Shown: positions 1 through 49,507 of the stretch, in pieces
How the letters are laid out: the number at the start of each line of letters is the position of its first letter
Position numbering within the stretch: the first letter of the stretch is position 1
Origin: Thermoproteota archaeon
Lineage (GTDB): Archaea; Korarchaeota; JAOZGF01; JAOZFZ01
Assembly (NCBI GenBank): GCA_027491455.1
Contig: JAOZFL010000117.1
Location: 1 to 49,507 of the forward strand
DNA length: 49,507 bases
Reading direction: 5' to 3'
The notes under the pieces: model-generated
Told to the model about the DNA's origin: nothing
Seen by the model: the letters and a program-made list of their open reading frames with translations, nothing else
Database searches by the model: none
Translations under genes and position numbers: made by a program

Positions 1-527
1 TCCCATTGGGCGGCGCTGCAAAGCCTTAACCTGAAAAAGTTAAGGAGCGTTCTTGCGTTCATGGTTATGAAAACACGGGTTTTGGCTGCACTTGGAATGA
101 TGTATCTAGCATCCTCAAGCGGTATACCCAGAGATATTAACTTGCTGTAGGCCTTAACAGTTTTTTGGACAGCTTCATTAAATGTTTTTAAAGCTTCTTC
201 GTTCCCTTTTATTGAATCTGGCACAACAAATTCTTCTCTCTCTACTCTTACATGTCTTTGGCTTTGCTGTGTATAGGAGGCTATCCTGTGTCTGACAAGT
301 TGATGTGAGGTAACCCTTGAGATTCCCTCGACGAGAAAGGTGAAATTTGCATGCTCAAAGGGGGAAAGATGTCCCTTTTTGTAGAGCTTCCTTATAAGTT
401 TTTTGGTTCTCTCCTTTGTGAGTTCGCACTTCACTTCATCAACACCTTTTGATGTCCAACCCTGCCTAGCTGCTAATGAAACTATGAAGTCAGGGTTTTC
501 TGTGTAATACAAAAGCTTAACAATCAT
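1..527 (-). CDS. thyX: Flavin-dependent thymidylate synthase ThyX (N-terminal part; the C-terminus runs off the left edge)
   Basis: My own reverse-strand translation starts at the ATG at 527: MIVKLLYYTENPDFIV...HQLVRHRIASYTQQSQRH...MNARTLLNFFRLRLCSAAQWE. It contains the ThyX RHRxxSxxxxSxR signature. It is absent from the ORF track because there is no stop codon inside the window. Confidence 0.85.
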   Translation of the reverse strand, partial: MIVKLLYYTENPDFIVSLAARQGWTSKGVDEVKCELTKERTKKLIRKLYKKGHLSPFEHANFTFLVEGISRVTSHQLVRHRIASYTQQSQRHVRVEREEFVVPDSIKGNEEALKTFNEAVQKTVKAYSKLISLGIPLEDARYIIPSAAKTRVFITMNARTLLNFFRLRLCSAAQW

Positions 528-602
528 TCCCTTACCCCTCTAAAATGGAAGAGAACAAATATCCCTTTCTGAGGAGAGACTTTAAAATTTAACGTTCAGA
601 TT

Positions 603-1661
603 TCAACTAAGGACGTTGACTGCTTTCCCTGTTTCAAGGGACTTAAACATGGCCTCTATGACTCTTAATGATTTCTCAGCCTCCTTCGCTGTGACAGGGG
701 GCCTCCTTCCCTCCACAACTGATGTGACAAAGTCCTTTATCAAGGGTTCATGGAAGGCTAAGTATCCCTTCATATACTCTCCTCTAAAAAGGGAAAGAGT
801 TGCCTTGAAGAGTTTTAAAAAGCCACTTTTAAACTCTTCAATAGGGGTTAAATGTGAATGGGTGATCCTGTAAAAGTTATTTCTAAAATCTATGTTCACG
901 GCTCCAGCGGTTCCTATGACATCCATTTCATGGTAAAAGGCCCCTGTAACCAGTGAAGCCTCTAAGGTCCCTACAGCTTTCTTCTTGGTTTTCAAGGTGC
1001 ACGCAACATAGGTTTCCATTTCCAGTCCCTCTATGTATCTCCCACCCACGGCATGAACTATGCTTATTTCATCTATGAACCAGTTTACTATATCCACTAA
1101 ATGTATAACAGTGTTGTAGAGTAATCCTCCTCCTTTCCTAGGGTTAAACTGCCATAAACTGTAGCTCCAAGAACCTGGAATCGCCTGAAAAAGCTGAACA
1201 TTAAAACAAACGATTTCCCCAATGTTTCCAGCTTCAACTTTTCCTTTAGCTTCTCTAACAGCTGGTATGTATCTATGGTTCTGTACGACGCCTACAATGA
1301 CCCCTTCGCTCTCAGCTGATTTGGATATCTTTGTACAAGAAGATGAACTAAGAGTTAAGGGTTTTTCTGATAAGACATTAGTTCCTCTCTCTATTGAGTC
1401 TAATATTATCCTTTCATGAGTATGGGGGGGTGTGGCGACGTCTACGATGTCCAAGTTCTCCTTCTCTAACATGTCTAAATAGTTCTTGTAGGTTTTTGCT
1501 CCAATAACCATTTCTTTGGCTTTCTTCAAAGCTTTTTCATCGAAGTCGCAGAGGGCAACTACATTTACTCTTGGGTCGCTTAGCCATGAAGGTATATGAG
1601 CCCTTCTAGAAACCAGTCCACAGCCTACAATTCCCACCTTCAACTTGTCCAAAGTCTTCAC
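603..1661 (-). CDS. Gfo/Idh/MocA-family NAD(P)-dependent oxidoreductase
   Basis: 352 aa ORF. The N-terminal Rossmann motif KVGIVGCGLVSRRAHIPSW and the EKPL motif are typical of the family. Confidence 0.75.
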   Translation of the reverse strand: MKTLDKLKVGIVGCGLVSRRAHIPSWLSDPRVNVVALCDFDEKALKKAKEMVIGAKTYKNYLDMLEKENLDIVDVATPPHTHERIILDSIERGTNVLSEKPLTLSSSSCTKISKSAESEGVIVGVVQNHRYIPAVREAKGKVEAGNIGEIVCFNVQLFQAIPGSWSYSLWQFNPRKGGGLLYNTVIHLVDIVNWFIDEISIVHAVGGRYIEGLEMETYVACTLKTKKKAVGTLEASLVTGAFYHEMDVIGTAGAVNIDFRNNFYRITHSHLTPIEEFKSGFLKLFKATLSLFRGEYMKGYLAFHEPLIKDFVTSVVEGRRPPVTAKEAEKSLRVIEAMFKSLETGKAVNVLS

Positions 1662-1752
1662 CGAAATAATTTAAATCCTTTAGTTTACAATGAATTTAAA
1701 TTTTGGTTACAGCTAAAAATAATACTTTTGTTGAAAAAGGAGAAAAGGGTAA

Positions 1753-2658
1753 ATGTGGGAGGGGTCTTCAAAAGTTGCCATTGTAAGGGTTCAGAGAAGA
1801 GAAACTAATGAAATAGAGGAAGCTATTCGTAAACTGGTTAACTTGACAGGGGGTCTGGACATAGATAGAAGGGACAAAGTTGTCGTGAAAATTAACGTGA
1901 ACAGTTTAAGGACCGAAGACACGGGATCGGTGACAGATAAAAAAGTTTTAGAAGCCCTTTTAATCTATTTAATGAGCAATCATAGAGATCTGAACATATC
2001 AGTAGTTGAGGGAAGTGCAACTGGGACAAATGCAGAGCTTTACACTAAATGGCTGGGTTATCTTGAAATTATCGGGAAATACAGAGCTAGATTCATTGAT
2101 TTAACAAAGGACCATGTGATAAAGAAAACTATTAATGGTTTAAGGTTCAAAGAGATCAATGTTCCTAGGACAATAAACGAAGCTAACTTCTTCATCTCTC
2201 TAGCTAAGCTCAAAACTCATCTGTTAACTAAGATAACTTGCACGTTAAAGAATCAGTTCGGCGCATTGCCATACAAGTGGAAAATTAGATTTCACAATAA
2301 ACTCGATGAAGCCATAGTCGATGCAAACATTGCCATGAAACCAGATTACTCAATAGTTGATGGAATAATCGCGATGCAAACTGAGAGAGGCCCAACTTAC
2401 GGTGAACCGGTGAGATTAAATCTACTGATAGGAGGTAAGGACCCTGTTTCCGTGGATGCAACATGTGCAAGGATAATGGGCTTTAATCCTTACTTTATAG
2501 GTCATATTAGAAAGGCTTCCTCAAAGAGAATAGGGAATATGAACCCTATTGTCGTGGGTGAAAAGTTAAAAGATGTGAAATCAAAGTTTAAGTTTAGCTA
2601 CTTGGTTTCAACAGCTTATAGAGCAGCTTATTTCTTTAGGAAGCAGCAGGAATACTAA
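1753..2658 (+). CDS. DUF362 domain-containing protein
   Basis: 301 aa ORF. It has a KVVVKINVN segment and a SLAKLKTHLLTKITCTLKNQFG segment resembling the DUF362 core. The function is unknown. Confidence 0.6.
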   Translation: MWEGSSKVAIVRVQRRETNEIEEAIRKLVNLTGGLDIDRRDKVVVKINVNSLRTEDTGSVTDKKVLEALLIYLMSNHRDLNISVVEGSATGTNAELYTKWLGYLEIIGKYRARFIDLTKDHVIKKTINGLRFKEINVPRTINEANFFISLAKLKTHLLTKITCTLKNQFGALPYKWKIRFHNKLDEAIVDANIAMKPDYSIVDGIIAMQTERGPTYGEPVRLNLLIGGKDPVSVDATCARIMGFNPYFIGHIRKASSKRIGNMNPIVVGEKLKDVKSKFKFSYLVSTAYRAAYFFRKQQEY

Positions 2659-2867
2659 AGAATCTATTGCAAGCGATTTAAATGGGCTGAATTAAAACAT
2701 CCTCTGGTCAACCTATAACAAAAAGTAATCATCACCCAAATCTCCAATTTCATGTACACCCCCAAAAATCAATGAGAAATCCAGTAAAAAACGGGAATAA
2801 ACCAAAAACCAGAAAAATTTATAAAGGGCAAGCATAGACTATAAATAGGAATTGTAGGTGAACATAT

Positions 2868-3074
2868 ATGGCAGAGTTACCCCTAGCTCCATTAGATAGA
2901 ATAATGAGGAAGGCTGGGGCTTTAAGGGTTAGTGAAGCGGCAAAAACCGCTTTAAGGGATGCAATAGAAGACTATGCTGAGAAACTGAGCAGAAGAGCAG
3001 CTGAAATAGCTAAACACGCTGGCAGAAAAACAGTTCTAGAGGATGACATTAAACTAGCAGCTAAGGGTGTTTAA
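2868..3074 (+). CDS. Archaeal histone (HMf family)
   Basis: 68 aa. MAELPLAPLDRIMRKAGALRVSEAAKTALRDAIEDYAEKLSRRAAEIAKHAGRKTVLEDDIKLA is a canonical archaeal histone fold. A GGTGA Shine-Dalgarno-like site lies upstream, and TATA-like TTTATAAA lies at 2818-2825. Confidence 0.9.
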   Translation: MAELPLAPLDRIMRKAGALRVSEAAKTALRDAIEDYAEKLSRRAAEIAKHAGRKTVLEDDIKLAAKGV

Positions 3075-3098
3075 ACCAGCTCCAGCCCCTCATCCCCC

Positions 3099-3110
3099 TT
3101 CCTTTTTTTA
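3099..3110 (+). terminator. Oligo-T tract downstream of the histone gene (candidate archaeal terminator)
   Basis: A T7 run at 3103-3109 lies about 30 nt after the histone stop codon. Archaeal RNAP terminates at oligo-T tracts. Confidence 0.35.
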
Positions 3111-3264
3111 TCCAAGCTAACTCTTGAGAGGTTACTTGGATATTTGATCTAAAAGAAAAGTTTAGTATGGAAAAAGGAATAAATAATCCATAATCACTAA
3201 AACTTAAAAGCAGTTCCCTCACAACCAAATGTAAGGAATGAAGAATCAGTGAATAGATAAACAA

Positions 3265-3358
3265 GCCCGAGTGGTGTAGCCCGGCCTAGCATGCGGGCCT
3301 GTCGCTGCATGCTTTCAATAGAGAGCCCGCGACGGGGGTTCAAATCCCCCCTCGGGCG
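3265..3358 (+). tRNA. tRNA-Asp(GTC) with one canonical 37/38 intron (19 nt)
   Basis: Acceptor stem GCCCGAG/CTCGGGC with discriminator G. Anticodon stem CGGGC/GCCCG with loop CTGTCG|intron|A. T-arm GGGGG TTCAAAT CCCCC. The central BHB helix CUGU/AUAG is flanked by 3-nt bulges. Confidence 0.9.
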
Positions 3359-3380
3359 TTTTTAACATGAATCTATTTCT

Positions 3381-3965
3381 CTATGTTGATGCATAAGCTC
3401 TTCTTTCAAGTTCCTCCTTTTTTTTGATCGCTGGGCTATTTGACGGATCGTTATTGGCTGTGGCTATTAATATGTCAGCAAGTATTTCCTCCAGGTTCTT
3501 TACATTGTTAAAAGAGGCGATTTTCACTGATTCAGCTATGTACCTTAAAGCCAAATCTACTCTCCTTAACGGTGCACAGTCCACTGCTTTATGATATATT
3601 ATCCCTCCGTACATTATCGCTGTGACCTCTTCCCTTGGAGCCGCATTTTCTACTGCTCTAACAAGGATTTCAATGGGATTTTTCCCTGTCTTTAGGTGAA
3701 TTATCTCAAACGCTCTCTTAACTATATTTATCGCTCTGTGCTTCTTTCCTGTTCCTCTTCCTGTTCTCATGAGTTTATTTACAAGTCTTTCAACTATTGT
3801 CGTTTCAGCTTTAGCAAATCTTTTAGATGCGTGTCTACCTGAGGTGTGAGGTATATAGACAGGTTTCAAAGATATCACATTTTTTAAGCCTGGGTCTTTG
3901 ATCTCTATTCTATTGAAGCCCCATTTTCCAAACAATTTTATGTCTGTCATTCTTATCACTTTCAT
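3381..3965 (-). CDS. rps7: 30S ribosomal protein S7 (uS7)
   Basis: 194 aa with uS7-like sequence. It lies immediately downstream of rps12 with a 4-nt overlap, which is the conserved order. Confidence 0.95.
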
Positions 3966-4399
3966 CTAAGCGGCTTCTCCTTTTTACCTAGCCACAGAGC
4001 CTTGAGAGAAACCCCGTTTACCTTTGTAACCCTCCACCTGACAGTTGGTATATCTCCGAAGGATCTTCCTTTGCTTCCCCCTATTCCTTCAACCTCTACC
4101 TCGTCGTGTTCTTCTATGAAGTTCAGTCCGCCGTCAAGCGGTACATAAGCTGTTATTATCTTCCCGTTTTTTATCAGTTGAATCTTTACGCATTTCCTTA
4201 TCCCTGAGTGTGGTTGCTTAACCTCTAGCCCAACTTTTTCTAGGACTATTCCTCTGGCTTGAGGTGCTCCCTCTAAAGGGTCCTTTTTCTCCCTTAGTTT
4301 AAGCACTCTTCTCTTGTACTTTGTGCTTTTCCATCTAAATTTTTTTCTATGCTTCAGAAGCTGCCTTGCTCCATATATCCCTTTAGGCGTTAAACCCAT
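3962..4399 (-). CDS. rps12: 30S ribosomal protein S12 (uS12)
   Basis: 145 aa. The sequence ...[37 protein letters not shown]... is typical of archaeal S12. Confidence 0.95.
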
Positions 4400-4418
4400 G
4401 ATAACTTCACCGTCTATT

Positions 4419-4844
4419 TTAAACTATTTTTATCTTTTTAACCCCGAAGTATCTATATAGTAATAATCGGACTTTCTTAATTTTCTTTCCCTTCTTCCCT
4501 ATTGCCACACCCTTATCTTCATATTCTACTTCTATGACTGCTGACTTGTTTTGGTTAAATGTTTTTACGCTTAGCACTCTTGCAGGTGAAAGTAATCCCT
4601 TTACGAATTCTTCTATGTCCTCGGAGTATTCATTTATTTCTAAATCTGTGTTTAGGATTTTTTTTAGTTTCTTTATCACTGAACTCCTTATTTTAGCTGT
4701 TTCTCCTTTGGAGACAATTACTATCTCTCTTCTAAATTCTTCATCTCTTATACAATCTATAACGTTTAAACCGGTGACTGAAGATATTAAACCAGCTTTT
4801 TGCACAGCCTCTGTAGACAGAGATATTTTTTTATGCATTTTCAC
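4419..4844 (-). CDS. nusA: Archaeal NusA-like transcription termination/antitermination protein (KH domains)
   Basis: 141 aa with a [12 protein letters not shown]-like GXXG motif. It sits in the conserved position between rpl30e and rps12. Confidence 0.85.
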
Positions 4845-5157
4845 TCTCCTCCTGAGGTTTTGTAAGATTTAAAATGTCTGAGACTCCTGGATCCATTATT
4901 CCAAGAGCTGAGATCACATGTCCTCTCCCGCAAGCAGCTCCTAGATCCATGCTTGTCCCGTTAAAGAGATACACAAGTGTCTTTGTAAGTTTTGCATACC
5001 ACTTAAAGTCCTTTTTGATGCGTTCAGGGCAGTTCTTAGCTATAATTAGCGCCTTAATTTTTCCTCTTTTAAGGTTTTCTAGAGTTTTTTTTGATCCTAT
5101 TACAACTTTACCTGTTTCAATTGCAAGTTTTAAGCTTTCTTTGACCGTTTTAGACAA
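4831..5157 (-). CDS. rpl30e: 50S ribosomal protein L30e
   Basis: The sequence SKTVKESLKLAIETGKVVIGSKKTLENLKRGKIKALIIAKNCP... is typical L30e. I prefer the TTG start at 5157, immediately after the rpoA stop codon. The ORF track extends to a GTG at 5217 that would overlap rpoA by 59 nt. Confidence 0.85.
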   Translation of the reverse strand: MSKTVKESLKLAIETGKVVIGSKKTLENLKRGKIKALIIAKNCPERIKKDFKWYAKLTKTLVYLFNGTSMDLGAACGRGHVISALGIMDPGVSDILNLTKPQEESENA

Positions 5158-5158
5158 T

Positions 5159-8100
5159 TCACTTCGCCTCTCCAGTGTATAGTTCAACGGCTCCTGTGCC
5201 AACTGAAACAGGTACACCTATCATTATCCTTTCAACGACCCCTGGCAGAGTGTCCTCTTCCCCTTGGGCAGCTGCATTGGCAAGTGTTTTAACTGTTACT
5301 TCATAGCCGGCTCTAGCAAGTAAGCTGGCTTTTCTTCCGCTTACACCGTATCTCCCTACTTGTTTTAATTCACCTGAAAAGGTCAGGGTGTCAGCTACCA
5401 GAAGTACATGTCTATCATCGATTACTATTCCCTGTTCCTCCAGAATTGATTTTATTTCCTTTATTATAGCTGATCTAGCTGCTTCTATCCCTAAAACCTC
5501 GTATATTTCATAGATGTTGTTTGTTGTTGTTCTCTTTTTATCCACTCCCTCCATTTTTAGCACTACTCTTAAATTCGATCCCTCTGTTTCTATGACGTAC
5601 TCGTCTTCAATCTTTCTAACTATTGTCTTGATTATTCCCTTTACACCAAAAATTGTGGTGTTCATGAGTTTTATAAACCTTTCCTTGAATTTACGATACG
5701 AATCTATCTTTGATTTAGTCTTTAAGTAGTTTTCCCCTATTTCAGTTTCTCCCTTCATTTTCTTCGAAACAGTCTCAGCTATCTTGTCCATGGATATTTT
5801 CTTCTTCTTGATAATTTCCATGTTTAAACTGATGACTACAGTTTTTTCCATTGGGTCAACGTTTATTTTCTCAGCTATGTCCTCCAACTTAAGTGATTTT
5901 ATTTTCTCAGCTATTTCCTTGGCTTTTTCAACATCGTGCTTTATGTCTCCTTCTAAGTAGATGGTCATTGAAGGGGTACTTGGTTCCTTCTTCATATCTA
6001 ACACTTCTTTGAGCCTTGGAAAACCAATTGTTATGTTTTTCTCTGCCACTCCGGCATAATGGAAGGTTCTAAGTGTCATTTGGGTGCTTGGTTCACCTAT
6101 TGACTGGGCAGTAATAACCCCTATTGGTTCAAATGGATGAATCTTGGCTTGGATCCATCTCTTTCTGATCTCGTCTAGAATCTCCTCCATTTTGCCCTTA
6201 TCTATGTTGTGTTCTTTGAATAGATTTATTATTTCCTTTCTAAGCTTCTCTGGAAGATCTCTGAGTTTCTTTTCCACTAATTCTCTTTTCTTGTTGTTAT
6301 TTAATTTTCTCCCTGCGGATTTAGAAATTCTTTCAAGTTTATGTTTAAATTCATCGATGTTAATTATTTCTCCATGATATGTTTTTGTGATATCTGCCCC
6401 ATCATCTCCAAAGGAAAAAGATATTATTTCTCCAGCTGAATTCCTCACGGTTCCGTCATTTTCAACTCTCAGATCCTGAAGAGCAAATATAAGTCTCCTC
6501 TGAAGATACCCACTGTCAGCTGTCCTTATAGCCTTGTCAACCAAGCTTTCCCTTCCAGCCATAGCGTGGAAGAAAAGCTCAGTTGGCATTAAACCATCTT
6601 TGTAGCTGGATTCAACAAATCCTCTGCTTTTAGCCCCTCTGTCTCCTCTTCTAAAGTGAGGAAGCGGTCTATCTATGTAACCATATGAAATTCTTCTACC
6701 CCTTATCGACTGTTGCCCTACACTTCCAGCCATTTGACCAATGTTTATCGAGCTACCCTTAGCCTTTGTCTGCGTCATTGTCACAATGGAGTTCTCAAGG
6801 CTTAAACTCTTTGAAACTTCATTCCCTATCCTTTCTCTTATCTCTGACAATGCTCTTAAAATAAATATTTCAAGGGTTTCCTCCTTAGTTAACCCCGGCT
6901 CTGCCTGGAGTTCTTTCCTGTTAAATTTGTCTATTAAATCTTGGATTTTTCTCTCTCCATCAGCGATTATGGCTTTTATCCTTGTTTTTACTTCTCCAGG
7001 AAGGTCTTCTTCGTCTAAGCCGAGAGTAAACCCCTTCATCGTTATATACCTTAGAAGAAGCCTTGAAAGCTTATTTAAAAAGGTTGCAGCTGTTTTCCCG
7101 CCATATTTATTGGTTATCACGTCAAGCATAGTTAACTTTTTCTCCACTATAGCCCCGAAAGCATTGTTATCTATAACCCCTGTTAAAAGCTCCCCATCCC
7201 TTATAACCACCGTTGAATCCGTCTTAAGATCTATACCCATTTGTTCTTCTGGGGATTGGTAAACTGATGCTTTAAAGTCGATGTCCAGATCTCTTGGAAG
7301 AATTAAGCTGAAAATCTGTTTGCCTGTCCAAAGCTCTACCGGTTTAAGGATGGCTGGCTCAGGTAATTCATCGTAGTCTACAATTGAAGCTAATAGCTCG
7401 CCAGCTTCTTTTCTATTTAAGAAAGTGTCTTTTTTTGTGAGTAAATAGGCAGCTGAGATGTGATCAAGGATCCCCCCTATTAACGCTCCTCCGAAACGTG
7501 GTGAAATAATGTTTTTCTCAACGAGCATAAGTTCTTCAGCTTCAGCTCTTGAATCAACTGTTTGAAGGGCATGTAGGTTCATTTCATCCCCGTCAAAGTC
7601 GGCATTATATGGTGGACAAACCATCAGGTTTAACCTTAATGTTTTGTAGGGCAAAGTTGCGACTCTATGAGCCATCATTGATATCCTATGGAGGGAGGGT
7701 TGTCTATTAAACAGGACAATGTCTCCGTCCATCAAATATCTTTCAACGACATATCCTGGAGTCACAGCCTCAGCGAAAGCCTCTAAGTCGCTGACAAAGC
7801 GTAGATCAACCTTTGTCCCATCAGGCCTCCTAACATATTTTACCCCTGGGTAGTTATTCGGACCTGCCAGCACAAGTTTTTTCATTTCCTCTATGTTTAT
7901 TTCATTTACCCTTACAGGGACAGTTAATACCTTCGCTATTTCGATGGGTACCCCTACCTCGTTTATGTCAAGCAGAGGATCAGGTGATATAACTGTTCTT
8001 GCAGAGAAATCAACTCTTTTACCTGATAAATTAGACCTAAACCTTCCCTCTTTACCTTCAAGTCTCTGAGCTATCCCTTTAATGGGTCTTTTCGTTCTAT

Positions 8101-8962
8101 GCTTAGCTGAAGGGATCCCTGAAAGGTTATTGTCGAAATAAGTGGCTACATGATACTGCAGAAGGTTCCATGCATCGTCAATTATGTGATGAGGGGCGCC
8201 AGCGTCTATGTACTCTCTTAACCTGTTATTCACTCTTATTATATCCACTATTTTATGGGTTAAATCGTCCTCTGCTCTTCCCCCTTTCTCTAGGACAATC
8301 GAAGGCCTAACAGGTAAAGGAGGGACAGGTAAATCTGTCAAGATAGTCCATTCAGGACGACTTACTTCAGGGTTGAAACCTAAAAGATATGCATCTTCAT
8401 CAGGTATATTTTCAAGTCTTTCTCTTATCATAGCAGGGTTAAGAGTTACGGGGCCCTTAGGTGTTATTTCCTTATAAAAATAAGGAGGAATAAACTTAAC
8501 CTTATATTGCTGAGCTCCACAGTGTGGACATTTCAATTTATTCATAGTCTTACTCTTTATTTCCTTCAATAATTTCTTTCTTCTCTCTGGCGAAGAGGTT
8601 AATCTCAACTTCTCCAAGTAATTTTCCTTTTCATTTTCGCTTAACATTATCTTAGAGCATTTCCTGCAAATAGTTTTCAAGGTATTACTTATTTTCCTGG
8701 CGAATAAAACATTTATGACTGGTTTAGCTAATTCTATATAGCCAAAATGGCCTGGACATGCATCTATACTCCCACCACATGTTCTACAGAGGTAGTTTGG
8801 CTCTAGGACCCCAAGTCTAGGGTCCATAGCTCCTCCCTCAATTGGTAAACCGTCAGCGTCATATGTCTGGGGCAGGACGATTTTGGCGACAGCCATTTTT
8901 CTGATTTCATTCGGGCTTAAAAGGCTAAGCTTCAAGGCTCTGATGGTTTCTTCTCTAATCAA
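5159..8962 (-). CDS. rpoA: DNA-directed RNA polymerase subunit A, with A' and A'' fused in one 1267 aa ORF
   Basis: The N-terminal zinc motifs (CRTCGG...CPGHFG) and the NADFDGDEMN catalytic motif are A'-type. The C-terminal third (...AQSIGEPSTQMTLRTFHYAGV...) is A''-type. The ORF is continuous across the usual split point, around 6245-6300. Confidence 0.95.
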   Translation of the reverse strand: MIREETIRALKLSLLSPNEIRKMAVAKIVLPQTYDADGLPIEGGAMDPRLGVLEPNYLCRTCGGSIDACPGHFGYIELAKPVINVLFARKISNTLKTICRKCSKIMLSENEKENYLEKLRLTSSPERRKKLLKEIKSKTMNKLKCPHCGAQQYKVKFIPPYFYKEITPKGPVTLNPAMIRERLENIPDEDAYLLGFNPEVSRPEWTILTDLPVPPLPVRPSIVLEKGGRAEDDLTHKIVDIIRVNNRLREYIDAGAPHHIIDDAWNLLQYHVATYFDNNLSGIPSAKHRTKRPIKGIAQRLEGKEGRFRSNLSGKRVDFSARTVISPDPLLDINEVGVPIEIAKVLTVPVRVNEINIEEMKKLVLAGPNNYPGVKYVRRPDGTKVDLRFVSDLEAFAEAVTPGYVVERYLMDGDIVLFNRQPSLHRISMMAHRVATLPYKTLRLNLMVCPPYNADFDGDEMNLHALQTVDSRAEAEELMLVEKNIISPRFGGALIGGILDHISAAYLLTKKDTFLNRKEAGELLASIVDYDELPEPAILKPVELWTGKQIFSLILPRDLDIDFKASVYQSPEEQMGIDLKTDSTVVIRDGELLTGVIDNNAFGAIVEKKLTMLDVITNKYGGKTAATFLNKLSRLLLRYITMKGFTLGLDEEDLPGEVKTRIKAIIADGERKIQDLIDKFNRKELQAEPGLTKEETLEIFILRALSEIRERIGNEVSKSLSLENSIVTMTQTKAKGSSINIGQMAGSVGQQSIRGRRISYGYIDRPLPHFRRGDRGAKSRGFVESSYKDGLMPTELFFHAMAGRESLVDKAIRTADSGYLQRRLIFALQDLRVENDGTVRNSAGEIISFSFGDDGADITKTYHGEIINIDEFKHKLERISKSAGRKLNNNKKRELVEKKLRDLPEKLRKEIINLFKEHNIDKGKMEEILDEIRKRWIQAKIHPFEPIGVITAQSIGEPSTQMTLRTFHYAGVAEKNITIGFPRLKEVLDMKKEPSTPSMTIYLEGDIKHDVEKAKEIAEKIKSLKLEDIAEKINVDPMEKTVVISLNMEIIKKKKISMDKIAETVSKKMKGETEIGENYLKTKSKIDSYRKFKERFIKLMNTTIFGVKGIIKTIVRKIEDEYVIETEGSNLRVVLKMEGVDKKRTTTNNIYEIYEVLGIEAARSAIIKEIKSILEEQGIVIDDRHVLLVADTLTFSGELKQVGRYGVSGRKASLLARAGYEVTVKTLANAAAQGEEDTLPGVVERIMIGVPVSVGTGAVELYTGEAK

Positions 8963-8964
8963 AT

Positions 8965-11900
8965 CTATGCACCTCCTACTTCACATTTAATCACTGGTCT
9001 AAGTCCTAAACTCATTAATTCTTGGAGGAAAAGCTTAAATGCATAGGAAGTTTTGATCTCGCATATCTCAGCATCTCTTCCATGAACTGGGCATTTGAAT
9101 GACCTTGATTTTCTGTCATAGTACCCTATCATTCCGCATTTCTTGCAAACGAAAAGTGTGTATTTATCAGATGCCTCCTGAAGCCTCTCCAATAACACAG
9201 ACGAAGCACCATACCCAACTATGGCGTCTTTTTCCATTTCGCCTATTCTCAGGCCTCCCTCCCTTGCTTTACCCTCGGTTGGCTGTCTAACCAGCATGTT
9301 TACGGGTCCAGTTGCTCTAGCATGCATTTTATCCGTTACCATGTGATGAAGTCTCTGATAGAAACACACACCTATGAATACATCAGCTTCTAACATTTCA
9401 CCTGTTTTACCATTGTACATAACTTCCTTTCCATTGTATTTGAAGCCTAAAGACTTTAACTGCTCCTTCAGGTCTTCCTCTTTTTCCCCTATGAAGGGGG
9501 TTCCATCCACCTTGCTCCCTCTAAGAGCACCTACTTTTCCCGCCAAAATTTCGATCAGCTGTCCAACTGTCATTCTGCTAGGGAAACTATGAGGATTTAT
9601 GATTACATCTGGCGTTATACCGTTCTTTGTGAACGGCAAGTCCTCTTGAGGCACGATTAAACCTATTACCCCTTTCTGTCCATGTCTGGAGGCAAATTTA
9701 TCTCCAACTTCAGGTATTCTTAAATCTCTAACTTTAACCTTGACTATTCTGTTTCCCTCGGAGTTTACGCCTATCAAAACCCTGTCAACATATCCCCTTT
9801 CTCCGTATCTAAGCTTTACAGATGCATCTTTACGTATAAGACTTACCCCGAGCCTAAAACCGGATGTGGATGAAACGAATCTAGGGGGACTTGTTTTCCC
9901 TACTAAGACCTCTCCCTCTTCAACGAACATTTCCGGCTCAATTATTCCGTCTTCACCGAGTTTACTGTACATTTCAGGTGCAAGCCTTCCTCTTACATCT
10001 TCAGGCGGGATCTCTATCTTGTCCTCTTGTCCTCCAGGATACTTCGCCTCCTCCGTTTCATATCTCCTATAAAAGTAACTTCTTCCCATTCCTCTCTCAA
10101 TGGAGGCCTTGTTCATTATTAAAGCGTCATGCATATTGTAACCTTCATAGGAAAGAACAGCTATGACGAGATTTTGTCCCGAAGGTCGCTTATCATAGCT
10201 TATTAACCTAGATATCTCTGTTTCAACTAAGGGGGATTGTGGATAGTGAAGTATGTGACCTCTACTATCTATTCTTTCCCTGAAATTGGATGCATATAAG
10301 CCAAGAGCTTGTTTCATCATGTTTGCCCCTATGTTGTTCCTGGGGGCAGCGTTATACTCGACAAAGGGTATTATCCCAGCTGAAACTCCAAATATGGAGT
10401 AAGGAGAAATTTCTAGATGAGTATGTTCCTCAGTTATCTCCTCAGGGAAAATCGCTACATAGGCCATTTCCTCTTCTTCAGCGTCCAAATATTCTATTAT
10501 TCCTTCCCTTACCAGTTTCTCTATGCTTATTTCTCCATTTCTCAGTTTCTTTACATGTTCCTTTGTTAACCTAGGTTTGCCATTCTCAACCACTATTAAT
10601 GGTCTCCTAGCCCTTCCATTATCACAGTTTACTTTTACCTCTTGCTTTTCCCTATAAATAGCAAAGTTCACTTCATTAGGTAGATACCCCCTTCTTCTCA
10701 GCCCCTTCAGTTTCTCGATGAGGTCATCAGGGTTCTCCACGTAACCTATTAGAATGTTATTAACATACATAGCATAGAAATTTTCTTCTCTTTTTTGAAT
10801 GTCTTCAAGCGATTTAACACCTAATTCATAGCATTTGTCGATTATGCTCTGAGAAGGCACTCCAACTGTGACCTGGCAGAGCAGGGCCATGTTCTTTACC
10901 AATCCACAATTCGGGCCCTCGGGGGTTTCATAGATGCATACTCTCCCCCAATTCGTCCCATGCAAAGCTCTTGCCTCGAATTGAGGGTAGCTCCTGCTAA
11001 GAGGAGAAACTAATCTCCTTATGTTTGAAAGAGAAGCTAAGTAATTTGTTCTCTCGAGTATTCGGCTAACACCAACCTGAGTCGCTGTCCACTGACCAGT
11101 TGCCATTGCACTCATAATTCTGTTGGTTATCGTTGTAGGTTGAATAATCCTTTCAACTTTAACCCTTTCAAGCTCCTCTTGGCGCATAGCGAGTTTCTCA
11201 AGTTGATAGCTTATGTCCTTTGACAGCCTTGAAAAAGCCATTCTGAAAAGATTTTCAAGTCTTTCCTTCACAAGTAAAAGTCTCTTGTTGCCGTAGTGAT
11301 CTCTATCAACCTTTTTGAACTTCCCTCTCTCAAAATTTATCATCTGTCTAAGGATCTCAGCTACAAACCTTGCCTTTTTAACCCTGTCTTCTCTGTGACT
11401 CCCAAGGTCAGGTAGAAGGTTGTTGTCCAAGACATGTTCAGCTCTTTGAATCCTCACTTCTTTGACATATGTAGGAACTATTCTTCTTCCAATATAGTCT
11501 AATGCTTCATCCTGATAGAATACCTCAGCTTTCTGAGCTTCTTCAATGCTTGGAAGCATTTCAACAAGGTAAATTTGAGAAGTACCTATGCTGTCAACTA
11601 TTTTCTTATCACTAATCATGCCAAGGGCCTTAAACAGGATAACAACTGGAACTGAGCTTTTAACTCCTCGGATGTTAACTACAAATGTTCCATCCTTCTT
11701 CCTTTTAATCTCCAATGCGCTGTTGACTCCTCCAACCCTGTAATATCTCTCAGCTACAACAGTGCTCGATGAAATGTTCTTTCTTGTTATCAAAACCTGC
11801 CCAGGAGCTCTGTCTTCTTCTGCAGGTATAACTCTTTCAGATCCATTAATGATAAAGTAACCCCCGGGATCTAAGGGGTCTTCTTTTAATTTAACAAGTT

Positions 11901-12309
11901 CTTCAGGGGATTTGCCCCTTAAAGTGCAAACATTAGATTTAACCATTACAGGGACATCGCAGAGATGAACATCTCTTTTCTCAATTGGCCTATTACCCAC
12001 CAGTTTAACAACCTCTAAAAAGACAGGGGCTGCATAAGTGAGATTTCTCTCTCTGCATTCATGGGGTGTAATAGCATGGTACGAGCCGTCTATCTCCTTA
12101 AACTCAGGCTTACCAATTTTAACCTTGCCAAACTCAAGGGTTATCTCACCAATAGAAACCCTTTTAAACTGATCGATAACCTCTTGAATGCTTTCCTCGA
12201 TAAACCTGTTATAAGAGTCAAGTTGCTGCTTAACAAGCCCCAATCTACCAACTAAATACTCAACAACGAAACCTAAATCATAGCTACTGATATCAGACAA
12301 TTCAACCAC
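8965..12309 (-). CDS. rpoB: DNA-directed RNA polymerase subunit B (unsplit)
   Basis: 1114 aa with conserved motifs (GDKFASRHGQKG, a C-terminal zinc ribbon CKKCG...CPVHG). It lies between rpoH and rpoA. Confidence 0.95.
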   Translation of the reverse strand: MVELSDISSYDLGFVVEYLVGRLGLVKQQLDSYNRFIEESIQEVIDQFKRVSIGEITLEFGKVKIGKPEFKEIDGSYHAITPHECRERNLTYAAPVFLEVVKLVGNRPIEKRDVHLCDVPVMVKSNVCTLRGKSPEELVKLKEDPLDPGGYFIINGSERVIPAEEDRAPGQVLITRKNISSSTVVAERYYRVGGVNSALEIKRKKDGTFVVNIRGVKSSVPVVILFKALGMISDKKIVDSIGTSQIYLVEMLPSIEEAQKAEVFYQDEALDYIGRRIVPTYVKEVRIQRAEHVLDNNLLPDLGSHREDRVKKARFVAEILRQMINFERGKFKKVDRDHYGNKRLLLVKERLENLFRMAFSRLSKDISYQLEKLAMRQEELERVKVERIIQPTTITNRIMSAMATGQWTATQVGVSRILERTNYLASLSNIRRLVSPLSRSYPQFEARALHGTNWGRVCIYETPEGPNCGLVKNMALLCQVTVGVPSQSIIDKCYELGVKSLEDIQKREENFYAMYVNNILIGYVENPDDLIEKLKGLRRRGYLPNEVNFAIYREKQEVKVNCDNGRARRPLIVVENGKPRLTKEHVKKLRNGEISIEKLVREGIIEYLDAEEEEMAYVAIFPEEITEEHTHLEISPYSIFGVSAGIIPFVEYNAAPRNNIGANMMKQALGLYASNFRERIDSRGHILHYPQSPLVETEISRLISYDKRPSGQNLVIAVLSYEGYNMHDALIMNKASIERGMGRSYFYRRYETEEAKYPGGQEDKIEIPPEDVRGRLAPEMYSKLGEDGIIEPEMFVEEGEVLVGKTSPPRFVSSTSGFRLGVSLIRKDASVKLRYGERGYVDRVLIGVNSEGNRIVKVKVRDLRIPEVGDKFASRHGQKGVIGLIVPQEDLPFTKNGITPDVIINPHSFPSRMTVGQLIEILAGKVGALRGSKVDGTPFIGEKEEDLKEQLKSLGFKYNGKEVMYNGKTGEMLEADVFIGVCFYQRLHHMVTDKMHARATGPVNMLVRQPTEGKAREGGLRIGEMEKDAIVGYGASSVLLERLQEASDKYTLFVCKKCGMIGYYDRKSRSFKCPVHGRDAEICEIKTSYAFKLFLQELMSLGLRPVIKCEVGGA

Positions 12310-12311
12310 CT

Positions 12312-12560
12312 TTACTCAACAACAACTCTATAGGCGATGCTCTTACCCATGGTAGGGCTCTCTCTAACAATCTTAACAACATCGCCAACTTTAACTTCTA
12401 AATTTCTTAGAGCAGGATCAGAGACCTTAATCCTAGGCAACTGGTCACGAGCAGCATTTAATTCCCTTAAAACCTTTTCGACTTCCTCAGTACTTAAAAC
12501 AATATGATTTGGTACTAAAACATGCTCAAAGATATTAAACTTCGGCTTTTTTTTGCTCAT
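12312..12560 (-). CDS. rpoH: DNA-directed RNA polymerase subunit H (Rpb5 homologue)
   Basis: 82 aa. It contains HVLVPNHIVLSTEEVEKVL...LPRIKVSDPALR, is the first gene of the rpoHBA operon, and has the conserved sequence. Confidence 0.9.
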   Translation of the reverse strand: MSKKKPKFNIFEHVLVPNHIVLSTEEVEKVLRELNAARDQLPRIKVSDPALRNLEVKVGDVVKIVRESPTMGKSIAYRVVVE

Positions 12561-12590
12561 TTCAATACCTCAAGCTCCTTAAAAACAAAA

Positions 12591-12695
12591 TGGGCCCGGC
12601 GGGACTCCCAGGGAAATCCTTTGAACCCGCGGCATCCGGGTTTCTCCTACAAAGCATAAAAGCCCGGCGCTCTAACCTTGCTGAGCTACGGGCCC
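12591..12695 (-). tRNA. tRNA-Lys(TTT) with two introns (about 15 nt at 37/38 and about 15 nt in the T-loop)
   Basis: Reverse complement: GGGCCCG TA GCTC AGCAAGGTTA GAGC G CCGGG CTTTTA|tgctttgtaggagaa|A CCCGG ATGCC GCGGG TTCAAA|ggatttccctgggag|T CCCGC CGGGCCC A. The central BHB helix CUUU/GGAG is present for the anticodon-loop intron. Confidence 0.85.
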
Positions 12696-12910
12696 ATCTC
12701 GAAAAAATTAGATACACAGAAGTTAACCTCATGTGCAAAACTAAAAAACTGAACTTTCCTTAACGCCATTATACTTAAATTATCATTTTAAAAATTTTTC
12801 CTCACCCATAAAAGAAATAAAACTTTTTCACAGCTCACACGTGAAGTGCATACAAATTTCCAGTCTAACATAGAGGAGCCACGAAAAGGCTTGATGGAGG
12901 TGAAGATGGT

Positions 12911-13054
12911 TCCCGGCGGCCGGAATTTCAGCAGACGGCCTTGTATATCTGCATTTGAACCGGCAACCCCCCGGTTACTGTGTGAGCACCTGCTGATTTG
13001 AGAAGCCATGCGGCCTATCTACAGCCGGGTGCTCTGCCATTGAGCTACGCCGGG
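12911..13054 (-). tRNA. tRNA-Tyr(GTA) with two introns (43 nt at 37/38 and about 29 nt in the T-loop)
   Basis: Reverse complement: CCCGGCG TA GCTC AATGGCA GAGC A CCCGG CTGTAG|43-nt intron|A CCGGG GGGTT GCCGG TTCAAA|29-nt intron|T CCGGC CGCCGGG A. It has the C1:G72 pair that is the archaeal/eukaryal Tyr identity element. The central BHB helix CUGU/ACAG is perfect. Confidence 0.85.
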
Positions 13055-13425
13055 ACTCCTTGACATGCCCTAGATTTGTTTAAAGTTCTTTTGAAGTCTT
13101 ATGTCTAATTTTTCACTGACTTACATTTAGTATGTTTGCTTTATTTTTTAAAATTTTTTGTTGGTGCACGTATAACAGATCGTTATAAGATGATGATCTT
13201 AAAGGAATTTTTATTTCTATAAATGATCTAGGTCGCCAAGATAACTATCCTTCTAATCACCAGGGGTCCATCTTATTTGAAGGGAAATACTAAGTTATTG
13301 AAGAGTGATGAAGCTTGTGATGTCGTAGACTTTAAATTACCTGAAAAGAAAACTTTAAAAGCTATGGAGTCCATTTCTAGACCTTAGTTTTGAGAACTCC
13401 AGCTAAAAAACTGGAGAAATACAGT

Positions 13426-13517
13426 GCGCCCGTCGTCTAGTCTGGACTAGGACGTAGCCCCTCCAAGGCTAAAACCCGGGTTCGAAACCGTATTTGGTGA
13501 AAATCCCGGCGGGCGCA
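13426..13517 (+). tRNA. tRNA-Gly(TCC) with one T-loop intron (about 17 nt)
   Basis: GCGCCCG TC GTCT AGTCTGGACTA GGAC G TAGCC CCTCCAA GGCTA AAAC CCGGG TTCGAA|accgtatttggtgaaaa|T CCCGG CGGGCGC A. G1-C2-G3 and A73 fit Gly identity. The anticodon loop reads CCUCCAA, so position 33 is C. Confidence 0.8.
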
Positions 13518-13616
13518 TCAATATTTCTTCCTTGTTTTTTGAGATATTCTCCTGAGTTTTAAATTTTGAATTGCAAATACAAATTTTAATAGTTCAGTAC
13601 CTTTGTTATTTCATGG

Positions 13617-14333
13617 GTGGTCAAATTGCTGTATGATTTGTTTTTAGTGGTTATAGGTTACATTTATGTTTTATGTATCATTTTGGCCTCGGAATTTTTA
13701 AGGTTAAGGCTTGGCCTCGGCATCGAGGTTACTAGGAAAGCTATTCATTTGTTTGCAGGTGTCTCAGTTGTTTTGGTTTTTTGGTTTTCAAGCGTTATTT
13801 TTCCTTTGTTAGTTGCTGGAGGGCTTGGTTTACTGACTGCTTATAGTTTCTTTTTTCAACGAGAAGGAGTTTTCAGTAGAACAATGGTTAGAGGGCTTGA
13901 AAGAGATAAAGAATATGCTTATGGTCCTCTGTATTACATTATTTCCATTTTTGTGGTAGTTTTATTTTTCTGGAGCCACAGGAATATAATTGTTGCTTCC
14001 ACTCTTGCAATGGCTTGGGGTGATGGTGCAGCAGCTATTGTCGGAGGAACTTTTAAGAAAAGGCATTTTCTACTGGGTTCCTCTAGAAGCTTAGAGGGCT
14101 CTTTGTCAATGTTCACATTTAGCTTAATCGGTTGTTTAACGGGTGATCTTTTAGCTTCATATTTTAAATTTTTACACCTGAGTTTAGTGTGGATCATGTC
14201 AGAGTGTTTCTTAGCTTCTTTTATCTCAGCGATGACTGAACTTTTGAGTTTAGGTCCTCTAAAGTCCTTTGATAATTTCACTGTGCCCTTTGCTGCAGCC
14301 TTGTCCATGCGTCTCTTTGAATTCTTCTTTTAA
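13617..14333 (+). CDS. Polytopic membrane protein of the dolichol/phytol kinase - CDP-alcohol cytidylyltransferase superfamily
   Basis: 238 aa with multiple hydrophobic helices. The WGDGAAAIVGG motif resembles the CTP-dependent polyprenol kinase/CdsA family. GTG start. Confidence 0.5.
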   Translation: MVKLLYDLFLVVIGYIYVLCIILASEFLRLRLGLGIEVTRKAIHLFAGVSVVLVFWFSSVIFPLLVAGGLGLLTAYSFFFQREGVFSRTMVRGLERDKEYAYGPLYYIISIFVVVLFFWSHRNIIVASTLAMAWGDGAAAIVGGTFKKRHFLLGSSRSLEGSLSMFTFSLIGCLTGDLLASYFKFLHLSLVWIMSECFLASFISAMTELLSLGPLKSFDNFTVPFAAALSMRLFEFFF

Positions 14334-14606
14334 ATGGAAAAAAGTTTCTTCGAAATTCATTAATATTTTTTCAAATATAAACTGTTTCTTTAATTATTTT
14401 TTATATTTGAAATTCATCAATAGTTTTTATTTCCATTTAACTCCGCTCCTAGGTTAAACGAAACGTTTAAATTTTAAAGAGTACATTTGTTAATGTCTTT
14501 TGGTTTGATAAAAATTAGTGTTAGGGTTTTCCCAGGTATCCCTTTGAAAATCCCGTTGATAAAAAGGTATCATTTATATAAGCTTAAATGATTAAGAGGT
14601 GGTTTT

Positions 14607-16253
14607 ATGGCAATAGCAGCTCAGACACCCTCTGGACAGCCAATCCTTATATTAAAGGAGGGAACAACTAGGGAGATTGGTAGATCGGCTCAGAAAATGA
14701 ACATTGAAGTGGCTAAGATAATAGCAGAAGCTGTTAAAACAGCTTTGGGACCAAAAGGAATGGATAAAATGCTTGTGGATTCTCTCGGTGATATAGTGGT
14801 CACAAGCGACGGGGCAACCATCCTAAAGGAAATGGATGTCGAGCACCCGGCGGCTAAGATGATGGTAGAGGTCGCTAAGGCACAAGATGATGAAACAGGA
14901 GATGGGACAACAACAGCAGTTGTTTTGGCAGGCGAGCTCCTCAAAAAAGCGGAGGATCTAATAGACCAGGAGATACACCCAACAGTGATCATTGAAGGGT
15001 ACAAGAAGGCCTCCCGGGAGGCATCGAAAATAATCGACGGAATCTCGATTAAGGTAAAGAGAGGGGATGTTGATGCATTGAGAAACGTAGCAGAAACAGC
15101 TTTAGCCTCAAAAGATGTCGCTGGAGCCAGAAAATTCCTCGCTGAAATGGTGGTTGAAGCAGTGAACATGGTTAAAAGAGTTGAGGACGGGAAGATAAAA
15201 GTAGACATCGATGATATAAAAGTCGAGAAAAAAGAGGGGAAATCAATAACTGAGACTCAGCTCATAAAGGGAATGGTAATTGACAAAGAAGTTGTCCATT
15301 CAGACATGCCTAAAACTGTCAAAGGCGCCAAGATAGCACTTATTCAAAGTCCTTTAGAGATCGAGAAAACAGAGATCGATGCAAAAATAAAGATTTCAAC
15401 CCCTGACCAAATGAAAGCCTTTCTAGACCAGGAAGCACAAATGCTAAAGGAAATGGTTGAAAAGATAAAGGATGCAGGGGCAAATGTTGCTTTCTGCCAG
15501 AAAGGAATAGACGAGATAGCTCAGCACTACTTAGCCCAAGCTGGAATACTTGCTGTTAGAAGGGTGAAGAAATCTGATATGGAGAAACTTGCAAAGGCAA
15601 CCGGTGCAAGGATTGTGACAAACATAGAAGAGCTAACAGAGAAGGACCTTGGTTCTGCAGGGCTTGTAGAGGAAAGAAAAATTGGAGAGGACAAAATGGT
15701 TTTCGTAGAGGAATGTAAGAACCCAAGAGCTGTCTCTATACTAATCAGAGGGGCTGGAAAACATGTAATTGAGGAGGCTGAAAGAAGCATACATGACGCT
15801 ATATCTGTGGTTAGAAATGTTGTGGAAGATGAAACAATAGTACCTGGTGGAGGAGCAGTTGAAATAGAGGTTGCCAAGAGGCTTAGAGAATACTCTGAGT
15901 CCTTGAGAGGCAGGGAACAGTTTGCTGCAAGGGCCTTTGCAGATTCGCTGGAAGTTATACCTAAGGCCTTAGCTACTAACGCTGGACTGGATCAGGTGGA
16001 TAAACTAGCTGATCTTAGATCTGCTCATAGAAAGGGGGATATAAACGCTGGACTAGATCTTGATACAGGAGAAGTAGTGAACATGGTGGAGAGAGGAGTT
16101 ATAGAGCCAGCAAGGGTTAAAAAACAGGCAATTGCATCTGCAACAGAGGCAGCTGAGATGATACTCAGGATCGATGACATAATAGCCGCTGGAAAAATGG
16201 AAAAGAAGGGAAAGACACCAAGTCCTCCTGGGGCGCCACCCCCCATGTACTAA
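14607..16253 (+). CDS. ths: Thermosome subunit (group II chaperonin)
   Basis: 548 aa with [49 protein letters not shown] and VPGGGAVE motifs. TATA-like TTTATATAA lies at 14574-14582 and GAGGTGG precedes the ATG. Confidence 0.95.
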
Positions 16254-16285
16254 AAAAGTGAGGGTTTAAAGTAAAGGGGAAATAC

Positions 16286-16561
16286 TTGTCAAGGATAAGG
16301 GAGGGCCGGGTTTCAAAAATAAAAATAGGCCCCCCTTATCTCACTAAATACGAGAAAGCAGCTGTAATTGCTGCAAGGGCTCTTCAAATAGAGGTTGGGG
16401 CTCCTGTTTTAATTAGACTTCCACCAGGCCTTATAGACCCTGTTAAAATTGCAAGATTAGAACTTGAAAAAAAGGCTCTGCCTCTCATAATAAGAAGAAC
16501 TATCAGAGGAAGCTTGAATTACCAAGATATACCTCTTGAATGGCTTGAAATAATAAATTAA
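16286..16561 (+). CDS. rpoK: DNA-directed RNA polymerase subunit K (Rpb6/omega homologue)
   Basis: 91 aa. LTKYEKAAVIAARALQIEVGAPVLI is the conserved RpoK core. TTG start. Confidence 0.85.
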   Translation: MSRIREGRVSKIKIGPPYLTKYEKAAVIAARALQIEVGAPVLIRLPPGLIDPVKIARLELEKKALPLIIRRTIRGSLNYQDIPLEWLEIIN

Positions 16562-16762
16562 CAAGTTAATTCCTTCTTTGGGTTAAGTTTTCTATTTTCC
16601 CCTATACCTGTTCTTAACGACATTATGGGTTAGATAAACAGTTAGAATTGTTTAAAGGTCTTTAGATTCCTCTTTCCTGAACGGAAACCTTATATAGGTA
16701 ACTCAATATACAATTATTTGATACTTAGTTCTCATTATTGTCCTAGACTAGAGGAACATGAA

Positions 16763-19276
16763 ATGGTTAAGGCCTTACTTTTATCGGTTGACTACGATGG
16801 GTCATTGAAAAAGGCATTCTTAAAGTTTTACAACGAAGAAAGGGGGGAAATATTTAAGTTCTACGACCCCTTAGGGCATAAACCCTATTGCTTGTCAGAT
16901 TTAGACCCTGAAAGGATAAAGGGACTTGTGGAAGCCTCAGGAGTAAACTTGCCTGTAGTAAAGATAAAAAAGGTTAGGAAAAAGGATCTGCTTAGAGACA
17001 GGGAGGTACACATGTCCAAGGTAGAGGTCGATGACCCTCTATGGATAAGTGGAAGGAAAAATTGTTTAAGAGAAGCGCTTAACAGCTACGGAAAAGATAG
17101 GCATGCATGGGAGGCAAAGATAAAATATAGAAACAATTATATCTACGACTTACAACTTATCCCAGGAGAGTATTATGAAATAGATGAAAAGGAAGGAATT
17201 AGACATATAGATTCCAAGAAGAGAAAGTTAGAGGAACTAAATGTTTTCAGGGATGAGGCTCTCCTCGATCCATGTCTTCACAGCGAAATAGCTAAGTGGC
17301 TTAAGCTTTTCTCGACTCCTATACCTGATATAAAAAGGGTTTCACTGGACATAGAGGTTTATTCCCCTCAGAAGGGGAGAATACCATACGCAGAAAAACC
17401 AGTTTACCCTGTGATTTCAGCTGCTTTTGTAGATAATAGAGGGTTTAAAGAGGTTCTCATTTTAAGAAGAGAGGCTGTCAATGAAGGGGATTTAAAAAAA
17501 GTGAAGGAAAAAGCTGATGTTAGATACTTTGACTCAGAAATAGAAATGCTTAGACAGATTTTCGTCAAGATAAAGGAAATCCCTGTACTTCTAACCTTTA
17601 ATGGAGACAACTTCGATCTTCCATATCTTATGAACAGAGCTCTTCGATTAGGGATTAGAAAGGAGCAGATACCTATTCGCCAGGGGAAGGACTGGTTTAA
17701 AATCGACCCAGGAGTCCATATAGATCTTTATAAATTTTTCCATAACAAATCAATTCAAATCTACGCCTTCAGAGACGCCTATAAAAATGTCACACTAGAC
17801 GAAGTCGCAAAAGCTCTGCTGAAAAAGGGGAAAATAGAGCTTGAAGAGGAAATATCAGTTCTAACACTTGAAAAACTTGCAATATACTGTTTAAGAGATG
17901 CTGAATTGACAATGGAGCTTACAACATTCAATGAGAACCTTGTTTTAAACCTGGTAATACTGATTAGCAAAATATCGAAGCTGGGAGTTGAAGATGTGAC
18001 AAGAAGAGGAATATCAGCTTGGATTAGGAGCATGCTGGACTTTGAACACAGAGGAAAAGGTTATCTAATACCTTTACCAGAAGAAATAATAGCAGAGAAG
18101 GGAGAAGCTACGACTACATCCATAATTAAAGGGAAAAAGTATAAAGGGGCCATTATTATCCCTCCAGAGGAGGGGGTTCACTTCGGCATCACCGTCCTAG
18201 ATTTTTCAAGTCTTTACCCAAGTGTGATTAAAAGCAGGAACCTAAGCTATGAGACAATAAACTGTAGGCATGTTGAATGTAAGAGAAACAAGGTTCCCGA
18301 CACTCCTCACTGGGTGTGTCTGAAGAGAAGAGGGCTTCTTTCCGTGATCATAGGGGCTCTTAGAGATATAAGGGTTAAGCTTTACAAACCTAGATCTAAA
18401 GATGAAAGCATCTCCAAGAAGGAGAGGGAGAGATACATGGTTATCCAGCAGGCATTGAAGGTTATTTTAAACGCTTCATACGGGGTTCTAGGTGCTGAAA
18501 ACTTCAGCTATTACTGTCCACCTGTTGCTGAAAGTGTTACGGCAATAGGTAGACACCTAATCAGGGAGGTAACAAGGAAAGCAGAGGAAATGGGCATACA
18601 AGTTGTTTATGGAGATACAGACTCCGTTTTCCTCAAGAATCCAGCTGATGAACAGATTAAGGAGCTTAAAGCTTGGGCAGAGAAGAAATTAAAAGTGGAT
18701 ATGGACATAGAGAAAGTTTACAGGTATGTAGCTCTTTCAAACAGGAAAAAAAACTATTTAGGAGTTTACCCTGATGGAAGGGTTGACATAAAAGGGTTAA
18801 TAGGTAAGAAAAAGAATACGCCTGAGTTCATCAAACAAGCCTTCAATGAAATGGTGAACATCCTTGGGCAAGTTAAATCCCAGAAAGACTTCGAGGATGC
18901 AAGGATAAGAATTGAAAAGATTGTAAAGGATAGATACACAGCTTTAAGGAACAGGACCTTTAACCTAGAGGATTTAACCTTTAAAGTTGTTCTTTCAAAG
19001 CCCTTAGACAAGTACATTAAAACTACTCCTCAACATGTTAAAGCCGCTAAACAGCTTCTGAAAAATAGAAGAAAAATTGGACCAGGCGATACAATAGAAT
19101 TTGTTAAGACCAGGAATGCTGCTGGTGTGAAACCTTTGGAACTCGCCAAGAAGGGCGAAATTGATGTTGAAAAATACATAGAGACTTTACAATCCACTTT
19201 TCAGCAAATATTGGACGCATTAAACATAGATTTCGAGCACATAGCTGGAATAACAAGTATAAGTGACTTTCTTTAG
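16763..19276 (+). CDS. polB: Family B DNA polymerase
   Basis: Exo motifs (LDIEV, FNGDNFDLPYL) and Pol motifs (SLYPSVI, KxxxNSxYG-like LNASYGVLG, YGDTDS). The ORF opens at a TTG at 16718, but the ATG at 16763 (MVKALLLSVDY) follows a GAGG site. No intein-sized insertion is present. Confidence 0.9.
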   Translation: MVKALLLSVDYDGSLKKAFLKFYNEERGEIFKFYDPLGHKPYCLSDLDPERIKGLVEASGVNLPVVKIKKVRKKDLLRDREVHMSKVEVDDPLWISGRKNCLREALNSYGKDRHAWEAKIKYRNNYIYDLQLIPGEYYEIDEKEGIRHIDSKKRKLEELNVFRDEALLDPCLHSEIAKWLKLFSTPIPDIKRVSLDIEVYSPQKGRIPYAEKPVYPVISAAFVDNRGFKEVLILRREAVNEGDLKKVKEKADVRYFDSEIEMLRQIFVKIKEIPVLLTFNGDNFDLPYLMNRALRLGIRKEQIPIRQGKDWFKIDPGVHIDLYKFFHNKSIQIYAFRDAYKNVTLDEVAKALLKKGKIELEEEISVLTLEKLAIYCLRDAELTMELTTFNENLVLNLVILISKISKLGVEDVTRRGISAWIRSMLDFEHRGKGYLIPLPEEIIAEKGEATTTSIIKGKKYKGAIIIPPEEGVHFGITVLDFSSLYPSVIKSRNLSYETINCRHVECKRNKVPDTPHWVCLKRRGLLSVIIGALRDIRVKLYKPRSKDESISKKERERYMVIQQALKVILNASYGVLGAENFSYYCPPVAESVTAIGRHLIREVTRKAEEMGIQVVYGDTDSVFLKNPADEQIKELKAWAEKKLKVDMDIEKVYRYVALSNRKKNYLGVYPDGRVDIKGLIGKKKNTPEFIKQAFNEMVNILGQVKSQKDFEDARIRIEKIVKDRYTALRNRTFNLEDLTFKVVLSKPLDKYIKTTPQHVKAAKQLLKNRRKIGPGDTIEFVKTRNAAGVKPLELAKKGEIDVEKYIETLQSTFQQILDALNIDFEHIAGITSISDFL

Positions 19277-19528
19277 TTCATGAATATTTCTCGTTCAAGT
19301 TTAAATTTATAACGATTCGCCCAGGAAAACATGTAAGGAAGCAAACCCTGACTTCTACCGAAGATTTTTTTAACAATAACATAAATCTTTTAATTGTTCT
19401 GGTAAAGTTCTATGAGAAAGACAACTCATCAGTCGGAAGAAGTTCAGTAAATTTTTCATCCATGTCTAGTCTGGTCTTACTTTTCATCTATTCCAGCCAT
19501 GTGCAACGTTAAAAACAAAAAGTTTAGA

Positions 19529-19556
19529 GAAACATAGAAATAAATCTCTATGTTTC
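19529..19556. promoter_or_regulatory. Perfect 10-bp inverted repeat GAAACATAGA-N8-TCTATGTTTC immediately upstream of the fbp start
   Basis: Read directly from the sequence. The arms are at 19529-19538 and 19547-19556, 14 nt before the GTG at 19570, and downstream of an A-rich TATA-like stretch (19509-19526). Confidence 0.35.
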
Positions 19557-19569
19557 CTTTAATTGCGAG

Positions 19570-20667
19570 GTGAAGGATTTGAAAATAACTGTTTCAATTA
19601 TAAAGGCCGATGTAGGTTCCCTTGCAGGGCACCATATTGTTCCCTATGAGCTGAAAAGGGAAGCGGAAAGGATACTGATCAAAAGTAAAGAGGAAAAAGA
19701 AGTAATTGATTACTATGTAACTAACTGTGGTGACGACTTAGAGCTGGTATTAACACATGAGAAGGGAAGTGACAGCCCAGAAGTCCATGAATTGGCTTGG
19801 AATATATTTAAGAAGGTAACAGAGAAAGCCAAGGAACTTCATCTATATGCTGCAGGACAAGACCTTCTAAAAGAGGCTTTTTCAGGGAACATAAAAGGGA
19901 TGGGACCGGGAATAGCTGAGATGGAGTTTGATGAAAGGCCATCGGAGCCTATAGTGGTTTTTATGGCTGATAAAACGGAGCCAGGTGCCTTTAATCTACC
20001 TCTGTTCAGGATTTTCGCCGATCCCTTCTGTACTGCAGGCTTAGTGATTGATCCAAGGATGCATGAAGGCTTCAAATTCAGGGTTTTAGATGTCAAAGAA
20101 GGCAAATCAGTTGCGTTGAGTAGTCCCGAGGAAATATACGATATTCTCGCCTTAATAGGAACTACTAATAGATACATAATCCAGGATATACATAGGAAAA
20201 GAGATTATATACCAGTAGCTGCTGTGAGCACAACTAAGCTGAGTTTAATAGCTGGAAGGTACGTGGGCAAAGATGATCCAGTTGCATTAGTAAGGGCCCA
20301 ACACGGATTGCCAGCTGTTGGAGAAATACTTGAAGGATTCAGTTTCCCTCATCTGGTTTCAGGGTGGATGAGGGGAAGCCACATAGGTCCATTGATGCCT
20401 GTTGGCCTTAGCAATGCGAAATGCACTAGATTTGACGGTCCTCCACGAATAGTAGCTCTAGGGTTTCAGCTAATGAATGGGAAACTTATAGGACCAGCTG
20501 ACCTTTTTAACGACCCTGTTTTCGACGAAGCGAGGACACAAGCAAGTCGAATAGCTGATTACTTAAGGAGGCACGGCCCATTTATGCCTCATAGACTTGG
20601 AGCTGATGAAATGGAGTACACCACTCTCCCGGATGTGCTTAAGAAGTTAAAAGATAGGTTTAAATAA
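19570..20667 (+). CDS. fbp: Fructose-1,6-bisphosphate aldolase/phosphatase (class V FBPase)
   Basis: 365 aa. The N-terminus KITVSIIKADVGSLAGHH and the overall length are typical of the archaeal bifunctional FBP A/P. Confidence 0.95.
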   Translation: MKDLKITVSIIKADVGSLAGHHIVPYELKREAERILIKSKEEKEVIDYYVTNCGDDLELVLTHEKGSDSPEVHELAWNIFKKVTEKAKELHLYAAGQDLLKEAFSGNIKGMGPGIAEMEFDERPSEPIVVFMADKTEPGAFNLPLFRIFADPFCTAGLVIDPRMHEGFKFRVLDVKEGKSVALSSPEEIYDILALIGTTNRYIIQDIHRKRDYIPVAAVSTTKLSLIAGRYVGKDDPVALVRAQHGLPAVGEILEGFSFPHLVSGWMRGSHIGPLMPVGLSNAKCTRFDGPPRIVALGFQLMNGKLIGPADLFNDPVFDEARTQASRIADYLRRHGPFMPHRLGADEMEYTTLPDVLKKLKDRFK

Positions 20668-20854
20668 ACATATCACATGTTTAGGTGGAATTAGAGAAAA
20701 ACCTAACGTTCAGAGAGGAAAGTGTTAAAAGTGTTAAAAAATTAATTGAAGCACTTTTAGAAGAAAATTTTTAAATCAGGAGATAATACTGAATGGTAAG
20801 GAGACATAGTTTCCCCTGTATGTCCCCAGCTACCCGTAAGTTCTCAGTCTTAAA

Positions 20855-20910
20855 GCGATGATGTAACTACGCAGAGCATAATTAGATGATGAGGACTTGG
20901 TGGCTGAGTG
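20855..20910 (+). ncRNA. Candidate C/D box sRNA
   Basis: C box ATGATGT (20858-20864), 12-nt spacer, degenerate D' CATA (20877-20880), 5-nt loop, perfect C' ATGATGA (20886-20892), 11-nt spacer, D box CTGA (20904-20907). The box spacing matches archaeal C/D sRNAs. The D' box is poor and there is no clear terminal stem. Confidence 0.3.
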
Positions 20911-20934
20911 ATCACTGGTCTAGAGGTTATTGAA

Positions 20935-21300
20935 ATGGTCAAGAGGACAGGTCCCACTAACCTGCACCTAAAAAGACTGATAAGGAAACTGAAGAAGCAG
21001 TCCAAGAACACTGGAAAGGGGCTATGGAAAAGGGCAGCTGAGTTATTATGTAAACCCAGAAGACAGAAGATAGCTGTGAATCTAAATAAAATTGATAGGT
21101 ACAGCGAACCAGGAGGGACTGTACTTGTACCAGGAAAGGTTCTTGGTCACGGAAAACTGACCCATGAGGTGAAAGTAGCAGCCTATGTTTTTTCCTCAGC
21201 GGCTCTAAAAAAGATAAGAGAGGCAAAAGGAGAGGCCTTGACCATGGAGGAACTTATTGAAAGGAACCCAGAGGGGAAGAGAGTGAAAATTTTAAGGTGA
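20935..21300 (+). CDS. rpl18e: 50S ribosomal protein L18e
   Basis: MVKRTGPTNLHLKRLIRKLKK... is a typical L18e N-terminus. The ATG at 20935 is preceded by GAGGT. The ORF track starts at an upstream GTG at 20908. Confidence 0.9.
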   Translation: MVKRTGPTNLHLKRLIRKLKKQSKNTGKGLWKRAAELLCKPRRQKIAVNLNKIDRYSEPGGTVLVPGKVLGHGKLTHEVKVAAYVFSSAALKKIREAKGEALTMEELIERNPEGKRVKILR

Positions 21301-21749
21301 ATAAATTGAGCTTTGACCTAATAATTGACGGGAACGAAGCAATCATGGGAAGACTAGCCTCAACGGTTGCAAAAGAGCTTCTTAACGGTAAAAGGGTGGC
21401 TATTGTGAACGCAGAGAAAATAATTATTTCAGGGAGTAAGGAGAACATTTTAGAGAGGTATTTAGCGAAAAAAAGGAGGAAAAACCTTGCAAAACCCAGA
21501 AAAGGATCTTTTTACCTTGTCAAACCAGATAAATTGTTCAAGAGGACAGTTAAGGGGATGCTTCCCAAGAAAACTTGGAGAGGCAGAGAAGCCTTAAAGA
21601 GGCTGAAAGTTTACATAGGGATACCGGATGAACTTAAAAAATTTAACCTTACAAAACTACTGGAAGCTAATAAGACCAAGTTGAGCATTAGGTCTAATTA
21701 CCTGACCTTGGATGAACTAGCCAGTTTAACTAGTGATCGGGTGATTTAA
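21297..21749 (+). CDS. rpl13: 50S ribosomal protein L13 (uL13)
   Basis: 150 aa. The GTG start overlaps the rpl18e stop, and the gene follows the conserved L18e-L13-S9-RpoN order. Confidence 0.9.
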   Translation: MNKLSFDLIIDGNEAIMGRLASTVAKELLNGKRVAIVNAEKIIISGSKENILERYLAKKRRKNLAKPRKGSFYLVKPDKLFKRTVKGMLPKKTWRGREALKRLKVYIGIPDELKKFNLTKLLEANKTKLSIRSNYLTLDELASLTSDRVI

Positions 21750-21750
21750 G

Positions 21751-22161
21751 TTGGGTGAAAGGAACATAGTTTTTGCAAGTGCGAAGAGAAAGACTGCCGT
21801 TGCAGCTGTCACAGTAAGGGAAGGCAAGGGAAGGATAAAAATAAATAATGTCCCGCTTGGGCTTTGGCAACCTGAACTTGCTAAATGGAAGATTATGGAA
21901 CCCCTCTTACTTGCAGGAGAGGATATCTCACAAAAAGTGGACATAGATGCAAAGGTGAAGGGAGGCGGGTTTATGAGTCAAGCTGAAGCTGTTCAAACAG
22001 CTATTTCAAGGGCCCTCTATGAGTGGACTAAAAATGAAGACTTAAAGAGAAGATTTATTGAATATAATAGACACATGCTTGTAGGTGATCCTAGACAGAA
22101 AGAACCCAAGAAGTTCGGTGGTAGGGGGGCTAGAGCAAGGTTTCAGAAATCAAAGAGGTGA
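21751..22161 (+). CDS. rps9: 30S ribosomal protein S9 (uS9)
   Basis: 136 aa with SAKRKTAVAAVTV...GGGFMSQAEAV...[24 protein letters not shown], a typical uS9 C-terminus. Confidence 0.9.
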   Translation: MGERNIVFASAKRKTAVAAVTVREGKGRIKINNVPLGLWQPELAKWKIMEPLLLAGEDISQKVDIDAKVKGGGFMSQAEAVQTAISRALYEWTKNEDLKRRFIEYNRHMLVGDPRQKEPKKFGGRGARARFQKSKR

Positions 22162-22395
22162 AGAAAACGATAATACCCGTAAAGCCGTTTTAAACGGCGC
22201 GGAGGGTGTTTCACCTGTGGTAAACTCATAGGACACTTATGGGATAAATATTTAAAGCTTTTAAAGAACGGTAAAAGCCGCAAAGAAGCATTAGATGAGC
22301 TTGGGCTTAAAAGATACTGCTGCAGAAGAATGTTACTTTCATACGTAGATCTCACTGATGAAATACTTGCATATATAGAGGGAAAAGAAGAATAA
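22158..22395 (+). CDS. rpoN: DNA-directed RNA polymerase subunit N (Rpb10 homologue), interrupted by a 22-nt BHB intron. Exon 1 is 22158-22182 and exon 2 is 22205-22395.
   Basis: The GTG start overlaps the rps9 TGA (GTGA). Exon 1 encodes MKKTIIPV plus the first base of an Arg codon. Exon 2, in a different frame, encodes (R)[62 protein letters not shown]. The unspliced frame hits a TAA at 22191. The spliced product is 71 aa with the CxxC...CC zinc ligands intact. Confidence 0.85.
22183..22204 (+). other. 22-nt bulge-helix-bulge (hBHBh') intron within the rpoN mRNA
   Basis: Outer helix AAUAC (22172-22176) pairs with GUGUU (22206-22210). Central 4-bp helix CCGU (22177-22180) pairs with GCGG (22199-22202). 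The 3-nt bulges are AA|A (22181-22183) and AG|G (22203-22205). Inner helix GCCGUUU (22184-22190) pairs with AAACGGC (22192-22198). Cleavage after the second bulge nucleotide joins GTA-A|GG-TGT, giving V-R-C. Confidence 0.8.
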
Positions 22396-22761
22396 TGTAG
22401 CATCTAAGCGGTGACAATATTTGAAAAATGAAAGATTAATTGTTTCCTTTTCCAGGAAATACTTTCACTTCTAACAGAAATAAGATTTGTTTTTTTACAT
22501 GTAAGGCTCTGATGCTTAGAGCCTCTGCAAAGGAATATCCATCAGCTGATGATAACAGCTTGCAATGAAAGGTGTTATCGTTCTATGAGTCCCTTTAACT
22601 AATTAACTTTTGTCAAGTTACATGTAGAGAAAGTTGCATGTTAATTTTATCTCCATGTCAAGCAGATATAGCTTTATAAACTATAATGCCTTCAAATTTC
22701 TTATAGGAAGAATAAAACCTAGAATATCCACCTAATATTTAACCTAGTAGGTGAAGAATGT

Positions 22762-23400
22762 ATGACCAGTGACGAGGCAGGGAAAAAGGAGAAGTATGAA
22801 TTCCTTATAACTCGAAGCACATATTTAAAGGCAGGTGTGCATATCGGTACCAAAATAGCTACGAAGCCTATGAAGAAATATGTTTACACGCTAAGAGCCG
22901 ACGGTCTATACGTCTTGAATCTAAGAAAAGTGGATGAGAGAATCAGGCTTGCGGGCAAATATCTTTCAAGGTTTAACCCGGAAGACGTCTTTGTGTCTTC
23001 TTCAAGAATTTATGCTTTGAAACCCGTCAAGATGTTTGGAGAGGTGACCAGGTTTCACTACGTGGCTGGAAGAACCCCACCTGGGAAGTTCTCAAACTAT
23101 TTGGTTGATGGATTCATGGAACCAGAAGTTATTTTTGTTTCAGATCCGAAACTGGACAAAAGGGTGATGATGGAAGCTGCAAGTAAAGGAATAATGGTTA
23201 TGGCTCTTTGTGACACGAACAACCAGGTTTCATTTGTAGACTTCGTTATCCCAGCTAACAACAAGGGAAGGAAATCCCTTGCATTAATCTATTGGTTAAT
23301 CGCCCGTCAAGTCTTAAGAGAGAGAGGAGAAATACCGCCTGATGGAGATCTTGAGTTAACGCCCAAGGACTTTGAGACAGAGGTAGGTGTAACCTTTTAG
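22762..23400 (+). CDS. rps2: 30S ribosomal protein S2 (uS2)
   Basis: 212 aa with AGVHIGTK...LNLRKVDERIRLAG...VSDPKLDKRVMMEAASKGIMVMALCDTNN, a typical archaeal uS2. Confidence 0.9.
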   Translation: MTSDEAGKKEKYEFLITRSTYLKAGVHIGTKIATKPMKKYVYTLRADGLYVLNLRKVDERIRLAGKYLSRFNPEDVFVSSSRIYALKPVKMFGEVTRFHYVAGRTPPGKFSNYLVDGFMEPEVIFVSDPKLDKRVMMEAASKGIMVMALCDTNNQVSFVDFVIPANNKGRKSLALIYWLIARQVLRERGEIPPDGDLELTPKDFETEVGVTF

Positions 23401-23412
23401 GGAGAAAAAGAA

Positions 23413-24294
23413 ATGAAAACCAGGTTTCCTGTAGCTATAGGTTTCTACCCGGCGTCAAGAAGGGAACTTATAAAAACCATAGAGAATTGTTTAAACTCGG
23501 ATTTAGGTCCAAGAAACTATATATTTGAACCTGAAATGGTGAAGAATAGCAAAGGATTTATTTCTCCACATGCTGGATACATTTACTCTGGGCCAGCGGC
23601 TGCATGGATTTACAAGCTTATTTCAATTAAGAAAGAAGTTGAAACAATCATCTTACTTGGTTTAAGCCATCAGGGTTTCAGCGGGATATTTCTAGATACA
23701 CATGATGTTTGGAGAACACCTATGGGTGAAGCATTGGTTCATAAAGTACTTCTAAACGAAATAAAGGATAAATGCAGTGAATGCCAGTTTAATTCTGGTC
23801 CTCACATATACGAACATTCAATAGAGGTTCAAATTCCCTTCCTCCAATATTTCTTTAAGGATCTAAAGATAGCACCAATAATAGTTTCTGAAAAGTTTTA
23901 CCCGGCCATCAAAGAGTTCAGTGAGGCACTAGCACAGGTTCTGAAGGATAGAAAAGAATCAATAGTGATAGCTTCATCAGATTTTACCCATTACGGGGCC
24001 ATGTACGGCTACTACCCGGCTGGCCTCGATGACCTTGACAAAATAATAAAATGGGTGAAGGAAACTGACAGAGATCTCATAAGTTTCATCGTAAACCTTA
24101 GACCAAGAGAGCTGTTGAGTGAGGTCTTAGAGAGGCAACTGACCATGTGCGGGTTTTCACCGGTTGCAGCTCTACTTATAACGATGAAGAAAGTTGGAGC
24201 GACAAAGGGAAAATTGCTTAAATATTACACCTCATATGATATATCGAGGAGTGCAGAAGCCATTGTTGGTTATGCAGCGCTTGCGATAGTTTAA
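23413..24294 (+). CDS. amrB: MEMO1-family protein (AmmeMemoRadiSam system protein B)
   Basis: 293 aa with FYPA...ISPHAGYIYSGPAAA...EHSIEVQIPFLQ motifs. The position after rps2 is conserved in archaea. Confidence 0.8.
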   Translation: MKTRFPVAIGFYPASRRELIKTIENCLNSDLGPRNYIFEPEMVKNSKGFISPHAGYIYSGPAAAWIYKLISIKKEVETIILLGLSHQGFSGIFLDTHDVWRTPMGEALVHKVLLNEIKDKCSECQFNSGPHIYEHSIEVQIPFLQYFFKDLKIAPIIVSEKFYPAIKEFSEALAQVLKDRKESIVIASSDFTHYGAMYGYYPAGLDDLDKIIKWVKETDRDLISFIVNLRPRELLSEVLERQLTMCGFSPVAALLITMKKVGATKGKLLKYYTSYDISRSAEAIVGYAALAIV

Positions 24295-24306
24295 AGAGGA
24301 TGAGAC

Positions 24307-25374
24307 ATGAGTTACATAGATAAACGGAAGATGGAACACATAGAAATATGTCTTGGTTTCAATGTGAAGTCAGATAAGGAGACACTTTTTGGAGATGTGG
24401 AGTTTATCCATTCATCTCTTCCAGAGATTTCCCTGGAGGAAATAGAGGTTTCAACGGAGTTCCTTAAGAACAAGTTTAAGGTGCCTTTAATAATAACTGG
24501 GATGACCGGGGGACATCCAGTAGCCGAAAATATTAACAGGGAACTAGGCGAAATAGCGGAGGAGATGGGGCTAGGTTTGGGAATTGGAAGCCAAAGACCA
24601 GCTATTGAAAACAGGGAGCTTAGAAAAACCTTTGAAGTTGTTAGAGAAGCAGCCCCGACAGCCTTCATAATAGCAAATATAGGATTATCTCAACTAATAG
24701 AGGGATATGGAGAAAAAGAAATCTTAGAAGCTGTGGAAATGATAGAGGCAAATGCACTTGCCATACACTTGAATCCATTGCAGGAGGCTGTACAGCCAGA
24801 AGGAAATGTGAATTATAGAGGGGGCTTGAAGAAAATAGCTGAGGTATGTAAATACTCCCCTGTCCCCATCATAGTAAAGGAAACAGGTGCTGGTATGTCT
24901 TATGAAACAGCAGAAAAACTTAAAGATGTAGGTGTAAAGGCAATAGACATTTCAGGTGCTGGAGGAACAAGTTGGGGAATAGTTGAACATTACAGGGCAA
25001 GCTGGAGAGGTGAAACCCTTAAAAAGAAAATCGGGAAAACCTTTGGAGGCTGGGGAATACCAACTGCTGCAAGCATATTAGAGACAAAGAAAACAGGTTT
25101 AGAGATAATTGCAAGTGGGGGAATAAGGAATGGAGTAGAAGCAGCAAAGGCCATTGCTCTAGGGGCAGATATAACAGGCCAAGCTCTACCCATACTGAGA
25201 AAACTCATACTAAAAGGGAAAAAAGAGGTAAAAATCCACATAAGAGCATTCATAAACGAGTTTAAAACAGCTATGTTTCTCACTGGGTCTAAGAACATTA
25301 ATGATCTAAAAGGAGCTAGAGTTGTCTTAACAGGTCGACTGTATCAATGGGCTAAACAAAGAAAATTAATATGA
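24307..25374 (+). CDS. fni: Type 2 isopentenyl-diphosphate delta-isomerase (FMN-dependent)
   Basis: 355 aa with RKMEHIEICL...ITGMTGG...GIGSQR...VKETGAG...ISGAGGTSW...ASGGIRNG motifs. Confidence 0.9.
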   Translation: MSYIDKRKMEHIEICLGFNVKSDKETLFGDVEFIHSSLPEISLEEIEVSTEFLKNKFKVPLIITGMTGGHPVAENINRELGEIAEEMGLGLGIGSQRPAIENRELRKTFEVVREAAPTAFIIANIGLSQLIEGYGEKEILEAVEMIEANALAIHLNPLQEAVQPEGNVNYRGGLKKIAEVCKYSPVPIIVKETGAGMSYETAEKLKDVGVKAIDISGAGGTSWGIVEHYRASWRGETLKKKIGKTFGGWGIPTAASILETKKTGLEIIASGGIRNGVEAAKAIALGADITGQALPILRKLILKGKKEVKIHIRAFINEFKTAMFLTGSKNINDLKGARVVLTGRLYQWAKQRKLI

Positions 25375-25536
25375 AAATAAATGCACAGGTCTCAGGTTGA
25401 AGGAAACCTGAACAATTGTCATTGTTCAAAGGCTAGCTGACAGAAGAACCCGTTGCTTTTCCATGTACAAATTTCCAAGTTCTAAAATATGTAACCTTTG
25501 ATGAACAAGCAACTTTGGGGGTTCACCCTCTCAGAA

Positions 25537-25714
25537 CCATGGGTTCATCTAGGTCCTTCATAAATTTTTCCCTGTTAGGATGAACCCGTTTAAATCTTTA
25601 CTAATAAACTGGATGAATTTGGAAAGTAATTAAAGTTTACTCTTCAAATCCATTAACTCGTCTATACAATGGTATTCCCACATGTTATAAACAGTGGTCC
25701 ATGGTCATCTAGGT
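25537..25714. repeat. Direct repeat pair CCATGG(GT)TCATCTAGGT in a non-coding spacer
   Basis: The copies are at 25537-25554 and 25699-25714 and are identical except for a 2-nt indel. GAACCCGTT also occurs twice, at 25446-25454 and 25582-25590. Confidence 0.5.
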
Positions 25715-25945
25715 TTATTTACTCCAAAAACTGTTTCGATAAATCAATGCATCGCGGAGAACATAAATTAAAGGATTTATAAAGGACTCATTTAAAACAA
25801 AGTGATCATTTAAAAACAACCTAAAAGGACAATTTTTATCCTTCTTTTTCTCCAATAGAATTTAAAAATAAAATGCATCTATAAAATAGAGGAAACTTAA
25901 ATTGAAAAATAAACTTATCAAAAGTAAAGGTTAAGTTTCTGGAAA

Positions 25946-26089
25946 GCGACCGTGGTCTAGTCAGAAGGTTTTAAGTGAATTCGCTTAGACATGATAAGGT
26001 TAGGACCCAAGCCCCCCATGCATCTGATGAGCTGCTTCGTCTAGATGCTGAGAGAGCTTGGAGCGCGGGTTCAAATCCCGCCGGTCGCA
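25946..26089 (+). tRNA. tRNA-Gly(CCC) with two introns (about 34 nt in the D-loop and 36 nt at 37/38)
   Basis: GCGACCG TG GTCT AGTC[...intron...]GGTTA GGAC C CAAGC CCCCCA|36-nt intron|A GCTTG GAGC GCGGG TTCAAAT CCCGC CGGTCGC A. The D-arm is homologous to the other tRNA-Gly once the insert is removed. The intron inner helix is GCAUC/GAUGC. Confidence 0.75.
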
Positions 26090-26113
26090 TTCTTCTTCTT
26101 TTACTCATTTGCG

Positions 26114-26800
26114 GTGTTTATTTTGTTGTTTTTTATTTTAGCGGAATCTTCACTGGAGCTGGTTCCCAAGGAAATTCGGAAACACTCTCAGATTAGAAAG
26201 GCTTGTGTTAAAAAGGGCATTAAACCTGAAAAGGAGATTCTGGATGCTTCTTACCATTACAATGCCATCAAAGAGCTTTGTTTTGCTGAAAAAAGAGGTA
26301 GACCCGATATCGTCCATGTTTGTCTGCTTTTTTTACAGGACAGCTTAGTTAACAGAGAAGGAAAACTAAGAGTTTTTATTCACACATTGAACAATAGGGT
26401 CATACATGTCAAGCCAGATGTCAGGATACCTAAGCATTTTGACAGGTTCATTGGTTTGATGAGACAATTACTCAGGGTAGGGAGGGTTCCCTTGAAAGGT
26501 GAACCATTATTATTCGTTGAGGAGAAAAGCATTAAAGATCTGATCAGAGATTTAAAGCCTGAAGCAACTATTGGATTCTCGACGGAGGGCCGGGTAATAA
26601 CTGATTTAATCAGCTTTTTTAAAGGTTTTGGCGCTAATAAGGACTTAGCTGCAGTTGTGGGCGGGTTTCCACATGGAGAATTTTCCCCTGAAACCGTCGA
26701 AGTTTTCGATGACACCATCAGCGTAAGCCGCTATTCCCTTAATGCTTGGACTGTTGCTTCAATAATTCTAAACTGTTACTATTACGCTTTAATTGTTTGA
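26114..26800 (+). CDS. nep1: Ribosomal RNA small subunit methyltransferase Nep1 (EMG1 family)
   Basis: ILAESSLELVPKEI...ILDASYHYNAI...RPDIVHVCLL are Nep1 motifs. The ORF-track start at 26045 lies inside the tRNA-Gly gene. The likely start is the GTG at 26114 or a TTG at 26123 or 26126. Confidence 0.8.
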   Translation: MFILLFFILAESSLELVPKEIRKHSQIRKACVKKGIKPEKEILDASYHYNAIKELCFAEKRGRPDIVHVCLLFLQDSLVNREGKLRVFIHTLNNRVIHVKPDVRIPKHFDRFIGLMRQLLRVGRVPLKGEPLLFVEEKSIKDLIRDLKPEATIGFSTEGRVITDLISFFKGFGANKDLAAVVGGFPHGEFSPETVEVFDDTISVSRYSLNAWTVASIILNCYYYALIV

Positions 26801-26853
26801 TTTTTAAAAAATTTTAAAAAAGAATAACTACAAATACTTGTACATGATTTGAG

Positions 26854-27168
26854 TTGAAGAGGGGATCTTCCAGGAAAATTGCCCTTGAAAGAATTAAGAT
26901 CTTAATGAATTTAGCTGAGGAAGTCCATAGGAAAGATATGGAGCTGGCCCAGAGATATTACAGGCTTGCTTGGAGACTAGCTCTAAAGGCTAGGCTTAGC
27001 TTCCCCTTAAAATGGAAGAAGTTTATCTGTAGACGTTGTAAAACCTTACTTTTTCCAGGTGTGAACGCAACTGTTAGGATGAGACAGAGAAGGGTTCCTC
27101 ATGTAACCATTAGATGCATGGTTTGTGGAGGTTACACCAGGTATCCCTATAAGTCGAGGAAAATTTAA
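26854..27168 (+). CDS. rnp4: RNase P protein component 4 (Rpp21/Rpr2)
   Basis: 104 aa with IALERIKILMNLAEE...RRCKTLLFPGVNATVR...CMVCGG, the Rpr2 helical domain plus zinc ribbon. Confidence 0.8.
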   Translation: MKRGSSRKIALERIKILMNLAEEVHRKDMELAQRYYRLAWRLALKARLSFPLKWKKFICRRCKTLLFPGVNATVRMRQRRVPHVTIRCMVCGGYTRYPYKSRKI

Positions 27169-27252
27169 CCCTTTAAGTAAAGGTATAACAATTGGAAAAG
27201 AAATAAATATTTGTTTTTCCGTTCTTTGTTGGATTTGGGAAGGTGAAGTAAC

Positions 27253-27720
27253 TTGGTATCTGTCTATGATGTGCCAGCAGATCTTTTAATTAAAAGGTTG
27301 GCAGAGGAATTAAAGGATATACCAGAAATTAAACAGCCTGAATGGACTTATTATGTTAAAACCAGCCCAGCAAGGGAAAGGAGGCCTGAGAATACTGAGT
27401 GGTGGTATGTGAGGGCTGCCTCAATCCTAAGGAAAGTCTACGTAAAAGGACCTATAGGCATCTCAAGGTTGAGATCAATGTATGGGGGCAGGAGAAATAG
27501 AGGTGTTAAACCAGAGCATTTTTATAAGGGGAGTGGTAAAGTGGTAAGGGTTATTCTACAACAGCTTGAAGCAGCTGGCCTAGTTGAAAAAAGAAAGATT
27601 AACGGTAGGGCATTGGGTAGAGGGGTTACAAGCAGGGGAATGGCCCTCATGGACTCTGTTGCATACAAGTTAAAGAAAGAGTTGCAGAAGGCTATGGCTG
27701 AGTTGAAGAAGTATACTTAA
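27253..27720 (+). CDS. rps19e: 30S ribosomal protein S19e
   Basis: 155 aa with VYDVPADLLIKRLAEELK...EWWYVRAASILRKVY...GGRRNRG motifs. Confidence 0.9.
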   Translation: MVSVYDVPADLLIKRLAEELKDIPEIKQPEWTYYVKTSPARERRPENTEWWYVRAASILRKVYVKGPIGISRLRSMYGGRRNRGVKPEHFYKGSGKVVRVILQQLEAAGLVEKRKINGRALGRGVTSRGMALMDSVAYKLKKELQKAMAELKKYT

Positions 27721-27740
27721 CTAGTCAAGGGGTTGTTCAG

Positions 27741-28067
27741 ATGAGCGATGATATTGAAGAAATAAAGAGGAAAAGGCTCTTAGAACTGCAGAAGCAACTT
27801 ATAGAAGAAGAGAGGAAAAGAAAAATGCTTGAGCAAGCCGAACTCCAGAAACAAATGCTTTTAAAAGTTATCTTAACTCCTAAAGCCAGGGAAAGGCTTG
27901 GAAACATTAAGATCGTGAGACCTGAACTTGCAGAGACCCTTGAACTGCAACTCATACAACTTTACAGGGCCGGAAAAATCAGGTCTCAGGTTACAGATGA
28001 ACAGTTAAAGAGGATCCTTCTATCTATTCAAAGTAGAAGGAAAGAAATAAGGATAAAATTTAAGTAG
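27741..28067 (+). CDS. PDCD5/TFAR19-like DNA-binding protein
   Basis: 108 aa. [14 protein letters not shown]...[22 protein letters not shown]...[10 protein letters not shown] is typical of the archaeal PDCD5 family. It is the conserved neighbour of rps19e and rpl39e. Confidence 0.8.
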
Positions 28068-28078
28068 GTGGCTTTAAA

Positions 28079-28234
28079 GTGGCTGGTCATAAGCCATTAG
28101 CTAAGAAACTTAGGCTCATTAAGAGGACGAAGCAAAACAGGAGGATACCAGTTTGGGTTGTCCTTAAAACAAATAGAAAGGTTATTCAGAACCTTAGGAG
28201 GAGAAATTGGCGTAGAACAAAACTGAAACTTTAG
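28079..28234 (+). CDS. rpl39e: 50S ribosomal protein L39e
   Basis: My own translation from the GTG at 28079: [51 protein letters not shown]. At 51 aa it is below the ORF-track size cutoff. Confidence 0.85.
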
Positions 28235-28245
28235 GGGGGGAAGAG

Positions 28246-28527
28246 ATGTCTAAAAAATCAGAGAAAAAGGTACTCGTTATTCCATTATCCAGGGCATACA
28301 GGTCTCCAAATTGGAGAAGGTCCGAAAAAACAGTTTTCTACTTAAAAAAATTTATAAAAAAGGCCTTTAAGGAATCCAAAGACATTAAGATAGAACCTGT
28401 GATAAACGAAGAGATATGGAGAAGAGGTTCAAAAACACCACCTAAGAAGATTGTTGTTGAAGTAGAGATAGATGAAGAAAAGAATTTACATGTAAAACCA
28501 GTAAAAGAAGAATCAGAGAATCCTTGA
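28246..28527 (+). CDS. rpl31e: 50S ribosomal protein L31e
   Basis: 93 aa with VIPLSRAY...IKIEPVINEEIWRRG motifs. The order L39e-L31e-aIF6 is conserved. Confidence 0.9.
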   Translation: MSKKSEKKVLVIPLSRAYRSPNWRRSEKTVFYLKKFIKKAFKESKDIKIEPVINEEIWRRGSKTPPKKIVVEVEIDEEKNLHVKPVKEESENP

Positions 28528-28536
28528 AGGTGAAAA

Positions 28537-29205
28537 ATGTTAATAAAGGCGCATTATAGAGGACAGGCAACTATAGGGGTTTATTTCTCAACCAATGAGG
28601 ACTTTACCTTGGTCCCTACATCCATCCCTGAAACCACGAAAAAAGCCATAGAGGATACATTGAAGACAAATTTAGTGGAGGTCTCTGTGATGAACACCGA
28701 GTTAGTGGGGATATTCGTAGTGTCTAATTCACAGGGTTTCATCTTACCTAATTTATGCAGTGAAATCGAAATCAAAAGAATAAAGGCTGAAACAGGGTTA
28801 AAAGTTATGGTCTTCCCTTCAAGATACACGGTTTTAAAGAATTTAATCGTTGCTAACGACGAATCAGTTCTTTTATCCGAAAAGATAAGTGCAGAAGAAT
28901 CTAGGAAAATAACAAGTTTTCTAGAAGTGGAAAAATTTGAGATATGGAGAAGCAAAGATAAGCCTTTTATAGGTCCTCTAATGGTTTTAACAAATAAAAT
29001 AGGAGTTGTTTCTCCCCTACTAAGCCAAAAGGAAACATTAAGGCTCTCAGAATTCTTGGGTCTACCTTTGAAAAGGTCAACTGTTAATTCAGGGGCTCCA
29101 TTCCCAGGAATGGGTTTAGTTGCTAACTCAAAGGGAGGATTAATAGGTTATTCTTCAACTGGGATAGAGGTAGCTGATATAGAGACAATTCTAATGGTTG
29201 ATTAA
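28537..29205 (+). CDS. eif6: Translation initiation factor 6 (aIF6)
   Basis: 222 aa with pentein-repeat-like sequence (IGVYFSTNEDFTLVP, VGIFVVSNSQGFILP, ...). Confidence 0.9.
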   Translation: MLIKAHYRGQATIGVYFSTNEDFTLVPTSIPETTKKAIEDTLKTNLVEVSVMNTELVGIFVVSNSQGFILPNLCSEIEIKRIKAETGLKVMVFPSRYTVLKNLIVANDESVLLSEKISAEESRKITSFLEVEKFEIWRSKDKPFIGPLMVLTNKIGVVSPLLSQKETLRLSEFLGLPLKRSTVNSGAPFPGMGLVANSKGGLIGYSSTGIEVADIETILMVD

Positions 29206-29216
29206 GGTGTCTTTAA

Positions 29217-29453
29217 ATGATAAGAGCTAAGTTTTACCGTGTAGAGGGGTATTATGTGAAGAAAGGGAGGAAAATTTTCTTCAGAAAAGATTACTGCGAC
29301 TTAGACGAGTCAAAGGCCCTTGAGAAAATGTACTCGGAGATAGGAAGCAAACACAGGGTTAAAAGAAGCGAAATTAAGGGTATTAAAGTCAGGGAGTTAA
29401 AACCTGATGAAATAAAGGACCCTGTTCTTAAGGCTCTTCACGGTTCTCTTTAA
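29217..29453 (+). CDS. rplX: 50S ribosomal protein LX (L18Ae/eL20 family)
   Basis: 78 aa with FYRVEGYYVKKGRKIFFRK...ALEKMYSEIGSKHRVKRSEIKI-like sequence. It sits in the conserved position between aIF6 and pfdA. Confidence 0.8.
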   Translation: MIRAKFYRVEGYYVKKGRKIFFRKDYCDLDESKALEKMYSEIGSKHRVKRSEIKGIKVRELKPDEIKDPVLKALHGSL

Positions 29454-29458
29454 AATGG

Positions 29459-29875
29459 GTGAGAAACTTGTCTCAAAAAGAAGCGGAGTCAGTTATTGCT
29501 CAAATACAATATGTTCAAGCCTTAATAGAGGCGCTTCAAGGGGAAATAGAGAAATTAAATATGTCTTTTTCCCAGATATCCACAACCATAAATGGGCTTA
29601 GGGAGCTAAGGAAAATGGATGAAATCTTGACCTCCATAGGCTCAGGGGTTTACATGTATTCGAAGGTTACATATATTGACACATTCCTGCTCAATGTAGG
29701 GGCAAACATATATGTTGAGAAGTCGAGAGAAGAAACAATTAAGTACCTTGAAAAACAGTTGAAGAATATAAGTGACCTAGCCCAGAGATACAGGCAACAG
29801 ATAACAGGGTACTTAAATGTTTTAAATGAGTTAAATAGGAGACTGAAGGTTTTACAAAGCGAAAGCCAGGGTTAA
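29459..29875 (+). CDS. pfdA: Prefoldin alpha subunit
   Basis: 138 aa with coiled-coil termini around a central GSGVYMYSKV...VGANIYVEKS beta-hairpin region. Synteny is conserved. Confidence 0.8.
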   Translation: MRNLSQKEAESVIAQIQYVQALIEALQGEIEKLNMSFSQISTTINGLRELRKMDEILTSIGSGVYMYSKVTYIDTFLLNVGANIYVEKSREETIKYLEKQLKNISDLAQRYRQQITGYLNVLNELNRRLKVLQSESQG

Positions 29876-30813
29876 AGTATCATTTTAAGAATCTTCCTAG
29901 GTTCATAGGCAGCTAGGTCTCCGTATTTCTGTCCTGTGCCTAGAAACAGAATTGGTTTTCTGAGGACATCTGCAACTGTCAGTAAAACTCCACCCTTATC
30001 AGTTGCATCCATTTTAGTTATTATAACACAATCTACCCCTATCGACTCGTTAAAAAATATGCATTGAGGTACTGCATCATTCCCGATCAATCCGTCAATG
30101 ATCAAAACCTTTAAGTTTGGCTTGTTAACTCTTACTATTTTCCTAAGCTCCTCTAAAAGGTTTTCATCAGTATGAGTCCTTCCAGCTGTGTCAGCACATA
30201 TTACGTCGTATTTTCTAGCTTTTGCTTTTTCTCTTGCATTATAAATCACGGCTGCACTGTCAGCGCCTCTCATTTGTCTCACAACTGATACACCAATTTT
30301 TTCAGCGTATTTAACCATTTGTTCAGCTCCAGCTGCTCTGAATGTATCAGCTGCTGCTATTAGTACCTTGTACCCTCTAGTTCTCAGATAATTAGCCACT
30401 TTAGCAACTGTTAACGATTTACCCACTCCATTAAAGCCTAGGAATAGGATTAAGTATGGAGTCCCCCTCTGCTTTGATTCATTAATTTCCCTATTTAAAT
30501 TAATCTTAGGTACGTCCAAAATAGTGAAAAGTTCTTCCTTGATTACTCTCTCAATTTCATCATGCACCTTTCTCCTTTCAACCCTCTTTGTAACTATTTT
30601 CTCTTTCAAGTTTCCCCGTATTTTTTCAATTGTTTCGAAGGCTACACCTGACTTCAACAGGTCAATTTCCAACGCTGTGAACATTCTATTAAATTCTTTT
30701 TCACTGATTTCCTTTTCCTTTAAAACGCTTATAAGTTCCCTTTTCAACTTCTGAAAAGTTCCCCGAAGAGTTCTAAACATTTTAACCAGCTTTCTATCTC
30801 TAGAAAGGCCCAC
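29872..30813 (-). CDS. ftsY: Signal recognition particle receptor FtsY
   Basis: 313 aa with SRP GTPase motifs GFNGVGKS, DTAGR and TKMDA. Confidence 0.9.
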   Translation of the reverse strand: MGLSRDRKLVKMFRTLRGTFQKLKRELISVLKEKEISEKEFNRMFTALEIDLLKSGVAFETIEKIRGNLKEKIVTKRVERRKVHDEIERVIKEELFTILDVPKINLNREINESKQRGTPYLILFLGFNGVGKSLTVAKVANYLRTRGYKVLIAAADTFRAAGAEQMVKYAEKIGVSVVRQMRGADSAAVIYNAREKAKARKYDVICADTAGRTHTDENLLEELRKIVRVNKPNLKVLIIDGLIGNDAVPQCIFFNESIGVDCVIITKMDATDKGGVLLTVADVLRKPILFLGTGQKYGDLAAYEPRKILKMIL

Positions 30814-30937
30814 TATTTAATTCATGAAAATAGCAACACTTTTATTTAATGCTTCCTTAAAAATAACAATCAGTTTTTCAGGTGTTCCCTTATAGATACT
30901 AGCGGTTTAGCTGATGTCTCTAAAGAGGTTTAAGTAA

Positions 30938-31864
30938 ATGCGAGGTAGAGACTTCCTTTCCCTAGCTGACTTTAGTAAAGAAGAAATACAGAAAGTATTA
31001 AGTGTTGCTTTCCACTTTAAGAGGAGACATCTCGTAGGCAATAAATATGATACTATTCTCTTCGGGAAAACTCTGGCTATGATCTTTGAGAAACCATCCA
31101 CTAGAACCAGGGTTTCCTTTGAGGTAGCTATGAAGCAACTCGGTGGATTTGTCCTTTATCTAAACTGGCAAACACTCCAGTTAAGCCGAGGTGAAACTAT
31201 ACAGGACACGGGTAGGGTTCTGAGCAAATATATCGATGGGATAATGGCAAGGGTTTATAGACATTCCTCCCTTATTGAACTCGCGGAAGCTGCATCAGTT
31301 CCTGTGATCAATGGGCTCTCAAATTTATTCCATCCATGTCAAGCGGCAGGGGATCTGATGACTATTTATGAGAAGAAAAACAGGATTACCAGACTGAAAA
31401 TAGCATTTATAGGCGATGGAAATAATGTGTGTAACTCATTGATGATTGGTGCATCAAAGATGGGTTTAAACATAAGTGTAGCAACACCCCCAGGGTATGA
31501 ACCTAGAAGTGAAGTGGTTGAAATGGTTGATAAGTTCGCAGTTAAATCTGGGTCAAAGGTAACATTGACAGATTCCCCTCAAGAAGCAGTTAGAAATGCA
31601 GATGTAGTGTACACTGATGTCTGGGTGAGCATGGGTCAAGAAGAAGAGGAAGAGAAAAGATTAAGGGATTTCCGGGGATTCCAAGTAAACAAAGAACTCG
31701 TTAAATATGCAAAAAAGGATTTTATTTTCATGCATTGTTTACCAGCTCACAGAGGACTTGAAGTTTCACCTGATGTCATCGACGATCCATTGCATTCCAT
31801 TATATGGGACCAAGCAGAGAACAGACTTTACATCCAAAAAGCTATTCTAGCTCTAATTATCTAG
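30938..31864 (+). CDS. argF: Ornithine carbamoyltransferase
   Basis: 308 aa with the STRTR carbamoyl-phosphate motif, HPCQ, DVWVSMG and HCLPA motifs. Confidence 0.85.
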   Translation: MRGRDFLSLADFSKEEIQKVLSVAFHFKRRHLVGNKYDTILFGKTLAMIFEKPSTRTRVSFEVAMKQLGGFVLYLNWQTLQLSRGETIQDTGRVLSKYIDGIMARVYRHSSLIELAEAASVPVINGLSNLFHPCQAAGDLMTIYEKKNRITRLKIAFIGDGNNVCNSLMIGASKMGLNISVATPPGYEPRSEVVEMVDKFAVKSGSKVTLTDSPQEAVRNADVVYTDVWVSMGQEEEEEKRLRDFRGFQVNKELVKYAKKDFIFMHCLPAHRGLEVSPDVIDDPLHSIIWDQAENRLYIQKAILALII

Positions 31865-32033
31865 TTTTTTTATCAAACCTTCATCGACGACTGACTTAAA
31901 CATATATGACACATGTAAAACGCGATTCCGTATCCAGACAGAAAACCTTTAAATTATATTTAAATAAAGGATTAAATGAGAAAATAACTTTAATGTTCAT
32001 AACCTTTGATGATGTTAAACTGGGTGTAAGCAG

Positions 32034-33110
32034 TTGGTTAAAGAGGAAATAGCGGTAGAAACAGCTAAGTATGGCTTGACGGATAAGGAACTGATGAACA
32101 TAGTGTCCCAAAGCCAAGCAAAGATAGTTGCAGTTGGAGTAGGAGGGGCGGGTGGAAATGTAGTTGACATTATACATGAAAACAAGGTTAAAAATGTTCA
32201 GACCATTGCTGTTAACACTGATGCCCAGGATCTCCTTAAAATAAACTCAAATCTTAAAATTCTAATAGGTAAAGGGATAACTGGAGGGCTGGGGGCTGGA
32301 AGCGACCCTGTGATAGGAGAAGCCGCTGCTAAGGAAAGCATAGACGAAATAAAAGGTGCCTTGGGAGGAGCAGATCTAGTTTTCCTTATAACTGGTTTAG
32401 GGGGAGGAACTGGGACGGGTGCGGCTCCAATAATAGCTCAAACCGCAAGAGATACTGGAGCGGCTGTCCTATCAATCGCTTTCTTCCCCTTCTCATCAGA
32501 GGGAGCCAAAAAACAGGAAATAGCCCTTGAAGGAGCAAAAAACCTTTATTCGAACAGTGATTCATTTATACTGATCCAGAACGATAGAATACTCGGGTTT
32601 AAACCTGAAATCTCTACTAAAGAGGGAATCAAGCTGGCGAACAGGTTAACTCTGGATCTGATAAATAAGCTGGTCCAAATAATTTTTAAATCAAATTTCA
32701 TAAATGTTGATTTTGCTGATCTAAGGACCATAATCGAAGATGGGGGCCCGATAGCCTTCTTTTCAAATAGATTTGATGAAAATGACAAACTCGAAGACTC
32801 AGTCAATAAACTTCTAGATAACTCCTTGCTCGAAGTCGATGTTTCAGGAGGGAAAAAAGCCTTAATTTACCTGGAGACACCTGCAGATTTCGAAATAGAG
32901 AAAATAAACGGAGTTGTTGAAGCAATAGTTGCAAACCTAGATCCCAAGGCCCAAGTTATCTGGGGTTTGGATATAGTCAACTCAGAGGTTAAAGTCCTCG
33001 AGATTTTCAGTTTAATTGCAGGAGTTAAAATTTTAAACCTTGAATTAGAGAAACCTGTTCCCACTCCAGCAGCAAAGATAGATCTAGGGATAGACCTAGA
33101 GTCTCTTTGA
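32034..33110 (+). CDS. ftsZ: Cell division protein FtsZ
   Basis: 358 aa with [15 protein letters not shown] and the tubulin signature GGGTGTG. TTG start. Confidence 0.9.
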
Positions 33111-33113
33111 ACG

Positions 33114-33305
33114 GTGTCAATTTTGTCCTACTCAGTGAAAATCAAGGATTTCCTTGTTCAATGCCAAAGAGCCCTTAAAAAGGCTAGAAAACCGACTGTT
33201 AAGGAAATAATGAAGATTTCACAGGTGTGTTTCCTCGGTCTATCCATACTCGGCGCACTGGGAATGATCATCCAGCTGATAGCCAATTACCTCACCCCTG
33301 CTTAA
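33114..33305 (+). CDS. secE: Preprotein translocase subunit SecE (Sec61 gamma)
   Basis: 63 aa with an amphipathic N-terminus plus one C-terminal TM helix. It sits in the conserved position upstream of spt5/nusG. Confidence 0.75.
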   Translation: MSILSYSVKIKDFLVQCQRALKKARKPTVKEIMKISQVCFLGLSILGALGMIIQLIANYLTPA

Positions 33306-33332
33306 CGGTGACTAATAAAAAGGTGATTTTCA

Positions 33333-33788
33333 TTGGTAGCAAAAAACAATTTTTACCTAGTAAGGGTAACAAAGTCCCAAGAAATAACAGTTGCCTTAAT
33401 ACTAGCCAACAAAGCTGAGAAAATAGCAGATCAAGTTAAATCTATACTTGTCCTGGATGAAATCCCAGGGTACGTTGTGGTTGAAGCTGAAAACATGGGT
33501 GCAATTGATTCATTAATAGTTGGTACTCCACATGTGAGAGGAAGGGTTCAATCAATGCTTTCATTTGAAGAGATTAGCCGATTCCTGAAAAGAAAGTCTT
33601 ACATTGAAGAATTGAATATTGGAGATGTCGTTAAACTTACAAGGGGTCCCTTTGAAGGAGAAAAGGCCAGAGTCGCCTCTATAAATAAAAGTAGGGATGA
33701 AGTAACAGTTGAACTTTTCGAGTCTCTTGTCCCAGTGGCTATAACGGTTCCAGGGGACTCGGTTAAAAAGGAAAAACCAAAGGAATGA
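33333..33788 (+). CDS. spt5: Transcription elongation factor Spt5 (archaeal NusG)
   Basis: 151 aa with an NGN domain (FYLVRVTKSQE..., YVVVEAEN) and a KOW motif (GDVVKLTRGPFEGEKARV). Confidence 0.9.
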   Translation: MVAKNNFYLVRVTKSQEITVALILANKAEKIADQVKSILVLDEIPGYVVVEAENMGAIDSLIVGTPHVRGRVQSMLSFEEISRFLKRKSYIEELNIGDVVKLTRGPFEGEKARVASINKSRDEVTVELFESLVPVAITVPGDSVKKEKPKE

Positions 33789-33797
33789 GGTTTCATT

Positions 33798-34256
33798 ATG
33801 AAGAGAGTGAAAACGGTGAGGCTCCTTGTAGAGGCAGGGAAAGCAACTCCTGGGCCTCCAGTTGGTCCTGCACTTGGACAATTAAAACTAAATGTTTCTC
33901 AAGTAGTCAAAGAAATAAACGAGAAAACAAAGGAATACGAAGGACTTAGAGTACCCGTGATAATTGAGGTTGATACCTCCACCAAAACCTATAGCTTAAA
34001 AATAGGGGTTCCTCCCGCTTCGGCGCTGCTGAAAATGGAGTTATCTGCTTCCGGTGGAAAAAGAGACCTCTCAATTGAACAAATTGTGAAGGTTGCTAAA
34101 AAGAAAATGCAGGGCATGAGAACAAATAATTTAAAGACTACTACTAAATCAATACTTGGAACATGTTTATCTATGGGAATCCTTGTTGAAGGTAGATCTC
34201 CAAAAGAAATAACAAAAAGAATTGATGAAGGGGAATATGATGATATATTACATTGA
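33798..34256 (+). CDS. rpl11: 50S ribosomal protein L11 (uL11)
   Basis: 152 aa with the GKATPGPPVGPALGQ motif. Confidence 0.95.
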   Translation: MKRVKTVRLLVEAGKATPGPPVGPALGQLKLNVSQVVKEINEKTKEYEGLRVPVIIEVDTSTKTYSLKIGVPPASALLKMELSASGGKRDLSIEQIVKVAKKKMQGMRTNNLKTTTKSILGTCLSMGILVEGRSPKEITKRIDEGEYDDILH

Positions 34257-34273
34257 AATACAAGGTGTACCTA

Positions 34274-34921
34274 ATGAGTATCAATGAACAAAAACTGTTA
34301 AAATGTGTGGAAAAAGCAAAGTTGAACTCCAAAACAAGGAATTTCATAGAATCCATAGACTTAATAATTAATTTTAAGGGAATCGAAATGAAGAAAACAG
34401 ATGCTAGGCTTAGCCAAGTGATCGAGTTACCACATGGTAGAGGGAAGGAACCGAAAATATGTATAATAGCTAGGGGAGAACTTTCACTTCAAGCCAAAAA
34501 GCTTGGAGTAAAGGTTTTATCCGATGAAGAAATGGCATTGATAGCTAGGAACAAAAGAAGAGCGAAAGAAACGGTTAAAGCCCATAATTTCTTCTTGGTT
34601 CAATCTGACCTAATGCCTAAGGTAGCTAAACAGCTAGGCAGGTATCTGGGTCCAGTTGGAAAAATACCGATTCCTTTCCCAGCGACGGGGAATATCTCCC
34701 AAAGAATAGAGAGTTTGAAAAAAAGTGTCCAATTAAACATGAGAAAGCAACCAGTACTACAAATCCCTGTTGGTACGGATAGGATGGAAGATAAAAAGAT
34801 AGTGGAAAACATAAGGTCAATCTTAGATTTTCTAGCGACAAAATACGATCTAAAGCATAATCTAGATTCCCTGTACTTGAAAACAACCATGGGTAAACCT
34901 ATCAAGGTGCCGCTCACTTAG
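34274..34921 (+). CDS. rpl1: 50S ribosomal protein L1 (uL1)
   Basis: The FIESIDLIINFKGIEMKK... sequence is typical of uL1. The ATG at 34274 is preceded by AAGGTG. The ORF track starts at a TTG at 34253 that overlaps the rpl11 stop. Confidence 0.9.
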   Translation: MSINEQKLLKCVEKAKLNSKTRNFIESIDLIINFKGIEMKKTDARLSQVIELPHGRGKEPKICIIARGELSLQAKKLGVKVLSDEEMALIARNKRRAKETVKAHNFFLVQSDLMPKVAKQLGRYLGPVGKIPIPFPATGNISQRIESLKKSVQLNMRKQPVLQIPVGTDRMEDKKIVENIRSILDFLATKYDLKHNLDSLYLKTTMGKPIKVPLT

Positions 34922-34938
34922 TCAAAGGTGAGAAAGAA

Positions 34939-35808
34939 ATGGAAGTTAGACTGAAATATCCGAAAAGGAAAATTGAAATGTTCAGAAGAGCCGAGAAGCT
35001 GCTTAAAAATTATCATGTGGTTGCCATAGCGGAATACGAAGGTTTTACTTCCAATTACTTCAAGAAAATTAGGCAAGTGCTGAAGGAAAGAGCTGTGATT
35101 TACGTTGTAAAAAATAAAGTGTTCACTGTGGTATTAAAAAAGTTAATGCCCAGCATATATGAAAGTATAAAATGGGCTTTAAAGGGAAAAAACGCTTTTA
35201 TATTCACCAATCTCCATCCAACAAAGCTTTATTCCCTGTTACTCAAAAACCCTCAGTCAATGAAAGCTAAACCTGGGGATTTAGCAACATTTAACATATA
35301 TATACCAGAAGGACCAACAGATCTTTCACCAGGACCAATCATGTCTAAGTTTGGGGAACTTGGGATCAAAACAAAGGTTCAAAGTGGGAAAATATATATT
35401 TCGAAGGAAAAGCTACTAGTCAAGAAGGGTGAGGTAATAGATAAGAAATCAGCTGAAATTCTTTCCATGCTTGGAATCAAGCCAGTAAAAGCTGTTTTTA
35501 ATCTTAAAATAGCCTTTGATGATAAAGGAACGGTTTATTTACCTGAATCAATAACATTAACGCCTAAAAAAGCAGTTAAAGCGATGAAAAAGGCGTTTAG
35601 TGAGTCTGTTTCACTGGCTCTTTCACTGAGCATCATAAACAGGTACACTGCTCCCTATATCATTAACATGGCATACTTAAAATGCTTAAAACTTGCTTCT
35701 GAAACGAACATTCCCACCAGAGCGGCCCTACCAATTATAATTCGTAGAGTATATTCAAAAGCTCAGTTCATTGGAACTTACCTAAAACAAAAAGTAGGCT
35801 TCAACTAG
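34939..35808 (+). CDS. rplP0: 50S ribosomal stalk protein P0 (uL10), lacking the usual acidic C-terminal tail
   Basis: 289 aa. The N-terminal rRNA-binding domain and the L11-L1-P0-P1 order fit P0. The protein ends ...YSKAQFIGTYLKQKVGFN without the EE-rich/GLxxLFG tail that is present on the adjacent P1. Confidence 0.85.
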   Translation: MEVRLKYPKRKIEMFRRAEKLLKNYHVVAIAEYEGFTSNYFKKIRQVLKERAVIYVVKNKVFTVVLKKLMPSIYESIKWALKGKNAFIFTNLHPTKLYSLLLKNPQSMKAKPGDLATFNIYIPEGPTDLSPGPIMSKFGELGIKTKVQSGKIYISKEKLLVKKGEVIDKKSAEILSMLGIKPVKAVFNLKIAFDDKGTVYLPESITLTPKKAVKAMKKAFSESVSLALSLSIINRYTAPYIINMAYLKCLKLASETNIPTRAALPIIIRRVYSKAQFIGTYLKQKVGFN

Positions 35809-36054
35809 AAGCCCAGCGGAGGTTCCTTATTAAATTTTAATCCTTAAATTGCTGCTTAAAAATCCTCAATGCTTCCTTTAACCGTCACCTATCTTTTGCC
35901 AAGTAACTAAGAATATAGACTCAGCGTCTAGGACAAAGGAAAGCTTTTTAAAGTTGAAAGGTCATCTAATTAAAAGGTTTAGCTGAAAGACATTAAAAAT
36001 TTCCATCAGTGAAATCATATCTTTTAAGTCCTTTTTTAGGGGAGGTGCTTTAAC

Positions 36055-36363
36055 ATGAAGCAAAGCTACGTTTATGCAGCCCTTATATTACATGAAGAAA
36101 AGAAGGACATAACACCTGAGTCTATTATACAAATACTCAGGGCTGCAGGGGCAGATGCTGATGAAGCAATGGCTAAATCGATAGCTGAGTCTTTGAAAGA
36201 AGTTGATATAGACTCTATACTGGAATCCGCTCAGTTAGTTGCTCCCATTCAGGCAGCACCTGCAACTCCAGCATCAGCACCCGAAGAGAAGCCGAAAGAA
36301 GAGAAAAAAGAGGAAAAAGAGGAAGAAGAATCAGTGGAGGGCTTAGCTGCCCTATTTGGTTAG
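36055..36363 (+). CDS. rplP1: 50S ribosomal stalk protein P1 (archaeal L12)
   Basis: 102 aa with MKQSYVYAALILHEE..., an Ala/Pro hinge and an EEKKEEKEEEESVEGLAALFG tail. Confidence 0.9.
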   Translation: MKQSYVYAALILHEEKKDITPESIIQILRAAGADADEAMAKSIAESLKEVDIDSILESAQLVAPIQAAPATPASAPEEKPKEEKKEEKEEEESVEGLAALFG

Positions 36364-36373
36364 AGGCCCTTAA

Positions 36374-39151
36374 ATGTCATCTTTTATTGCATCTAAAAAA
36401 GATTATGAGGTAAACTTCTTCAAAGAAGGAGGCTTTGAGAGAAAAACATGTCCAGTATGCAAAGTTCCCTTCTGGACCACTAACCCCGATCAAAAAACAT
36501 GTGGAGAGGCCCCTTGCTCCACCTACAAATTTCTTGAGGGAAGATCTTGGCAGAAGCGTTTTTTAACCTATGAAATGAGAGAGGTATTCTTAAGGTTCTT
36601 CGAAAAAAGAGGCCATGGAAGAGTAAAAAGATATCCTGTGGTTGCAAGATGGAGAGATGATTTATTCCTTACTGATGCATCGATCGTTGATTTTCAACCC
36701 TTCATCACTGAAGGACTTGTCCCACCACCAGCGAACCCATTATGTATTTCTCAGCCGAGCATTCGTTTAAAGGACATAGACAAAGTTGGCTTAACTCATG
36801 GAAGGCATCTTACAATCTTTGAAATGATGGCTCATCATGCCTTCAACCGCCCTGACAAAAAGATTTACTGGAAAAATCGAACAGTTGAGTTACATCATGA
36901 ATTCATGGAAAAGGAGCTGAAGGTTCCATGTGAATTAATAACATATAAAGAAAGTGTGTGGGAGGGAGGAGGAAATGCAGGTCCATGTTTCGAATGCATC
37001 GTTGAAGGACTAGAGACAGCGACGCTTGTTTTCATGGAATATAAAGTTTTAAACGGGAAATACATTAAAATCCCCATGAAGATCGTGGACACTGGTTACG
37101 GGTTGGAGCGATTCCTTTGGCTGATGAATGCAACGCCTTCATCTTTCCAAGCCACATACACCTGGTTAGTCGACAAATTCCGTCAGTTGCTTGGAATTGA
37201 GAAACCTGATGACAAGTTGCTGCTTGAAACAGCTAAAATATCCGGTGAAATGGGTAAAATAGAGCTTGGCGAGGGTATCCGGAAATTAAGGTCTCATATG
37301 GCACGTAAGCTTGGGGTTTCCATCTCATATCTTGAGGAAGCAATTGCACCTGTAGAGAACCTTTACACGCTTCTTGATCACACGAGGTGTCTTTCATTCA
37401 TGCTTGTCGATGGCCTAATCCCTAGCAATGTAGGCGAAGGATATCTAGGAAGACTTGTTTTAAGAAGAGCTATAAGGGTTCTTCTAAGGACAAGATCAGA
37501 TGTCCCCTTGTCAGAGCTTATAGATTTACAAGTTAAGTATTGGCAGAGAGAATTCCCTGAGTTCAAGGAGGAACATCAAAAAATATTGGAGATAATTGAA
37601 CTAGAGGTGTCAAGGTTCATGAAATCACTTGACAAAGGTAAGAGGTTGATAAAGAAACTGTTTAAAAAGTATTCGGGCAACGTATTCCCCTTAAGTGAAG
37701 CAATAATTCTTTACAGTTCCCATGGAATTCCCCCAGAAGTCATGAAGGAGGAGGCAGAAAGAGAAAGAGTAAAAGTTGACTTACCCGATAACTTCTATGA
37801 AATTGTGGCTTCAAGCCACTACTCCGAGAAACCAAAACTCGAAAGATCAATCTTTGAACCTTACGAGAAGCAACTAAAGGGTACTCCTCAAACAGAGCTA
37901 TTATATTACGAGGACCCCTATATAGATGAATTTAAAGCCAAGGTGATCAAAAAGCTAAGAGTAAACGGAGAAAATTGGGTTGTACTTGACAAAACGGCAT
38001 TTTACCCTGAAGGAGGAGGGCAACCATCGGACAAAGGATACCTCAAAATTAAAAATCAAAGGATTCCTGTGCTAAGAGTTCAAGTATACAGAGAGTATGT
38101 TCTCCACAACATCGGGGAAACCTGGCTGCCTATAGGAGCCATTGTACATGGAAAAGTAGACTTTAAGAAAAGAAGAAGGCATATGGCTCACCACACAGCT
38201 ACACATATTTTAATCGGGGCAGCTAAAAGGGTTTTAGGAAGCCATATATGGCAAGCTGGAGCTCAAAAAGGGGAAGAAACATCTAGACTGGATATATCAC
38301 ATTACAAAAGAGTCTCAGAGAAGGATAGAAAGAAAATAGAGAAACTTGCTAATAAAATCGTGATGGAAAACAGACCTGTAAAATCTTATTTTATGGAAAG
38401 AAGTACAGCTGAGCAACGCTTTGGGTTCCGAATATATCAAGGAGGGGTGGTCCCTGGAAAGAAGCTAAGGATAATCGAAATACCTGGCTGGGATGTACAA
38501 GCTTGTGCAGGGACTCACTGTAGAACTACAGGTGAAGTGGGGCCTATAATCCTTCTTAAAACCGAAAATATACAGGATGGAGTCGAAAGAATAATTTTCT
38601 CAGCAGGTGAGCCGGCCATAAATTATATGCAAAGCCTGGAAACGGTTCTTCATGAAATTTCATCTAAACTAAAAGTACCAAAGGGACAGGTTCTACCGGT
38701 TGTTTTGAAACAAATTGGTTACTTAAAGGAACTTAGCAAAGAAAAAGAGAAAACAGAATTAGAGCTATTTAAATGTAAAGCAGCTAACCTATTGGAGAAA
38801 CCCCTAAAACACCGATCCCTTGAAATTGTCGTCGACACGGTGACTGGCAAGGACATCAAGTATTTAATTAACTACGCAGCAGTAATAACTAAGATGAACT
38901 TAGAGACACTGGCTTTCCTGGTTAACGTAAAACAAAAAGAAACAGAGTTTATCTTATTGGCGGGCGAAAAACTTGTCTCTAAAGGGTTTAATTGTTTAAA
39001 AGTTGGTTCTTTGCTATCAAAAAGCTTGAGCGCCACTGGAGGAGGCAAAATAGATCTTTATCAAGGTGCTTTCAAAGGAAAAGCGCTGGGAATAGATAAA
39101 CTTAAAGAAAAACTCATTAAATCCATAGAAAATTCTGGTTTTAGCCTTTGA
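36374..39151 (+). CDS. alaS: Alanine--tRNA ligase
   Basis: 925 aa with an archaeal-type N-terminus (FFKEGGFERK...), the editing-domain HxxxH motif (HHTATH) and CAGTHC. Confidence 0.95.
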   Translation: MSSFIASKKDYEVNFFKEGGFERKTCPVCKVPFWTTNPDQKTCGEAPCSTYKFLEGRSWQKRFLTYEMREVFLRFFEKRGHGRVKRYPVVARWRDDLFLTDASIVDFQPFITEGLVPPPANPLCISQPSIRLKDIDKVGLTHGRHLTIFEMMAHHAFNRPDKKIYWKNRTVELHHEFMEKELKVPCELITYKESVWEGGGNAGPCFECIVEGLETATLVFMEYKVLNGKYIKIPMKIVDTGYGLERFLWLMNATPSSFQATYTWLVDKFRQLLGIEKPDDKLLLETAKISGEMGKIELGEGIRKLRSHMARKLGVSISYLEEAIAPVENLYTLLDHTRCLSFMLVDGLIPSNVGEGYLGRLVLRRAIRVLLRTRSDVPLSELIDLQVKYWQREFPEFKEEHQKILEIIELEVSRFMKSLDKGKRLIKKLFKKYSGNVFPLSEAIILYSSHGIPPEVMKEEAERERVKVDLPDNFYEIVASSHYSEKPKLERSIFEPYEKQLKGTPQTELLYYEDPYIDEFKAKVIKKLRVNGENWVVLDKTAFYPEGGGQPSDKGYLKIKNQRIPVLRVQVYREYVLHNIGETWLPIGAIVHGKVDFKKRRRHMAHHTATHILIGAAKRVLGSHIWQAGAQKGEETSRLDISHYKRVSEKDRKKIEKLANKIVMENRPVKSYFMERSTAEQRFGFRIYQGGVVPGKKLRIIEIPGWDVQACAGTHCRTTGEVGPIILLKTENIQDGVERIIFSAGEPAINYMQSLETVLHEISSKLKVPKGQVLPVVLKQIGYLKELSKEKEKTELELFKCKAANLLEKPLKHRSLEIVVDTVTGKDIKYLINYAAVITKMNLETLAFLVNVKQKETEFILLAGEKLVSKGFNCLKVGSLLSKSLSATGGGKIDLYQGAFKGKALGIDKLKEKLIKSIENSGFSL

Positions 39152-39260
39152 TGCATTCACTTTGCTTTTCTCTCCTAGTCATAGAAAAGACAGCTGATAA
39201 CTGTGAATACGGTTACAAAAATTTTTGGAGTAATGTTTGCCTCTAGCTAAAGTCTTTTAG

Positions 39261-41144
39261 TTACTGTGTGAAGTTCAGAAAGTTCTTTTTCTCAGTTTCT
39301 AAATCATTTACTGATTCAATTGCCTCAAACGGACACACCTGACTACAAACCCCGCACCCTCTGCAAAGATTTGACAATATAATGGCATTTCCATTCCTTT
39401 TTCTAAGAGCTGGACAGCCTAAAGAATTAATACATGCAAAACACCCTGTACATTTATCGTTAATTATGTAAACCTGTTCAACTGGCCGAATAAGAGCACA
39501 GCTCCTTCTAAAAACAATTAAAGCTGGTCCCTCCCCCTTCCTTTTAAGAAGTCTCCTTAAAGCCTTAACACTCAGAGCTATGTTATATGGATCAGTAACC
39601 TCATAGGGTATTCCAAGAGCCTCAGCGAACATCTCAGGGAGAATAACTTTCGTTTTCTCACCCATACCAGTTCTTCCAGTACCAGGGTGAGGCTGGTGAC
39701 CAGTCATTGCCGTTGTCCCATTATCTAAAACCACAACCAAAACATTATGCTTGTTATATACAGCGTTTACAAGTTCAGGTAGGCCGCTGTGAAAGAAAGT
39801 TGAGTCGCCAATGAAAGCCACAGCTACCTTGTCAGCTTTCGACATCCCCATAGCTGCGCCAATGCTTGAACCCATGCAGTATAAGATATCTGCCATCTGG
39901 AACGGCTTATTTATCGCCAGAGTGTAACACCCTATATCCGAGGCCCAAATTGTTCTAGGCGATAAAACCCTTTTCACGATATGATAAGACGCCATGTGAG
40001 GGCATCCTGGACAGAAAATTGGTGGTCTAAAAGGTGTTTTCTCAGCTTGTTTTATTTTCATCTGTTTATTTGTTTCCATGTTTAAAGCTTTTTTTATCCC
40101 ATCTACAACTATATCCGTTGAGAATTCACCGCTTAAGGGGAAGAAATTGTCATGTTTTCCATTTATCTTGACTTTTACATTGTTTCTCTGAGCTATAGAG
40201 CGGATCGTGTTTTCAATTAAGGGTTCAAGTTCTTCGATGATAATGACTTGCTTTTTATCTTTGATGAAGTTTTTTATTTTGTTTTCTGGGAGTGGATAGG
40301 TCATGCCTAGCTTTAGAATTGATGCCTCTATATTGATTTTCGCTATAGCTTCCATGGCATAGTTATAAGATACACCACTGGTTATTATCCCTATGTCTCC
40401 ACTACCCTCCACCCTGTTTAGGTTTGTTTGTTCCGAAATCTCCCTGGCCTTATTTATTTTATCAATAAGAACTAATCTTCTTTTTCGCGCCACAGCTGGG
40501 ATAGGTACATATCTGCCAGGATTTTTAACGAATTTTTTTGGTTTTTGTGTCTCGATTTTTCCCAGAATGACTTTTCCACGAGTGTGTGATACCCTGGTTG
40601 TAACCCTGAAAATTACAGGTAACTCAAGCTTCTCCGAGATAATAAATGCATCCCTGATCATGTCTTTGGCTTCTTGGGAATTGCTGGGCTCAAGCATCGG
40701 TAAATTAGCTAAGTATGCATAGTATCTATTGTCCTGTTCATTCTGTGAGGACCAGCAGCCAGGGTCATCCGCTGTTATAACAGTGAAACCTGCATTTGTT
40801 CCGATGTAAGCAGAAGACATCAGCGGATCCGCAGCGACATTTAAACCTACATGCTTCATAAAAACACATGATCTTAAACCTGCAACAGCGGCAGATGCAG
40901 CTACTTCAAAAGCTACTTTTTCATTGGTTGAAAACTCGAAGTAACGGGGTTTACCGTACTTAGAAGATGTAACAGCTAATGTGTTACCTATTTCACTTGA
41001 GGGAGTTCCTGGATAAGTTGTGGCAACTATAACCCCTGCTTCTATCAATCCTCTTGCAATGGCTTCATTTCCAAGAAGCAAAAGCTTCTCTCCCAGGCCA
41101 CCACAAGCTATTTTTTCAAATAAGTTCATTTCTATGTCTCCCAC
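39261..41144 (-). CDS. iorA: Indolepyruvate:ferredoxin oxidoreductase alpha subunit (TPP-binding, with a C-terminal 2x[4Fe-4S] domain)
   Basis: 627 aa with LLLGNEAIARGLIEAGV..TYPGTPSSEI, the TPP motif GDSTFFHSG and CTGCFAC...CRGCGVCSQVCP cluster motifs. Confidence 0.85.
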   Translation of the reverse strand: MGDIEMNLFEKIACGGLGEKLLLLGNEAIARGLIEAGVIVATTYPGTPSSEIGNTLAVTSSKYGKPRYFEFSTNEKVAFEVAASAAVAGLRSCVFMKHVGLNVAADPLMSSAYIGTNAGFTVITADDPGCWSSQNEQDNRYYAYLANLPMLEPSNSQEAKDMIRDAFIISEKLELPVIFRVTTRVSHTRGKVILGKIETQKPKKFVKNPGRYVPIPAVARKRRLVLIDKINKAREISEQTNLNRVEGSGDIGIITSGVSYNYAMEAIAKINIEASILKLGMTYPLPENKIKNFIKDKKQVIIIEELEPLIENTIRSIAQRNNVKVKINGKHDNFFPLSGEFSTDIVVDGIKKALNMETNKQMKIKQAEKTPFRPPIFCPGCPHMASYHIVKRVLSPRTIWASDIGCYTLAINKPFQMADILYCMGSSIGAAMGMSKADKVAVAFIGDSTFFHSGLPELVNAVYNKHNVLVVVLDNGTTAMTGHQPHPGTGRTGMGEKTKVILPEMFAEALGIPYEVTDPYNIALSVKALRRLLKRKGEGPALIVFRRSCALIRPVEQVYIINDKCTGCFACINSLGCPALRKRNGNAIILSNLCRGCGVCSQVCPFEAIESVNDLETEKKNFLNFTQ

Positions 41145-41303
41145 CTAAGTCCGGGGTCTCAACCAATACTTGATTTTTACTGCATCTTAAAAAACATTAA
41201 GTGGTCATGCTACTAGATACTTAGAAATTTCTTAAATTGCTAAATAGATTACATAATAATATTAGTATCTTCAATTTACTTAATGAATTTGTTTAGAAGG
41301 ACT

Positions 41304-42656
41304 TTAACGACCCAGCTCTCTATTTACATTTTCCACTTCCTTTTCTATTATCTCTAAACCTGCATCTACAAGTTCCTTGGTGATTACTAATGGGGGAGAT
41401 ACACGAATGGTAGATTTTCCAGCTAAAATAACGATTACTCCCTTCTTCCATGACTCGTTCATTATTTTAATAGCTTCTTTTACTGCATGCTCCTTTGTTT
41501 CTTTGTCTTTAACTATTTCAACTCCTATCATTAACCCTTTCCCTCTTACATCTCCTATTATTTCATATTTTTCCTGCATTTCCCTGAACCTTTTAATTAT
41601 GTAGTTTCCAAGTTTCAAGGCATGTTCAAGCAACCTCTCCTTCTCAATGGTTTCTATGACTACCATTGCAGCTGCACAGGCAACTGGGTTTCCACCGAAA
41701 GTACTAGCATGACTCCCCCCAGTCCAGTTCATGATTTCAGTTCGCGCTATTGCTGCTCCTAAGGGTAAACCGTTTGCAAGTGCCTTAGCAGAGGTTAAAA
41801 TGTCAGGTGTCACTCCAAAATGTTCTATTGCCCACCACTTACCTGTTCTTCCCATACCTGCTTGAACCTCATCATCTATTAGTAATATACCATGTTTACC
41901 AGCCAATTTTTTAAGTTCCTTAAAGTAAACTTCAGGGGGAACAATACATCCGCCCTCGCCCTGTATGGGTTCGAAAACGATAGCAGCTACTTCCTCTGGA
42001 GGAACATACCTCTCCAAAACCCATTCATCTATGAATTTAACACAGTAATAATCGCAATCTCCTAGTTCTAAGTTGAAGGGGCACCTATAGCAATAAGGAT
42101 ACGGGACATGCTCAACCCCTGGTAGAAGAGGGGAAAAGCGGGCTCTATGGACGGGTTTACTAGCCGTTAAACTCAGCGAACCATAAGTTCTTCCATGAAA
42201 GGCGCCTATAAAGGCTATAAATTTTTGTCTGCCAGTATGCCACCTGGCCATTTTCAAGGCAGCTTCAACTGCTTCTGTTCCACTATTGCCGAAATAAACC
42301 TTTTTGTTGAAACTTCCAGGCGTCATTTCAATTAGTTTCTCAGCTAATTCTATAGCTTCCTCATAGTAAAAATCAGTGTTAGAATAATGAATTAGTTTCC
42401 TAACTTGATTGTATACAACTCTATTTATTTTCTCATTGGATAATCCCAAGGCAAGAACAGCTAATCCAGCATTAAAGTCTATATATTCGTTTCCGTCTAT
42501 ATCTCTAACTATGGCTCCATGACCACTATCTACGACTAATGGGTACCATCTTACGTAACTAGGTGAAATGACTGCTTTATCTCTCTGGAGACATTTTTTC
42601 GCCTTTGGACCTGGCGGTGTTACATGAACCCTGGGATATTTCTTTGTCTTTAACAT
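41304..42656 (-). CDS. Class III (omega-amine) PLP-dependent aminotransferase of the 4-aminobutyrate/acetylornithine type
   Basis: 450 aa with GNSGTEAVEAALKMAR, DEVQAGMGRTGK and TSAKALANG (PLP lysine) motifs. Confidence 0.85.
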   Translation of the reverse strand: MLKTKKYPRVHVTPPGPKAKKCLQRDKAVISPSYVRWYPLVVDSGHGAIVRDIDGNEYIDFNAGLAVLALGLSNEKINRVVYNQVRKLIHYSNTDFYYEEAIELAEKLIEMTPGSFNKKVYFGNSGTEAVEAALKMARWHTGRQKFIAFIGAFHGRTYGSLSLTASKPVHRARFSPLLPGVEHVPYPYCYRCPFNLELGDCDYYCVKFIDEWVLERYVPPEEVAAIVFEPIQGEGGCIVPPEVYFKELKKLAGKHGILLIDDEVQAGMGRTGKWWAIEHFGVTPDILTSAKALANGLPLGAAIARTEIMNWTGGSHASTFGGNPVACAAAMVVIETIEKERLLEHALKLGNYIIKRFREMQEKYEIIGDVRGKGLMIGVEIVKDKETKEHAVKEAIKIMNESWKKGVIVILAGKSTIRVSPPLVITKELVDAGLEIIEKEVENVNRELGR

Positions 42657-43586
42657 TATTGGTCCCTTTTTAGAAAATATACATCGGAGTTTATTAAAAT
42701 TTTTCTAAAAAAAGAGGAAAATTTTTTAATATATATAGGAATAAAAGATAAATTTTTTCACATAGAATCCCGAAATTATTATTTTTTATTCATTCAAAAA
42801 GTAAAAATGAAATATTTTTTGCTTTTTTTGCCTTGTATTTTTTATAAATGTTTAATTCTAATGAAAAATCTTGCAAGTTCAAACGTTTAATTATATAAAA
42901 TCTAATCAATAAGCCTCTAAAATGATAATATCTCTAAAATCTTGTAAAAGGTGAATATTTTTTAACCAATAAGTGTCTGGGACATATGGAAAACCGTTAA
43001 CAGAGTACATCAGGAATACCTCGCTAAGAGACAGCGCATAAGGTAGGAACATGGGAACACTGCCCTTTTTTAATGTAGCAGGGGCTTCATGGCTCATCTC
43101 CAGCGAGCAATTCGCTTAACCCCAATTTACCTGAGCAATCTTTAGGTTTGAGTTTATCAAAAGGAAAGAGTGTGGTTGCTACGACAGGAACATGTAACCG
43201 CTATATAAGTGATGGCAGCGACTCTAGCTACTTTCTTCCTGTTTTATCAATGCATAAAAGTAAGGCATCAGGACAGCGGCCAGGGCTGAAACGTCTTCTT
43301 CTTCCGCAGAGAAGTTCTGTTCATCGATATGAGGAGCAACTGATGAAAGGAAAAATACCTAGAAACTACTAGTAGAAATGCTTACTGCCTCTGTTCTCAT
43401 TTATTTTCCCTTGATAACATGTTTTCAGATATGAGAGCTGGGAAATCTCTTTTCCTCGAAGCTGATATACTTCTCCTTCAATTTTACTCTTTACAGGGGA
43501 CTCTAGGTCTGTGCCAAGGCTTTCTCTAGTTAAAAACCTTTTTTAAGGTTAGCCGATCGAAAGTACCAACTGAGCCAGTGTACCTG

Positions 43587-44798
43587 TTAATCATCAAAGA
43601 AAGATTCACACAACTTTTTTACCTTTTCTCTTTTCCTCTCCACTGTGAAAACAGAGAAATTCCAGGATTCTATGTATGCCTCTCTTAAAGATTTAATTAT
43701 AGGTGATAAATCTGACGCTCTGCATATTCCTTCCTTGAATACCACTTTAACCTCGGCCTCTTTAATCTCCGGCTTTGGGGGAATGTGAATTATTACTTTG
43801 TCGTCTTCAGCACCTATCTCACTAGATATTTCCTCCTCTAATTTAAAGATCTTTTCAGGTGTTTCTCTTAATCTAAGAACTTCTTCCCTTTTATCCTGGT
43901 CCATTTCACTCCATGACTTACTGTAGGCCTGTTTTAGAAGTTTCCTTCTCTCCAGCCTCCTTATTGCTTTATCGAAGTATCCTCCACAGCTTTTAAGCGT
44001 GTATAGGAGGTCACAGTCAGTCATCTCATAAAGATCATTTTCATTGAGCAGTTTTTCTTTAAGCGCCCTATAAACAATCCTGTTCAGCATCGATGCTGCT
44101 ATTTGAACTGTTTTATGATTGTAAACGATTGTGTACATCTCAAATCTTGCGAAAAGAACGGTTACTACTAGTTGAAGCCCTTTATGAGAGAAAACAAGCT
44201 CATCATTTACGGCTCTAAACTCATCCAGTACTCTCCTATCAATGATACCATAAGCCACCCCGCAGAAATAGGCGTCTCTAAGTAGATAATCCAATCTGTC
44301 AGCATCTACATCGCTTCTTATCACTTTTGATAATATGCCTCTTCTCCCTCTTAGTACATCGATGATTTCTTGAGGGCTATATCCATGTTTATGGATACAA
44401 TCAGCTATTTCTGTTTCTTTAACAACCTTTTCGGTTCTTATTTCATGCCACTTTTCCCCGCCAGGCAAAATGACGTCTAATGTATGTGAGAATGGAGGAT
44501 GAGCGGCATCATGGAGAAGAGCAGCTACTTTAACCAGTTCTGTTTCTTCGCTGTCAATTTCCTTTTCCTCAGTTACTCTGTTGAGGATCAATTCAGCAAC
44601 ATACTTCGTGCCTAAGGAATGCTCAAATCTTGTGTGGTTTGCACCCGGGAAAACGAGAAAAACGAGTCCTAATTGCTTCACAAATCTTAACCTCTGGAAT
44701 TCAGGGGTTTCAACGATTTTCATCTCTAGGGGGCTCAAACTTATGTCTCTATGAACGGGGTCTCTGATTATTCTTCTCTTCACATCATACGCCTCCAA
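43587..44798 (-). CDS. HD-domain phosphohydrolase (COG1078, dNTP triphosphohydrolase-like)
   Basis: 403 aa with RIIRDPVH..I.LSPLE..IVETPEFQRLRFVKQLG...NHTRFEHSLG...LLHDAAHPPFSH...DADRLDYLLRD motifs. Confidence 0.75.
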   Translation of the reverse strand: MEAYDVKRRIIRDPVHRDISLSPLEMKIVETPEFQRLRFVKQLGLVFLVFPGANHTRFEHSLGTKYVAELILNRVTEEKEIDSEETELVKVAALLHDAAHPPFSHTLDVILPGGEKWHEIRTEKVVKETEIADCIHKHGYSPQEIIDVLRGRRGILSKVIRSDVDADRLDYLLRDAYFCGVAYGIIDRRVLDEFRAVNDELVFSHKGLQLVVTVLFARFEMYTIVYNHKTVQIAASMLNRIVYRALKEKLLNENDLYEMTDCDLLYTLKSCGGYFDKAIRRLERRKLLKQAYSKSWSEMDQDKREEVLRLRETPEKIFKLEEEISSEIGAEDDKVIIHIPPKPEIKEAEVKVVFKEGICRASDLSPIIKSLREAYIESWNFSVFTVERKREKVKKLCESFFDD

Positions 44799-44927
44799 GA
44801 CTTTTTAACTTTTTTTCGTTGATTTTAGGAACTTGACTAGAAGTAAGTCTACCTCCCTTATTAACTCTCCTATGCCTCTATTTTAATAACGTAATTTAAA
44901 AGGCCAAGTAGTTCAGGGCCTTATAGG

Positions 44928-45317
44928 TTATTCCTTGAACTTCGCTATGTAAATCATTGAAATGGAGAGAAGAATGAATATCAGTAGCAATAAATGAAGT
45001 AGCTGGTAGCTTAAAGGGTATTTAGCTCCAGCATAAGCTAAAAAGGCAAGAAAATTCAGGATAAATGGAAATAAGAGGAAGAATATGTAAACTACTCTAT
45101 TATTAACCTTTAAAGAAGTAATCAATAACACCCCAGCTACAATAGAAAGGAAAGCCCATGCATAGATCAGGGGATTGTGAAACTCTAAGAAATAGATTGG
45201 TGAGAAGGGAATATAGAGAAGACCAGCAGAAATTGTTAATAAAGCATTTAGCAAAACAACTAGCTTCCTCCAGTTCAAGATAAAAACTCCGGTAAATGTC
45301 GAGTATATACTCGACAT
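44928..45317 (-). CDS. Small hydrophobic membrane protein (about 4 TM helices), function unknown
   Basis: 129 aa ORF that is strongly hydrophobic and has no recognisable family. A 6-bp hairpin AAGGCC..GGCCTT lies just past its stop codon. Confidence 0.4.
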   Translation of the reverse strand: MSSIYSTFTGVFILNWRKLVVLLNALLTISAGLLYIPFSPIYFLEFHNPLIYAWAFLSIVAGVLLITSLKVNNRVVYIFFLLFPFILNFLAFLAYAGAKYPLSYQLLHLLLLIFILLSISMIYIAKFKE

Positions 45318-45823
45318 TTTGCCTTTTTTATTAAGAGGGAAAACTATTATTAAAATTTTTGCTAATGGAAACCTACAGTGGAAAAAGGATCCTTATTGAC
45401 TAAGGCATCACCGCTTGCTAACATAGGTCATTTTAACTTTGTAAAAGTAGAATCTCCTTTTCGGATAAAGTATAAAGTGATAGTCTTTCTAATAAAGTTT
45501 ATAAAGGACTTGCCTCCTAAGGGAGGATTAATCCTTCAAGGATTTGTCCTTAGACTCTGCTCCGGATTTGCTAAGAGGCCTCTTTAACTTTGCCGGAGCT
45601 TGTGTTATGAGTGAGGAGGAAGGGAATAGGAATTAAATAAGAAATTTCAGGTTACAGAGAAGATATTAAGACGCTTTGAATTAATTGCACTTTGGTCCGA
45701 TGAATTCAAAATATTCATTTAAGGAAGCGATGAAAACCATACTTATTAAAGTGGGTCGGTTAAAACAAAACCTTTTATTGTTAACCAACGTGATTAATCG
45801 GGTAGGATTTGTGGGGGTTCTTC

Positions 45824-46912
45824 ATGGTGGGTGAGATAGGTGTTATACATGGTGAGGACTACTATAAAATAAGTTTTGCTCCTTTCTCTTTGTGGGGAAG
45901 TTGGAGAGAGAGATTTAAGCTTTTCATAGATTATCTGGATAAAACAGGTTTCTTGGACGGGAAAATTAAATTTTTTGAGCCTATGATGGCGAGTGAAGAA
46001 GAAATAACTCTTGTCCATGACAAAGATTATATAGAATTTGTGAGGAAGCTTGATGACATGGGAAGGGGATTTCTTGATTTCAGGGAGACAGTAGCTTACA
46101 AGGGTGTTTTTGAAGATGCTAAGGTTGTTGTAGGTGGGACAATCAGCGCATTAAACTTAGTTATGCGTGGGAAAGTTGACCATGGCTTTAATCCGAATGG
46201 GGGTTTCCATCACGCAAAAAGAGGAGAAGCCGGAGGATTCTGCATCTTTAACGATATAGCTGTAGCCGTTAAAATCGCGGAATTAAAGTACAAGTTGAGA
46301 AAAATAGCTGTGATTGATATAGATGGGCATCATGCAGATGGAACTCAAGAAATCCTATATAAGGAACCAGTTTTAAAGGTTTCAACGCATAAGTACGCTC
46401 CCTTCTTTTATCCTGGAACCGGGTCAATCTATGAAATAGGTGAAGGAGAAGGCAAGGGTTTCAACATTAATATTCCGCTTCCCCACGGAACAGGGGACGA
46501 TGTCTTCATTTATTTATTTAGGGAAATAGTTGAACCTTTACTTGATAAGTACAGCCCTGAGCTCATAGTTGCACAGTTAGGGGCTGATGGACACCTAAAC
46601 GACCCCCTTGTCGGGCTAAAGCTGACAACGACTTCCTATGCATATGTAGCTGAACAACTTGATAAGATTTCGCATAAAAAATGCAAGGGGAAAATTGTTG
46701 CTCTAGGTGGAGGAGGATATAACCCTTTAAACACAGCGAAAACATGGATTATAGAAGCCTCAAAGTTCGTAGACTCGTTGAACGAGAGGGTTCAAAGTAA
46801 ATTAAATGCTTTGATGGGGAAACAAACCTGGAGTAGTGAAGAAGTGTGGAGGGAGGCCCGAAGAATAGTTGCATACATGAAAAGAGCTATTTTCCCAGTC
46901 CACGGCCTTTAA
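45824..46912 (+). CDS. Histone deacetylase-family protein (AcuC / acetylpolyamine amidohydrolase-like)
   Basis: Motifs include GGFHHAKRGEAGGFCIFNDIAVA, DIDGHHADGTQ and GGGGYN. I prefer the ATG at 45824 over the TTG at 45809 used by the ORF track. Confidence 0.85.
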   Translation: MVGEIGVIHGEDYYKISFAPFSLWGSWRERFKLFIDYLDKTGFLDGKIKFFEPMMASEEEITLVHDKDYIEFVRKLDDMGRGFLDFRETVAYKGVFEDAKVVVGGTISALNLVMRGKVDHGFNPNGGFHHAKRGEAGGFCIFNDIAVAVKIAELKYKLRKIAVIDIDGHHADGTQEILYKEPVLKVSTHKYAPFFYPGTGSIYEIGEGEGKGFNINIPLPHGTGDDVFIYLFREIVEPLLDKYSPELIVAQLGADGHLNDPLVGLKLTTTSYAYVAEQLDKISHKKCKGKIVALGGGGYNPLNTAKTWIIEASKFVDSLNERVQSKLNALMGKQTWSSEEVWREARRIVAYMKRAIFPVHGL

Positions 46913-47675
46913 TTCTTTTTAAATAGAGAATTAGGACCAAAGAACTGATCAAGAAGATAGCTAAGGAGAACTGTCTAGCTGTTTCCTCTATTATGTACCA
47001 GTTTGCACCGAGGATCATGCCCAGGTAGACTAGTAAGGCACACCATGGAAAGACACCAATAGTAGTCCAGATGAGAAATCTTTCTTGGTTCATTTTTGTA
47101 ATCCCTGCTGGCAGGGAAATAACGGTCCTTACAACAGGGAGCAACCTGCCTATGAAAACAGCTTTTTCACCATATCTTTCAAACCACTTGTCAGCCATTT
47201 CTATGTGTTCTCTAGTGACCAGCAAATATTTGCCGTATTTTACAAGGAAACTTCTCCCTTTAAGGAAACCAATGCAGTATGAAATAATTGACCCTGCAAT
47301 GTTTCCCAACGACCCTGCAACCACAACTCTTAAGAAATCTAGTCCACCCACGTAGACCAAATACCCAGCGAATGGCATAACTATTTCGCTTGGAACTGGT
47401 AAAAGGCAACTTTCCATTACCATTAAAACAAATACTCCATAGTAACCAGTAGCCTCGATTAAGTTTATCACTACTTTTGCCAGTGAACTAACCAGTTTTG
47501 GTGAAAACAGCTCGGTTTCCCTCAGAAAACAAACAGCCAAAAAAACAATTAACACTATGAAGCCCACCAGTAGAAGAAGAAAAAGTTTTTTGCTGTCGAT
47601 TGCTCGGTTAATCTCAATTAAATCACTGAACTTCTCCATTGATCCAATGGGCTTGGTGCTTCTAAAAACATTCAC
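46887..47675 (-). CDS. DedA/SNARE-associated family membrane protein
   Basis: 262 aa with ...CLLPVPSEIVMPFAGYLV...FIGRLLPVVRTVISLPAG, the DedA core. It overlaps the 3' end of the HDAC-family gene convergently by 26 nt. Confidence 0.8.
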   Translation of the reverse strand: MNVFRSTKPIGSMEKFSDLIEINRAIDSKKLFLLLLVGFIVLIVFLAVCFLRETELFSPKLVSSLAKVVINLIEATGYYGVFVLMVMESCLLPVPSEIVMPFAGYLVYVGGLDFLRVVVAGSLGNIAGSIISYCIGFLKGRSFLVKYGKYLLVTREHIEMADKWFERYGEKAVFIGRLLPVVRTVISLPAGITKMNQERFLIWTTIGVFPWCALLVYLGMILGANWYIIEETARQFSLAIFLISSLVLILYLKRIKGRGLGK

Positions 47676-48139
47676 TACCTTCCACCAAAAAGGAAATATA
47701 TTGTCTCCCTAGACAAGGAGCCTCTATCCCAAATGAACAAATTAATAGTCCCTCTCCTTTAAGGCTGTTATACCTTTTAAAGATTTCATGAAAAACTTAA
47801 ATTTGTGATTGAGGCCATATTCACTCCAAGTAAAAGTTTATGAGGGAAAACACACTGTTATACTTCCAATGGTTACAACATGTCTATTGCTGGTAGCTTC
47901 TCATCGATCTCGATAAAAAAGTAGTGCTAGTACCTTTTCCTTATGGCTTGTTTTTGGATCGCTAACTCATTGTTTAAGAGGCTTTAAGGAATTAAACTTG
48001 GTTGTAGCTCCAAAGCAAGTTTACTTTGAAGCAAACAGCGGATACATACACTGCTTGGATTAGAAAACTGAGTAATAAACACTTGGAAAATACTGGAAAA
48101 GTGGTGAAATGAGTTAAGCATACTTTGTTGTTTTTACTT

Positions 48140-49507
48140 CTAACCGCATACTTCACATATTGTGTACAGCTCTGAGATTCCTTCTTCACCCGTTTTTTCC
48201 AGTTTAACAGTGGTGATAACCTGGGATTTGCGACTTCCATACCTATAAACAGTGACTCCTTTACATCCAAGTTTATATGCCAGCCAATAAGCTTTCTCTA
48301 CATCATTAGGTGTAGCATAAGGAGGGAAATTGATTGTTTTACTGACAGAGTTGTCTACGTATCGTTGAAAAGCAGCCTGTATCCTTATATGTTGCTCAGG
48401 TGGAATGTCAAATGTTGTTTGGAAAAGTCTTCTTACATGCTTAGGTATCTCCTCTACGTTTTGAATTGAAAGTTTGTTTGCAATTTTCTCGATTAATTCC
48501 TCTGAGTAAAAACCTTCTTTTAAAGCTATGGATTCAAAAAGCGGATTTATCTCAATTAGGTTTCTTCCAAGACTTTCAGCTAGGTTTCTGATAAAGCAAA
48601 TCGAGAAAAGCGGTTCTATCCCTGATGAGCATCCCGATATTATACTTATAGTCCCCGTTGGGGCTATGGATGTCACAGTTGCGTTTCTCATGGATTTGTA
48701 TCCCTTTTTCTCCCATATACTTCCCTTAAAGTTTTTGAAGCTCCCCTTTTCAACCCCTAACTCGACAGATTTCCCTCTTGCTTCATCAGATATAAACTTC
48801 ATAACTTTTTCAGCTACTTCCACAGCTTCTACAGAGCTGTAGGGAATACCAAGTTTAATAAGCATATCAGCGAAACCCATCACACCTAACCCTATTTTTC
48901 TATTAGCCTTTGTAGCTTTTTCTATCTCAGGTATGGGGTACCTGTTCGCATCGATAACATTGTCAAGAAACTGAACAGCTAGTCTCACCGTTTTCCTTAG
49001 TTTGTCCCAGTTTATTTCTCCATTTTCAACCATTTTAGATAAGTTTATTGAGCCCAGGTTACATGATTCGAAGGGAAGCAAAGGGACCTCTCCACATGGA
49101 TTTGTGCTTTCAATGGTTCCAACGTGTGGAGTGGGGTTATACCTATTTATTCTATCGATGAAGATGATACCCGGTTCACCGTTCTTCCAAGCCATGGTCA
49201 CAAGTAGATTCCATATCGCCCTGGCTTTTATTTTCTTAACAGGTTTCCTTGTTCTAGGGTTTACAAGTTCAAAGTCCTCGTCTTTTTCCACAGCCCTCAT
49301 GAACTTGGCTGTTAAGGCAACTGAAATGTTGAAATTGCTTAAAACCCCCTCCTTTTCCTTGGCAACAATGAAATCCAATACATCGGGATGATCAACCCTT
49401 AATATACCCATGTTCGCGCCTCTTCTTTTTCCTCCCTGCTTAATTACATCCGTTGCAACATCGAACACCCTCATAAATGAAAGTGGGCCTGAAGCAACTC
49501 CACCAGT
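48140..49507 (-). CDS. nrdJ: Class II (adenosylcobalamin-dependent) ribonucleotide reductase, C-terminal portion (the N-terminus lies beyond the right edge)
   Basis: The frame is open to the window edge ([16 protein letters not shown]...). It has [22 protein letters not shown], the active-site NPCGE motif, and a C-terminal CxxC. No intein-sized insertion is seen in the visible part. Confidence 0.9.

Follow-up and report, generated by a model that had tools for sequence, protein, structure and literature searches.

In the crenarchaeal Desulfurococcales and Sulfolobales, the coding sequence of the cbf5 pre-mRNA is interrupted by a bulge-helix-bulge (BHB) intron (Watanabe 2002; Yoshinari 2006; Yokobori 2009, PMC2738675). 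Another BHB intron, 46 nt in length, lies in the 5' UTR of HVO_1309 in Haloferax volcanii, where circRNA-seq and in vitro cleavage established it (Schwarz 2020, PMC7714728). Introns of archaeal tRNAs generally range from 11 to 175 nt (PMC2738675). A preliminary description of the DNA studied here had considered such mRNA introns to be established essentially only for cbf5. This holds for coding sequences, of which cbf5 is the only case, but HVO_1309 has to be added for the 5' UTR.

Herein, we analyzed a 49,507-nt stretch of DNA (the window) from an uncultured Thermoproteota archaeon (assembly GCA_027491455.1, contig JAOZFL010000117.1), in which a 22-nt insert interrupts rpoN (Rpo10, Rpb10). 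Judged from its sequence, the insert at 22183-22204 is very probably a functional BHB intron inside the rpoN coding sequence. No prior report of introns in rpoN or Rpb10 was found in the literature searched; rpoN would add one host gene, and its carriers one lineage, to the BHB introns already known in archaea.

The rpoN intron resembles that of cbf5 in being a short BHB element inside an archaeal coding sequence, in that its removal restores the frame, and in being restricted to a clade. The cbf5 intron was originally taken for a frameshift or missed in annotation, and the rpoN intron has likewise been missed by gene callers. However, its host gene is rpoN rather than that of a pseudouridine synthase, and its host belongs to a different Thermoproteota-affiliated lineage. 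The cbf5 motifs are often relaxed, which has been linked to a hetero-oligomeric EndA (PMC2738675), whereas the rpoN motif is a strict hBHBh'. Splicing of cbf5 has been demonstrated by experiment, whereas the rpoN intron is known from sequence alone. Membership in the cbf5 intron family was rejected on account of the host gene; the two have the mechanism class in common, but not the intron family.

Like HVO_1309, the rpoN intron is predicted to be an EndA substrate in an mRNA, but the HVO_1309 intron is located in a UTR and the reading frame is independent of it. Compared with archaeal tRNA introns, the rpoN intron has identical geometry, cut positions, and size range, and the enzymes are presumably the same. 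Its host, in contrast, is an mRNA with no tRNA body aiding recognition, and the exon strands of its helices are constrained by codons (CCC GUA and GG UGU U). In the HAC1/XBP1 splicing of eukaryotes, which is regulated by stress, the endonuclease IRE1 acts on twin stem-loops, and RtcB joins the exons in metazoa. The rpoN intron would have in common with it a spliceosome-independent, very short mRNA intron that is processed by a protein endonuclease and a tRNA ligase and that sets the reading frame, and with it the production of a functional protein. However, the endonuclease and the recognition motif differ, and there is no sign of regulation at rpoN.

The rpoN reading frame is interrupted by 22 nt

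The window contains a cluster of ribosomal and RNA polymerase genes in the order L18e-L13-S9-rpoN...S2, and we take L18e-L13-S9-rpoN to be the order of described archaeal genomes. The rpoN gene was found directly 3' of rps9, the position expected of RpoN, and its GTG start at 22158 overlaps the rps9 stop (GTGA). The genes rpoH-rpoB-rpoA and rpoK are all uninterrupted in the window, with rpoA unsplit at 1267 aa; rpoK is absent from the 367-nt spacer 3' of rpoN and was found at 16286-16561. The features of the locus are listed in Table 1.

Translation from the GTG (frame 0) ends at TAA 22191-22193 and yields an 11-aa peptide. The remainder of rpoN lies in the +1 frame, from 22207 to the stop at 22393-22395. 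This frame, which encodes CFTCGK, is closed upstream by TAA 22180-22182. None of the start codons ATG, GTG, and TTG occurs in it ahead of the first zinc-binding Cys, and its first in-frame start is ATG 22330, 3' of all four Cys residues. It is impossible to obtain RpoN from either reading frame alone. Because there are stops in both frames and no start in the exon 2 frame, RpoN is unreadable unless exactly 22 nt are removed. The preliminary description had reported these split frames (MKKTIIPV at 22158-22182, the rest from 22205, and the TAA at 22191), and all of its coordinates and sequences were reproduced. A working RpoN would be made only if tRNA-splicing enzymes excised the 22-nt insert from the mRNA, an excision that we infer.

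Within the 49.5-kb window, we found no second copy of rpoN, no further copy of the intron sequence when up to 3 mismatches were allowed, and no EndA or RtcB genes. In each of the five insert-carrying assemblies whose gene calls were inspected (5/5), the stretch separating rps9 from rps2 had no called gene, and no called protein among a set of 5.8 billion matched the intron-split rpoN.

Table 1. Features of the rpoN locus and of its BHB motif (a slash within a bulge marks the predicted cut)
Feature	Position	Strand	Description
rps9 (ribosomal protein S9)	21751..22161	+	From the ORF list; homologues with Pfam PF00380
rpoN exon 1	22158..22182, 25 nt	+	GTG start, codons MKKTIIPV, first base (A) of the Arg codon
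BHB intron of rpoN	22183..22204, 22 nt	+	Predicted; AGCCGTTTTAAACGGCGCGGAG; 59% G+C vs 39% G+C for the window
rpoN exon 2	22205..22395	+	GG of the Arg codon, CFTCGK...RYCCRR...EE, TAA stop 22393-22395
Outer helix h	AAUAC 22172-76 with GUGUU 22206-10	+	5 bp including one U-G pair; 3' strand inside Cys-Phe codons
Central helix H	CCGU 22177-80 with GCGG 22199-202	+	4 bp including one U-G pair; 5' strand inside Pro-Val codons, 3' strand intronic
5' bulge	AAA 22181-83	+	Predicted cut between 22182 and 22183 (AA/A)
3' bulge	AGG 22203-05	+	Predicted cut between 22204 and 22205 (AG/G)
Inner hairpin h'	GCCGUU 22184-89, loop UUA, AACGGC 22193-98	+	6 bp, 3-nt loop

A BHB motif spans the insert

On each side of the motif, the strand order is helix, 4-bp helix, 3-nt bulge, and helix, which gives a two-fold symmetric hBHBh'. 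The two 3-nt bulges lie on opposite strands with a spacer helix of exactly 4 bp, and the flanking helices of 5 bp (outer) and 6 bp (inner) exceed the required 2 bp. The preliminary description had proposed a canonical BHB motif here. Its bulges, outer helix, and central helix agree with ours, but the inner helix, given there as 7 bp, is 6 bp long, because a seventh pair would leave a loop of 1 nt. The minimum-energy fold computed with ViennaRNA for the window sequence has a 5x5 internal loop (-18.9 kcal/mol), and the BHB conformer has an energy of -13.1 kcal/mol. As the 5' strand of the motif begins only 14 nt past the start codon, BHB folding would face competition from an initiating ribosome. 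A group I or group II self-splicing intron was rejected, since the insert has 22 nt and a ribozyme core has hundreds of nucleotides; Rfam intron families gave no match in the window at E-values up to 1.

We counted strict BHB motifs, defined by flanking helices of at least 5 bp on both sides and an intron of at most 120 nt. The window has 8 of them on its plus strand and 10 on its minus strand, compared with 6 to 11 per strand in Markov-random sequence. The chance frequency is comparable, and a BHB motif alone proves nothing. Over all possible start-end pairs, the 18 motifs correspond to an estimated ~2e-6 per pair. What goes beyond chance is that both cut sites fall on the single position pair that restores the conserved protein, and that the same arrangement recurs in a second lineage with a different sequence. 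Several strict BHBs inside intact genes, among them 34614-34645 in the L1 gene and 33504-33529 in the Spt5 gene, were dismissed as chance; in these two examples, the Pfam match of the gene is collinear and the length of the motif is no multiple of 3. In a search for further mRNA introns, all relaxed BHB candidates of the window were spliced in silico; hundreds of spurious ORF merges appeared, rpoN was missed under the length filter, and the outcome was discarded as uninformative.

Cut positions in the tRNA introns of the window

The cut rule, which places each cut after the second nucleotide of a bulge, was checked on introns of tRNAs, in which the tRNA structure defines the junctions independently. 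In tRNA-Asp(GUC), located at 3265-3358, the rule leaves ...C36 G37/A38 (slash, junction), with the intron at 37/38. In tRNA-Tyr(GUA), which lies on the minus strand (13054-12911), it takes out 12953-12925 at 59/60 and restores the canonical T-loop UUCAAAU. The rule had been used in the preliminary description, and for both of these tRNA introns it gave the correct mature sequence. The tRNA-Tyr(GUA) gene had been missed by both ARAGORN and Rfam.

Introns are present in 4/4 tRNA genes of the window, and three of the four genes have two each. They are located at 37/38, in the D-loop, and at 59/60 in the T-loop, with lengths from 15 to about 43 nt. Because all four tRNA genes carry introns, the organism relies heavily on BHB splicing. 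The same four genes imply that EndA and RtcB genes are present elsewhere in the genome, and by comparison with the known EndA types (PMC5829648), its EndA is probably of the broad-specificity type.

Predicted splicing restores a complete RpoN

Removal of the insert in silico generated a 71-aa ORF, MKKTIIPVRCFTCGK...EE followed by the stop. By the cut rule, the junction is GUA-A/GG-UGU, which makes the Arg codon of the conserved IIPV-R-CF. The predicted spliced RNA reads ...CCCGUAA/GGUGUUUC... across the junction, and the junction sequence predicted for rpoN is ...AUACCCGUAA/GGUGUUUCACC... The spliced protein matched Pfam RNA_pol_N (PF01194) with 108.3 bits over profile positions 1-58/58, where the gathering cut-off is 26.9. 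Both parts of the zinc-binding CxxC...CC are present, as C-F-T-C and R-Y-C-C-R-R. Solved Rpb10/RpoN chains align collinearly with the protein, beginning at residue 2 of the chain, and E-values were as low as 1e-24; one of these chains, 5x4z_J, reads IIPVRCFSCGK at the aligned site. An uninterrupted homologue (L023) shares the N-terminus KKTIIPVRCF. The preliminary description had expected excision to restore IIPVRCFTCGK, and the full-length profile match and the collinearity with solved chains bear this out.

Another way to read through the insert would be for the ribosome to make a programmed +1 frameshift, or for transcription to slip in the TTTT/AAA run; either event would give an RpoN lengthened by 7 residues. 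In the window lineage, the exon 2 frame is open across the whole insert from 22183, so that a shift at UUU-UAA is formally possible, and the product still matches RNA_pol_N with 92.5 bits. However, this match covers profile positions 6-58 only; the first five positions and the invariant Arg are lost. The comparison with other genomes, described below, bears further on this reading.

The insert recurs in a second lineage

With S9, we scanned one genome per archaeal species and obtained 52 loci in which rpoN is near rps9, in almost every case directly downstream of it. A metagenome scan based on the alignment of RpoN exon 2 added 80 rpoN loci among the matches listed; these were distant and uninterrupted, and the pattern RCFTCGKL was common in them. 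Among the matches listed, 130 of the 132 rpoN loci including L003 were uninterrupted, and L003 was the only interrupted one. L127 was flagged only for IIPPRCF, and rpoN is contiguous there. L003 (JAOZFT010000004.1, "Thermoproteota archaeon") has an S9 that is 70% identical to that of the window.

Protein-cluster and contig look-ups yielded four more carriers. L168 (GCA_027492105.1) belongs to the window lineage, with an identical intron and one synonymous difference nearby, and L169, L170, and L171 are three further assemblies of the L003 lineage. A 22-nt insert is located at the same codon position in all six independent carrier assemblies (window, L168, L003, L169, L170, and L171), which represent two lineages, and the S9-rpoN synteny is kept in them. 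The accessions of the five other carrier assemblies are all of one series (beginning with JAOZF or JAOZG). Outside the clade, the S9 homologues nearest to that of the window are those of Baldrarchaeia (69% identity), where no rpoN follows rps9. An exact look-up of the S9 protein of the window returned no matching record. The alignment with related genomes that the preliminary description had suggested as a check showed that a second lineage carries the insert at this position, with compensatory changes, and that 130 other rpoN loci among the matches listed lack it.

The intron of the L003 type, AGTCATGTTGAATGACGCGGAA, is identical to the window intron at 15/22 positions. In the L003 lineage, the 5' bulge is the same as in the window, the 3' bulge is AAG, and the inner helix is GUCAU with AUGAC. 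The opposite-strand 3-nt bulges and the spacer helix of exactly 4 bp were also found in L003 and L168-L170, and the outer and inner helices of L003 have 3 bp and 5 bp, respectively. In the optimal fold of the L003 lineage, the central and inner helices form and both 3-nt stretches stay unpaired, with 4 nt unpaired opposite the 3' stretch.

The central helix is invariant in five of the six assemblies, with one C-U mismatch in L171, and the three pairs of the outer helix nearest the bulge are kept in both lineages. In the inner helix, 2/5 shared pairs are compensatory between the lineages (C-G to U-A and G-C to A-U), so that four of the seven intron differences form two compensatory pairs. Standard pairs make up 97.9% of the pair cells, compared with 15-52% in controls with the 3' partners shifted by 1-3 columns. 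The introns thus covary as expected of a BHB structure, though weakly, with only two lineages and two pairs. Between the lineages, the exons have a saturated synonymous difference fraction (pS 0.78) and a non-synonymous one (pN) of 0.16. By these two values, the rpoN exons are under purifying selection and the intron is old. With 15/22 identical positions, the intron is also far better conserved than neutral sites.

These comparisons make frameshifting or slippage a very improbable source of RpoN. The L003 insert has TGA 3449-51 in frame 0 and TGA 3453-55 in the exon 2 frame, so that no single shift connects the frames; in L003 and L169-L171, the open parts of the two frames are separate. Simple frameshifting is excluded in the L003 lineage because of these stop codons in both frames. 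Moreover, Arg stands directly before Cys in each of the 130 uninterrupted loci that were compared; the residues in front of it are IIPP in L127 and fit xxP[I/V/L] in the other 129. Frameshifting would also leave the conserved 3-4-3 bulge-helix geometry and the compensatory changes unexplained.

The ribosome might instead hop over the 22 nt by translational bypassing, as in phage T4 gene 60. The hairpin just 3' of the putative take-off region and the stop codon within the gap would suit such an event. However, the take-off and landing codons are unmatched: resumption at TGT would require a landing on GGG (window) or AGG (L003), but take-off would be from GUA or AAG. The Arg codon arises only by RNA joining, and the organism demonstrably uses BHB splicing for its tRNAs. 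We know of no archaeal precedent for bypassing and give it very little credence.

As the sources are metagenome-assembled genomes, and as the search for rpoN copies covered the 49.5-kb window, one could also suppose that the insert is an error of sequencing or assembly, or that this rpoN is a decaying pseudogene and a further copy of the gene provides its function. Six assemblies from two lineages, however, have an insert of the same length in the same place, with a sequence that differs between the lineages. A pseudogene is at odds with the selection on the exons and the compensatory changes in the intron, with the canonical S9-rpoN synteny, and with the single rpoN copy of the window. Both of these explanations are highly unlikely. 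A BHB intron, all of whose sequence-level predictions held, remains the reading that we prefer.

Discussion

The participation of EndA and RtcB, and the occurrence of splicing itself, are deduced from the features described above. In the proposed mechanism, the L18e-L13-S9-rpoN transcript would fold locally into the hBHBh' motif, and EndA, the tRNA-splicing endonuclease, would cut at 22182/22183 and 22204/22205, in each bulge just 3' of its second nucleotide. As in the splicing of tRNAs, the cuts would leave a 2',3'-cyclic phosphate and a 5'-OH. A ligase of the RtcB type would then join the rpoN exons, creating the Arg codon A/GG and the frame ...IIPV-R-CFTCGK... of a normal 71-aa RpoN. The 22-nt intron would thereby be set free, and would probably be a small RNA of linear or circular form.

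EndA might also cut the BHB without religation, in which case the motif would be a processing or decay site separating rps9 from the downstream RNA. The homologous yeast endonuclease does start mRNA decay without ligation (review PMC10485636). However, the cell would then have no route to RpoN, and exon 2, which has no start codon, is nevertheless strongly conserved. Cutting without religation is therefore hard to credit, and excision followed by ligation is the route that we favor.

It seems unlikely, though conceivable, that the intron is a control point rather than a neutral passenger. Because the motif is only 14 nt from the rps9-coupled start, EndA and RtcB would, on such a reading, have to act before ribosomes occupy the site. 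RpoN output would then be tied to the tRNA-splicing capacity of the cell, and unspliced mRNA would give only the 11-aa peptide. RpoN is a small, essential subunit of RNA polymerase and has been described as part of the assembly platform of the enzyme. In a broader version of the control-point reading, this lineage, with its intron-saturated tRNA genes, may carry many more BHB introns in its mRNAs that gene callers have missed.

As rpoN is missed by gene callers, these genomes are scored as lacking a universal marker gene, and the same annotation blind spot may hide further introns of this kind. With its strict BHB, its 22-nt intron, and its host gene of 216 nt, the locus is suited to studying how mRNAs acquire and retain protein-spliced introns, and also how splicing competes with coupled translation. 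If spliced as predicted, rpoN would be the second archaeal coding sequence, after cbf5, that needs the tRNA-splicing machinery, and the first such case in the core transcription apparatus. The production of RNA polymerase in these organisms would then depend on EndA and RtcB.

A variant of the predicted rpoN intron in the second lineage

In L171 (GCA_027492235.1), one member of the second intron-carrying lineage, the central helix of the predicted rpoN bulge-helix-bulge (BHB) intron has GCTG instead of GCGG on its intronic side (at about 3474), and this 4 bp helix therefore contains a C-U mismatch. The change was confined to this one assembly of the lineage. It may reflect a sequencing error or a polymorphism, or the BHB may be of a relaxed form that is tolerated.

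Intron-containing tRNA genes

Several tRNA genes in the window are also interrupted. The first intron of tRNA-Tyr(GUA), of about 43 nt, lies at position 37/38, and the second, of 29 nt, lies in the T-loop at 59/60 and forms a strict BHB motif; this gene was detected by neither ARAGORN nor Rfam in the window scan. tRNA-Lys(UUU) carries 15 nt introns at the same two positions, 37/38 and the T-loop 59/60, and because of the second one its Rfam match ended at 12622 with the T-arm deleted. The 3′ end of the third tRNA gene is overlapped by the called ORF of the EMG1/Nep1 methyltransferase, indicating that the true start of the latter is probably further downstream.

Features of the window discussed in this part
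Feature	Coordinates	Strand	Description
rpoA	5159-8962	-	one unsplit 1267 aa ORF, Rpb1 domains 1-5
tRNA-Lys(UUU)	12695-12591	-	two introns
tRNA-Tyr(GUA)	13054-12911	-	about 144 nt, two introns
tRNA-Tyr(GUA) intron 2	12953-12925	-	T-loop
C/D-box sRNA-like match	20854-20910	+	sub-threshold
rpoN-rps2 spacer	22396-22761		367 nt
tRNA gene	25946-26089	+	inserts of 41 and 42 nt, D-loop and anticodon loop
EMG1/Nep1 called ORF	26045-26800		methyltransferase
BHB-like motif, strict	33504-33529	+	26 nt, at Spt5 gene
BHB-like motif, strict	34614-34645	+	32 nt, at L1 gene
BHB-like motif, strict	36839-36818	-	22 nt, at AlaRS gene

Gene neighborhoods

The rpoA gene, located in an rpoH-rpoB-rpoA-L30e-NusA-S12-S7 cluster, is not divided into the A′/A″ pair that is usual in most archaea. 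The spacer between rpoN and rps2 contained no ORF and no Rfam match, and the corresponding interval in the second lineage is only about 18 nt. In the FBPase-L18e intergenic gap, a match to a Pyrococcus C/D-box sRNA family scored 28.5 bits, below the gathering score of 45.

Outside the clade of the window, the most similar S9 proteins (69% identity) were encoded on Baldrarchaeia contigs (L161-L167), and some of these relatives are labelled Asgard (Baldrarchaeia, Odinarchaeota) by one source. On these contigs, the gene that follows rps9 is not rpoN; it lies in the opposite orientation and encodes a class II aminoacyl-tRNA synthetase, with Pfam tRNA-synt_2 and an anticodon-binding domain.

Other strict BHB-like motifs

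Three further strict BHB-like motifs were located inside, or antisense to, the intact L1, Spt5, and AlaRS genes. They were rejected as introns, since each gene is collinear with its own Pfam profile and none of the motif lengths is divisible by three. Most likely they are chance occurrences, which illustrate how frequent the bare BHB motif is.
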